A DNA stretch of 63,184 bases, counting the filler, from Dicyema japonicum (taxonomy: Eukaryota > Animalia > Dicyemida): assembly GCA_011109175.1 (NCBI GenBank). It is 7 parts of 7 records of this genome, joined end to end, with 100 filler letters (N's around TTAATTAATTAA, not from the genome) between each part and the next. Parts side by side here need not be neighbours in the genome. Positions count along the whole stretch, not along the records: positions 1 to 9,474 come from RDEW01000126.1; 6 more parts are not named here. One strand, written 5' to 3'. The translations under genes were made by a program, and so were the position numbers. How positions within the stretch are numbered: the first letter of the stretch is position 1; each line of letters opens with the position of its first letter. Of this stretch, positions 1-63,184 are shown piece by piece. The notes below the pieces were generated by a model. That model was not told the origin of the DNA. It ran no database searches and worked only from the letters and a program-made list of their open reading frames with translations.

Positions 1-1249
1 GCTATTTCTTCCTATTACTTATAGGCTATGGGGAAAAACCTGTAAGACGATATTGAACTGCTTTAAAGACACGTTTTCCTTATTTAGGTTATCTGTCCAT
101 TAAAAAATGCAAAAACACCTTCGTTTGTGCCTTCGTTTCTATTCTCAAGTTGACGCACAAGAACATTAATTGTGTCAATATTTTCGCGCCTATAACAATC
201 ATATTCTTCTTTCAGGTTAACCAATTCAGAATTCTATAAATAAATAACACAAATAACTTTAATATTTAACTGATTCAAAAAATCAGCACATTTCAGTTCA
301 AGTGAGCATATTTGTTCTTGAAAATCCAATTTAAGCTGCTTGACCATGCTCTCGTGGGTATTCTGTACCTTCCAAAGAGCATCCTGAGAGGTCAGGTGGA
401 CAATCTCCTGATTGAGGGCCCTCAGGTGGTCCCGACTCCCCGAAAGTTGTTCCCTCAACTTGACTTCACATCACACAAATACATTTTCATTTATATTTTT
501 CAAATTTTGTAGCGTTTCGGACTGTTCTTGCAATTCTTCTCTGCTGATTTGTGTCTTTTTGAGATTCGTTATTTCTGCTTGTTTTTCGTCCAAGGAAAGG
601 TCGGCCAAGATTGCTCTGTGCTTGAGGTCACGGATTTGGCAGAACAGGCGGTCCCTTTGAAGTTCGTGGTCCTTTTTTACCTCGTCCAGGTACTCGCCTC
701 GCCTTTTGTAAAGGGATTCAAGTTGGTTGTACTTTTGTTGAAATACTTTGATTAATGATAAATTTTACTGTTTAAATTATATATATTTAAATTATTTATT
801 TTTTCTTGTTGGTTATTTATGCAGGAATTTAATAGATTTCTACTATTTTGTTTGTTCTTTTGTGGTGTCGTTATTTCTACTTTTTATTTGCAATAAATTA
901 TACTTTCTTCGTAGTTTACTTCATTTTGATGCCAAATTGTGTCCTTTAACTTTATTTATACTAATTAAAAACATGTATTGGCGTGTCTGGATAAAATAAT
1001 CTGCTAAAAACATTATTAGTTTCTTCTCCATTATTGTTCCTATTTGTCACGAGTGTCCACTACCAGATTTCTGAAGGATTGATGTGAAATTTAGTTTCCA
1101 AGTCCCCCAGTTCGCTGTCCAGTGTTTTTAGGATCTGTTGACTGATATGGCTGGATTATTACACTATCATGGAGAGACTCCTCTTCCTGGATGAGCATAT
1201 CAGGGGTTTGGTATAATTGACTGAGATCGAATGGCAGATCGTGCCCCAT
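1..1249 (-). CDS. Long coiled-coil protein with 8 micro-introns, 3' end runs off the window; weak resemblance to centrosomal CEP152/Asterless
   Basis: ATG at 1249. GT-AG introns at 1040-1063 (24 nt), 950-972 (23), 880-903 (24), 746-768 (23), 459-482 (24), 234-257 (24), 93-118 (26) and 12-39 (28) give one stop-free frame: MGHDLPFDLSQLYQTPDMLIQEEESLH...QQKYNQLESLYKRRGEYLDEVKKDHELQRDRLFCQIRDLKHR...LQEEIA. Gene structure is well supported; product name is speculative; an extra 5' exon is possible (22-nt GT-AG at 1259-1280). Confidence 0.75.
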
Positions 1250-1872
1250 GATAAAATTCTTCACAAATTTATGTGGTTACAAATATTTTATTAAATATAA
1301 TTTATTTTTTATTAGTAATTCTTTTACAATTATTAGATTAAATGTTTTTTAAATTATTTTTTAATGATTTTCCGGTTACTCTATTTATAATAAAATATAA
1401 ATTAAAAGGAGGGAAATTGTTGTTGATTCTTATGGTACTAAAAAATGCCAATTAATGTGAACATATCTAATGAACAGGATCTTTTAAATGACTTGGCGAG
1501 TACAATTTCTCAGATAATTATTTCTTCTTTTGACTCTGCATTTCAGAGACAAGTCCAGACAATGTTAAAGGGAGATTATAATGTGTGATTTCTAGTCTGA
1601 CAATCACTCCAAGATATACTCACGCAAACATTTCTCTCTTTTGAGTGCCCACAACCAATCAAACAATGTTGATAGCCACAAATGTAGTCAATCAATCTCT
1701 CCTGAATTGTCTGATATCTCTTACAGTTTCAACTCACTTTAACTTTCAGTTTCTTCATAATGTTCACTCAGTAAGTTTTTCTATTTAAAAATAGTAGATT
1801 ATTAGTCTATATTAAACCTTAAATTTATTAGTTTAATAAATAAAATTTTCTGCTGACGTGGTGTATTTTAAA

Positions 1873-2039
1873 ATGGCTATAAACACCCCAACCAAAGAAG
1901 AATTAACTGATATATTTAAACAAATATTAAAGCAGCCAGGAAACCAAGTATAACTATTCAAATAAAACACATTAAAAGACATGTTTCGACTGTGGGACCC
2001 CACATCCGACATGGGCGAGCATAACCTACGGAATCCTAG
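1873..2039 (+). pseudogene. ARFGAP2/3: 5' fragment of ArfGAP2/3-type ADP-ribosylation factor GTPase-activating protein
   Basis: MAINTPTKEELTDIFKQILKQPGNQ, 31-nt intron 1948-1978, then TCFDCGTPHPTWASITYGIL, matching the ArfGAP zinc-finger start (CFDC...WASITYG). The second CxxC is not found downstream. Confidence 0.8.
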
Positions 2040-2311
2040 GTACTTTTATGATTCATACACCCCACTTTTTAGTGGTGAATTAAATTAATGAAATTTTTTC
2101 TAAAATTAATTCATAAAAGTGGTTATAGGTACCATGCGGATTTAAAAAATTTAATTATCAAAATAATCTAAAAATATTTCAAATTTGGCAACCTAGTGAG
2201 TGATTCCAGTTTATAAATGCTTGCATTTGCAGCCAATTCATCTGTTATTTATAGTCCATATATGTTATTACGGTATAATTTTGCGAGAAAAAAAATAATA
2301 AAAAAAATTAT

Positions 2312-2917
2312 TTAATTATTTGTGCGTAAAGTTTTTTTCGGAGGACAAGAGGCCACTATGGCATCTAGCAGTTCGTCAAATGCGTTGTTCAACTCGCTTA
2401 CTTGTCTTCTCCAGAGAAATTCTAAAAAATGTGTTTTAATTGTTTCTACCAGTAAAGTATGATCCCATAAAGTGGCGCGCGGTACCCCTCTGTACTTTAT
2501 TGCGCCTTTTTGCACTTCCCCACATCCTCTCTACAGTCTGAGTATGTGCGAGAGTCGTGGGATCGATAAAATTTCGTCTAAAAGTAAGAAAGTATTTAAA
2601 CAAGTACTTATGATTCACTCTAATATGAGCGCAACCATGAGCATTTAGATCTTGCGTTGAATATCCTATATTTTCAAATTAAATAATGTGATTTTTCCAG
2701 GAATCAGTATGGACAACAGATCCAGGTGCGACATTTCTCTGAATCGCATCAGTAAGCGTTGCTCTGGACCCGTCAGGTACCATCTCCAAAAAGCATTCTT
2801 TAGTTCCACGGCACACTCCCCCAAACACCCTTTGCTGAGCGACAATTCGGCCTGAATGATTCTTTCTCTTGGAAAACATGCTCTCGTCTACTTCTACAAC
2901 TTTCCCTGTTCCACCTA
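2312..2917 (-). mobile_element. Merlin / IS1595 (ISXO2-like) DDE transposase, 3' portion, intron-containing
   Basis: VEVDESMFSKRKNHSGR, VFGGVCR, VHTDSWK, VNH..NFIDP..AHTQTVERMW and EFLWRR motifs; three 27-30 nt insertions behave as introns. Confidence 0.87.
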
Positions 2918-2918
2918 N

Positions 2919-3680
2919 GACCAAGGGATTGTGCATTCATTTAAATCGTTGTATAAAAAAGGAATGAATAGAAATTTGAGTATGGGAACAAATATAGGAA
3001 CATTTTAATATACAGATGAACTTACCAAATTCAAATTAGTTAATGCTCTACCTTTAATTATTGAGGCTTGGAACGAAGTCACAATGGACACTATCAAAAA
3101 TTGCTTTAACGCGGCATTAAATAATTGGGCGAAGATAGATGAAAAAATACTTGAAAAATCCACTGACGAAAAAGGTATTAAATTTAAATCACCTTACAAT
3201 TAAAGATAATGAAAGTGAAATTATTATTGAGTTTCCTGTCTGTGCACCTGTCGTCTGCGAAGAAAACGCGTATCTTGATACAATACAAAATGAGCATGAA
3301 GAAATAGATAGCACAAATGACAATCCCATTGGTTATGCAGATGCACTTAAATATTTGGAAAATATTGAAAAATATTTTTTGCAAGAATNTGCACCTGTCG
3401 TATATCTGTGCACCTGTCGCATTCTGCGAAGAAAACGCATATCTTGATACAATACAATGTGAAGAAGAAAATGAGCATGAATGACAATCCCATTGGTTAT
3501 GCAGATGCACTCAGATATTTGGAACATATTAAAAAATATTTTTTGCAAGAATCTGGTGAACATATTCCCCTGATTACAAATTTGAGAAATATATGTGCAA
3601 AATTAAAAAGAAAAAACCTAAAATTAACGATTACATACAAATTTTTAATTAAAAATTTTTTTTCGTTAAATAAATAGTCT
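2919..3680 (+). mobile_element. pogo/Tigger (DDE_1) transposase C-terminal remnant
   Basis: DQGIVHSFKSLYKK and LPLIIEAWNEVTMDTIKNCFN motifs; stops and frameshifts present; part duplicated around the single N at 3389. Confidence 0.7.
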
Positions 3681-3850
3681 ACTGTATATCCATCCTCAGA
3701 GTGTAAATATGTGAAGATATCAAATAGATTTTTAAGTAGATGCCGTCACCGAAAAATTACACTGAAAATTTAAGTTAATGATCGTTTTCTCCAAACAATT
3801 TCACAAGAACTTGTATAAATTAAAAACACAATTTATTTTGAGAATATTGT

Positions 3851-4688
3851 TCATTTTTTCCTGCCTTTCTTAATACTCTGAAGGAATTAAAATAATAAAC
3901 AAACTTTACGTCGTGCCAAAATCTTATGTTTGACCATTCCAAAATTTTTCATTTTTTTCTTCTCTCGATTAGTAGCCCGAAAAGACTTTTTGGTGGATTT
4001 CTTCCCATTCCTCTTACGTCTCGCTCCCTTCCTTTCCTAGACACTCGTTTTCACACTCCCTCACCTTATTCTCCTCCATTCTCTCCTCACGTGTCTTCTT
4101 GACGCTTTTGTGGAGATGTGTCAACTCAGAGTACGACACTAAGTCAGCAGGACCACTGTCTTCACTATCAGAACTAGAAACATCTTCTGCGACCTCCACG
4201 TCTTCCAAGTCATTTCCAGCCCGGTACTTCCTCAGTAACCTCAAATCGTCATCTCCAAAGACACGTGTTCTACTAGCGATTCTGGCCTGCTCTTCTTTAT
4301 CCCCATCCTGGATTTTATTAAATAATTCTAACTGTCATGTTTATTTTCCCGCCTTCTTCCAACGGAATAACCTCAGCACCGGGAACATAGTCAAAAATAT
4401 TATTCCCCAACTCCAAAACTGCCTTTTTGCCTGAAATTGGTTTCCCCTAAGTTGTAATTTCCATGTTAGCTAACTCTATCTTTACGATGCAGTAGCTTTG
4501 GGTTGACTGTCCGAAATAGAGTTATGAGAGATTTTGCAGACATGGAGGCGGCTGGAATAATACAAAGCAAAGTACATTTTTGTTTGTAGTTCCTATAATT
4601 GACCAAATCTCTGAGAAGGTCCTCGGTCATAGCATGAGGACACCGACAAGAGATTTCTCTTACTGTGTTTAAACTTGAAATATTTAAG
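3851..4688 (-). CDS. SDAD1: SDA1 (ribosome biogenesis factor), 3' half; 5' part lies in the gap
   Basis: Introns 4552-4575 (24), 4447-4474 (28), 4308-4332 (25), 4037-4064 (28), 3878-3904 (27). Spliced product LNTVREISCRCPHAMTEDLLRDL...LITLFRTVNPKLLHRKDRGKP...DYVPGAEV...ATNREKKKMKNFGMVKHK matches SDA1 signature segments; TGA at 3851-3853. Confidence 0.92.
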
Positions 4689-5353
4689 NNNNNNNNNNNN
4701 NNNNNNNNNNNNNNNNNNNNNNNNNNNNNNNNNNNNNNNNNNNNNNNNNNNNNNNNNNNNNNNNNNNNNNNNNNNNNNNNNNNNNNNNNNNNNNNNNNNN
4801 NNNNNNNNNNNNNNNNNNNNNNNNNNNNNNNNNNNNNNNNNNNNNNNNNNNNNNNNNNNNNNNNNNNNNNNNNNNNNNNNNNNNNNNNNNNNNNNNNNNN
4901 NNNNNNNNNNNNNNNNNNNNNNNNNNNNNNNNNNNNNNNNNNNNNNNNNNNNNNNNNNNNNNNNNNNNNNNNNNNNNNNNNNNNNNNNNNNNNNNNNNNN
5001 NNNNNNNNNNNNNNNNNNNNNNNNNNNNNNNNNNNNNNNNNNNNNNNNNNNNNNNNNNNNNNNNNNNNNNNNNNNNNNNNNNNNNNNNNNNNNNNNNNNN
5101 NNNNNNNNNNNNNNNNNNNNNNNNNNNNNNNNNNNNNNNNNNNNNNNNNNNNNNNNNNNNNNNNNNNNNNNNNNNNNNNNNNNNNNNNNNNNNNNNNNNN
5201 NNNNNNNNNNNNNNNNNNNNNNNNNNNNNNNNNNNNNNNNNNNNNNNNNNNNNNNNNNNNNNNNNNNNNNNNNNNNNNNNNNNNNNNNNNNNNNNNNNNN
5301 NNNNNNNNNNNNNNNNNNNNNNNNNNNNNNNNNNNNNNNNNNNNNNNNNTTTT

Positions 5354-5765
5354 ATGTCAAGAAAAAATTCAAGAGTATCAGAAGCTACGAGAAGAGCACT
5401 TATAAATAAGGATGAAGAGGGTGGCGATTATATACAGCTTGCTCGGGATCTTGGTGTCAAGAGGACAACAGCTATAGCCATTGTAAAAAGTGGAAATCCG
5501 TATGTTTGTAAACGTGGAGGTAGAAGGGATGCTACGATTAAACTTACGGATGATGATATGAATTTGATAATTGAAAAAATTGAGAACAATCCATCAATAA
5601 CATTGAAGGAAATACGAACATTGGTAAATAATAAAGTTTGTATTGCGACAATACATAACCGACTTGATGGCCGATTGATTACCTACAAAATGCTGCGAAG
5701 AGAACCAATTTCCAGGAATAGTCTGGAAAATATAGAAAAAAGAAAAATATTTGCATTTTTCTTTT
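5354..5765 (+). mobile_element. IS630/Tc1-mariner-like transposase, N-terminal HTH region
   Basis: ORF with LARDLGVKRTTAIAIV, RGGRR..KLT, IENNPSITLKEIR, ATIHNRL and RNS motifs typical of the IS630/Tc1 DNA-binding region; truncated before the DDE core. Confidence 0.65.
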
Positions 5766-5774
5766 TTCTATCCA

Positions 5775-5995
5775 AAATATAGCTGTCCATGTGAAAAGCA
5801 CTCGCTCTCTAAAAATAAGCCAACTACCTTTAATGATTGTCCCTGGGCCTTGTCATCGCAAAACTCATCCTCAACGGAAGTTGCAGCCTTTTAAATCTAA
5901 ACGGTAATTCATCAGAAATAATCGTAATTCGTGGGATATAAACATCCTCACCTCTATACTTACCTGTTAATATCGTCATTTCCAAACGAATCGTT
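5775..5995 (-). mobile_element. Helitron PIF1-helicase C-terminal fragment
   Basis: TILTGKYRGEDVYIPRI...FKRLQLPLRMSFAMT(frameshift)KAQGQSLKVVGLFLESECFSHGQLY. Confidence 0.8.
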
Positions 5996-6441
5996 GTTTT
6001 TTAATCAAATATGGAATTACGTAATTTTTATACTCAATAGTCTGGTTCTTTTTGAATAAAAAAGTTTCGAGTTTACTGAAGTTGAATTGTTAGTTTTTTA
6101 AAACCTTGTGATCTATCTTCTTTTCACTAATGATTAAAAAAGCTTAGCAAAACATAATAAGGTTACTGTTAAAAATTAATAAACGATTAATANAATATGG
6201 AATTACGTAATTTTTATACTCAATAGTCTGGTTCTTTTTGAATAAAAAAGTTTCGAGTTTACTGAAGTTGAATTGTTAGTTTTTTAAAACCTTGTGATCT
6301 GTCTTCTTTTCACTAATGATTAAAAAAGCTTAGCAAAACATAATAAGGTTACTGTTAAAAATTAATAAACGATTAATAAAAGCATTTATTAAAACTTAAA
6401 ATGATCTACATTCAAAATATCAGGATCTATTAAATAGTTTT

Positions 6442-7796
6442 CTAATGAATATGAAATCTTAAAATCAAATGGTAATTGTGGATGAATTTTTCTTGTTCTT
6501 GCAGGAACGGGCAAATCAGTGAAATTTGCAGGCAATGGTCTTGTATAAAAAAAATCATCCATTAGAGCCTTATATTAATTTTTTCAATAAATCACATTAT
6601 CAGCAGTAATTCTCTCACTTGATCTTAGTTTCAAAAATTGTTTTAACAACTCTATTGTAGTTTCATCTGCTTCAGGAACTAAATCTTCAAATTCTACCGA
6701 CTCCATTGGATAAAATATAATTTTATTGTAATCAGGAAAATCGACCATTTCCTGATAATTTATAAATAAATAAATCACCGGCCAATTTTCAATCGTAGGA
6801 GTCCCCAAAGATTTAAAAACGCAATGAAGCTGATCAATATCATTTTCTCCCTAAGATAAATATTAGTATAAAAACTGGAAAAAGTGGAGAATTATTTATT
6901 AGTTCGCCAAATATACATCCAACAGNTAGGAGTCCCCAAAGATTTAAAAACGCAATGAAGCTGATCAATATCATTTTCTCCCTAAGATAAATATTAGTAT
7001 AAAGACTGGAAAAAGTGGAGAATTATTTATTAGTTCGCCAAATATACATCCAACAGCCCTGAAATCAAAGTGCAATTTAGTAATACCACAAATCAACTCC
7101 TTCGTTGTAATTTTTATCTCCGTAGAGTAGTTCAGGAGCACGATACCACCTTTGATAAGTTTTTTAATAAACTTATTCACCGTGTAGCTACTTGATGAGA
7201 GTAAAGTCGGGAATCATCTCGACTAAATATTCTCGCTAAGCCAAAGTCGGCAATTTTTAACACGCCTTCTGAATTTATCAATAAATTAGCTGGTTTTAAA
7301 TCCTAAAACACGATCAACCAATTTAAGCTACTCTATGCATTATTTGATTTTTGTGCAGATGTGCAACCCCTTTCAAAAGCATTAACATGTATGCTTTAAT
7401 TTGAGCGTCTGAAAGCTGGAAATTGTAGTCTTTAATAACTTCAGATAAATCGGAAGACATATATTCGAATACTAACACAACCCCCAATCCATATGGTAGT
7501 ACTTCATACAAACTCACAATCTATAAATTTTATAGTAGTTTGAAACATGTAGATGATCACTTATATATTGTAGCGCCTTAATTTCTCTAGAAATAAGTTA
7601 TCAGCTTTTAACTACCGGATTACATTGTTTGATATTCCAACTTCCTTGACATTTCTTAGCTGTACTTTTTTTAGCGCGACAATTTCTTGTGTCTTTAATT
7701 GTACAATCTTTTTAATTATACAATTTTATTTTTGGCCTTTACGACTATTCCGTATGCTCCCTCGCCAATAGATTCTAGTATTTTATACTTGTCCAT
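6442..7796 (-). CDS. CDK20: Cyclin-dependent kinase 20 (CCRK/LF2 family) with 9 micro-introns
   Basis: Introns 7693-7721, 7587-7615, 7521-7546, 7303-7331, 7150-7180, 7059-7086, 6982-7006, 6752-6778, 6569-6595 (25-31 nt). Product has [55 protein letters not shown] and PDYNKI. 6798-6925 is duplicated around the N at 6926; the exact C-terminus is uncertain. Confidence 0.92.
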
Positions 7797-8034
7797 TATA
7801 AACGATCTGTTTTTAATTTTAAACGATTTCTATGGTTTTAGAGTGAATTTAGTTTATATTTCATAATTATAATTTAATTATTAAAAGTGATGTTTAAATT
7901 CGATCTTATAGAAGATATAAAATACCCACATCGTCGCTTGTGCCACAGACCGGATGATTTCTTCTTTAGACACCTTTCTTGATCTCTTCGATGCCTTCCG
8001 AAATGAANTATAGAAAAGAAATGTCTGTTTATTC

Positions 8035-9474
8035 CAGCGGTTCTCAACCGTGGTCCCCAGAAAATTTTTAGTGGTCCCCAGGAATTTTCGAAAAATAAAA
8101 ATATATTAAAGTTAAAACTAATTGTACAATTAAGTATAAATCAAAAACATTGAAATTAATCCAGCGGTTCTCAATCGTGGTCCCCAGAAAATTTTTAGTG
8201 GTCCCCAGGAATTTTCGAAAAATAAAAATATATTAAATTTAAAACTAATTGTACAATTAAGTATAAATCAAAAACATTGAAATTAATCTGATTTGATTAG
8301 CGTGGTTTATCATTCTAGTTATGGTTAACAAGAATCGTCGTCTTTGGTCGGATTCTTACGTACAATTTGGATTCACTAAATTCATTGCCCCAAATAATGA
8401 AATAAAGGCAAAATGCATGATTTGCCATAAAATTTTGGGAAACAATTCACTGAAACCTTCTCAACTTAGGCGCCACAAAGAGTCTGTACACCCAGAAAAT
8501 TCTTCCTCACATGAATATTTTAAAGTCAAAAGAACGAAGTTTGATTCACAGCCAAAGCTTGAGTGGTTTAATAAATCTCAAGATAAACCGAGATTAGAAG
8601 CATCATATGCTGTAATTTTAATTTATATCTAAAACAAATAGGTCTCAATGATTATCGCAAAAAACAAAGCTGCACATAATTCTGGTGAAAAGTTAATCAA
8701 ACCAGCGGCTCTTGAAATGGCTCGAATTTTGTTTGGTCCGGATGCAGTTACCAAACTTAAGGACATACCATTATCCAACGATTCAATTTCCCGTAGAATT
8801 TCAGAATTGTCATCTGATATCCTGGAGCAATTAATTAAAAGAATCAATAAAAGTAAATGCAGAATAAGTATTCAATTGGACGAGTCAACTGACATTTCTA
8901 ACGTCTGTCAGCTTGTGTCCTATGTTCGCTTTGTTGATGATGAGAATATTATTGATGAGTTTTTATTTTGTTTGGAGATGGATGGACACACTCGTGGAGA
9001 GGACATCTTTAATATTTTTGACAATTTTATGAAGACGAATAAAATCCAATGGGATAAAGTTGGATCTATATGTACTGATGGTGCACCTGCGATGATTGGT
9101 CATCAATCTGGACTTGTTACTCGTATTAAGGATTTGGTTCCTGATATTGTTACAAGACATTGTGCATTGCACAAATATGCACTTTGTTCAAAAACTATGT
9201 GTTCGTCGTTAAGAGAAACACTAAACACTATTGTAAAAGTGATAAACTATATTCGATCTCGTGCACTTAATCATCGAATTTTCCAAACTCTTTGTGAAGA
9301 GTTAGGAACTGATCATTCCATACTACTTTATCATTCTGAAATCAGGTGGCTTTCAAGGGGGGAAATTCTTTCGAGAATTTGTGAACTTTCCCCTGCGATA
9401 TCTTTGTTTTTGCGTGATAATATGCAGCATGATTAGGCCGATCAATTCGATGATTTTACTTTTAAATCGAAAAT
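8035..9474 (+). mobile_element. hAT Buster/Charlie-type transposon (left TIR, BED zinc finger, DDE transposase), truncated by gap
   Basis: TIR CAGCGGTTCTCAA at 8035 and 8162; CMICHKIL..SLKPSQLRRH BED finger; LDESTD, TDGAPAM, HCALH and RWLSRG motifs; 30-nt intron 8612-8641; premature TAG at 9434-9436. Confidence 0.92.
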
Positions 9475-9518
9475 NNNNNNNNNNNNNNNNNNNNNNNNNN
9501 NNNNNNNNNNNNNNNNNN

Positions 9519-9530
9519 TTAATTAATTAA
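9519..9530. other. Artificial scaffold-joining linker TTAATTAATTAA in a 100-nt N block (also at 18058, 35891, 41068, 56721, 61517)
   Basis: Identical 12-mer centred in 44 N + 44 N six times; a stop-codon-rich palindromic spacer of the kind used when concatenating scaffolds. Confidence 0.95.
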
Positions 9531-9574
9531 NNNNNNNNNNNNNNNNNNNNNNNNNNNNNNNNNNNNNNNNNNNN

Positions 9575-12500
9575 CTAAAAACATGTGTTTTATCATTTTT
9601 GACTGTTGAAATGTAAATATAATTTGTTGGTTGAAACGTTTAATGAAGATGCGAATATTTATTTGTTTTGTCTAAAAAGCCATTAAATTTCAAGTTAGCC
9701 AGCATTAACACATTAGTCTAAAATTTCAGATTATATGCAGTGTTAATTCTCTAATGAATAACTCTAGATCTTATATTACACAGAAAAATAAAGAGATTCC
9801 AATATTATAAAAATCCTAAAAATCAGATAAGGAAACATCCCCCAAACACTGAAATATTTTCAAAGCTGTCGACGTCAGTATCAGTTTCGCTTACTGAGAA
9901 TGGATATCTGATTACATTTAATATTTTAGAATACAGATCATTTTCAGATGTTAGTTGATTGTTTTCCTCTTGAAAGTATCTGTAAATTTTAAAAATCGTT
10001 TTATATACAATTTATCCTCTGTTCTATATCACATTTGATACGCTTCTTGACCAACAAAAATAATTTTTGATTTTAAAATTTGATTTTTCTATTTAACTCA
10101 GGGTCGAAAGTGGAAAAATAATTTTTTAATATTAAAACAAATTATAATTATATTAAATAAAATCCTAATAATTATGATTTTTTGAAATTTTTTCATCTTT
10201 TGACAATTCCTTAAATTCATTAATTTCATAATATGTTAGATTTACTGTTTTTTTGAGTATCTGATTCATTTTAAAATTAAAAATTTCTCAAAGTTTAACG
10301 TTTCTAAATATGCCAGTTTGTAATTCACAATGAAATGAGTGGTACACAATAATGATGGATTCATCGACGGGAAACCATATTTCAAAATTAAATTTAAATT
10401 ATATTTAATTTGATACAATCTAAATTCTTTTTATTTTTTATTAGGTCCGTTTGTCCCGAATTTTGATTAAACAGTTAAAAATTAAGTATTCTACTCAAAT
10501 TTAATTAGAAGACAAATTTCATTTTTGCGGGGTATAAGAAATAGAATATGTTTTTAACAAGTCTAATAAAACTTTTAACACATCTGCACTCATTTCCTTA
10601 ATGTTTTTTGTACTACGCCAGTTCTAAGAACTAACTCAAAAACTAAATCATTAATTAATATTATATAACGACTGTGATCAACGTCTGAGACCTTACACTC
10701 TTTCTAATGTTTCTTTACCTCGCGTTACAGAATCTGTAAATTTTGAATGCTAAGGTAATACATAAATTTTGATTTATTTAGATATAATTCAATAATCATA
10801 TATTTGATTGTTTGTTGTCCCAATACTCGATTTATGATCGGTTATAATTTTTTTAAAGGGGGAGATTGCCAACAATATAATTTTTTAAGGGGGAAAGTGG
10901 CAAACAATGACACAATATTCCTTGGAAAGTCGATCATGGATATCGATGTGTTCACAGTTGTGAATTTAAGTTAAATGAGATTCACAATTCTAAAACATGT
11001 GTTTTTTATCATTTTTGACTGTTGAAATGTAAATAGAATTTGTTGGTTGAAACGTTTAATGAAGATGCGAATATTTATTTGTTTTGTCTAAAAAAGCCAT
11101 TAAATTTCAAGTTAGCCAGCATTAACACATTAGTCTAAAATTTCAGATTATATGCAGTGTTAATTCTCTAATGAATAACTCTAGATCTTATATAACACAG
11201 AAAAATAAAGAGATTCCAATATTATAAAAATCCTAAAAATCAGATAAGGAAACATCCCCAACACTGAAATATTTTCAAAGCTGTCGACGTCAGTATCAGT
11301 TTTCGCTTACTGAGAATGGATATCTGATTACATTTAATATTTTAGAATACAGATCATTTTCAGATGTAAGTTGATTGTTTTCCTCTTGAAAGTTTCTGTA
11401 AATTTTAAAAATCGTTTTATATACAATTTATCCTCTGTTCTATATCGCATTTGATTCGCTTCTTGACCACAAAAATAATTTTTGATCTTAAAATATGATT
11501 ATTATATTCCACTCAGGGTCGAAAGTTGAAAATCAATTTTTTTAATATTAAAAAAAATTATAATTTATATTGAATAAATCCTAATACTTATGATTTTTTG
11601 AAAATTTTCATCTTTTGACAATTCCTTAAATTCATTCATTTCATAATATGTTAGATTTACTTTTTTTGAGTATCTGATTCATTTTAAAATTAAAAATTTC
11701 TAAAAGTTTAACGTTTATAAATATGCCTGTTTGTATTTCACAATGAAAGGAGTGGTACACAATTATGATAGATTTATCGACGGGAAACTATATTTCAAAA
11801 TTAAATTTAAATTATATTTAATTTGATACAATCTAAATTCTTTTTATTTTTTATTAGGTCCGTTTGTCCCCGAATTTTGATTAAACAGTTAAAAATTAAG
11901 TATTCTACTCAAATTTAAATAGAAAGACAAATTTCATTTTGCCTGGGCATACGAAAAAGAATATTTTTTTAACAAGTCTAATAAAACTTTTAACACATCT
12001 GCACTCATTTCCTTAATGTTTTTTGTACTACGCCAGTTCTAAGAACTAACTCAAAAACTTAAATCATTAATTAATATTATATAACGACTGTGATCAACGT
12101 CTGAGACCTTACACTCTTTCTAATGTTTCTTTACCTCGCGTTACAGAATTTGTAAATTTTGAATGCTAAGGCAATACATAAATTTTGATTTATTTAGATA
12201 TAATTCAATAATCATATATTTGATTGTTTGTTGTCCCAATACTCGATTTATGATCGGTTATAATTTTTTTAAAGGGGGAGATTGCCAACAATATAATTTT
12301 TTAAGGGGAAAGTGGCAAACAATGACACAATATTCTTGGAAAGTCGATCATGGATATCGATGTGTTCACAGTTGTGAATTTAGGTTAAATGAGATTCACA
12401 ATTCTAAAACATGTGTTTTTATCATTTTTGACTGTTGAAATGTAAATAGAATTTGTTGGTTGAAACGTTTAATGAAGATGCGAATATTTATTTGTTTGTC

Positions 12501-15500
12501 TAAAAAGCCATTAAATTTCAAGTTAGCCAGCATTAACACATTAGTCTAAAATTTCAGATTATATGCAGTGTTAATTCTCTAATGAATAACACTAGATCTT
12601 ATATAACACAGAAAAATAAAGAGATTCCAATATTATAAAATCCTAAAAATCAGATAAGGAAGCATCCCCCAAACACTGAAATATTTTCAAAAGCTGTCGA
12701 CGTCAGTATCAGTTTCGCTTACTGAGAATGGATATCTGATTACATTTAATATTTTAGAATACAGATCATTTTCAGATGTAAGTTGATTGTTTTCCTCTTG
12801 AAAGTTTGTAAATTTTAAAAATCGTTTTATATACAATTTATCCTCTGTTCTATATCGCATTTGATTCGCTTCTTGACCACAAAAATAATTTTTGATCTTA
12901 AAATATGATTATTATATTCCACTCAGGGTCGAAAGTTGAAAATCAATTTTTTTAATATTAAAAAAAATTATAATTTATATTAAATAAAATCCTAATAATT
13001 ATGATTTTTTGAAAATTTTCATCTTTTGACAATTCATTAAATTCATTAATTCCATAATATGTTAGATTTACTTTTTTTAGTATCTGATTCATTTTGAAAT
13101 TAAAAATTTCTAAAAGTTTAACGTTTCTAAATATGCCAGTTTGTATTTCACACTGAAAGGAGTGGTACACAATAATGATGGATTCATCGACGGGATATTA
13201 TATTTCAAAATTAAATTTAAATTATATTTAATTTGATACAATCTAAATTCTTTTTATTTTTTATTAGGTCCGTTTGTCCCCGAATTTTGATTAAACAGTT
13301 AAAAATTAAGTATTCTACTCAAATTTAATTAGAAAGACAAATTTCATTTTGCCGGGGTATAAGAAATAGAATATTTTTTTAACAAGTCTAATAAAACTTT
13401 TAACACATCTGCACTCATTTCCTTAATGTTTTTTGTACTACGCCAGTTCTAAGAACTAACTCAAAAACTTAAATCATTAATTAATATTATATAACGACTG
13501 TGATCAACCTCTGAGACCTTACACTCTTTCTAATGTTTCTTTACCTCGCGTTACAGAATTTGTAAATTTTGAATGCTAAGGCAATACATAAATTTTTGAT
13601 TTATTTAGATATAATGCATATAATCATATATTTGATTGTTTGTTGTCCCAATACTCGATTTATGATCGGTTATAATTTTTTAAAGGGGGAGAATGCCAAA
13701 CAATATAATTTTTTAAGGGGAAAGTGGCAAACAATGACACAAAAATCCTTGTAAAGTTGATCAAGGATATCGAGATGTTCACAGTTGTGAATTTCAGTTT
13801 AATGGGATCAAAAATGCTAAAACATGTGTTTTTATCCTTTGTGACTGTTGAAATGTAAATAGAATTTGTTGTTGAAATGTTTAATGAAGATGAGCATATT
13901 TATTTATTTTAACTAAAAAGCCATTAAATTTCAAATTAGCCAACATTAACACATTCGTCTAAAATTTCAGATTATATCCAGTGATAATTCTCTAATTAAT
14001 AACTCTAGATCATATATAAAACAGAAAATTATTGAGATTCCAATATTATACAAATGCTAAAAATCAGATAAGGAAGTATCCCCAAATACTGAAATTGTTT
14101 CAATGCTGTCGACATCGGTATCAGTTTCGCTTTCTGAGAATAGATATCTTACTACATTCAATATTTTTAGAATACAGATCATCTTCAGATGTAAGCTGAT
14201 TGTTTTCCTCTTGAACGTTACTGTAAATTTATAAATCGTTTTATACAATTTATCCATTGTATTATCTAACATTTGATTCTCTTCTAGACAACAAAAATAA
14301 TTTTTGATTTTAAAATTTGATTTTTATAATTAACTCAGGGTCGAAAGTTAAAAAATAATTTTTTTTCAAATATTAAAACAAATTATAATTCATATTAAAT
14401 AAAATCCTAATAATTTGGATTTTTTGAAAAATTTCATCTTTTGACAATTCTTTAAATTTATTGATTTCATGAAATGTTAGATTTACTGTTTTTTGAGTAT
14501 CCCATTCATCTTAAAATTAAAAATTTTCTAAAAGTTTAACGTTTCTAAATATGCCAGTTTGTATTTCACAATGAAAGGAGTGGTACACAATTATGATAGA
14601 TTTATCGACGGGAAACCATATTTCAAAATTAAATTTAAATTATATTTAATTTGATACAATCTAAATTCTTTTTATTTTTATTAGGACCGTTTGTCCCGAA
14701 TTTTGATTAAACAGTTAAAAATTAAGTATTCTACTCAAATTTAATTAGAAAGACAAATTTCATTTTGCCGGGGTATAAGAAATAGAATATGTTTTTAACA
14801 AGTCTAATAAAACTTTTTAACACATCTGCACTCATTTCCTTAATGTTTTTTGTACTACGCCAGTTCTAAGAAACTAACTCAAAAACTTAAATCATTAATT
14901 AATATTATATAACGACTGTGATCAACCTCTGAGACCTTACACTCTTTCTAATGTTTCTTTACCTCGCGTTACAGAATTGGTTACATTTTGAATGCTAAGG
15001 CAATACATAAATTTTGATTTATTTAGATATAATGCAAATAATCATATATTTGATTGTTTGTTGTCCCAATACTCGATTTATAATCGGTTATAATTTTTTA
15101 AAGGGGGAGATTGCCAACAATATAATTTTTAAGGGGGAAAGTGGCAAACAATGACACAATATTCCTTAGAAAGTCGATCATGGATATCGATTTGTTCACA
15201 GTTGTGAATTTAGGTTAAATGAGATTCACAATTCTAAAACATGTGTTTTTATCATTTTTGATGTTGAAATGTAAATATAATTTGTTGGTTGAAACGTTTA
15301 ATGAAGATGCGAATATTTATTTGTTTTGTCTAAAGAGCCATTAAATTTCAAGTTAGCCAGCATTAACACATTAGTCTAAAATTTCAGATTATATGCAATG
15401 TTAATTCTCTTATGAATAACTCTAGATCTTATATAACACAGAAAAATAAAGAGATTCCAATATTATAAAAATCCTAAAAATCAGATAAGGAAGTATCCCC

Positions 15501-18013
15501 AAACACTGAAATTGTTTCAATGCTGTCGACGTCAGTATCAGTTTCGCTTACTGAGAATGGATATCTTATTACATTTAATATTTTAGAATACAGATCATTT
15601 TCAGATGTAAGTTAATTGTTTTCCTCTTGAAAGTTTCTGTAAATTTTAAAAATCGTTTTATATACAATTTATCCTCTGTTCTATATCGCATTTGATTCGC
15701 TTCTTGACCACAAAAATAATTTTTGATCTTAAAATATGATTATTATATTCCACTCAGGGTCGAAAGTTGAAAATCAATTTTTTAATATTAAAAAAAATTA
15801 TAATTTATATTAAATAAAATCCTAATAATTATGATTTTTTGAAAATTTTCATCTTTTGACAATTCTTTAAATTCATTCATTTCATAATATGTTAGATTTA
15901 CTGTTTTTTGAGTATCTGATTCATTTTGAAATTAAAAATTTCTAAAAGTTTAGCGTTTCTAAATATCCCAGTTTGTATTTCACAATGAAAAGAGTGGTAC
16001 ACAATAATGATGGATTCATCGACGGGGAACCATATTTCAAAATTAAATTTAAATTATATTTAATTTGATTACAATCTAAATTCTTTTTATTTTTTATTAG
16101 GACCGTTTGTCCCGAATTTTGATTAAACAGTTAAAAATTAAGTATTCTACTCAAATTTAATTAGAAAGACAAATTTCATTTTGCCGGGGTATAAGAAATA
16201 GAATATGTTTTTAACAAGTCTAATAAAACTTTTAACACATCTGCACTCATTTCATTAATGTTTTTTTGTACTACGCCAGTTCTAAGAACTAACTCAAAAA
16301 CGTAAATCATTAATTAATATTAATATAACGACTGTGATCAACCTCTGAGACCTTACACTCTTTCTAATGTTTCTTTTACCTCGCGTTACAGAATTTGTAC
16401 ATTTTGAATGCTAAGGCAATACATAAATTTTGATTTATTTAGATATAATGCAATAATCATATATTTGATTGTTTGTTGTCCCAATACTCGATTTATGATC
16501 GGTTATAATTTTTTAAAGGGGAGATTGCCAACAATATAATTTTTTAAGGGGAAAGTGGCAAACAATGACACAATATTCCTTGAAAGTCGATCATGGATAT
16601 CGATGTGTTCACAGTTGTGAATTTAGGTTAAATGAGATTCACAATTCTAATACATGTGTTTTTATCATTTTTGACTGTTGAAATGTAAATATAATTTGTT
16701 GGTTGAAACGTTTAATGAAGATGCGAATATTTATTTGTTTTGTCTAAAAAGCCATTAAATTTCAAGTTAGCCAGCATTAACACATTAGTCTAAAATTTCA
16801 GATTATATGCAGTGTTTAATTCTCTAATGAATAACTCTAGATCTTATATAACACAGAAAAATAAAGAGATTCCAATATTATAAAAATCCTAAAAATCAGA
16901 TAAGGAAACATCCCCCAAACACTGAAATATTTTCAAAGCTGTCGACGTCAGTATCAGTTTCGCTTACTGAGAATGGATATCTGATTACATTTAATATTTT
17001 AGAAATACAGATCATTTTCAGATGTAAGTTGATTGTTTTCCTCTTGAAAGTTTCTGTAAATTTAAAAATCGTTTTATATACAATTTATCCTCTGTTCTAT
17101 ATCGCATTTTGATTCGCTTCTTGACCACAAAAATAATTTTGATCTTAAAATATGATTATTATATTCCACTCAGGGTCGAAAGTTGAAATCAATTTTTTTT
17201 AATATTAAAAAAAATTATAATTTATATTAAATAAATCCTAATTAATTTTTTTGAAAATTTTCATCTTTTGACAATTCCTTAAATTCATTCATTTCATAAT
17301 ATGTTAGATTTACTGTTTTTTGAGTATCTGATTCATTTTGAAATTAAAAATTTCTAAGTTTAACGTTTCTAAATATGCCAGTTTGTATTTCACAATGAAA
17401 GGAGTGGTACACAATTATGATAGATTTATCGACGGGGAACCATATTTCAAAATTAAATTTAAATTATATTTAATTTGATACAATCTAAATTCTTTTTATT
17501 TTTTATTAGGACCGTTTGTCCCCGAATTTTGAATTAAACAGTTAAAAATTAAGTATTCTACTCAAATTTAATTAGAAAGACAAATTTCATTTTGCCGGGG
17601 TATAAGAAATAGAATATTTTTTTAACAAGTCTAATAAAACTTTTAACACATCTGCACTCATTTCCTTAATGTTTTTTGTACTACGCCAGTTCTAAGAACT
17701 AACTCAAAAACGTAAATCATTAATTAATATTATATAACGACTGTGAACAACCCTCTGAGACCTTACACTCTTTCTAATGTTTCTTTACCTCGCGTTACAG
17801 AATTTGTACATTTTGAATGCTAAGGCAATACATAAATTTTGATTTATTTAGATATAATGCAATAATCATATATTTGATTGTTTGTTGTCCCAATACTCGA
17901 TTTATGATCGGTTATAATTTTTTAAAGGGGGAGATTGCCAACAATATAATTTTTTAAGGGGAAATGGCAAACAATGACACAATATTCCTGGAAAGTCGAT
18001 CATGATATCGATG
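9575..18013. repeat. Tandem array of six ~1414-bp units
   Basis: Unit anchor CTAAAACATGTG (variable) at 9575, 10990, 12404, 13817, 15234, 16647; copies highly similar, with the segment around the start of unit 4 the most diverged; array cut by linkers at both ends. Confidence 0.97.
16844..17107 (-). CDS. Putative small acidic protein encoded in each 1.41-kb unit (model shown for unit 6; may be the 3' part of a longer gene)
   Basis: Exons 17082-17107, 17009-17053, 16923-16980, 16844-16888; introns 28, 28, 34 nt. Product MRYRTEDKLNFQEENNQLTSENDLYPFSVSETDTDVDSFENISDFYNIGISLFFCVI (57 aa). Exon 1 and 2 lengths are fixed in units 4, 5 and 6 while intron lengths vary. Confidence 0.5.
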
Positions 18014-18289
18014 NNNNNNNNNNNNNNNNNNNNNNNNNNNNNNNNNNNNNNNNNNNNTTAATTAATTAANNNNNNNNNNNNNNNNNNNNNNNNNNNNNNN
18101 NNNNNNNNNNNNNATTAAAATTTTGATGGCCTTGAGGTGGTCTTTCTAAACCGGTGATTGTCCGGTACAGAGGGACAAGTATCGTTAACATATAAAGGCT
18201 CTATCTACAGATCAAGATGATGTTTGACATTGTGGCAAAATGCAATAATTCTGATTGCAAAGTTTTGGTTAGTGAGGTAAATTTTTATT

Positions 18290-18760
18290 AAAAAATTCAT
18301 TTAAGATCCTGTTCAGAGCCACGGGTAGAGTGACTCTGGGTCTTCCTCTGAACGGTAGTTTGTTCTCATTGTTAAAGTAATTGTCCATCATTATATTTGC
18401 AGCGGCGTTTATGTCCATTCTAAGCACGTGCCCAACAATCTCTATCTTGATTCAATAATGTCAATAGTGAACTCAATGATATTTTTAAAAACTACTTATT
18501 GTCTTTTCTTTCCTATGTAATTCTTATTATCGTCCTTGTCATTTTATTAATTCACTAATCTGTGCGTTCCGATGTTTGAAGAAGATCCACAATTAAAAAA
18601 AACATTTTATTGACAAAAAAAGATTTAAATAATTGCGTTTGTGTTCCACTAAAACGGCAATCCCGATTCGTTGTCTTAGCCAGAAAGAATCGCAGGTTTT
18701 TATTTCGGCTTATTTTGTAGGGGAACCATTTCAAAAACAAGTCCATTTAGATGGGGGAGA
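18290..18760 (-). mobile_element. RTE-like LINE, 3' fragment
   Basis: GHVLRMDINAAANIMMDNYF...FRGRPRVTLPVALNR, the post-RT C-terminal motif of RTE-group ORF2. Confidence 0.65.
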
Positions 18761-18949
18761 AAAGAGGTTCTTTTGTTACAATTTGTAATGGGTGACAACT
18801 GTTCCAGTGAGGCATATGACACCACGCAACCTCACCTTAAGATTTTTTAAAGTGGATATTTTCCCAATCAGAGTAATGCTTGTGTAACTTGCATAGTCAA
18901 ACTTTTTTGAGTATCGTTTTTTTACCCATACAACAAACTTCAGCAAATT

Positions 18950-19800
18950 TTACTAACAAGCAAATCAAAGAGGTTATTAGTTACAAACTCTACAATCATC
19001 ACATTAAAGAGATCCAGACAGCTTGCACTTCTACAGAAACTGAAGCGTAGTATGTTCCTCCAGCTTTTAAATACTCTGGCAATGTCATTTTTATTAATAT
19101 CTCATTTTTTTGTCTACTTGAAGAAAAGAAATGGGAGCGAGACTAGCTGGATGCTCTCTCATGTCCCTCCTAATGGACTTTTTTGGACGATGACTTTATT
19201 TGGATTTGGATCGCACAGCCCCTGGAAGTTGATATTTGCGTCGAATACCAATGTCGTTATAGAGGGATCGTCGATGTCAAAGGGCTGCATTCGCTTTCGT
19301 GCAAAACGAGTGCTGGCAGAGCTCCCTGCCATGCTCATATGAACAACATTGTCATGCGTGCTCTTGAAGCTGCAGGCTTCCCGACAATGCTGGAGCCCAT
19401 GGGATTGAATCGCGGAAACGGGCAAAGATCGGATTAGATAACTGTTTTTCCGTTCCATAATGCAAAATGCTCGTATGGTACTGCACTGTTCTGGATTCTT
19501 TCTCGAACTCGATGATAATCAGCTCAGCGCAGCCTACTGGATCGGCAGCATAACTGGTCGAGAATATAAAGATTAAAAAATCTGGTGAAATTGAAACCGC
19601 TTTCGTTTTGTACCAGTGACAATCGAGACGTCTGGTGCTTCGAGATGTATCACAGCCTCTTTCCTGAAGGAAACAGGGGAAATTGGCACACTGAACGAAA
19701 GACGTGCGGGAAGCGGTCTGGCTGAGGCAACGGATTGGGATCGCAGTTGCTTTCGGTAACGCTTACTCCGTATTGTCTGCAGCCGCTCTCCCCCATAGTT
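18950..19800 (+). mobile_element. CRE-like non-LTR retrotransposon, 3' region (zinc knuckle plus restriction-like endonuclease), degenerate
   Basis: GLHSLSCKTSAGRAPCHAHMN, LEPMGLNRGNGQRSD and terminal WLRQRIGIAVAFGNAYSVL motifs across frameshifts. Confidence 0.7.
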
Positions 19801-19959
19801 AATAAATAATATTTTATTGTTAAATATAACATATTAACTTTTAAATTATCTGATCTTAGGCAGTTAGAAAAAATAAACAATCCACTTTAATACTTAAATT
19901 TATAATTTTATAATAAAATTAATTAACGATTATTATTATTAGATAATTAGGAAAAACAT

Positions 19960-22200
19960 GCAACGTGCTTTCGATTCGGTGGCGTTAAAACTCTCTCTAG
20001 TTGGCAAAAATGTTGAAAGGAAAAAAAGGAGAAGGGTCACTTGCGTTACCTGATGGAATGCATGTAATTCTTGCCATATCCGAGAGCGTTGTGGCAGATG
20101 ACCAAAAGAATGGGCGAGTCAGGTAGTCCTGCAGGTACGTAGCAGGCTATCTCGAATGCCCTGGAATGGTTGGCCACACTTGGCGGAGCTCGGCAGTGGC
20201 AGATTCAGTACTGCTATATCTGTGAGTGAACTCAAGAAAATGGCTGTAGGTAAAGAGGGTACTGGTCTATAGGGGCGAGGACCAGGTGACCACAACTGTC
20301 AAAGAGAGCACGAGCACCAGAACTGTGATACGTTGCAGGTCAAGCATTTTTATGAGGTCTTCGCGCGGAATCTCGCTGCAGCGGCAGATGTCCCACTTGA
20401 GGACCGTAGATTTGCCGCAAGATTCCTCATTGTAAGGTTAACGATGTAGTGTTAACTCGCATCAATAAGGCTCTGGCTTATGCGTTGGAGGCTAAGCCAG
20501 TAGGGTCATTGGGTGACATCTCCCTAGTGCTGTATGCAGCACAGATCTCCTATGAGGAATTGACGGACAAGCCCAGACCACCCAGTAAATGAAGGGAGCA
20601 GATCTGTGCCAAGATTGCTTGGAGACAGACTGAGATGGAAGCACTGGAGGGGCACATAAGTAGTGTGGCGAGAGGGGTTAGAGGAAAAGCACCGGCTATA
20701 GTAAAGGGGCTAATTAGTGAACTCCATGTTCCCAAATGGGACCTCAAAGAGTTGAGGAGGGCAAAGGTGGAGTTAGAGGGGGCAATAATAGTGTATAAGA
20801 GGAAACTCTATACACATGAAAGTCGGTCGGTATAAGAAAAGGAGAGAAAATAATCTGTTTTAGTTTAATCGCAGATTGTTTACCGTCGCCTACACGAAAT
20901 TGGTCATATATTATGTTCCCAGCAGGACGCGGAAATGCTTTCCACATGGTGTAGTATGTGGAAGGATAAACCACGCAGAGGAAATGCGTGGAATGTCCCG
21001 CGCCGCTTTTTTCTTAGCGGAATCTTGCGGAATTTTCGATTTTCGCATGAAATTTAAGGCGGTAGTGAGACATCTCCCTGATTGGAAAATGATTGGGGTC
21101 GATAAAGTGTATAATTTTTTATCAAAAGATGCACTTCATTACACGAGTCTATGTGTCGTGTATTACAGAAAAGCATCACTAACCAGGAAACGATCCTATT
21201 GGGCATGCACAAAAACAACTTATTTGATCTTAAAGCTGGACAACCCCCTGCTGCAGATTATAGTCTGCTGCAGATTATCGACCGATAACCTGCATACCAA
21301 CCCTGTATAAACTCATGACCAAATTGGTGGCTAATGAGGTCAGGAGCTTTGTAGAAGCAAATGGGAATCAGTAAGGTACTGTGCGAAATTGTCAGGGGGC
21401 AAAAGAGCAGGCTTTGATCAACAAATGCCTTTCTGTGTCTCACGGAAACTCACTTTTGTCTATGTGGGTGGATGTGAAGAAGGCTTACGATTCAGTTGAT
21501 CATTCTTACCTTGTCGAGTGCCTACACAGTCTGTGTATGCCTGTGTGCTTCATCAGCTTTGTAGTGGCTGTGATGAATAGGTGGAGTATTCATCTGAACT
21601 ATAATAGGCACCGGATAGGCAAGTTAAAACTCAAGAGAAGATTCTTTAGGGGGATAGCATGTCTCCGCTACTCTTTGTTCTCTGTTTGAAGCTATTGAGT
21701 TGCCGCCTCAATGACCGGTTCAAGCAAATACCAGTTAATTGTGATGGGGTTTGTTTCAGTATAAATCACCTTCTTTTTATCGATGACCTGAAGATGTATG
21801 CTCGAACAGCCGAGGAGCTCTACTTCATGGGGGTCTGTGCCAGGGAATTTTTTGAGAGTATAGGACTAGATTTGAATTATTTACAGTCTGCGACGAACAC
21901 GCAAGTATGTAGCGAGTTAGTAAGAGTCCTAGAGGAACACGAAGGATATAAGTATCTGGGTGTTACCGAATCTTTAAAGTCCTTTATAATTCCTGAGAAA
22001 AAACGACAAATTACTGAAGTCATCCGTAAAAGAGCAGTGTTATTGTGTAAGACGTCTCTAAATGCAAGGAATTTGTTCCTAGCATTAAATGAATATGCTG
22101 TCTCGCTGCTAAACTACTACATAGGTGTTGTGGAGTTTGAATCCAAAGAGTATGATGAGATGGATGTCTACAAGTAGTTCGGTTTTGAATCCTTGCATGT
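19960..22200 (+). mobile_element. R4/Dong-like (RLE-type) non-LTR retrotransposon, degenerate RT
   Basis: LPDWKMIGVDKVYNF, GAKEQALINK, WVDVKKAYDSVDH, SPLLFVL, INHLLFIDDLK and GYKYLGV RT motifs in shifting frames. Confidence 0.88.
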
Positions 22201-23456
22201 AGTTCGGTTTTGGACGTCCTCCAGGGCGATGAAAAAATTTGACCTATTAAACATAAAAAGTCATTTTTTTCATTTGACCTATTTAACTTTTCATTAATAC
22301 TAAAAATCAATAATTTTTTAATTAATTTATTGTTAAATTTTAAAATAATTTTCATTTCACTTCATTCATCATTGACGTAAATTAAGAATTGCCAGCAATT
22401 TCTATGGAATTGTATTTACTAATTTAACCTATAAATCCATAACGGTTCTTTAAATATCAAGTGATCAACTTTAGTTTTTAAAGAATTATTAATTTAGAAG
22501 ATAATTAGGATGAAAGTAAAAAAATATCTATAAATTAAATATTAAAAAAATGGTTAATTTTAATGGTGGTTAACCAATTTAACAATAATACATCAGCTAT
22601 TGATATATATTTTTAGTGGTGTATTCTGTCATATTTTTGTTATTGAATTTAATCTGGCTGTTATCAAAATGATCGACGCTTAATTATTTTGGTATCTTCT
22701 AATCAAGCTGTATTCCTTCAATAACGAGAATTCTACGATTTAATATATTCACATACGATTTACTGACTTCATTATCGAAATTCTTATACAACAATCCAAT
22801 ATATTTATATCATTTTCTGAAAAACCAAATTGCGGACATCATTGTTATAATAGAATGTCGATTGTTCTTCCTTATATTAACAGAACACCTTTAATTGGGT
22901 CTAATATTGCTACAGATAATTCTATTGGCTTTAATTATATGAATTCAACTCACATCAGAAAAACTCGTGATTGCCCCGTAATGCTTGCGATTCCAAGTAA
23001 AATGTTTGGAGAATGTGATTATTATTTGATTTGTTTTTTAAGTATGTTAAAGATAAATTTTCCAATATCAAACCTTTCATCTGATCCTTTGGAGATCGAC
23101 GGGATAAGACCATCCTCTTTTGGTATTAAAATGCAGCTAATTCATATTCAATGGTTGAGTCAGTAACTTGATACTACTATAGTCTTATTCCTTTTCATTT
23201 CCATCGTATTTAATCCATCCAAGCAGTATGATGTTGCTTCAAATGGACGAACTACGTACGAAGATACTAATTTACGTGCCTTTATTTANNNNNNNNNNNN
23301 NNNNNNNNNNNNNNNNNNNNNNNNNNNNNNNNNNNNNNNNNNNNNNNNNNNNNNNNNNNNNNNNNNNNNNNNNNNNNNNNNNNNNNNNNNNNNNNNNNNN
23401 NNNNNNNNNNNNNAAAAAACATATTTAAACATAGTAAAAAACCGACTATATTTTAG

Positions 23457-23671
23457 ATGAAATAAGTTTTGAAGAACTAATATCTTCTAAAAGTACATTT
23501 GTAAAAAAACTTACGAAACATCAAATAATTGGAATCGTATGTGGAGTTGTCGGACTACTGTTGTCATTGATTCTATTTATAATACTTACTGGATTCATTG
23601 CCAATATTTATATCAAAATGAAATCCCGTAATAAATCACTTTTTACTGAGCCATTCCTTAAGTTAAGCTAA
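23457..23671 (+). CDS. Terminal exon of a single-pass membrane protein (TM plus short basic tail)
   Basis: TTTTAG acceptor, then DEISFEEL...HQIIGIVCGVVGLLLSLILFIILTGFIANIYIKMKSRNK...LKLS*. Upstream exons not resolved (gap 23289-23413). Confidence 0.5.
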
Positions 23672-23919
23672 TTATAATTCTCTTTCGATAAAATTGGGTT
23701 AATGGTTTAATTTATTTAAGTAATCACTTATCAATTCTCATGATGGCAGCTGAGATTAATCAATTATCGTGGTCCACTGCCAGATAATTTCTTTTAATTG
23801 TTTTCTGTTCCCTTATTTGATTCGATTTCATAAATTTTTTTTACATTAATATACAAAATTAAAATTAGACCATATAAATTTCATAGGACGTTATTCTCTG
23901 TTAATCTACTATTTTTAAG

Positions 23920-24330
23920 ATAATATTTCAAATGAAACGAATGGTTATTTAGTAGCTTATGAATTCGAATAACTTGGATATCACTGCCTTACAAGAAACC
24001 AAACCTCCTCCTTCTAACAAACTACCCAACTATACCTAGCTATTTCTACACGAACACGATGGTGGTCTATTAATTATAATCACTAACAAAATAAAGTTTA
24101 GAATTACTGCTGAAGAATTCCCTAATTAATAACAAGATTATAAGGATGATATACATCTTAATCACCCAAACTCACACCAGAAACTCTAGGAGATCTGGTG
24201 ACTCTTTCACTTCTCAAGATATCAGTTTTTGCGCTCATAACCTCTCATAGATGCAGTATGAAAGGTCTTATATAATCTCTACTCAGACCAGAATTTGATC
24301 CAATACAAGCCTCTTCGGCTTTCTCGATTG
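23920..24330 (+). mobile_element. LINE APE-endonuclease remnant
   Basis: NLDITALQETK, HDGGL and TSQDISF remnants with many stops. Confidence 0.45.
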
Positions 24331-24829
24331 CCAAGATTAGCTTTTGCAAACTACAAAAATGCAAAAAAGAAGAATTGACCGGTTTTCGCTTGCCATGAAA
24401 AGGATCAGGCGAAGCGGATTTCCATCTTCCTTACAGACGTGAAGAAATCAGGAGCCACGACTACGGATCTTAGCTTCCATGATATTGGGTAGACTGTTGA
24501 TCCATTACGTTGGCAAAGCATACTGATTGTTTTCCGGTATATCTAGTTGACGTGCCTGAGAACTTAAATTAGAGTTAATTTTTGACTTGTTATTATCGAA
24601 TTTTTAAATAATATTGATATTTTTTTAAAATAATATTAATTTATTGAATAGCTTTTAGTTCTAGTGCTCTGAGAAATAACTAGATGTCTTCAATATTCGA
24701 TTTAACCTCTTAGAATTAATAGACATGGTAACACGTGGCTACATAGTAGAATTTTTAACATAGTTTTAAATATGTAAAATTAATAATTAATTAAGATAAT
24801 ATTTTATTATCTTGGGATTGTTTTCAAGA

Positions 24830-27020
24830 CAATAACGAGTAAATCAACTAATTAAGCGTATTTTAATCCAGATGTTGGTAATCCCTCTTCTTCTCTTAGA
24901 AGAAGAATGTGCCATAACCTCTCTGTTACTCCGCATCTCCACATCAGATTCAGTAAAAATATCTCCGTTAGAGTCCAGAGGGCTGTCCTCACGGCATGCC
25001 AGTTCAACAAGTTGGGAGGTACCAGAGGCGTACTCTTTATAGTATACCTTCATCGTATACCTTCATCCCATGCTTATGTTCAATGAGCATACTTTCGAGC
25101 GTTCTCTTCAGCACAACCGATTGGATGTAAGTCCTCGTTGATTCTTCAATAGATAATTTATCCATATGATTCTTGAAGCATCTTGAAACTACTCCATCCC
25201 ATGTCAAAACCACTGGAATAATCTTCACTTGGCATTCATAGAGCAGCGAAAGTTCATTTGCTAGCAAGTCATATTTGTGAAGTTTCTCAACTTCAACTTG
25301 CTTTAGTCGGTCTTGTGAGGTAATCCCCACTTCAATTAACGTTACTTCCTTCTTTATTTTGTCATACACAAAAATATCAGGTTTATTGTATTGGACATTT
25401 GTTTCTGTCAAAATCGACGTGTCAACTCTAATTTCGACATTTTGATTCGTCAATATTTACGAAACCGAATGTCCTTTCAATTTCCTGCTTCTTTTGATTC
25501 CATAAATTCGACAAAGATGAAGATAGATGCACTTTACCACTTCATTATGTCTTCGGAGATAATCACTATTTAGCATTTTACCACACTGAGTGGCCAAATG
25601 ATCAACAGTTTTCTTGTTTTTTTTACAATGGTTGCATAATGACCCCGTGAGTGCAAAAAACAAATTCCTATCTTGCAAAAGACAGTACAATGCTTCGCTC
25701 CGTGAGCCGTTATTTCCTTTGGATAACCATTCTGAGGAAGTATATAGGTCGACATTTGTTTCATTAATACATTTGAACATAATTGAGTGTAGTGTTCTGC
25801 AATAAATTTTATTTAATAAATATTTTTTCTGAGTGTCCTTGAGGGACTTAATATCCATGCTTTCCCTGTCGGCAATTGCATATTTAGAGCCAAGAAATCC
25901 TGCGATTGTAGCAAGTGCCATTTTTTTGTTTTTATTATGTCACATGGGCGGCGCGTAACGCATGGGCAGCCTGTTACATTTTTTCGACCTTGAAAAGTTC
26001 TTTGGATTATCCGACATTATTATTATTAATGTCGGATCACTGGGTCAAAAAGAAAGAAATAAAAGTTCTCATCTAACTAAGTGATCCCAGACCGACAAAG
26101 GTGAGGATGAGTCCCTCTTTGGATTATCCGACATTTAATTTTATATATCCGATTTATATCGTGATTTAATCCTGTTAAATTAGTTTTTTATTTATAAATG
26201 TTATGATTATAAAGATTTTATTTTTTTATAGCGGTAAACCTAGATTTCTAGCGTGATTTATAGCATGGAAGATTATTTTGTTGCAATGGCTTCTTACAAN
26301 NNNNNNNNNNNNNNNNNNNNNNNNNNNNNNNNNNNNNNNNNNNNNNNNNNNNNNNNNNNNNNNNNNNNNNNNNNNNNNNNNNNNNNNNNNNNNNNNNNNN
26401 NNNNNNNNNNNNNNNNNNNNNNNNNNNNNNNNNNNNNNNNNNNNNNNNNNNNNNNNNNNNNNNNNNNNNNNNNNNNNNNNNNNNNNNNNNNNNNNNNNNN
26501 NNNNNNNNNNNNNNNNNNNNNNNNNNNNNNNNNNNNNNNNNNNNNNNNTTTGATAGATAAAAAATTCGAAAGGAGAAATATCGACTGTATTAATGAGTAG
26601 ACTAAAAAAAGTTACTTAAATTTAATTTTTTGTGGTTAATAAATCATTTATAAAATTAATTGAAGTTAATCTTGGTTCAAGGTTATAAAATTAATTGAAG
26701 TTAATCTTGGTTCAAGGTTAATGTAACAGGCTGCCCATAGGTAACGCTTGGCCCATGTGACATATTACTCGCAGAATCCCCGACCTTCGCAAACACACAG
26801 TCGACTGTTTTTCCAAACTTTTAAGAAACTGGAAAAGTATTAATTCGCTCTTTAATGAAATCGAGGAAAGTCCTCTTCCAAAAGTCTTTTTGTCCAAATA
26901 CAGCCTCTCTTTATTTGCAGGTTTGAGGTGCAACTTGAGTGACGTAAGCAGTTGCCGTATTTGTTGGTCAATATCATCAAATTCGTAAGGTTCAATATTA
27001 ATTAATCCTATATAATATAA
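24830..27020 (-). mobile_element. R4/Dong-like non-LTR retrotransposon, 3' half, interrupted by a TIR element
   Basis: HLKPANKERLYL, CNHCKK..TVDHLATQC zinc knuckle, RRHNEVVK, and KPDIFVYDK...LIEVGIT...EKLHKYDLLA RLE domain. Confidence 0.88.
25938..26762. mobile_element. Non-autonomous TIR element with TGT...ACA ends and 5-bp TSD (Ginger-like MITE)
   Basis: ~43-bp imperfect inverted repeats (TGTCACATGGGC...GGGCAGCCTGTTACATT); TATTA at 25933-25937 and 26763-26767; internal N gap. Confidence 0.8.
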
Positions 27021-27029
27021 TCTTAGGTA

Positions 27030-27260
27030 ATAATAATTATTATCACGTCAACCGCGTGGCGCCATGTGGAGCTATGTGGTTAGTGTTTCAAAAATTATTT
27101 TCCCTCCATTTGATGGCGTCATTGGATCCACCTTACTGACGAGACGGCCAATGCCTGGCCAGCATCAAGAGGATCCAATATTCTTTCCCCGGAGTCAATG
27201 TCGTTACCTGGAGACAAGTTCTGGAGCGCTGGAACGAGTCAGGATCATGAGCTAGTAAGT
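27030..27260 (-). mobile_element. 3' end of an I/Ingi-group LINE family with GC-rich terminal hairpin
   Basis: ORF end QALAVSSVRWIQ* matches QALCASLVRWIQ* near 62640; followed by the CCACATGGCGCCACGCGG box and an AT-rich tail. Confidence 0.45.
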
Positions 27261-27397
27261 TTGGTTTCCTTGGTCTTTGGAATAAATTTAATTTATTATA
27301 TGTAATAGTATTTTATAATAGATTTACACCAATTTTGTCGGCATACCATAATTTTTGACAAAAAAATCAAAAAAGTAACCACACTAATCACGTTGTC

Positions 27398-28050
27398 TTG
27401 ATGCCTAACAAAGTTACTATAAAAAATACTCAAGAGTACAACGTCATAAAATACATCTTCGGAGCACGAGACCTGAATGAATCAGCAGCTCGGAAGTATA
27501 AACTTAAAAAGAAGGCAGACAACATTTTTTTGATAGACGGAGATTTCTATCTTGAAGATTCGTTATCTAATCACAGGTTCGTTATCGCCCAACCAACAGA
27601 GGAGATGCGGATAAATGCCGAAGCGATGCATGACGCTAACCATTCTGGACAAATACTTTGGAAGAATTGTTTGGAAATAGATTATGCTTCATTAAAATAT
27701 ACGTCAGGTGGAAGAGACTGCGATATATACCTGTCTGCAGTGCTACTGAAAAGTTACAACGATCTGAGTCATATTTTTTGTTATGTACCTAATGAGAGAT
27801 TTCTGATTGATTTGATTGACCTAAAAAGGTATAAAATTATGCTATTTCCAAGGTTTGGAATCAGATGTTCACGAAAATCCAGAATTTTTAATATAGAAGA
27901 ATTGGAAGATGTAGAAAAGTAAGATGATGAGTTGTAAAGCCGATGAGTTCCAGTATAACTTTGAAAGGGTAAACTTGAAGTCTTCGTATTATAGAAGAAT
28001 GAATAGGAAGATGGGAGTTCATCGATCAAAATATGAGTTAGATGTGGAGA
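27398..28050 (+). mobile_element. Ginger/TDD-like integrase remnant with internal deletion
   Basis: MHDANHSG (integrase H2C2-like region) and PNERFLIDLIDLKRY (start of an rve-like core); catalytic remainder missing. Confidence 0.55.
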
Positions 28051-28299
28051 TATTGTATCCTATTTTTAATTAGTTAAAGGTTCGTATTCAAAATTTTATC
28101 CCTCTCTTAGATTAAAAAAATTTGAACATCCGTATGGGAATCCAGTTACTATTGTCGAGAACTTGTCTAACAAAATTCAAAACCACCGAAAATATTAGTT
28201 AATTATCACTTTTTTAATTGTTAGTTTATCACTTTTTTAAGTGGTCTCAGTTAACTTTGATATTTTTTTGTAGCAACAGAATAAAACATTTTAAAAGTA

Positions 28300-28620
28300 A
28301 CAACTAACTAACACATCAACTCATCCAAAGTGGTCCCCGCCGACATTATCGACGTTGCGTTTCCTCTCACGATTTAAACAGAGATCAACTGGAGAAGCCA
28401 TCGGGTCTCACATGCGTCGTGGCTTTTTAGTGTAGCTAGGCGTCTATGTTTATTTAAAAAGCGAAGCGATCTCCCACTTATTACTCCAGTTGTCTTGACC
28501 ACAATGGGATAGAACGAAAATCAGTCTCGTAGCGCTTCGTATTTCATCTCCTTTCCCTCATCGCTTTTTTCGCTGCATGCTGTATGTATACCGCGCATCC
28601 GACAAGGTTGGATAGGTAAA
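28300..28620 (-). mobile_element. CRE-like LINE 3' terminal fragment
   Basis: KYEAL..FSFYPIVVKTTG...SLRFL...WLLQLISV.IVRGNATSIM terminal RLE motif. Confidence 0.6.
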
Positions 28621-29869
28621 GGGGGGATTATTTTTATTTTTGACATTGATTGACATAGATTGATCACTCTCAGAGCTCGTGACACATTAAATAATTAAGT
28701 AAATGACCCAGTAATGAGATAATCCAAACATGCGTGATCACAGAGTTTTGTTCAGTTTCACTTGACAATATTAATTTTCCCGGTAACCTTTCTTATATAA
28801 TTTATTTGCTGTAGTGCATCCAAGTTTAATTGTATAAATTTAATTAGTCTTAAACTGACTTTATGCAATTTCCGAAAACAGCAGTATTTGGATCATTTGT
28901 GAGCCCTCGAGACTTCCCTCAACGGAATTCACATTTTTAAGTCACATGATAATAGTTGTCCAAAATAATACGTACAAATTTTATTAATTTTCTCAAATTC
29001 GACTTTTTGAGAACCTGTCCCTTAGCTTGTGAGTGGATCCTAACTTATATGCTGAGACATATCTGACTTTTTACTAGAAATTTGATAATTATCTCAAATT
29101 GGACTTACTGAGTACGTGTCTGTGGATATTAGTCAATTAAACTATGAAAATATTGGATGTTCAATATTTTTAGCTAACATTGAAATTATTAATTTAAAAA
29201 AATTTGTCATTATTTTTTATATCTGAAAAATTCAAATAAAATCAATTTCCATCCAAATTTTATATTTATCAATTCTTCCATAAAGTTCTCAATAGTTGTA
29301 GCAACTGCTAGTGGAAAGGTCGTACATTGCATTCGATTGCCGTCACATGTGTCTCGATTAGTTGTCATTTCGATTCTCACACTGCTACATTTCTTGGTCA
29401 AAGTATTTTTTACTGTTCTGTGCCTTCTTATTGAGAAGTGTCATGTGATCCACCTCTCTAGAGAAACGCTCTCTGCACGGCTGACATCCCTAACAAATGA
29501 CTCTATTTCTAACTCCACTGTAAAGGTTCCTGATGTAAATAGACGTGATGGTTAGAAAAAAGCGTCTTACACAGACCGTGGAAACTAGATATTTCATAAT
29601 TATACGATAATTGACACTTAATCATTACCGGTATATTCAGGGCTATTAATAGAATCTAGATAAATTGAAATACATCTTTGTCACGTCACCTAAATTGAAA
29701 TATTGTTCAATTCCAGCACACTTTTTTGAAATTAATAGAAAAATCAAGCACCAGATGCCAAAAGATACAGGGGAATTACGCGGATAGTGGAAATTTCAAA
29801 ACCGTCTGAAAACTACCTCAGTTTAGGGGGTCTTGGGTTGAGACGTGATTGCATTCCAAATTTTATTGA

Positions 29870-30200
29870 TGACTTCCTTATTAATTCCTTATATTTCGGA
29901 AGCGATTGGGACGAAAGAGAAGCTATCTCCTGATCTACGTTCTTCTGCTTAATTGATATCATCCCTTAATGGGCTTCCTAGCTCTTTGCAGAAACACAGG
30001 AATCCATGACCATGGTTCCTCGTGGACTCTTCCAAAAAGTGGGGGTTGTAGTAGTGTAGGATGCAAACGTGTCTTTTTAGCGTGACATCACGCGATTCAC
30101 CTGTTATGGTGGCGTTCAGTTCTGGTTCTGCATGGAAAAGAACCGTTCGACATTCCTACTCCACCATGAACTCGTTTTGGGGAGCCAATGATCAGCATGA
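29870..30200 (-). mobile_element. Possible CRE-like LINE fragment
   Basis: RTERHH, PTLLQPP and FSFVPIAS remnants resembling 19183-19800. Confidence 0.4.
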
Positions 30201-30309
30201 CAGAACTGGTGACGTGGCTTTAAAAATTCAGCATAAAAACACAAGACTCAGTTGGGTGGCCTTAATCTACTCTCTTTTAACGTCAGAGGGATCTCGAAGA
30301 CATGGATGA

Positions 30310-31400
30310 GGAAAGCATTGTGAGATGATTTAAAGAAGTACCGCATCTCTATCGAATACTTTCAAGAAACGAAGATCTCTGATGGATGCTGTGAACACTA
30401 TGGAACCCATAAACTAATTCTCTTCCCGTGAATCGAAACATCACGGACAAGGTTTTGCGGTCCATGACCACCTTGTTCATCGAATACATCAATTTTGGAT
30501 CGTCAATGACAGGATCAGAGTCCTGCAAATCAGGATGAATGACATGTGCCCATCCTAAAGCTACATGATAATCATTAACGTGGATGCTCCACATGGTGGT
30601 AGATTTTTGAAAAAAACCTGGTGAACTTGATGACTTCTACTGTCAATTATTAAGGACTTAACTAGACGACAGATCGAATTGATTGCTTCTCATTTTGAAA
30701 GACTGCTCAATGCGAGGATACTGGAAATAATTATCACATCTGTCCCCTTCGTCTGAGAACCGCAGATGCTGGAAACAATTATCACATCTAAGCTTGCAGC
30801 AAGCTAAAGAATCACAGGAGTGCTAGACCGGATAGTATCTCCCCGGAACTGCTGAATTATGGACCTATACATCTCTTCGACATTATTTAATAGAATGTTT
30901 ATATTTAACTAATGGATGTCCTACAACAATTTGTGGACCAATCGATGCAAAGGATAATCCGAGTACTACAGTCTAGCACTGATCTGTTAATCAGGATTGG
31001 AAGAACTATATCCAGGCCTTTCAAAACTACAACCGGTGCTCCTCAGGGAAATTCTCTTTCCCTTACTGTCTGTGTCTATCTCGAAGCCGCACTAAGGGAA
31101 CTATAATGTGTTACGAAGTAAAAATAAAAAAAGTCGTGTACGTGGATTTCAAAAATTAAAAAAATAAATAATCACGGATCCAAGACAATTGCTTTTGAGA
31201 ATGGCGATTCCGACTCTCTGCATTCTGGTCTGTGACATAAAGTATTTTTAATATCTATTTTAATTTCATTCCGGAACATGGGGAACCTCAAAAAACGATT
31301 TAGAGTGCCTAGATACTTTCTAAAAAGCCAACTGCGATAACTGACTGGAATCTTCTGTCCGATAATAATCTCAAACGAGAAACTATATGCTCTAGGCGTG
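30310..31400 (+). mobile_element. RTE-like LINE, degenerate with internal deletions
   Basis: APE remnant (FQETKI...VNDRIRVL...INVDAPH), RT motif FKTTTGAPQGNSLS..VYLEAALREL, and C-terminal LDTF..SQLR..ISNEKLY. Confidence 0.75.
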
Positions 31401-31479
31401 GTGGCTTAGGCGTATTTGAATTGCATCAACCCGTCACTCACACGCGAAACACCGTGAATTTCATGAGTCAATCTTGAAT

Positions 31480-32313
31480 AGATAGCAATTCCGAATCCAT
31501 AATGCTTTGAATCACAGGGTTAAAATTAATTGATATTTTTCCATGATTCTCTTCGAGATGGAAACGTCACAGGTCTTTGATATACTCCTAGCGTTGAATG
31601 TGAGGAGCTGCAGAAGCTATGCATTCTTTTGTATCTTCTGCTATCTAGAGATTGTTATCAAATCGAGAAACGAGGCACATTATTTCCTTAGCAACTAGAG
31701 TTGAAAACCACGGTTTACCTAGATTAACGATCGAGGTGTGTGGAAGAGATTGACATTAAGAATTGTTTATTTTGCTACATGCGGTGTAAGAGGTATTTTG
31801 GCTTTTTTAAAAGTGCTTTAATGATAATATCACGCTAAAAAGAGGTTTTCATGGTTAGCTAGTAATAATAACGCGACAAAAAAGTGGAGCACTTTTACTG
31901 ACACTGGCGAGTCTATGAAAATCCCCATAAGTAGTACACCTGATTTTATTCTGATCAAGTTTCCTGAAGCTCTAGTCATGTGTTTAATTTTTGACGCATC
32001 CCTTTCAAATTCCTCTTTTTTGCTGATATAAGTTTAACTTTAAAAATTAAACTTTCTTAGTCAGAAACTTCATACATTAAAGATTCTTGCCCTGAGTTAT
32101 CAAGGCTGGCATGTTAATAACAAGCCATGTGCAACTCGAGAGACTTACAACAAGTATCTCTTCGAGAACCTTAATCAGCTTTGAAAACCTTTATCAGCTT
32201 CATCCTAGTATTTCTTCTAGAACTTTCATCAGCTTGTTTCTGTTTACTATGTAAAACCACTCGAATGGTCTATCCCCAAAATTTTTATTTGTCTTTTGTA
32301 TTTTTGTCACAAA
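31480..32313 (-). mobile_element. RTE-like LINE fragment, convergent with the preceding copy
   Basis: VNRNKLMKVLEEIL RT-region motif and degenerate downstream sequence. Confidence 0.5.
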
Positions 32314-32755
32314 NNNNNNNNNNNNNNNNNNNNNNNNNNNNNNNNNNNNNNNNNNNNNNNNNNNNNNNNNNNNNNNNNNNNNNNNNNNNNNNNNNNNNNN
32401 NNNNNNNNNNNNNNNNNNNNNNNNNNNNNNNNNNNNNNNNNNNNNNNNNNNNNNNNNNNNNNNNNNNNNNNNNNNNNNNNNNNNNNNNNNNNNNNNNNNN
32501 NNNNNNNNNNNNNNNNNNNNNNNNNNNNNNNNNNNNNNNNNNNNNNNNNNNNNNNNNNNNNNNNNNNNNNNNNNNNNNNNNNNNNNNNNNNNNNNNNNNN
32601 NNNNNNNNNNNNNNNNNNNNNNNNNNNNNNNNNNNNNNNNNNNNNNNNNNNNNNNNNNNNNNNNNNNNNNNNNNNNNNNNNNNNNNNNNNNNNNNNNNNN
32701 NNNNNNNNNNNNNNNNNNNNNNNNNNNNNNNNNNNNNNNNNNNNNNNNNNNNNNN

Positions 32756-34377
32756 ATGTTCGACTTCTTCCATAACATCGGGATGAAACACCTGTTGATA
32801 AAGAATTCGTAGATATCTTTAAGTGCCAAGAGCCCGTTTGGACCGAGGTGCTTTAGGTGGAATATGCTGATCCGATCGGGTCCCGTGGCTGGCGAGTTTC
32901 TTGAATTTGTAATGAAGTTTTGAACACGACTTATTGATACTTCAAATCGTTTCTTTGTTACCCTTGGGGGTTTAGTAATATGAGGTCGATTTTCTTTATT
33001 CATTGGAATATGACTCATTTTGCAACAGTGAGTCATCAAGTCATTTGCCTGGCAGTGGAAATCTTTCGTTTGGTTGTCCTTTCCAAGTCTACCTCCATGG
33101 GTTGTGCTCGATTCGGTTTGATTTGATTGTATTTCTCTGATAAATCTCCAGAAACTTTGGGGTTTTGATTTTGGATTCAATCGAGAGACGAAAGTGGACC
33201 ACTTCTCCTTTTTGAGCTCCGTAATGAGGTAGGTTATCTTCTTGTTTAGGGAAGAATTTTCATCTTGGAGTTGCTGGTTGGTTGTTCGGGAACGTTTTAG
33301 GCGTCTTCTCTCACAGATGAGATCCAATATTTCTTTGTTGAAAAATAGTTTGTAATCATGGATGAATCCTTTAGGGACGTGCTTTCTATCCGCCGAAAGA
33401 ATGGCTGAGTTGAAATGTGCAATGGCTTTGTCTGGAGAGGTAAAATTATTCACAGAGAAGTTTTCCAGCGACGTTTCAACTTCAACCGTAAAGTCGATCC
33501 ATCTCGCCCTTTTGTAGTTCACATAGGTTCGCCTCGACATAGTTCGTCCGAAATACAAGAAGATGTCGATCAGAATAGGGTTATGATCTGAGGGTAAGTC
33601 ATATCTGACATCCCAGTAGATCGATTTTGCAAGGGGAGCTGAGCATATGGAGAGGTCAGGAGACGTGTTAGGATCCCCAGGGCGTGTTCCACATTTAGTG
33701 TGTTGGCGGGGGTTATTCGATATCACTAGGTGTTCCAGTTCAGAGATCACTTGCTTCCCTCTGTGGTCCGAATTCTGGTTTCGGAACCATAGTGGATCTT
33801 TAGCGTTTAGATCGCCGCAAATAACTATGTTTTCGTATAGTTGAAGGAATTCTAGGTTTGTTCGGTAACTCTTCTGGCAGCAAGACGAAGGGGGAATGTA
33901 GATATTCAGAATTGTGTAAGGAGTTGACATAATATTGATGGTGATGGATAGCAATTCAATATGTTTATCAGAAGCCGCTGTCAATGTGTGGTCAGTGGTA
34001 TCCGTGAATGGGATGGAGTTGTGAATGAGTGTGACCAGGCCACCACCGTGAGATCCATTTGATCGCTCAGAACGGAGCAAAGAGTAGTATTTGAATTTTG
34101 TTGTTTGGGAGAAGGCAGACAAACGTGACTCCTGTAGAAGGGCAATGTCAATACGGTGTTTAACCAAGTACTCAGCCAATTCGGTATGTTTCGAGGTGAT
34201 TCCATTGATGTTAAGTTGTAAGATTCTGATGGGTCTATTCTGCGGCCCTGGGTTTAGTTCAATGTCACCGGATGTCAGGAGGGATTCTTGGGAGCGAAAG
34301 CTTCGTGCCCGCTCAATGGTCGCCATCGAGATCTCCTTGAAGAGAGACGATAAGGAAATAGTGTGGTTCTTTTTCAT
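32756..34377 (-). mobile_element. I/Ingi-group LINE ORF2 with N-terminal 2A-like peptide, APE endonuclease and start of RT; open until the gap
   Basis: LLTSGDIELNPGP, ILQLNING, LLQES, GGGL, CGDLNA, SPDLS, PSDHNPI, NYKRARW and SPATGPDRIS; no stop over ~540 codons before the gap. Confidence 0.92.
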
Positions 34378-34393
34378 GTGTAAAAGACGATAA

Positions 34394-35000
34394 CGGTAAG
34401 CTGATACTGAACACCAAAGAACAAACTGAAGCCATCGCGGCTCACTTTGAGAAGCTTTTCAACATCGAAACCATAGAAATCCACCCATTTGATGGAAGAC
34501 CAAGACCCCTGGAAATACCAAAAATCTATGACTCAATCAAAAAGGCATCGACACGAAAATGAGAATTTTATTATACGACTCATTCATAAAACCCGTACTT
34601 TTATAAAAGCTGGAACTTGGGCGACCTCATCAGCGGATATGGAAAAACTCGACTCGTTCCACGAGGTCAGCTGAGAAAAATAACAGGAACTACTTGGCCT
34701 ACGAGAATATTGAGGAATGCTTTATATAAGAGATGCAGCACTAGACCTATCAGCTAGAAGTACTGGAATCCCGATGGAAGCTCTTCGGACACGTGCTGAG
34801 GATTGAATTAACATCCCCACCTAACATATCGATGGAAACATACCATGTTAGTCAACAAGGCCGCTATCGTGGAAGACAAGAACAATACTGCAAATCGTCT
34901 TAAAAAAAGACATGGTCAATATCAAAAAAATCTAATAAATGCCGACGATATGGACATCATGAGAGCCTTGGCTAAAAACAGGTGAGCATGGAAAAGGATG
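34394..35000 (+). mobile_element. RTE-like LINE derivative lacking the RT core
   Basis: Linker segment (NGKLILNTKEQ..AAHFEKLFN) joined to the C-terminal segment (LYDSFIKP..MEKLDSFH..WKLFGHVLRI..RYRGR). Confidence 0.7.
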
Positions 35001-35119
35001 ACATCTAACCTTGTTTTTTTTGCTGAACATGCGGGGCTATAATTAGTATGGCTCTCGTAAAATGTTTAAATACATAATAAGCGTGTCGTATAGTTTGACA
35101 AGAATGATTCAGTGATACA

Positions 35120-35280
35120 TTACTCTTTCTTATCCAGATATTGTATTTTTTGAAGTATATAGTGGCCAAGATTTTCCTTGGACTAATATCCTCAGCGTCA
35201 CCTACTGAGCCGAGTTTTTTTGTATGTCTACAGAGTTCGTCAATCTTGATTTGGGTCGTTCAAATCGTCTGTAGTCAGTT
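35120..35280 (-). mobile_element. RTE-like RT fragment
   Basis: KKLGSVGDAEDISPRKILATIYFKKYNIWIRK. Confidence 0.5.
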
Positions 35281-35389
35281 TTTGTGAACGTCTGACTATA
35301 TATTATTATAGATATTAAATAAAAATAATAAAAAAATCATGTTAAAAATTTAAATAAAATAAAAATTGACCTAATAAAATTTAGATTAC

Positions 35390-35846
35390 ATGAACAGAAC
35401 TATTAATTTTATCATATTTATTCTGTTAAGCAAAATCGTCAAAATAAAATGCAATCGGAATTATTTATTAATTGATTCATATGTAATTTATAAGAATCCT
35501 TCTAAAGTATATATTTCATTAACTTTAGGAATATCCGTTATTTTGGTTAAATTGGAATACACATGTAGATGACTGGAAAACTTATAGAACGTATAATTTT
35601 TTTCAATATAATATAAATTTTACACTTATTCCACACTTCTACAGTGAGTTTTATACTATTGACTTTATAACAGAAATTGATTATGGTACGCTTTTTGTTA
35701 TACTAAGGTGGTAAACGTTATACAAATATTACAAAGATTCCTAAAACTAGATTTGGAGACTACTATCGATGTGGTTATACTCATATTAGTTTTTCGGATA
35801 ATATATCTGTTACATTTTATTCAATCAAGTTGCAATATCACGATAA
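35390..35846 (+). CDS. Orphan secreted or membrane protein, 5' part, with two 22-nt introns
   Basis: Signal-peptide-like MNRTINFIIFILLSKIVKIKC; introns 35507-35528 and 35686-35707 give a frame open to the scaffold end; N-glycosylation sequons NFT, NIT, NIS. Confidence 0.65.
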
Positions 35847-36399
35847 NNNNNNNNNNNNNNNNNNNNNNNNNNNNNNNNNNNNNNNNNNNNTTAATTAATT
35901 AANNNNNNNNNNNNNNNNNNNNNNNNNNNNNNNNNNNNNNNNNNNNTCTGACAGTTCATACAAATAACCGTAATCAAAAAAGGCTCGAAAATGGCCAATC
36001 ATCCATATAAGATTAATAATAAAAAGTCAACAAAGAGTTATCTGCTTGGCTCAGTGTTCTCTTTGAGATCACAGAAGTCTGCGATTCACGGAAACCACCT
36101 GTCACGGTCATCCTGCATTGTTTAAAGGAATTAAGGTTTCCTGAGTATTTGGTGGCAGTCATTGTCCTGTCACCCGTACACACCTTTTTATATAGTTCTG
36201 AATTTATTCCAAAATTAAATAATTGCGATAATGAGAAGTAACTCTCATTGCTTGCTCATTGCCTCCAGTCCATAATGGAGACCTTGCCATATCAACTAAC
36301 CTGTAAATTAATTATTAATAAAAATGTTTTATAAAAAAATTAATTTTTTAACTCAGAATACACCAGAAAAAAGTTAATAATTAGCAACTAATTAAAGAT

Positions 36400-36760
36400 C
36401 TCACAAAACATCCATTATCTCATGCCGCGTGGCGCCATGTGGTGCTGCGTGGCTAATTGGTTGAAGTTTTCTGCTTGCTTGTCTGTTCATCCTCTCTTCC
36501 TAATAGAGTGGCGTCAAAAGGATCATTTGATAACTAATTAAACGTAAATAAATAACTAATTAAATGTATCCAATCCCCACCGTCTACGAAGAAGAAAGTA
36601 CTTCCAATGTCACACAAGTTCACCCAGAACCAACGGGGAAAGCCAATGATCATTTTTCGTGCCACCCTGGCAATTGGCGGCACTCTTGTAGAACAAGAGT
36701 AAGGAGGAACAGAAGAAAGGAAAATAAATCTCAACCAAGTAGTCCCATGGTAATGTGAAC
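36400..36760 (-). mobile_element. 3' end of the same LINE family as 27030-27260
   Basis: Shares CCAGGGTGG with 62600, the GATCC..TGACGCCA box, and the CCACATGGCGCCACGCGG hairpin; VLQECRQL resembles the end of a zinc knuckle. Confidence 0.35.
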
Positions 36761-36814
36761 GTTAATAAATACAAAATCATTTATTAACAAAATATAATAC
36801 TTTGGTGCAAAAAC

Positions 36815-37320
36815 TCATTTTTTAATCCTTTTTGAGACAGGAGCGTTCAAATTTTCATTTTTATAGAACAGTTTGATGAGATCAACAGCCCTCTCAGCCA
36901 TAATACCTCCAACAAAGCTAGGCACAGCATCCCAACCATCAGGATTATCCCCAACTATGTCCAATACAGACCCACATCCACCAAATCTATCATTAAATCC
37001 ACCAAAGAAGACACTAAGATGAGGAAACAATACAACTTGCTTATTCCAATGGACATCAGCATAGCAGTGCACATTATACAAGGTTCAATGGTCACATGGA
37101 TGTCACACCCTGCGAATGAGCGTAATCCACTCTCCCAAGCAGCATCAATGGCCACAAACTCAGCATGTTTTGTTGCGTTGCCTGAATGATTTGTTAGGTT
37201 GTGCCCACGTGATATTATTTCTGAATTTTTGACTAGCACACATCCAATGGGGACCTCTTCCTTGGAGAGTGCTAATTCCGCCTCTTTGAAAGCTTCCAAC
37301 ATAAATTCACGTGTTGTCAT
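36815..37320 (-). CDS. ADAT2: tRNA-specific adenosine-34 deaminase catalytic subunit
   Basis: EVPIGCV, HAEFVAID and VTIEPCIMC deaminase motifs; 23-nt intron 37014-37036 restores NDRFGGCGSVL...FYKNENLNAP. Confidence 0.92.
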
Positions 37321-37403
37321 CAAAATTTTATTTAAAATATACTAAAAAATAAATTTTAAATATAATGCATTTTATAAAGTTTTAAGGACGCATTGTTCTA
37401 AGT

Positions 37404-38315
37404 CAGTGGTTCTCAACGAGAGGCGAATCGCCCCTTTTGGGCGATGGTTTTCTGATCAGGGGACGATGGCTTCGAAAAGCTCATTGTCATATGAAAAATT
37501 AAAGACGGATAAATAATCGAGTCTTATATTATTTATCTTAATTTGATAAAACGAAAGACAAGAGAGTAAACGGTTATATAGCGGCTGCCCTATAGCGGCT
37601 GATTGCGTGGCTATTCCCTCTCAGGATAGCGAGCGAGATTCGCTCAAATAACCAGCATATATATGACATTATATTATATTTCATTTATTATTATTGAACC
37701 AAAAAACCACCGCCATATCCAAAATAAACAAATTCAGGTGATCTCGACCTCTCCAACAGTTTTCTTATCTTTTCTCGGTGTTCCGACTGCGTTACTGCGA
37801 ATTTTCGATATGGGCGGGGTCCGCATACTCGAGTCCTTCGCAGAGGTACTGTTCCAGTCGCCTCTATCATATTTTCAAGGTTTCTGAGCAGGATTTCCAC
37901 ACGAGAAGATTTCCTTAGTAGGTTTGCTGCCTTCACATGAATGTTGCAGATCTTGTCTAAATTTGTTTCTGCAAGGTTAAATCCCCAGACATTACATGCG
38001 TATCCTATTGTAGACTCGATGAACTGTTTGTATATGGCGTCCAGTCCTGGTTCAATAATAATTACATTTAAAATTATTAGCGTGATTTCTAATTCTTCGT
38101 GATGAGTCATGTTCAAAAAAAGTTATAACCTATAAAGAGAAACATCTTTCTTTTAAATTTATTAAAAATCCTCAGGATCTTCATAAACCGCTTTGTTTGC
38201 AATGTGGTACAGTATTTTCCAATGAGGCAATGAAACCATCGCGCTCAATCGAACATTTAAAGCGTAAACATCTCAACCCAATTGTAAAAAAACAGAAATT
38301 TTTTTGAATTAAATA
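37404..38315 (+). mobile_element. hAT Buster-type element 5' end (TIR and BED finger), interrupted by a LINE fragment
   Basis: CAGTGGTTCTCAAC TIR preceded by TTCTAAGT (nnnTAnnn); KPLCLQCGTVFSNEAMKPSR..HLKRKH near 38185-38280. Confidence 0.75.
37560..38120 (-). mobile_element. I/Jockey-like LINE 3' fragment nested in the hAT element
   Basis: AIYKQFIESTIGYACNVWG..TNLDKI post-RT motif. Confidence 0.6.
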
Positions 38316-38479
38316 NNNNNNNNNNNNNNNNNNNNNNNNNNNNNNNNNNNNNNNNNNNNNNNNNNNNNNNNNNNNNNNNNNNNNNNNNNNNNNNNNNNNN
38401 NNNNNNNNNNNNNNNNNNNNNNNNNNNNNNNNNNNNNNNNNNNNNNNNNNNNNNNNNNNNNNNNNNNNNNNNNNNNNNA

Positions 38480-39260
38480 ATAATCATTACTTTGTTTCGT
38501 CGATTATTATGAGGCTTATTCGTGATAGGAATCGCCTAAGGGCAAAGCTAAGGCGTTGTGTCGACAAAATAGACGGGGATTTCATATATGGCAGAATCAG
38601 GATGATGAAGGATGCAATCAGCAGCATATGGAAGGAGGAAACTGACCGTATATGGAAGGCTGAGGCTGCTAAAATTGAATCCCTCTTTTTGGAAATGCTA
38701 TCAGAAAACAATGTGTCCGAAGTCGGGAGCAGAACAAATTATATTGAATAAACCAGACGGGGAGTATGCACGACGGAGGAAACAACTTCGATATTCAGGG
38801 ATCAGCTTCAAAAAATACAGGGTGTTGATCTTTGGAATTTGATCCCTGATGACAAAAAGTAGGTGTCTGCCAATATATTGAAATACTCCGACGAGTAACT
38901 GCCTATTGCTAATAGCACTGTCAGCATCTTGGAAATGATGACGACAATCAGGGAATGCAAGGTTAATGCTCCAGGATATGACCACATAGCAATGAAAGTT
39001 ATCAAAAAGGGTCTGGATATTTTATTTGACTATCTGCGATGTCTTTATGATGGGTGTTTACGACTTGGCCACCTTTCTTTAATATGGAAAAAAGCTGTTG
39101 TGAGGATGATTCCAAAATCAGGGAAGCCAAAGAGAGATCCGGCAAGCTACAGACCAATTAGCTTAAAATGTTCTTTCACGAAAGTGATTGAACGTATCAT
39201 TTTCAAAAGGATAAGCAGACATATAGGCTATTTTCGTTTTAATTATTCTCCATAAGTTCT
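38480..39260 (+). mobile_element. I/Jockey-like LINE, RT N-terminal fragment
   Basis: APGYDHI, WKKAVVRMIPKSGKP..DPASYRPISL..KVIERII. Confidence 0.85.
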
Positions 39261-39899
39261 CTATTGGGATAAAATCAGAAGATTGTGGTGCCATCGCAAC
39301 AATTCAACATTTTTTATCTTAAAAATTGTTTTGTAAGCTTCACAGTGTGTCTAGGATGTTAATCCTCATGGAACACAATTTCAGAAAGCTTCATTTTTTT
39401 CTGCACAAGAAAACAAATTTTTTGATAAAATATCTATATATTTGAATTTATCCATTTTCCTATTAATAAAAACTAATTTACCGACTCCATAATATGAGAA
39501 ACAAGCCCAAACCATCAAACTATTAGCAACATGTTGACTGTAGGGAAAATATTTTTGGGTTCTAACCCCTTATTGGGTTTTCGCCAAACAAAAATGGTCA
39601 CAACTGTTAAAAGGGAAACTCAATTGACAAATGAGAAATAAAGAAGAAAAAAAAAAGTCGGCTCGGAGATTGGGAAGATGTTCAGTGGAGGAAAATGTTT
39701 CTACCAAAAGTATGACAAAACAATTAAATTTATCTCTATTTGGGGCATTAATTTTTTATTATATAAAATTTATTATATAATTTTATTTAACCGATTTTAA
39801 GAATAAATATTTTAAAAGTCACGTTTCGTTCAATTTTTTTGTGTTGGTTGTGATGTTTTTGAATCGTGAAACAGAATTAAAGACTGCAGATTATCTCTT

Positions 39900-40570
39900 A
39901 AAAGAAACATTCTGAAAGAAGCTTATCTACCACTTACAATGCAAGCAAGGGAACTATTTTTCGTATAAAAATATTATACAATTTATCGAAAGAGGATTCC
40001 TTTATTAAAGTGCAAATAATTGGTAAATATTTGTATCACTATTTAAAAGTGAATCGTATAAAAATATTATACAATTTATCGAAAGAGGATTCCTTTATTA
40101 AAGTGCAAATAATTGGTAAATATTTGTATCACTATTTAAAAGTGAAACTAAAAACAGATTGGACAATAAAGTCATGGATATTTTTAAGCGTTTAAGGGAT
40201 TGTTCCAGTTTTTTGAGAAAGGGCTTAAACAATGTTAAAGCTTCAAATGGCTGGTTGGAGGAATTCAAGGAGAGGCATGAATTAAAATTCAAAGCATTGC
40301 CACTTCTTGTGATCGGGTGATGATTCCAATTTTTTATTATAATTTTTAATTGTGACGAAATTGCTCTTTTTATCAAACTTGCACCGCAAAAATAATTTGT
40401 GAAAACTGATGTATTAGCACGTGGCTTTAAACAGAGAAAAGATAGAGTTACTCTCCACCTATGCTACACTTAGAAAAAATCGATCCATTAATTTCGGAAA
40501 ATACAGAAATCCTAGATTTGATTCCAGACTATCTTTATGGTTTTTATGTATTAGAAAAAAATGTGACGGT
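39900..40570 (+). mobile_element. Tigger/pogo transposase remnant
   Basis: KASNGWLEEFKERH (CENP-B-type HTH) and GFKQRKDRVTLHLC. Confidence 0.7.
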
Positions 40571-41123
40571 AGGAATAAATATGGAAAGAAAATAACTGAT
40601 TACTTTAAAAAATAATGTTGTTTTTGTTTATATATGGAAAACCTCTGTTTTACCGGCCATGGCTTAGAGTGATCTACTGGATGGCCTTCCCCCATTGGTG
40701 GATGACTCGGAGAAACAAGGAGGACCCTGGAACAACTAAGTCTAGGCACTTCCCCTTTAAAGACGTGTCTGGAATTTTCCTAAGAAATTGGCCACACATT
40801 ATTAAAAAAATAAAATTTATTTTTACTAATCTTTCTCAATTATTTTATTAAAAAATAAAAATTTCAAACTAAAAATTTTACCATATGTTCGAAAGCTTTT
40901 CGTTTCAATTATACAAGGCTTAATTGTGTACAAAAACTCGAAATTTTGAGATATAAACACGAGAATAATACTACAGCGTACCAAACAATCACTCACCGAA
41001 TTTCTGATTTATTTAATATTGAANNNNNNNNNNNNNNNNNNNNNNNNNNNNNNNNNNNNNNNNNNNNTTAATTAATTAANNNNNNNNNNNNNNNNNNNNN
41101 NNNNNNNNNNNNNNNNNNNNNNN

Positions 41124-44100
41124 AAATTTTGTTCAGAATTTACATTATTAGTTGTACTTGTAAGTGTATTCTAAATTTCCATTATTATCTGGTTTATTTC
41201 TAAGTGTATACAGACTATCCATATTATCAGGTTTATTTGTAAGTGTATTCTGAATTTCCTTTATTATCATGTTTAGTTGTAAGTGTATTCTGAATTTCAT
41301 TATTATAAGGTTAACTTGTAAGAGTATTCTAAATTTCTATTCTTTTTAGGTTTACTTTTATGAGTATTCTAAATTTACTTTATTATCTTGTTTATTTGTA
41401 AGTTTATTCTGAATTTCCGATATTATCTTTTTAATTTTAATGTTTATTCTAAATTTATTTTATTATCTTGTTTATTTTTATGTTTATTCTAAATTTCCTT
41501 TATTATCTGGTTTATTTGTATGTGTATACTCAATTCCATTAATTTCACGTTTACTTGTAATTGTATTCTGAATTTCCATAATTATCATGTTATTTGAAAG
41601 TTTGTTCAGAATTTCCATTATTATCAGGTTTACTTGTAAGTGTATTCTGAATTTCCATGATTATCTGGTTTATTTCTAAGTGTATAATGACTTTCTATAT
41701 TATCAGGTTTATTTGTAAGTGTATTCAGAATTTCATTATTATCAGGTTTATTTGTAAGTGTATGCATAATTTCATTATTATCAGGTTAACTTGTAAGTGT
41801 ATTCTGATTTCCATTCTTATTAGGTTTACTTGTAAGTGTATTCTGAATTTCCATTATTATCTTGTTATTTATGTTTATTCTAATTTCCTTTTTATCTAGT
41901 TTATTTTATGTTTATCTAAATTTCCTTTAATCTAGTTATTTGTATATGTATACTCAATTTCTATTATTTTCAACGTTTTACTTGTAAGTGTATTCTGAAT
42001 TTCATTATTATAAGGTTTATTTGAAAGTTTGTTCAGAATTTCTATTATTATCAGGTTTACTTTGTAAGTTTATTCTAATTTCCATTATTATCTTGTTTAT
42101 TTCTAAGTGTATAATGACTTTCCATAATATCAGGTTTATTTGTAAGTGTATTCTGAATTTCATTATTATCAGGTTTATTTGTAAGTGTATGCATAATTTC
42201 ATTATTATCAGGTTAACTTGTAAGTGTATTCTGATTTCCATTCCTTATTAGGTTTACTTGTAAGAGTATTCTGAATTTCCATTATTATCTTGTTTATTTA
42301 TATGTTTATTCTAAATTTCCATTATTATCTAGTTTATTTTTATGTTTATTCTAAATTTCCTTTATTATCAGGTTTATTTGTATGTGTATGCTCAATTTCC
42401 ATTATTTTCACGTTTACTTGTAAGTGTATTCTGAATTTCCATAATTATAATGTTTATTTGTAAGTTTGTTCAGAATTTCCATTATTATCAGGTTTCTTGT
42501 AAGTGTATTCTAAATTTCCATTATTATCTAGTTTATTTCTAAGTGTATACTGACTTTCCATATTATCAGGTTTATTTAAGTGTATTCATAATTTCATTAT
42601 TATCAGGTTAATTTGTAAGTGTATTCTGAATTTCCATTCTTATTAGGTATATTTGTAAGAGTATTCTGAATTCCATTATTATCTGGTTTATTTTTATGTT
42701 TATTCTAAATTTCCTTTATTATCTGGATTATATTTGTATTTGTATGCTCAATTTCCATTATTTAACGTTTACTTGTAAGTGTATTCTGAATTTCCATTAT
42801 TATCAGGTTTATGTAAGTTTGTTCAGAATTTCAATTATTATTAGGTTTACTTGTAAGTCTATTCTAAATTTCCATTATTATCAGGTTTATTTGAAAGTTT
42901 GTTAAGAATTTACATTATTATCAGTTGTACTTGTAATTGTATTCTAAATTTCCATAATTATCTGGTTTATTTCTAAGTGTATACAGACTTTCCATATTAT
43001 CTGGTTTATTTGTAGTGTATTCAGAATTTCATTATTATCAGGTTATTTGTAAGTGTATTCAGAATTTCATTCTTATCAGGTTATTTGTAAGTGTATTCTG
43101 AATTTCCATTATTATCTTGTTTTATTTTTATGTTTATTCTAAATTCCTTTATTATCTGGTTTATTTGTTATCTGTATGCTCAATTTCCATTATTTTCACG
43201 TTTACTTGTAAGTGTATTCTGAATTTCCATTATTATCAGGTTTATTTGAAATTTGTTCAGAATTTACATTATTATCAGTTTGTACTTGTAATTGTATTCT
43301 AAAATTTCCATTATTATCTGGTTTATTTCTAAGTGTATACAGACTTTCCATATTATCAGGTTTACTTGTAAGTGTATTCTGAATTTCCATTCTTATTAGG
43401 TTTATTTGTAAGAGTATTCTGAATTTCCATTATTATCAGGTTTATTTGTAAGTTTGTTCAGAAATTTACATTATTATCAGTTTTACTTGTTAGTGTATTC
43501 TAAATTTCCATTATTATCTGGTTTATATCTAAGTGTATACAGACTTTCCATATTATTGGTTTTTGTAAGTGTATTCTGAATATCCATTATTATCATGTTT
43601 AATTATAAGTGTATTCTGAATTTCCATTATTATTTGGTTATTTATATGTTTATACTGAATTTCCATAATTATCATGTTTATTTGAAAGTGTATTCTGATT
43701 TTCCATATTATTTGGTTTATTTGTAAGTCTATTCTGAATTTCCTTTATTATCTGGTTTATTTGTAAGTGTATTCTAAATTTCCATTATTATCTGGTTTAT
43801 TTCTAAGTGTATTCAGAATTTCGTTATTATCAGGTTTATTTGTAAGTATATTCATAATTTCATTATAATCAGGTTAATTTGTAAGTGTATTCTGAATTTC
43901 CATTCTTATTATGTTTATTTGTAAGAGTATTCTGAATTTCCATTATTATCTTGTTTATTTTTATGTTTATTCTAAATTTCCTTTATTATCTGGTTTATTT
44001 GTATCTGTATTCTCAATTTCCATTATTTTAACGTTTACTTGTAAGTGTATTCTGAATTTCCATTATTATCTTGTATTTTTATGTTATTCTGAATTTCCTT

Positions 44101-47100
44101 ATTATCTTGTTATTTTATGTTTATTCTAAATTTCCTTTATTACTGGTTTATTTGTATTTGTATGTTCAATTTCATTATTTAAACGTTTACTTGTAAGTGT
44201 ATTCTGAATTTCCATTATTATAGGTATTGTAAGTTTGTATTTCTTTTATTATCTGGTTATTTGTAATGTATTCTAAATTTCCATTATTATCTGGTTTATT
44301 TCAAAGTGTATACTGACTTTCCATATTATCAGGTTTATTTGTAAGTGTATTCAGAATTTCATTATTATCAGGTTTATTTGTAAGTATATTCAATAATTTC
44401 ATTATTATCAGGTTTACTTGTAAGTGTATTCTGAATTTCCATTCTTATTATGTTTATTTGTAAGAGTATTCTGAATTTTCCATTATTATCTGGTTATTTT
44501 TATGTTTATTCTAAATTTCCTTTATTATCTGGTTTATTTGTATTTGTATTCTCAATTTCCATTATTTAACGTTTACTTGTAAGTGTATTCTGAATTTCCA
44601 TTATTATCAGGTTTATTTGTAAGTGTGTTCAGAATTTCCATTATTATCTGGTTTATTTTATGTTTATTCTAAAATTTCCTTTATTATCTGGTTTATTGTA
44701 TATGTATGTTCAATTTCCATTATTTAAACGTTTATTTGTAAGTTTGTTCAGAATTTCCATTATTATCAGGTTTCTTGTAAGTGTATTCCTAAATTTCCAT
44801 AATTATCTGGTTTATTTCTAAGTGTATACAGACTTTCCATATTATCTGGTTTATTTGTAAGTGTGTTCAGAATTTCATAATTATCAGGTTTATTTGTAAG
44901 TCTATTCTGAATTTCCATTATTATCTTGTTTATTTTTATGTTTATTCTAAATTTCCTTTATTATCTGGTTTATTGTATTTGTATTCTCAATTTCCATTAT
45001 TTTAACGTTTACTTGTAAGTGTATTCTGAATTTCCATTATTATCATGTTTATTTGTAAAATTTTGTTCAGAATTTCCATTATTATCAGTTTGTACTTGTA
45101 ATGTATTCTAAATTTCCATAATTATCTGGTTTATTTCTAAGTGTATACAGACTTTCCATATTATCAGGTTACTTGTAAGTGTATTCTGAATTTCCATTCT
45201 ATTAGGTTTATTGTAAGAGTATTCTGAATTTCCATTATTATCTGGTTTATTTGAAATTTTGTTCAGAATTTACATTATTATCAGTTTGTACTTGTTAGTG
45301 TATTCTAAATTTCCATTATTATCTGGTTTTATATCTAAGTGTAACAGACTTCCATATTATTAGGTTTATTTGTAAGTGTATTCTGAATATCCATTATTAT
45401 CATGTTTATTTATAAGTGTATTCTGAATTTCCATTATTATTTGGTTTATTTATATGTTTATACTGAATTTCCATAATATCATGTTTATTTGTAAGTGTAT
45501 TCTGATTTTCCATTATTATCTGGTTTATTTGTAAGTCATTCTGAATTTCTTTTATTATCTGGTTTATTTGTAAGTGTATTCTAAATTTCCATTATTATGG
45601 TTTATTTCAAAAGTGTATACTGACTTTCCATATTATCAGGTTTATTTGTAAGTGTATTCAGAATTTCATTATTATCAGGTTTATTTGTAAGTATATTCAT
45701 AATTTCATTATTATCAGGTTTACTTGTAAGTGTATTCTGAATTTCCATTCTATTATGTTTATTGTAAGAGTATCTGAATTTCCATATTATCTGGTTTTTT
45801 TATGTTTATTCTAATTTCCATATTATCTGGTTTATTTGTATTTGTATGCTCAATTTCTATTATTTTAACGTTACTTGTAAGTGTATTCTAAATTTCCTTT
45901 ATTATCAGGTTTATTTATGTTATTCTGAATTTCCTTATTATCTGGTTTATTAGTATGTATTCTGAATTTCCTTTATTATTTGGAATATTTGTATTTGTAT
46001 GCTGAATTTCCATTATTTTAACGTTTACTTGTAAGTGTATTCTGAATTTCCATTATTATCAGGTTTATTTGTAAGTTTGTTCAGAATTTCCATTATTATC
46101 AGGTTTCTTGTAAGTGTATTCTAAATTTCATAATTATCTGGTTTATTTCTAAGTGTATACAGACTTTCCATATTATCTGGTTTATTTGTAAGTGTATTCA
46201 GAATTTCCATTATTATCAGGTTTATTTGTAAGTGTATTCTGAATTTCCATTCTATTAGGTTATTTGTAAGAGTATTCTGAATTTCCATTATTATCTTGTT
46301 TATTTTTATGTTTATTTTAAATTTCCTTTATTATCTGGTTTATTGTATTTGTATACTTAATTTCCATTATTAACGTTTACTTGTAAGTGTATTCTGAATT
46401 TCTATTATTATCAGGTTTATTGTAAGTCTGTTCAGAATTTCCTTTATTATCTGGTTTACTTGTAAGTGTATTCTAAATTTCCATAATTATCTAGTTTATT
46501 TCTAAGTGTATACAGACTTTCCATATTATCTGGTTTATTTGTAAGTGTATTCAGAATTTCATTATTCAGGTTTACTTGTAAGACTATTCAGAATTTCCTT
46601 CTATTAGGTTTATTTGTAAGAGTATTCAGAATTTCCATCATTATCTTGTTTATTTTTATGTTATTCTAATTTCCTTTATTATCTGGTTTATTTGTATCTG
46701 TATGCTCAATTTCCATTATTATCAGGTTTACTTATAAGTGTATTCTGAATTTCCATTATTATCAGGTTTATTTGAAATTTTGTTCAGAATTTCCATTATT
46801 ATCAGGTTTACTTGTAATTGTATTCTAATTTCCATTATTATCTGGTTTATTTCTAAGTGTATACTGACTTTCCATATTATCTGGTTTATTTGTAAGTGTA
46901 TTCTGAATTTCCATTATTATCAGGTTTATTTGTAAGTGTATTCAGAATTTCCATTCTTATCAGGTTTATTTGTAAGTGTATTCTGAATTTCTATTATTAT
47001 CTGGTTTATTTTTATGTTTATTCTAAATTCCTTTATTATCTGGTTTATTTGTATCTGTATGCTCAATTTCCATTATTTCACGTTTACTTGTAAGTGTATC

Positions 47101-50100
47101 TGAATTTCCATTATTATCAGGTTTATTTGAATTTTGTTCAGAATTACATTATTATCAGTTGTACTTGTAATTGTATTCTAAATTTCCATTATTATCTGGT
47201 TTATTTCAAGTGTATACAGACTTTCCATATTATCAGGTTTATTTGTAAGTGTATTCTGAATTTCCATTATTATCAGTTTTACTTGTAAGTGTATTCTGAA
47301 TTTCCATTCTTATTAGGTTTATTTGTAAGAGTATTCTGAATTTCCATTATTATCTGGTTTATTTTTATGTTATTCTAAATTTCCTTTATTATCTGGTTTA
47401 TTTGTATTTGTATACTCAATTCCATTATTTTCACGTTTACTTGTAAGTGTATTCTGAATTTCCATTATTATCAGGTTTATTTGAAAGTTTGTTCAGAATT
47501 TCCATTATTATCAGGTTTCTTGTAAGTGTATTCTAAATTTCCATAATTATCTAGTTTATTTCTAAGTGTATACAGACTTCCATATTATCAGGTTTATTTG
47601 TAAGTGTATTCAGAATTTCCATTATTATCAGGTTTATTTGTAAGTGTATTCTGAATTTCCATTCTTATTAGGTTTATTTGTAAGAGTATTCTGAATTTCC
47701 ATTATTTCTGTTTATTTTATGTTATTCTAAATTTCCTTTATTATCTGGTTTATTTGTATCTGTATGCTCAATTTCCATTATTCACGTTTACTTGTAAGTG
47801 TATTCTGAATTTCCATTATTATCAGGTTTTATTTGAAATTTTGTTCATAATTTACATTATATCAGTTGTACTTGTAATTGTATTCTAAATTTCCATTATA
47901 TTTGGTTAATTTCTAAGTGTATACAGACTTTCCATATTATCAGGTTAACTTGTAAGTGTAATTCTGAATTTCCATCTTATTAGGTTTATTTCTAAGTGTA
48001 TTCTGAATTTCCATTATTATCAGGTTTATTTGAAATTTTGTTCAGAATTTACATTATTATCAGTTGTACTTGTTAGTGTATTCTAAATTTCCATTATTAT
48101 CTGGTTTATATCTAAGTGTATACAGACTTTCCATATTATTAGGTTTATTTGTAAGTGTATTCTGAATATCCATTATTTTCATGTTTATAAGTATGTATTC
48201 TGAATTTCCATTATTATTTGGTTTATTTATATGTTTATACTGAATTTCCATATTATCATGTTTATTTGTAAGTGTATTCTGATTTTCCATTATTATTTGG
48301 TTTATTTGTAAGTCTATTCTGAATTTCCTTTATTATCTTTATTTGTAATGTATAAATTTCCATTATTACTGGTTTATTTCTAAGTGTATTCTGACTTTCC
48401 ATATTATCAGGTTTATTTGTAAGTGTATTCAGAATTTCATTATTATCAGGTTATTTGTAGTATATTCATAATTTCATTATTATCAGGTTTACTTGTAAGT
48501 GTATTCTGAATTTCCATTATTATCAGGTTTATTGTAAGAGTATTCTAAATTTCCTTTATTATCTGGTTTATTTTTATGTTTATTCTAAATTTCCTTTATT
48601 ATCTGGTTTATTTGTATTTGTATACTCAATTTCCATTATTTTTAACGTTTACTTGTAAGTGTATTCTGAATATCCATTATTATCTTGTTTATTTTTATGT
48701 TTATTCTAAATTTCCTTTATTATCTGGTTTATTTGTATCTGTATGCTCAATTTCCATTATTTCACGTTTACTTGTAAGTGTATTCTGAATTTCCATTATT
48801 ATCTGGTTTATTTGAAATATTTTGTTCAGAATTTACATTATTATCAGTTGTACTGTAATTGTATTCTAAATTTCCATTATTATCTGGTTTATTTCTAAGT
48901 GTATACAGACTTTCCATATTATCAGGTTTACTTGTAAGTGTATTCTGAATTTCCATTCTTATTAAGTTTATTTGTAAGAGTATTACTGAATTTCATTATT
49001 ATCAGGTTTATTTGAAATTTGTGTTCAGAATTTACATTATTCAGTTGTACTTGTTAGTGTATTCTAAATTTCCATTATATCTGGTTTATCTAAGTGTATA
49101 CAGACTTTCATATTATCAGGTTTTACTTGTAAGTCTATTCTGAATTTCCATTATTATCATGTTTATTTATAAGTGTATTCTGAATTTCCATTATTATTTG
49201 GTTTACTTATATTATACTGAATTTCTATAATTATCATGTTTATTTTTAAGTGTATTCTGATTTCCATTATTATCTGGTTTATTTGTAAGTCTATTCTGAA
49301 TTTCCTTTATATCTGGTTTATTTGTAAGAGTATTCTAAATTCCATTATTATCGGGTTTATTTCTAAGTTTATACTAACTTTCCATATTATCAGGTTTATT
49401 TGTAATTGTATCATAATTTAATTATTATCTGGTTTACTTGTAAGTGTATTCTAAATTTCATTCTTATTTGGTTTATTTGTAAGTCTATTCATAATTTCCT
49501 CTATTATCTGTTTTATTTTTATGTATATTCTGAATTTTCTTTTATTATCTTGTTTATTTTTATGTTTATTCTAAATTTCCTTTATTATCTGGTTTATTTG
49601 TATTTGTTACCTCAATTTCCATTATTTTAACGTTTACTTGTAAGTGTATTCTGAATATCCATAATTATCTTGTTTATTTTTATGTTTTTCTAAATTTCTA
49701 TTATTATCTTCTTTATTTTTATGTTTATTCTAAATTTCCATTATTATCTGGTTTATTTTTTTGTATGCTCAATTTTCATAAATTTCACGTTTACTTGTAA
49801 GTGTATTCTGAATTTCCATTATTATCTGGTTTTATTTGTAAATTGTTCAGAATTTCCATTATTATCAGGTTTACTTTGTAAGTGTATTCTAAATTTCCTT
49901 TATTATCTGGTTTATTTGTAAGTGTATTCTGAATTTCCATATTATCAGGTTTATTTGTAAATCTATTCTAAATTTCCTTTATTGTCAGCTTTATTTGTAA
50001 GTGTATTCAGAATTTCCATTATTATCAGGTTTACTTGTAAGTCGATTTTGAATTTCCATTATTATCATGTTTATTTGTAAGTCGATTCTGAATTTTCATT

Positions 50101-53100
50101 ATTATCTGGTTTATTTATATGTTTATACTGAATTTCACATTATTATCAGGTTTACTTATAAGTGTATTCTAAATTTCCATTATTATCTGGTTTATTTGTA
50201 AGTCTATTCTGAATTTCCTTTATTATCTGGTTTATTTGTAAGTGTATGCTGAATTTCCATATTATCTTGTTTACTTGTAAGTGTATTCAGAATTTCATTA
50301 TTATCAGGTTTACTTGTAAGTGTATTCTGAATTTCATTATTATCATGTTTATTTGTAAGTTTATTCAAAATTTCCATTATTATCAGGTTTACTTGTAAGA
50401 GTATTCTAAATTTCCATTATTATTGGTTTATTTTTATGTTTGTCTAAATTTCCTTTATTATCTGGTTTATTTGTATTTGTATTCTCAATTTCCATTATTT
50501 TAACGTTTACTTGTAAGTGTATTCTGAATTTCCATTATTATCTTGTTTATTTTTATGTTTATTCTAAATTTCCTTTATTATCTTGTTTATTTTTATGTTT
50601 ATTCTAAATTTCCTTTATTATCTGGTTTATTTTTTTTGTATCTTCAATTTCCATTATTTACACGTTTACTTGTAAGTGTATTCTGAATTTCCATTATTAT
50701 CAGGTTTATTTGAAAGTTTGTTCAGAATTTCCATTATTATCAGGTTTACTTGTAAGTGTATTCTAAATTTCCATTATTATCTAGTTTATTTCTAAGTGTA
50801 TACAGACTTTCCATATTATCTGGTTTATTTGTAAGTGTATTCAGAATTTCCATTATTATCTGGTTTATTTGTAAGTGTATTCTGAATTTCCATTATTATC
50901 TGGTTTATTTGTATGTGTATTCTAAATATCCTTTATTATCTGGTTTATTTATAAGTGTATTCTGAATTTCCATTATTATTTGGTTTATTTATATGTTTAT
51001 ACTGAATTTCCATAATTATCATGTTTATTTGTAAGTGTATTCTGAATTTCCTTTATTATCTGGTTTATTTGTAAGTGTATTCTAAATTTCCATTATTATC
51101 TGGTTTATTTCTAAGTGTATAATGACTTTCCATATTATCAGGTTTATTTGTAAGTGTATTTAGAATTTCATTATTATCAGGTTTATTTCTAAGTGTATTC
51201 TTAATTTCCATATTATTTGGTTTATTTGTAAGTGTATTCTAAATTTCCATTCTTATTAGGGTTTATTTGTAAGAGTATTCTGAATTTCCATTATTATCTT
51301 GTTTATTTTTATGTTTGTTCTAAATTTCCTTTATTATCTGGTTTATTTGTATGTGTATGCTCAATTTCCATTATTTTAACGTTTACTTGTAAGTGTATTC
51401 TGAATTTCCATTATTATCTTGTTTATTTTTATGTTTTATTCTAAATTTCCTTTATTATCTTGTTTATTTTTATGTTTATTCTAAATTTCCTTTATTATCT
51501 GGTTTATTTTTTTTGTATCCTCAATTTCCATTATTTTAACGTTTATTTGTAAGTATGTTCAGAATTTCCATTATTATCAGGTTTATTTGTAAGTTTTTTC
51601 AGAATTTCCATTATTATCAATTTTACTTGTAAGTGGATTCAGAATTTCCATTATTATCAGGTTTACTTGTAAGTGTATTCTAAATTTCCATATTATCATG
51701 TTTATTTGTAAGTGTATTCAGAATTTCCATTATTATCAGGTTTATTTGTAAGTCTATTCTGAATTTCCATTATTATCAGGTTTACTTGTAAGTCTATTCA
51801 GAATTTCAATTATTATCTGGTTTATTTGTAAGTGTATTCTGAATTTCCATTATTATCTGGTTTATTTATATGTTTATACTGAATTTCCATTATTATCAGG
51901 TTTACTTGTAAGTGTATTCTGAATTTCTATTATTATCATGTTTATTTGTAAGTGTATTCTGAATTTCCATTATTATCTGGTTTATTTGTAAGTGTATTCT
52001 GAATTTCCATATTATCATGTTTATTTGTAAGTGTATTCAGAATTTCATTATTATCTTGTTTATTTGTAAGTGTATTCAGAATTTCTATTATTATCTGATT
52101 TACTTGTAAGTGTATTCAGAATTTCTATTATTATCATGTTTATTTGTAAATGTATTCTGAATTTCCATTATTATCATGTTTATTTGTAAGTCTATTCTGA
52201 ACTTCATTTATTATCTGGTTTATTTGTAAGTGTATGCTGAATTTCTATTATTTTCAGGTTTACTTGTAAGTGTATTCTGAATTTCCATTATTATTATGTT
52301 TACTTGTAAGTGTATTCTGAATTTCCTTTATTATCTGGTTTATTTGTAAGTTTTACTGAATTTCCTTTATTATCTGGTTTATTTGTAAGTGTATGCAGAA
52401 TTTTCATTATTATCATGTTTATTTGTAAGTCTATTCTAAATTTCCTTTATTATCAGGTTTACTTGTATGTGTATTCAAAATTTCCATATTATCAGGTTTA
52501 TTTGTAAGTGTATTCTGAATTTCATTATTATCATGTTTACTTTTATGTTTATTCTAAATTTCATTATTATCTGGTTTATTTGTAAGTGTATTCAGAATTT
52601 CCATTCTTATTTGGTTTATTTGTAAGAGTATTCTGAATTTCCATTATTATCTTGTTTATTTTTATGTTTATTCTAAATTTCCTTTATTATCTGGTTTATT
52701 TGTATTTGTATACTCAATTTCCATTATTTTAACGTTTACTTGTAAGTGTATTCTGAATTTCCATTATTATCTTGTTTATTTTTATGTTTATTCTAAATTT
52801 CCATTATTATCTTGTTTATTTTTATGTTTATTCTAAATTTCCATTATTATCTGGTTTATTTTTTTGTGAATGCTCAATTTCCATTATTTTCACGTTTACT
52901 TGTAAGTGTATTCTGAATTTCCATTATTATCAGGTTTATTTGAAAGTTTGTTCAGAATTTCCATTATTATCAGGTTTACTTGTAAGTGTATTCTAAATTT
53001 CCATAATTATCAGGTTTACTTCTAAGTCTATACTGACTTTCCATATTATCAGGTTTACTTGTAAGTGTATTCAGAATTTCCATTATTATCTTGTTTACTT

Positions 53101-56100
53101 GTAAGTGTATTCTAAATTTCCATTATTATCAGGTTTATTTGTATGTTTATACAGAATTTCCTTTATTATCTGGTTTACTTGTAAGTGTATTCTGAATTTC
53201 CATTATTATCTGGTTTATTTATATGTTTATACTGAATTTCCATTATTATCAGGTTTATTTGTAAGTGTATTCTAAATTTCTATTATTATCAGGTTTATTT
53301 GTAAGTCTATTCTGAATTTCCTTTATTATCAGGTTTACTTGTAAGTGTATTCAAAATTTCCATATTATCTTGTTTACTTGTAAGTCTATTCAAAATTTCA
53401 TTATTATCTGGTTTATTTGTAAGTGTATTCATAATTTCATTATTATCTGGTTTATTTGTAAGTGTATTCAGAATTTCCATTATTATCTTGTTTATTTGTA
53501 AGTGTATTCTGAATTTCCATTATTATCTGGTTTATTTTTAAGTTTATACTAAATTTCCATTATTATCTGGTTTATTTGTATATGTATGCTCAATTTCCAT
53601 TATTTTAACGTTTTACTTGTAAGTGTATTCTGAATTTCCATTATTATCTGGTTTATTTTTATGTTTATTCTGAATTTCCATTATTATCTGGTTTATTTTT
53701 ATGTTATTCTAAATTTCCTTTATTATCTAGTTTATTTTTTTTGTATGCTCAATTTCCATTATTTTAACGTTTATTTGTAAGTGTATTCTGAATTTCCATT
53801 ATTATCATGTTTATTTGTAAGTGTATTCTGAATTTCCATTATTATCAGGTTTACTTGTAAGTGTATTCTGAATTTCCATTATTATCAGGTTTATTTGTAA
53901 GTGTATTCAGAATTTCCACATTATCATGTTTATTTGTAAGTGTATTCTAAATTTCCATTATTATCATGTTTATTTGTAAGTCTATTCAAAATTTCCTTTA
54001 TTATCAGGTTTACTTGTAAGTCGATTCAGAATTTCCATTATTATCTTGTTTATTTGTAAGTCTATTCTGAATTTCCATTATTATCTGGTTTATTTATATG
54101 TTTATACTGAATTTCCATTATTATCAGGTTTACTTGTAAGTGTATTCTGAATTTCTATTATTATCATGTTTATTTGTAAGTGTATTCTAAATTTCCATTA
54201 TTATCTGGTTTATTTGTAAGTGTATTCAGAATTTCCATATTATCAGTTTTATTTGTAAGTATATTGTGAATTTCATTATTATCATGTTTATTTGTAAGTG
54301 TATTCTAATTTTCCATATTATCTGGTTTATTTGTAAGTCTATTCTGAATTTCCTTTATTATCTGGTTTATTTGTAAATGTATTCTAAATTTCCATTATTA
54401 TCATGTTTATTTGTAAGTTTATTCAGAATTTCCTTTATTATCTGGTTTATTGTAAGTGTATTCTGAATTTCCATTATTTTCAGGTTTATTTGTAAGTGTA
54501 TTCTAAATTTCTATTATTATCATGTTTATTTGTAAGTGTGTTCTGAATTTCTATTATTATCAGGTTTACTTGTAAGTGTATTCTGAATTTCCATTATTAT
54601 CAGGTTTATTTGTAAGTGTATTCTGAATTTCTATCATTATCAGGTTTACTTGTAAGTGTATTCTAAATTTCCATTATTATCATGTTTATTTGTAAGTCTA
54701 TTCTGAATTTCCATTATTATCAGGTTTATTTGTAAGTCTATTCTGAATTTCCTTTATTATCAGGTTTATTTGTAAGTCTATTCTGAATTTCCATTATTAT
54801 CAGGTTTATTTGTAAGTCTATTCAGAATTTCCATTATTATCAGGTTTATTTGTAAGTCTATTCTAAATTTCCATTATTATCAGGTTTATTTGTAAGTTTA
54901 TTCTGAATTTCCATTATTATCTGGTTTACTTGTAAGTCTATTCAGAATTTCCTTATTATCAGGTTTATTTGTAAGTGTATTCATAATTTCATTATTATCA
55001 GGTTTACTTGTAAGTGTATTCTTAATTTCATTATTATCAGGTTTATTTGTAAGTGTATTCTGAATTTCCATTCTTATTTGGTTTATTTGTAAGAGTATTC
55101 TGAATTTCCATTATTATCTGGTTTATTTTTATGTTTATTCTAAATTTCCTTTATTATATAGTTTATTTGTATTTGTATACTCAATTTCCATTATTTTAAC
55201 GTTTACTTGTAAGTGTATTCTGAATTTCCATTATTATCTGGTTTATTTTTATGTTTATTCTAAATTTCCTTTATTATCTTGTTTATTTTTATGTTTATTC
55301 TAAATTTCCTTTATTAATCTGGTTTATTTTTTTGTATCCTCAATTTCCATTATTTTAACGTTTACTTGTAAGTGTATTCTGAATATCCATTATTACTTGT
55401 TTATTTTTATGTTTATTCTAAATTTCCTTTATTATCTGGTTTATTTGTATGTGTATGCTCAATTTCCATTATTTTCACGTTTACTTGTAAGTGTATTCTG
55501 AATTTCCATTATTATCAGGTTATTTGAAAGTTTGTTCAGAATTTCCATTATTATCAGGTTTACTTGTAAGTGTATTCTAAATTTCCATTATTATCAGGTT
55601 TACTTCTAAGTCTATAAAGACTTTCCATATTATCTGGTTTATTTGTAAGTGTATTCAGAATTTCATTATTATCAGGTTTATTTGTAAGTGTATTCTTAAT
55701 TTCATTATTATCAGGTTAATTTGTAAGTGTATTCAGAATTTCCATTCTTATTAGGTTTATTTGTAAGAGTATTCTGAATTTCCATTATTATCTGGTTTAT
55801 TTTTATGTTTATTCTAAATTTCCTTTATTATCTGGTTTATTTGTATTTGTATACTCAATTTCCATTATTTTAACGTTTACTTGTAAGTGTATTCTGAATT
55901 TCCCATTATTATCTTGTTTATTTTTATGTTTATTCTCAATTTCCATTATTATCAGGTTTATTTGTAAGAGTATTCTAAATTTCCATTATTATCTGGTTTA
56001 TTTTTATGTTTATTCTAAATTTCCTTTATTATCTGGTTTATTTTTATGTTTATTCTAAATTTCCTTTATTATCTGGTTTATTTTTTTTGTATCCTCAATT

Positions 56101-56676
56101 TCCATTATTTTTAACGTTTACTTGTAAGTGTATTCTGAATATCCATTATTATCTTGCTTTTTTTTGTTTATTCTAAATTTCCTTTATTATCTTGTTTATT
56201 TTTATGTTTATTCTAAATTTCCTTTATTATCTTGTTTATTTGTAATGTGTATGCTCAATTTCCATTATTATCAGGTTACTTGTAAGTCTATTCAGAATTT
56301 CCATTATTATCTGGTTTATTTGTAAGTGTATTCTGAATTTCCATTATTATCAGGTTTATTTGTAAGTGTATTCAAAATTTCTTTTATTATCTGGTTTATT
56401 TGTAAGTGTATTCAGAATTTCCATATTATCATGTTTATATGTAAGTCTATTCTAAATTTCATTATTATCAGGTTTACTTGTAAGTGTATTCTTAATTTCA
56501 TTATTATCATGTTTACTTGTAAGTCTATTTAGAATTTCCTTTATTATCAGGTTTATTTGTAAGTCGATTCTGAATTTCCATTAGTATCTGGTTTATTTTT
56601 ATGTTATTATAAATTTCCTTTATTTTCTGGTTATTTGTATTTGTTTCCTCAATTTCCATTATTTTAACGTTTACTT
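41124..56676. repeat. Satellite array, 39-40 bp monomer, roughly 390 copies, with higher-order organisation
   Basis: Consensus GTAAGTGTATTCTGAATTTCCATTATTATCAGGTTTATTT fills the whole scaffold; diagnostic variant monomers recur in fixed order. Confidence 0.98.
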
Positions 56677-56964
56677 NNNNNNNNNNNNNNNNNNNNNNNN
56701 NNNNNNNNNNNNNNNNNNNNTTAATTAATTAANNNNNNNNNNNNNNNNNNNNNNNNNNNNNNNNNNNNNNNNNNNNGTTCATTTTAAAATATTTATTATG
56801 ATTTATTGTTGATTGATTTTATAATTTATTAAATTTAATTTATTTAAAAATGATTAATTTAATTTTAATTTAAAAATTGTTAAACTCCGAATGCTAAGAT
56901 GAAAAATAAAATTTTCTCAAATTTGGCTATTTATTTTATTATATTCTATTTTAAACTAATAAAT

Positions 56965-57045
56965 AATTAATTAACACGCCATCCATCCAAAGTGGACCCT
57001 GCGACATTATCGACGTTCCGTTGCCTCTCACAATTGCATTGCTCT
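56965..57045 (-). mobile_element. Severely 5'-truncated CRE-like LINE stub with AT-rich tail
   Basis: About 50 bp closely similar to 28321-28370; encodes IVRGNGTSIMS. Confidence 0.6.
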
Positions 57046-57567
57046 TGTCTTATTAGTCGATAAATTTTTGTTCAAAAACTCTATTTTATGTGTAGCCTTC
57101 TAAAATCTGGATTAATTTATATTGTTTGAGAACTCTTGAAATGTGGTGAATTTTGGTTGATATGGCAACGAGTATGTTTTATGTGATAAGATTTGGGAAG
57201 TCATGCTTAAAGACTCATTAATGTCACGTGTTGAGAATGTGCATGAAAATTGGTTGGGGAGATTTATGAGAAAATTATTACATGTGGAAAGTTACTAAAA
57301 GCTACATTATTTTTCAGTTCTTTCATTTAAGAAGATGGGAGTCGAACCAGAAACAGTGATTTAAGATGGGGGATAAACATGGAAAAAAAATCTAAAGAAG
57401 ATCAAATACTTTTAATCCATAGCTGCCAGACGGAATCAACTTTTTTCAAGGTCCTTTAAAAAAAGGATTCGAATTAATTTCTCACGTGCATCTTTACCAA
57501 CGTGAGAACAGAGAAAGCGTGAAATCCTAGAATGTCGAAAAAGATGCAGAGGGTACTGAGAGTAGCT

Positions 57568-57850
57568 GGGATCACTTAATGGCGGTAATCACAGGGATTT
57601 CCTAATGAGAAATTAGGATCTCCGTGATTGCCTAGTTGAAAGTCGAGATCATCTAATGGCTGAGATCACAGCAATCGCTTAGTGTAAATGTACGGATCAC
57701 CTAATGACCCTGATCATTGCAATCCCCTAATGAGAAAACCAGGTATCATCCGATGGCCGATACCACAGGGATCATCTAATGAGGCAAGCCTAGATAATTT
57801 AAATACAATGATCACCGGGAATGTCTAATGGGAAAAGCCGTGATCAACTA
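57568..57850. repeat. Degenerate ~47-48 bp minisatellite rich in GATCA and CTAATG motifs
   Basis: GATCAyyTAATG recurs near 57570, 57647, 57695 and 57770, with CTAATG-like motifs alternating ~26 and ~22 bp apart. Confidence 0.6.
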
Positions 57851-59435
57851 AACTTTTTTCATTGTAAAAATTTTTCAATATCATAAAAGTCTCACATAGA
57901 AATGAAACTGAGGTTTTTTGAGGCTAAAAAAATCAATAAAGTATATTTATTTCCGATCTGAGTGTATAAGTAGTTTACATAAAGGCCCGTTGGATCGTTT
58001 AGAAAAAGTCAGTAACCCTCGTAAATCCGAACAAAAAAAATTTGGCTGCCTTTCGGATTGTGTATGTTTTCATATATCAGAATAAAAATGTAACAAAAAA
58101 TTTGAAATAAAAAAATTATGTTTAGTCAAATCATATCTGTCTTTTATTCCTTTGAATTAACCCTTCTACTTTTTTATTGTATTTAATTTTTTCAATGTTC
58201 AAAGATTTAATTTTTATANAAAATTTGAAATCAAAAAATTATGTTTAGTCAAATCATATCTGTCTTTTATTCCTTTGAGTTAACCCTTCTACTTTTTTAT
58301 TGTATTTAATTTTTTCAATGTTCAAAGATTTAATTTTTATATGCCAGTCCCATTAGCACAAAGAACTATAGTAATCCTCACGTTTGATTGCTTTATGCTT
58401 TTTCTTCCTTCAGATTAATTTTTTCTAATTAATTGGATCACCTGTAAAGTAGCCCCCCGGAGGATGAAATTTTATTAATCTGTTTTAATATTGAATAATA
58501 ATTTTTAGTTACTTTTAAAATTTTAGTCATGTTCGTTTTCGTTGATAAGTTAAGACACCTGATTGCAGGTTTAATAAGGATTTGATCAAATATTTCAGAN
58601 NNNNNNNNNNNNNNNNNNNNNNNNNNNNNNNNNNNNNNNNNNNNNNNNNNNNNNNNNNNNNNNNNNNNNNNNNNNNNNNNNNNNNNNNNNNNNNNNNNNN
58701 NNNNNNNNNNNNNNNNNNNNNNNNNNNNNNNNNNNNNNNNNNNNNNNNNNNNNNNNNNNNNNNNNNNNNNNNNNNNNNNNNNNNNNNNNNNNNNNNNNNN
58801 NNNNNNNNNNNNNNNNNNNNNNNNNNNNNNNNNNNNNNNNNNNNNNNNNNNNNNNNNNNNNNNNNNNNNNNNNNNNNNNNNNNNNNNNNNNNNNNNNNNN
58901 NNNNNNNNNNNNNNNNNNNNNNNNNNNNNNNNNNNNNNNNNNNNNNNNNNNNNNNNNNNNNNNNNNNNNNNNNNNNNNNNNNNNNNNNNNNNNNNNNNNN
59001 NNNNNNNNNNNNNNNNNNNNNNNNNNNNNNNNNNNNNNNNNNNNNNNNNNNNNNNNNNNNNNNNNNNNNNNNNNNNNNNNNNNNNNNNNNNNNNNNNNNN
59101 NNNNNNNNNNNNNNNNNNNNNNNNNNNNNNNNNNNNNNNNNNNNNNNNNNNNNNNNNNNNNNNNNNNNNNNNNNNNNNNNNNNNNNNNNNNNNNNNNNNN
59201 NNNNNNNNNNNNNNNNNNNNNNNNNNNNNNNNNNNNNNNNNNNNNNNNNNNNNNNNNNNNNNNNNNNNNNNNNNNNNNNNNNNNNNNNNNNNNNNNNNNN
59301 NNNNNNNNNNNNNNNNNNNNNNNNNNNNNNNNNNNNNNNNNNNNNNNNNNNNNNNNNNNNNNNNNNNNNNNNNNNNNNNNNNNNNNNNNNNNNNNNNNNN
59401 NNNNNNNNNNNNNNNNNNNNNNNNNNNNNNNNNNN

Positions 59436-59660
59436 TCTGAATCATCAATGGGAATATTGGCTATGAGTTCTTCGCTTTTGCAAAAAAGATAGGTGATCTT
59501 TTGGGACAATCTGTAGCTTGTGCAGAGTGGAATCGTATAGTCTAAAAATCAGATTTTTATAAACACAAGAAAATCTTGGATTGACCCACTTTAAGCACGC
59601 AATTAATACATGGCCGCTCATTATAACTGGGTTCACTTTGTTATTATTTTTTTCTTGATG
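59436..59660 (-). CDS. Possible exons of an unidentified micro-intron gene
   Basis: A 25-nt GT-AG segment (GTGTTTATAAAAATCTGATTTTTAG) joins WVNPRFS to YYTIPLCTSYRLSQKITYLFCKSEELIANIPIDDS, open into the gap. Confidence 0.3.
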
Positions 59661-60539
59661 CCGGTGGTCAATAGTCTCTCACACATCCACTAGCTAGCGA
59701 CTAGTAAACTGGTTCGTAAAGAATTAGTGAGAGAATAAGAAATTTACCAATCATGTAATTCTTAGTTTTACGACATTAAATTTTCCAGCGTAAATTCGAA
59801 TCTATTAACAGTACTTGAAAACTTAAAGAGTCTTCCCGAAATTGTTTTTAATTCCAGAGTTTTAACGTCACTGTATCGATAGTACGCTCCGTGTTGATAA
59901 CTTTGGTAATTAGTTACTTAATTATAACAAATTACTTCTTAATCCTCTGCCTACCAATTTCTGAAGCACCCAAATGAAGGTAACTACGCAGTTGTTTCCA
60001 ACAGATACTTCAAATCACTGCTTAGTATAAGGTACTATTGTACGATAATCTTTTCTATAGCTCGTGCCTCTGCTATTTTCGGGTAGTTTATGAGACTACC
60101 CGGCGATTATTGAGAGAATTCGTGTATTTGATTTTTCTCAAAATAGTCATTCTTAAGTCAGAACATTTGCTTAGCGCATTAGAAAATTCGTTATAACTAC
60201 TCCCTTGACGCGCGTATTGCTAGTCCTCTTTGCAACCGACAGTGCAAGAAGATAATGGTAGAAAGTTGGAGAATATTCGCTACGGGGGGAAACGAAGGCA
60301 CGTAGTAAAATTTAATTAGTTTTGATAGTTAATTTCGATGACAAAAATCAAGACTATTAACTATCCTAGTTGTAGCAAATCACTTTTCTATTAGAAAACC
60401 TTTCTGTTATTCTTTGAAAAATAACACCCCTAATTCCTAAGCACATGTGTTACATTCGTCATAAGCTAATAATTTTAGTAGCAGAGCAATTTAATCATTC
60501 AAAAAAGTTAGCTTATTAATTAACAATACTAACGTGATG

Positions 60540-60690
60540 CTCTACATAAACGACATGCCACAAACCTGTAATAAAAACTTCCTAATCCTCTCCTATGCCG
60601 ACGATATCATTCTTGCCTCCAAGGACAGAAGTATTCAATCAGCGACTCAGTCCGCTCAACAAATGCTTGACAAGCTGGAACTATGAGTAA
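60540..60690 (+). mobile_element. LINE reverse transcriptase catalytic fragment
   Basis: LYINDMP...SYADDIIL. Confidence 0.75.
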
Positions 60691-62299
60691 CGAAGCGGAG
60701 ATTCGACCATGATGACATATGCAAGTCCTTCAAGGGAAGTGAAGATTTCACGCATCTCGTCATTGAACTATCCGTAATCCAGGAGACTACAGTAAAGTTA
60801 ATTGGACCAAAACACAAGATCCAGCACATTGAAAACCTCTTAATCGAATTACAACTGAAACTCTTAATGGAGGCTAGTCTACCGAGCTGCCCTCTATTCC
60901 ATAAACTATCGGAATATCTACAATCATACAGTAATTTTGAGCCGATGCCATGTACAATGAGAAGAGCTGTTCATTATTCTCGACCCCACCGGACTCGTCC
61001 TCTCCCTTGTCGGTCTGGGATCACTTAGTTAGTTGAGAACCTTTTATTTATTTTCTTTGACCCAGTGATCCTGGAGATAGTAATAATAATAACTAACGTG
61101 ATAGAACTAGCGAAGTGGTTCCCACAGAAATACCAATTTTTTCCTGAGCTCTCATCTTCATGTCACCAATACAGCACATGGTTCATTCATCAATAAAGCT
61201 GAGATATATAAATTTAGTTAATGTAGTTTGGAATATATTATCAAACAGCATAATGTTTGATATACCCACGACCATTAGTGATAATTAATGGCTGGCTGGT
61301 GTATCAATAATAAAACTACAACAAGAAACAAAAGGTAGCACGTTTTATATAAATTTACCATTTTTATTTTTTGTTCATAAATTATATTTTATTTATAATT
61401 AATATAGACCGACCGTGGAAGGTGGAACTGCTTAGTTAGTTTAATTGTAATTTAACGTTTTCTTCTTGGCCGNNNNNNNNNNNNNNNNNNNNNNNNNNNN
61501 NNNNNNNNNNNNNNNNTTAATTAATTAANNNNNNNNNNNNNNNNNNNNNNNNNNNNNNNNNNNNNNNNNNNNCTGAAGTATTTTCTCAAAAATACTGATT
61601 TTCCTTAATAAAATAAGCGGCCTTTTACTTCCTTTACTTCCTTCTCCCCATAACTGTTTTTGGAGTAATGGTTACTCGTAGTCATCACTCCTATAAATAA
61701 AGTCAGGAAGTAGAGGATCTTGGTGTTACTCCAATTGCCAGAATGGGTGAGAATAATAATGTCCCCCGTCCTAACATTCTACGGAGTCAGAATTCAGGAT
61801 TTTATAAGAATTTGTAACAAAATATGTTATTTGAGAGTATAATGTTACATCAACATAGGTTTGGGGGACAACCAAATAGTTTCCTTGGTGGTAGCTACGG
61901 GACCAAGCTGTCATTTCATTGATCAACAAAATAATGCTTCAAATCACATTTGAAGATAGAATACTGGTACATCTCCACGTACGAACGCGTAGTTCTATTT
62001 ATGGAATACTGCTTCCCCCACCCACGTGTACATATGATCACATCTTCTCTAACCATATTAAATCAAACCCACTTGTTTATATCAATTTAACGACAGTATC
62101 GGAACTACGACCACATATCTTCCCTAAACATAGTATCTTCCCTAAACATGGTGAATCAGGTCATTTCTCCCCTAAACATAGTAAATCGTTCCCAGAAGGT
62201 TGTATTCCATTTAACCTAGTAACTCTATGTTTTCCTCGTTTATGCGCATTTGGAGGGTTCTTAGGTGGAGGTTGACTAAGTTTGACCGAGGAAGGCTGT

Positions 62300-62760
62300 A
62301 TTTAGTAGGTAGTGTACTTGTTCAGGTGGTGGATTACTTCGTGGGCAGCGAAATATCTCACCTTTTCTGGGCAGAATATGATATCCGTTGGATGGTATTT
62401 TAGCCCAAAGTTTATCACTCCTCTCTGGGTTTTCAGGCACTGATTGATGACCTTCAAGGGGTCGATCCACATCTTTGATTAGGGGGAGTCAGACATCGAC
62501 ACGTCAGACAATAGTACGTCATCTGAGTATATCAGAGAACCTTCATCCAATCACAGTGATCCATGGGATGTTGTCCTGATGTCGATTCCAGAACTCGTCA
62601 CCAGGGTGGAATGAATAGATGGACACTTTTGAATCCCGACCAGGCATTGTGCGCCTCCTTAGTAAGGTGGATCCAATGACGCCACCAGAGAGAAGGGAAA
62701 GATATCTTCATTCAAGTAACCACATGAACCACGTGGTAATTAGTATGATTAGTCCGACTT
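62300..62760 (+). mobile_element. I/Ingi-group LINE 3' region with RNase H-like remnant
   Basis: FITPLWVFRH resembles the RNase H WVPGH motif; ORF end QALCASLVRWIQ* is homologous to 27130-27170. Confidence 0.4.
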
Positions 62761-63184
62761 CTTTTACTAATTATGGTAAAGCTAGTAATTTTTGTAAACG
62801 TACATTTTCTGATTTTAAACAGGAACCTTCGAAAATCCCTGAAGACTACAGGGTAGTCTTAATAGGATTANTGACGCCACCAGAGAGAAGGAAAAGATAT
62901 CTTCATTCAAGTAACCACATGGAACCACGTGGTAATTAGTATGATTAGTCCGACTCTCTTTGACTTATTATGGTAAAGCTAGTAATTTTTGTAAACGTAC
63001 ATTTTCTGATTTTGAACAGGAACCTTGGAAAATCCCTGAAGACTACAGGGTAGTCTTAATAGAATTAAGGATGAATACGTTATTTACATGGACCTGTTAC
63101 TCTAAAGGAATTTTTCGCTACCAAAATCGATATTAGTGCTCCCCTGAAACATCCTTTCTCTGAGGAAGGGGGAGTGTTAAACAT

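Follow-up and report, generated by a model that had tools for sequence, protein, structure and literature searches.

A Merlin relic and its introns in the window

The window, i.e. the whole stretch of 63,184 nucleotides (filler included) of Dicyema japonicum DNA that was analysed, holds at 2039-2933 an element with a minus-strand transposase gene, Table 1. The best explanation is that a cut-and-paste DNA transposon of the Merlin/IS1595 superfamily left a dead copy here, truncated at its 5' end and with a transposase gene split by spliceosomal introns of the ultra-short host class. We put the probability of this explanation, together with the intron history proposed below, at about 0.8. An 85-residue ORF covering exon E1 was used as Pfam query and matches PF12762 (DDE_Tnp_IS1595) over profile positions 6-86 (E 2.6e-8, 34.5 bits, cut-off 27), which bears out the original prediction that the gene is a Merlin/IS1595 transposase. 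Protein and DNA searches used single exons as queries. A profile-free scan of 1.84 billion representative proteins identified 2360 relatives of exon E1 at E<=1e-3.

Six homologous full-length transposases were also compared with the window DNA by tblastn. In these alignments the motifs VEVDES, HTDSWK and TVERMW of the window align with conserved acidic columns of the homologs. We take the D of VEVDES, the D of HTDSWK and the E of TVERMW to be the catalytic residues of the DDE triad (D in VE.DE and.D.W, E in ..IE..W). Exon E4 aligns to the C-terminal (E/Y)F.WR motif of the homologs.

Table 1. Predicted features of the window copy and its neighbours, of Merlin paralogs and of other Merlin lineages. 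Fractions in the L006 rows are copies of subfamily 2 with GT donor or AG acceptor.
Feature	Position	Strand	Length (nt)	Remarks
3' terminal/subterminal region of the relic (inverted-repeat end)	window 2039-2182			matches to L002 and L003
Exon E4 (last exon)	window 2312-2421	-		ends ..EFLWRRQVSELNNAFDELLDAIVASCPPKKTLRTNN*; stop codon 2314-2312; open frame once intron C is removed
Intron C	window 2422-2449	-	28	GTAGAAACAATTAAAACACATTTTTTAG, GTAGAAA...TTTTAG; GT..AG, phase 1; sequence read, paralog alignment
Exon E3	window 2450-2577	-	128	RNFIDPTTLAHTQTVERMWGSAKRRNKVQRGTARHFMGSYFT; tblastn, paralog alignment; 128 nt also in L064
Intron B	window 2578-2607	-	30	GTACTTGTTTAAATACTTTCTTACTTTTAG, GTACTTG...TTTTAG; GT..AG, phase 2; sequence read, paralog alignment, tblastn
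Exon E2	window 2608-2665	-	58	..YSTQDLNAHGCAHIRVNH..; 58 nt also in L064 and L006
Intron A, decayed	window 2666-2692	-	27	ATCACATTATTTAATTTGAAAATATAG, ATCAC...ATATAG; AT donor, AG acceptor, phase 1; in-frame TAA inside
Exon E1	window 2693-2914	-	222	GTGKVVEVDES...HTDSWK; first half of DDE domain, PF12762
Breakpoint region	window 2915-2933	-		GTCNTAG (2921-2915) preceded by a few codons (..AQSLG)
Kinase intron	window 7331-7303	-	29	
Kinase intron	window 7180-7150	-	31	
Kinase intron	window 7086-7059	-	28	
Kinase intron	window 7006-6982	-	25	
Kinase intron	window 6778-6752	-	27	
Kinase intron	window 6595-6569	-	27	
hAT-like gene intron	window 8614-8643	+	30	gtaattttaatttatatctaaaacaaatag; between ..EASYA and VSMIIAKNK..
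Intron N1	L006 1262-1289		28	
Intron N2	L006 1478-1503		26-27	
Intron A	L006 1726-1756		31	GT 6/7, AG 7/7
Intron B	L006 1815-1844		30	GT 10/10, AG 10/10
Intron D	L006 1896-1926		31	GT 12/16, AG 14/16
Intron C	L006 2002-2029		28	GT 14/16, AG 15/16
Introns N1, N2, A, B, C	L064 (G000:C74:22491-23511)		26, 22, 26, 23, 26	
Intron N2'	L062 lineage, about seven codons downstream of N2		27	GT-AG in 5/5 copies
Intron X1	L062 lineage, inside ..VQDR-STETL		28	GT-AG in 5/5 copies
Intron X2	L062 lineage, inside ..KQYG-TS..		28	GT-AG in 5/5 copies
L052	G000:C313:557738-558922	-		intronless Merlin

Three short segments interrupt the transposase frame. Cutting out segment A takes away the in-frame stop and gives DSWK-RYSTQDLNAHGCAHIRVNH, cutting out segment B turns VNHKYLFKYFLTFRRNFIDP into VNHK-RNFIDP, and cutting out segment C corrects a frameshift and gives ..GSYFT-EFLWRRQ... 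The length of intron C is no multiple of 3, so its removal is needed to keep the frame. With all three removed the frame reads DSWK-RYSTQDLNAHGCAHIRVNHK-RNFIDP...GSYFT-EFLWRRQ and stays open to the stop codon. The original prediction had placed these segments and described their lengths and the effects of removing them, all of which we find correct to the base in the minus-strand reading. It had also claimed that their removal restores the spacing of the Merlin/IS1595 motifs, and the tblastn alignments agree: they have a 9-residue gap exactly over NHII*FENI (segment A) and a 10-residue gap exactly over segment B, and they end at the frameshift of segment C. Homologous Merlin proteins with these segments as coding insertions, which had been named there as evidence against introns, were not seen by tblastn.

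In segment A, the window has AT for GT and a 5-nt deletion compared with L002, the closest paralog (27 vs 32 nt). The earlier suggestion that this AT is a mutated GT is borne out by L002 and by six of seven subfamily-2 copies, which have GT. The AT is a decay mutation and the donor is dead.

At the 3' end of the element, window 2056-2182 has a 90.6% match in L002 upstream of the gene (1215-1339), inverted relative to the gene, and window 2039-2110 matches L003 at 94%. A matching 5' end or 5' inverted-repeat arm was not found in window 1500-3700, where only the 3' end is kept. The window copy lacks the N-terminal exons (the zinc-ribbon/HTH DNA-binding region) and the element's 5' end; the N-terminal region is present in the relatives L004, L006, L064 and L052. 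Upstream of about 2933 the homology between the window and L002 is just a 13-nt resemblance, and this was treated as a breakpoint. GTCNTAG is a possible 7-nt remnant of an upstream intron, N2, including its AG acceptor. Full-length relatives have a 22-27-nt intron exactly at this site, between ..IG and G.GK.

A stretch that, by eye only, resembles a pogo/Tigger-type C-terminal fragment (window 3005-3600, plus strand) abuts the Merlin breakpoint. It holds a 164-nt tandem duplication (3239-3552, 87% match), and a Pfam scan of the piece 3139-3447 gave no match.

The original prediction called the three segments host-sized, and their 27, 30 and 28 nt indeed compare with 25-31 nt in a host gene of the same window. 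This is a CDK-like kinase gene (7520-6350, minus strand, Pkinase match in Pfam) with six GT..AG introns, whose removal gives the joined motifs HR-DLKPANL, DFGLAR, WYRAPE and GCIFGEL..PLFP-GENDIDQL. The kinase gene also has a 131-nt tandem duplication (6795-7056, with an N inside) that repeats one exon and its intron and looks like an assembly artefact. According to the genome paper, the D. japonicum assembly has 67.5 Mb in 377 scaffolds with 49% repeats, and its genes have a mean intron of 38 bp, 6.2 introns per gene and a mean exon of 198 bp (PMC6736024). In a 2026 survey D. japonicum is the only non-myxozoan animal with similarly short introns, median below 30 bp, with splice signals that have shrunk to GTa and AG (PMC13644364).

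A zf-BED (PF02892) and hAT-like transposase-type gene in the window (8321-9436, plus strand) also carries a GT..AG intron of this size, Table 1. Micro-introns in transposase-type genes are thus not confined to Merlin.

Conservation of the introns among Merlin paralogs

Three copies make up subfamily 1: the one in the window, L002 at 83% identity, and L003, which is partial. At least 40 fragments form subfamily 2; they are 82-92% alike and share 65-67% identity with the window. In a MAFFT alignment both subfamilies have segments A, B and C at matching positions, with GT..AG ends. The splice-site census in Table 1 covers all fetched copies of subfamily 2, 7-16 per site. A further element, L064, is single copy at the DNA level and has five micro-introns at the same sites and in the same phases. 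The check that accompanied the original prediction, an alignment of the genomic Merlin copies and outgroups to map where the introns are present, therefore finds A-C in three lineages.

Exons E1/E2/E3 are 222/58/128 nt in the window and L064 alike, and the intron lengths differ: 27 (32 in L002) vs 26 for A, 30 vs 23 for B and 28 vs 26 for C. Exon lengths equal to the base beside freely varying introns are the classic picture of real introns. Between subfamilies 1 and 2 the exons are 65-81% identical and the introns 33-62%; intron B is 33-40% identical vs 67-81% for its flanking exons. Within subfamily 2 the introns are conserved as much as the exons, as expected under neutral decay after insertion.

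Read in the spliced frame, the window and L006 differ at 24/16/55 first/second/third codon positions (107 codons, 70% amino-acid identity), and the window and L064 at 50/27/83 (133 codons, 60% amino-acid identity). Intron interiors differ at 58% when six related copies are pooled, which inflates the p-values. From the excess of change at third codon positions in the spliced frame it is evident that purifying selection acted on the protein during the divergence of the lineages, when the introns were already present.

No intact copy was seen among the intron-bearing lineages. L006 has stops in its exons, and L064 has two visible lesions, a 1-nt deletion that shifts the frame and one TGA. L064 may be a recently dead element, or a live gene with sequencing errors. 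Processed, intron-free copies of subfamily 2 were looked for among the fetched loci and none was identified, all flanking-exon pairs being 26-34 nt apart. Every examined subfamily-2 copy keeps its introns, which is what movement as DNA would lead one to expect.

When homologs are mapped onto the full-length relatives of subfamily 2, these carry six introns. L006 spans about 1.88 kb and is bounded by 51-nt inverted repeats with arms that are 88% complementary. A target-site duplication of 8-9 bp was sought in the flanks of L006 and L007, where none is clear and the exact termini are fuzzy.

The additional intron, D, lies between ..TVE(K/R) and MWGSAK and is precisely absent in the window (site 2527/2526) and in L064. 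The most parsimonious reading is a single gain in subfamily 2, which would make D younger than A-C, since subfamilies 1 and 2 are sisters in the exon-E1 tree (92/96). With at most 3 mismatches, all 18 matches of intron D are inside subfamily-2 Merlin copies. An introner-like origin of intron D was rejected, as this search, made with intron D alone, gave zero copies outside Merlin. The six subfamily-2 introns have no common sequence. Each of the six follows an exon that ends in G, and in three cases in AG. The coding sequence lacks no residues at the junctions, and the introns are therefore insertions and not intronised exon sequence.

Segments A-C have the features of the ultra-short class of the host: GT/AG ends, a length in the host range, a frame that is restored by removal, and a position and phase that are kept while the interior diverges. 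The comparison supports reading all three as genuine spliceosomal GT-AG introns of this class. That the three sites coincide over the lineages is far more than chance, since they are conserved in position and phase over three diverged lineages. From these patterns we infer that the Merlin introns are actually spliced in RNA. A word-based protein search with exon E1 for Dicyema transcript-derived proteins that cross a junction returned one candidate, and none scored.

Origin of the introns

The genome holds Merlin lineages with 0, 3, 5 and 6 micro-introns side by side. The intronless L052 group comprises L052, L053, L055 and L060. L052 is an uninterrupted ORF of 394 residues with PF12762 in a single stretch (profile positions 30-152). 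It has an internal repeat beside an N that looks like an assembly artefact, and L053, L055 and L060, on three other contigs, are decayed copies of its lineage. The L056 group is uninterrupted across the N2, A and B sites. A fourth lineage, L062/L070-L081 (e.g. G000:C113:706399-707209), has at least 28 fragments that are contiguous across A, B, D and C, and it has three introns of its own at other sites, Table 1.

Gene structure was checked in three foreign relatives, a nematode, a mosquito and an environmental Logan contig, and all are intronless. Strongyloides ratti XP_024499727.1 has an 873-nt ORF for 290 aa, the Anopheles aquasalis Merlin 948 nt for 315 aa, and the Logan contig Merlin a 771-nt ORF for 256 aa. 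The nearest metagenome/Logan relatives are on contigs barely longer than their ORFs, which suggests that the ORFs of P0017, P0027 and P0028 are uninterrupted. In the exon-E1 tree L064 is unresolved among foreign intronless relatives (73 columns; SH-aLRT 88 in a quick tree), and what ties it to a common origin with subfamilies 1 and 2 is therefore the five intron positions and phases that they share. The polarity, too, rests mainly on shared intron positions and on parsimony.

These distributions support intron gain inside Merlin lineages, and more than once. We also infer that the direction of change was gain, not loss, and that the gains took place within dicyemids. The original prediction spoke of recent intron gain inside a mobile element. 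Gain stands, as the checked relatives and two same-genome lineages are intronless. Recent does not hold for A, B and C, which are old because they are common to lineages that differ at 30-40% of their amino acids and at about 50-62% of third codon positions.

The history we propose is that the introns arose within this Merlin lineage after its split from intronless relatives. N1, N2, A, B and C would have come before the divergence of the three intron-bearing sublineages, and D would have followed in a single subfamily. A separate Merlin lineage of the same genome would have acquired its own introns at other sites. The U2-type spliceosome of the host would remove the introns from the transposase pre-mRNA, which would have been needed for a working enzyme while the lineage was active, and each new copy would take its introns along, as Merlin moves as DNA. 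Speculatively, a spliceosome that needs little beyond GTA...AG over about 25 AT-rich bases could rescue short insertions as introns. We lean slightly towards the wider claim that D. japonicum transposon genes repeatedly and independently acquire minimal introns of 22-31 nt, five and then a sixth in the clade of the window copy and at least three elsewhere in a second lineage.

It could be argued that the segments are small insertions in dead pseudogene copies that were never spliced, and that their GT..AG ends are due to chance in AT-rich DNA, given that every copy examined is defective and that segment A of the window lacks GT. We consider this highly improbable. Three lineages whose proteins have diverged by 30-40% agree in the sites and phases, with exon lengths equal to the base, and GT and AG are the majority state at each site over 7-16 copies. 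The 28-, 31- and 26-nt segments break the frame, yet the flanking exons have a strong third-codon-position excess, so selection acted on the spliced frame once the segments existed. Equally hard to credit is that the intron-bearing Merlin genes are domesticated host genes and have a host-like gene structure for that reason. L064 is single-copy and the exon-intron density is host-like, but at least 40 fragments belong to subfamily 2, many being internal-deletion derivatives, its full-length copy lies between 51-nt inverted repeats, an inverted terminal region is common to L002 and the copy in the window, and disabling lesions are found in all copies.

Inheritance is a less remote alternative than these two, though still an unlikely one. 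Here an intron-bearing Merlin ancestor or donor species passed on the introns, which then became as short as those of the host, and the relatives that have none lost them. The age of A, B, C, N1 and N2, which predate a deep split, and the unresolved place of L064 among foreign relatives in the E1 tree are compatible with it. However, each of the three foreign relatives with a checked gene structure is intronless, the nearest metagenome/Logan relatives have contigs with little room beyond the ORF, and in the same genome two Merlin lineages are intronless and a fourth has introns at different sites. Repeated local gain fits this lineage-by-lineage pattern better than many parallel losses. The introns might also be regulatory, with stage- or tissue-specific retention giving truncated repressors that limit transposition. 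This would be compatible with the history proposed above, and we think it improbable. Retention of A would give an early stop (the TAA in the window) after the DNA-binding half and the first catalytic aspartate, read-through of A in subfamily 2 ends ...KGNCN*, and retention of C or D would shift the frame, which shows merely that retention would truncate the protein. The host genes match the Merlin genes in intron density and size (PMC6736024), so a special function is unneeded, and intronless Merlin lineages coexist in the genome. The window copy is unable to show regulation, because it is a truncated relic with a dead donor.

Comparison with known systems and further features of the window

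The Merlin/IS1595 (IS1016) superfamily was reportedly described by Feschotte in 2004. The elements studied here resemble it in the DDE_Tnp_IS1595 domain and, in full-length relatives, in the N-terminal zinc-ribbon/HTH region and the terminal inverted repeats. The many internal-deletion derivatives are similar to those of Schistosoma Merlin (PMC1636069). The difference is in gene structure: the checked relatives have one uninterrupted ORF, and this lineage has 5-6 introns of 22-31 nt.

Transposase genes with introns are already known, and what this case adds is host-sized micro-introns in Merlin. The transposase genes of Ac, P, Tc1 and PIF/Harbinger also bear introns. In CACTA elements these genes have 1-6 exons, with mostly intron loss and one putative gain (PMC4158355). 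Such systems share with the Dicyema elements a transposase made from spliced mRNA, an intron number that varies among lineages, and introns that travel with an element moving as DNA. They differ in that the introns here are of the ultra-short animal class, that gains appear to dominate over losses, and that two lineages of one genome gained introns at different sites beside intronless lineages. In the Drosophila P element, splicing control works through retention of the third intron in the soma, which yields a truncated repressor. Retention in the Dicyema elements would likewise truncate the protein and spare its DNA-binding part, but the likeness goes no further. Some texts describe DDE transposons with an intronless transposase gene (bioRxiv 10.1101/2021.09.26.461848).

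The Merlin introns are like the ultra-short introns of Dicyema genes in their 22-31 nt, GTA/GTT-type donor, AG acceptor and AT-rich interior (PMC13644364; PMC6736024). Both of these papers concern host genes only, and introns inside transposon genes are unmentioned. Introners, i.e. transposons that create introns upon insertion (PMC9860276, PMC12130899), are similar in that new introns are born and mobile DNA is involved, but the roles are reversed, as the introns here appear within the transposon's own gene. In the literature searched, which did not cover the original Merlin description (Feschotte 2004), introns are described neither for Merlin nor for transposons of dicyemids.

Animals very rarely gain introns de novo, and how they do so is debated. 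The first systematic account of animal introns below 30 nt dates from 2026 (PMC13644364). The ancestors of transposase genes had no introns, so each intron in a transposase gene would be a gain with known direction. If the reading as repeated gain is true, the elements are cases in which the birth of new introns in an animal is both dated and polarised. The series of Merlin lineages with 0, 3, 5 and 6 introns would then be natural material on how introns arise and how small newborn introns can be, and it also bears on the question of a limiting or regulating effect of splicing on transposition. Where transposases are assumed to lack introns, ORF finding and repeat annotation will break up or overlook elements of this kind in dicyemids and probably also in myxozoans.

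The window has some other features. A GC-richer stretch (4000-4500; 44% GC, GC skew -0.39) has acidic/serine-rich ORFs on both strands, and an assembly gap of about 650 N (about 4690-5340) comes after it. A Tc1/mariner-type HTH fragment (5354-5782, plus strand) has weak matches to PF01498 and PF13565. Next to it, a short ORF at 5830-5985 (minus strand) resembles by eye the C-terminal motif of PIF1/Helitron helicases, with no match in Pfam. Two clean two-copy tandem repeats, both at 97%, are found at 6001-6381 (186 nt x2) and 8029-8288 (127 nt x2).
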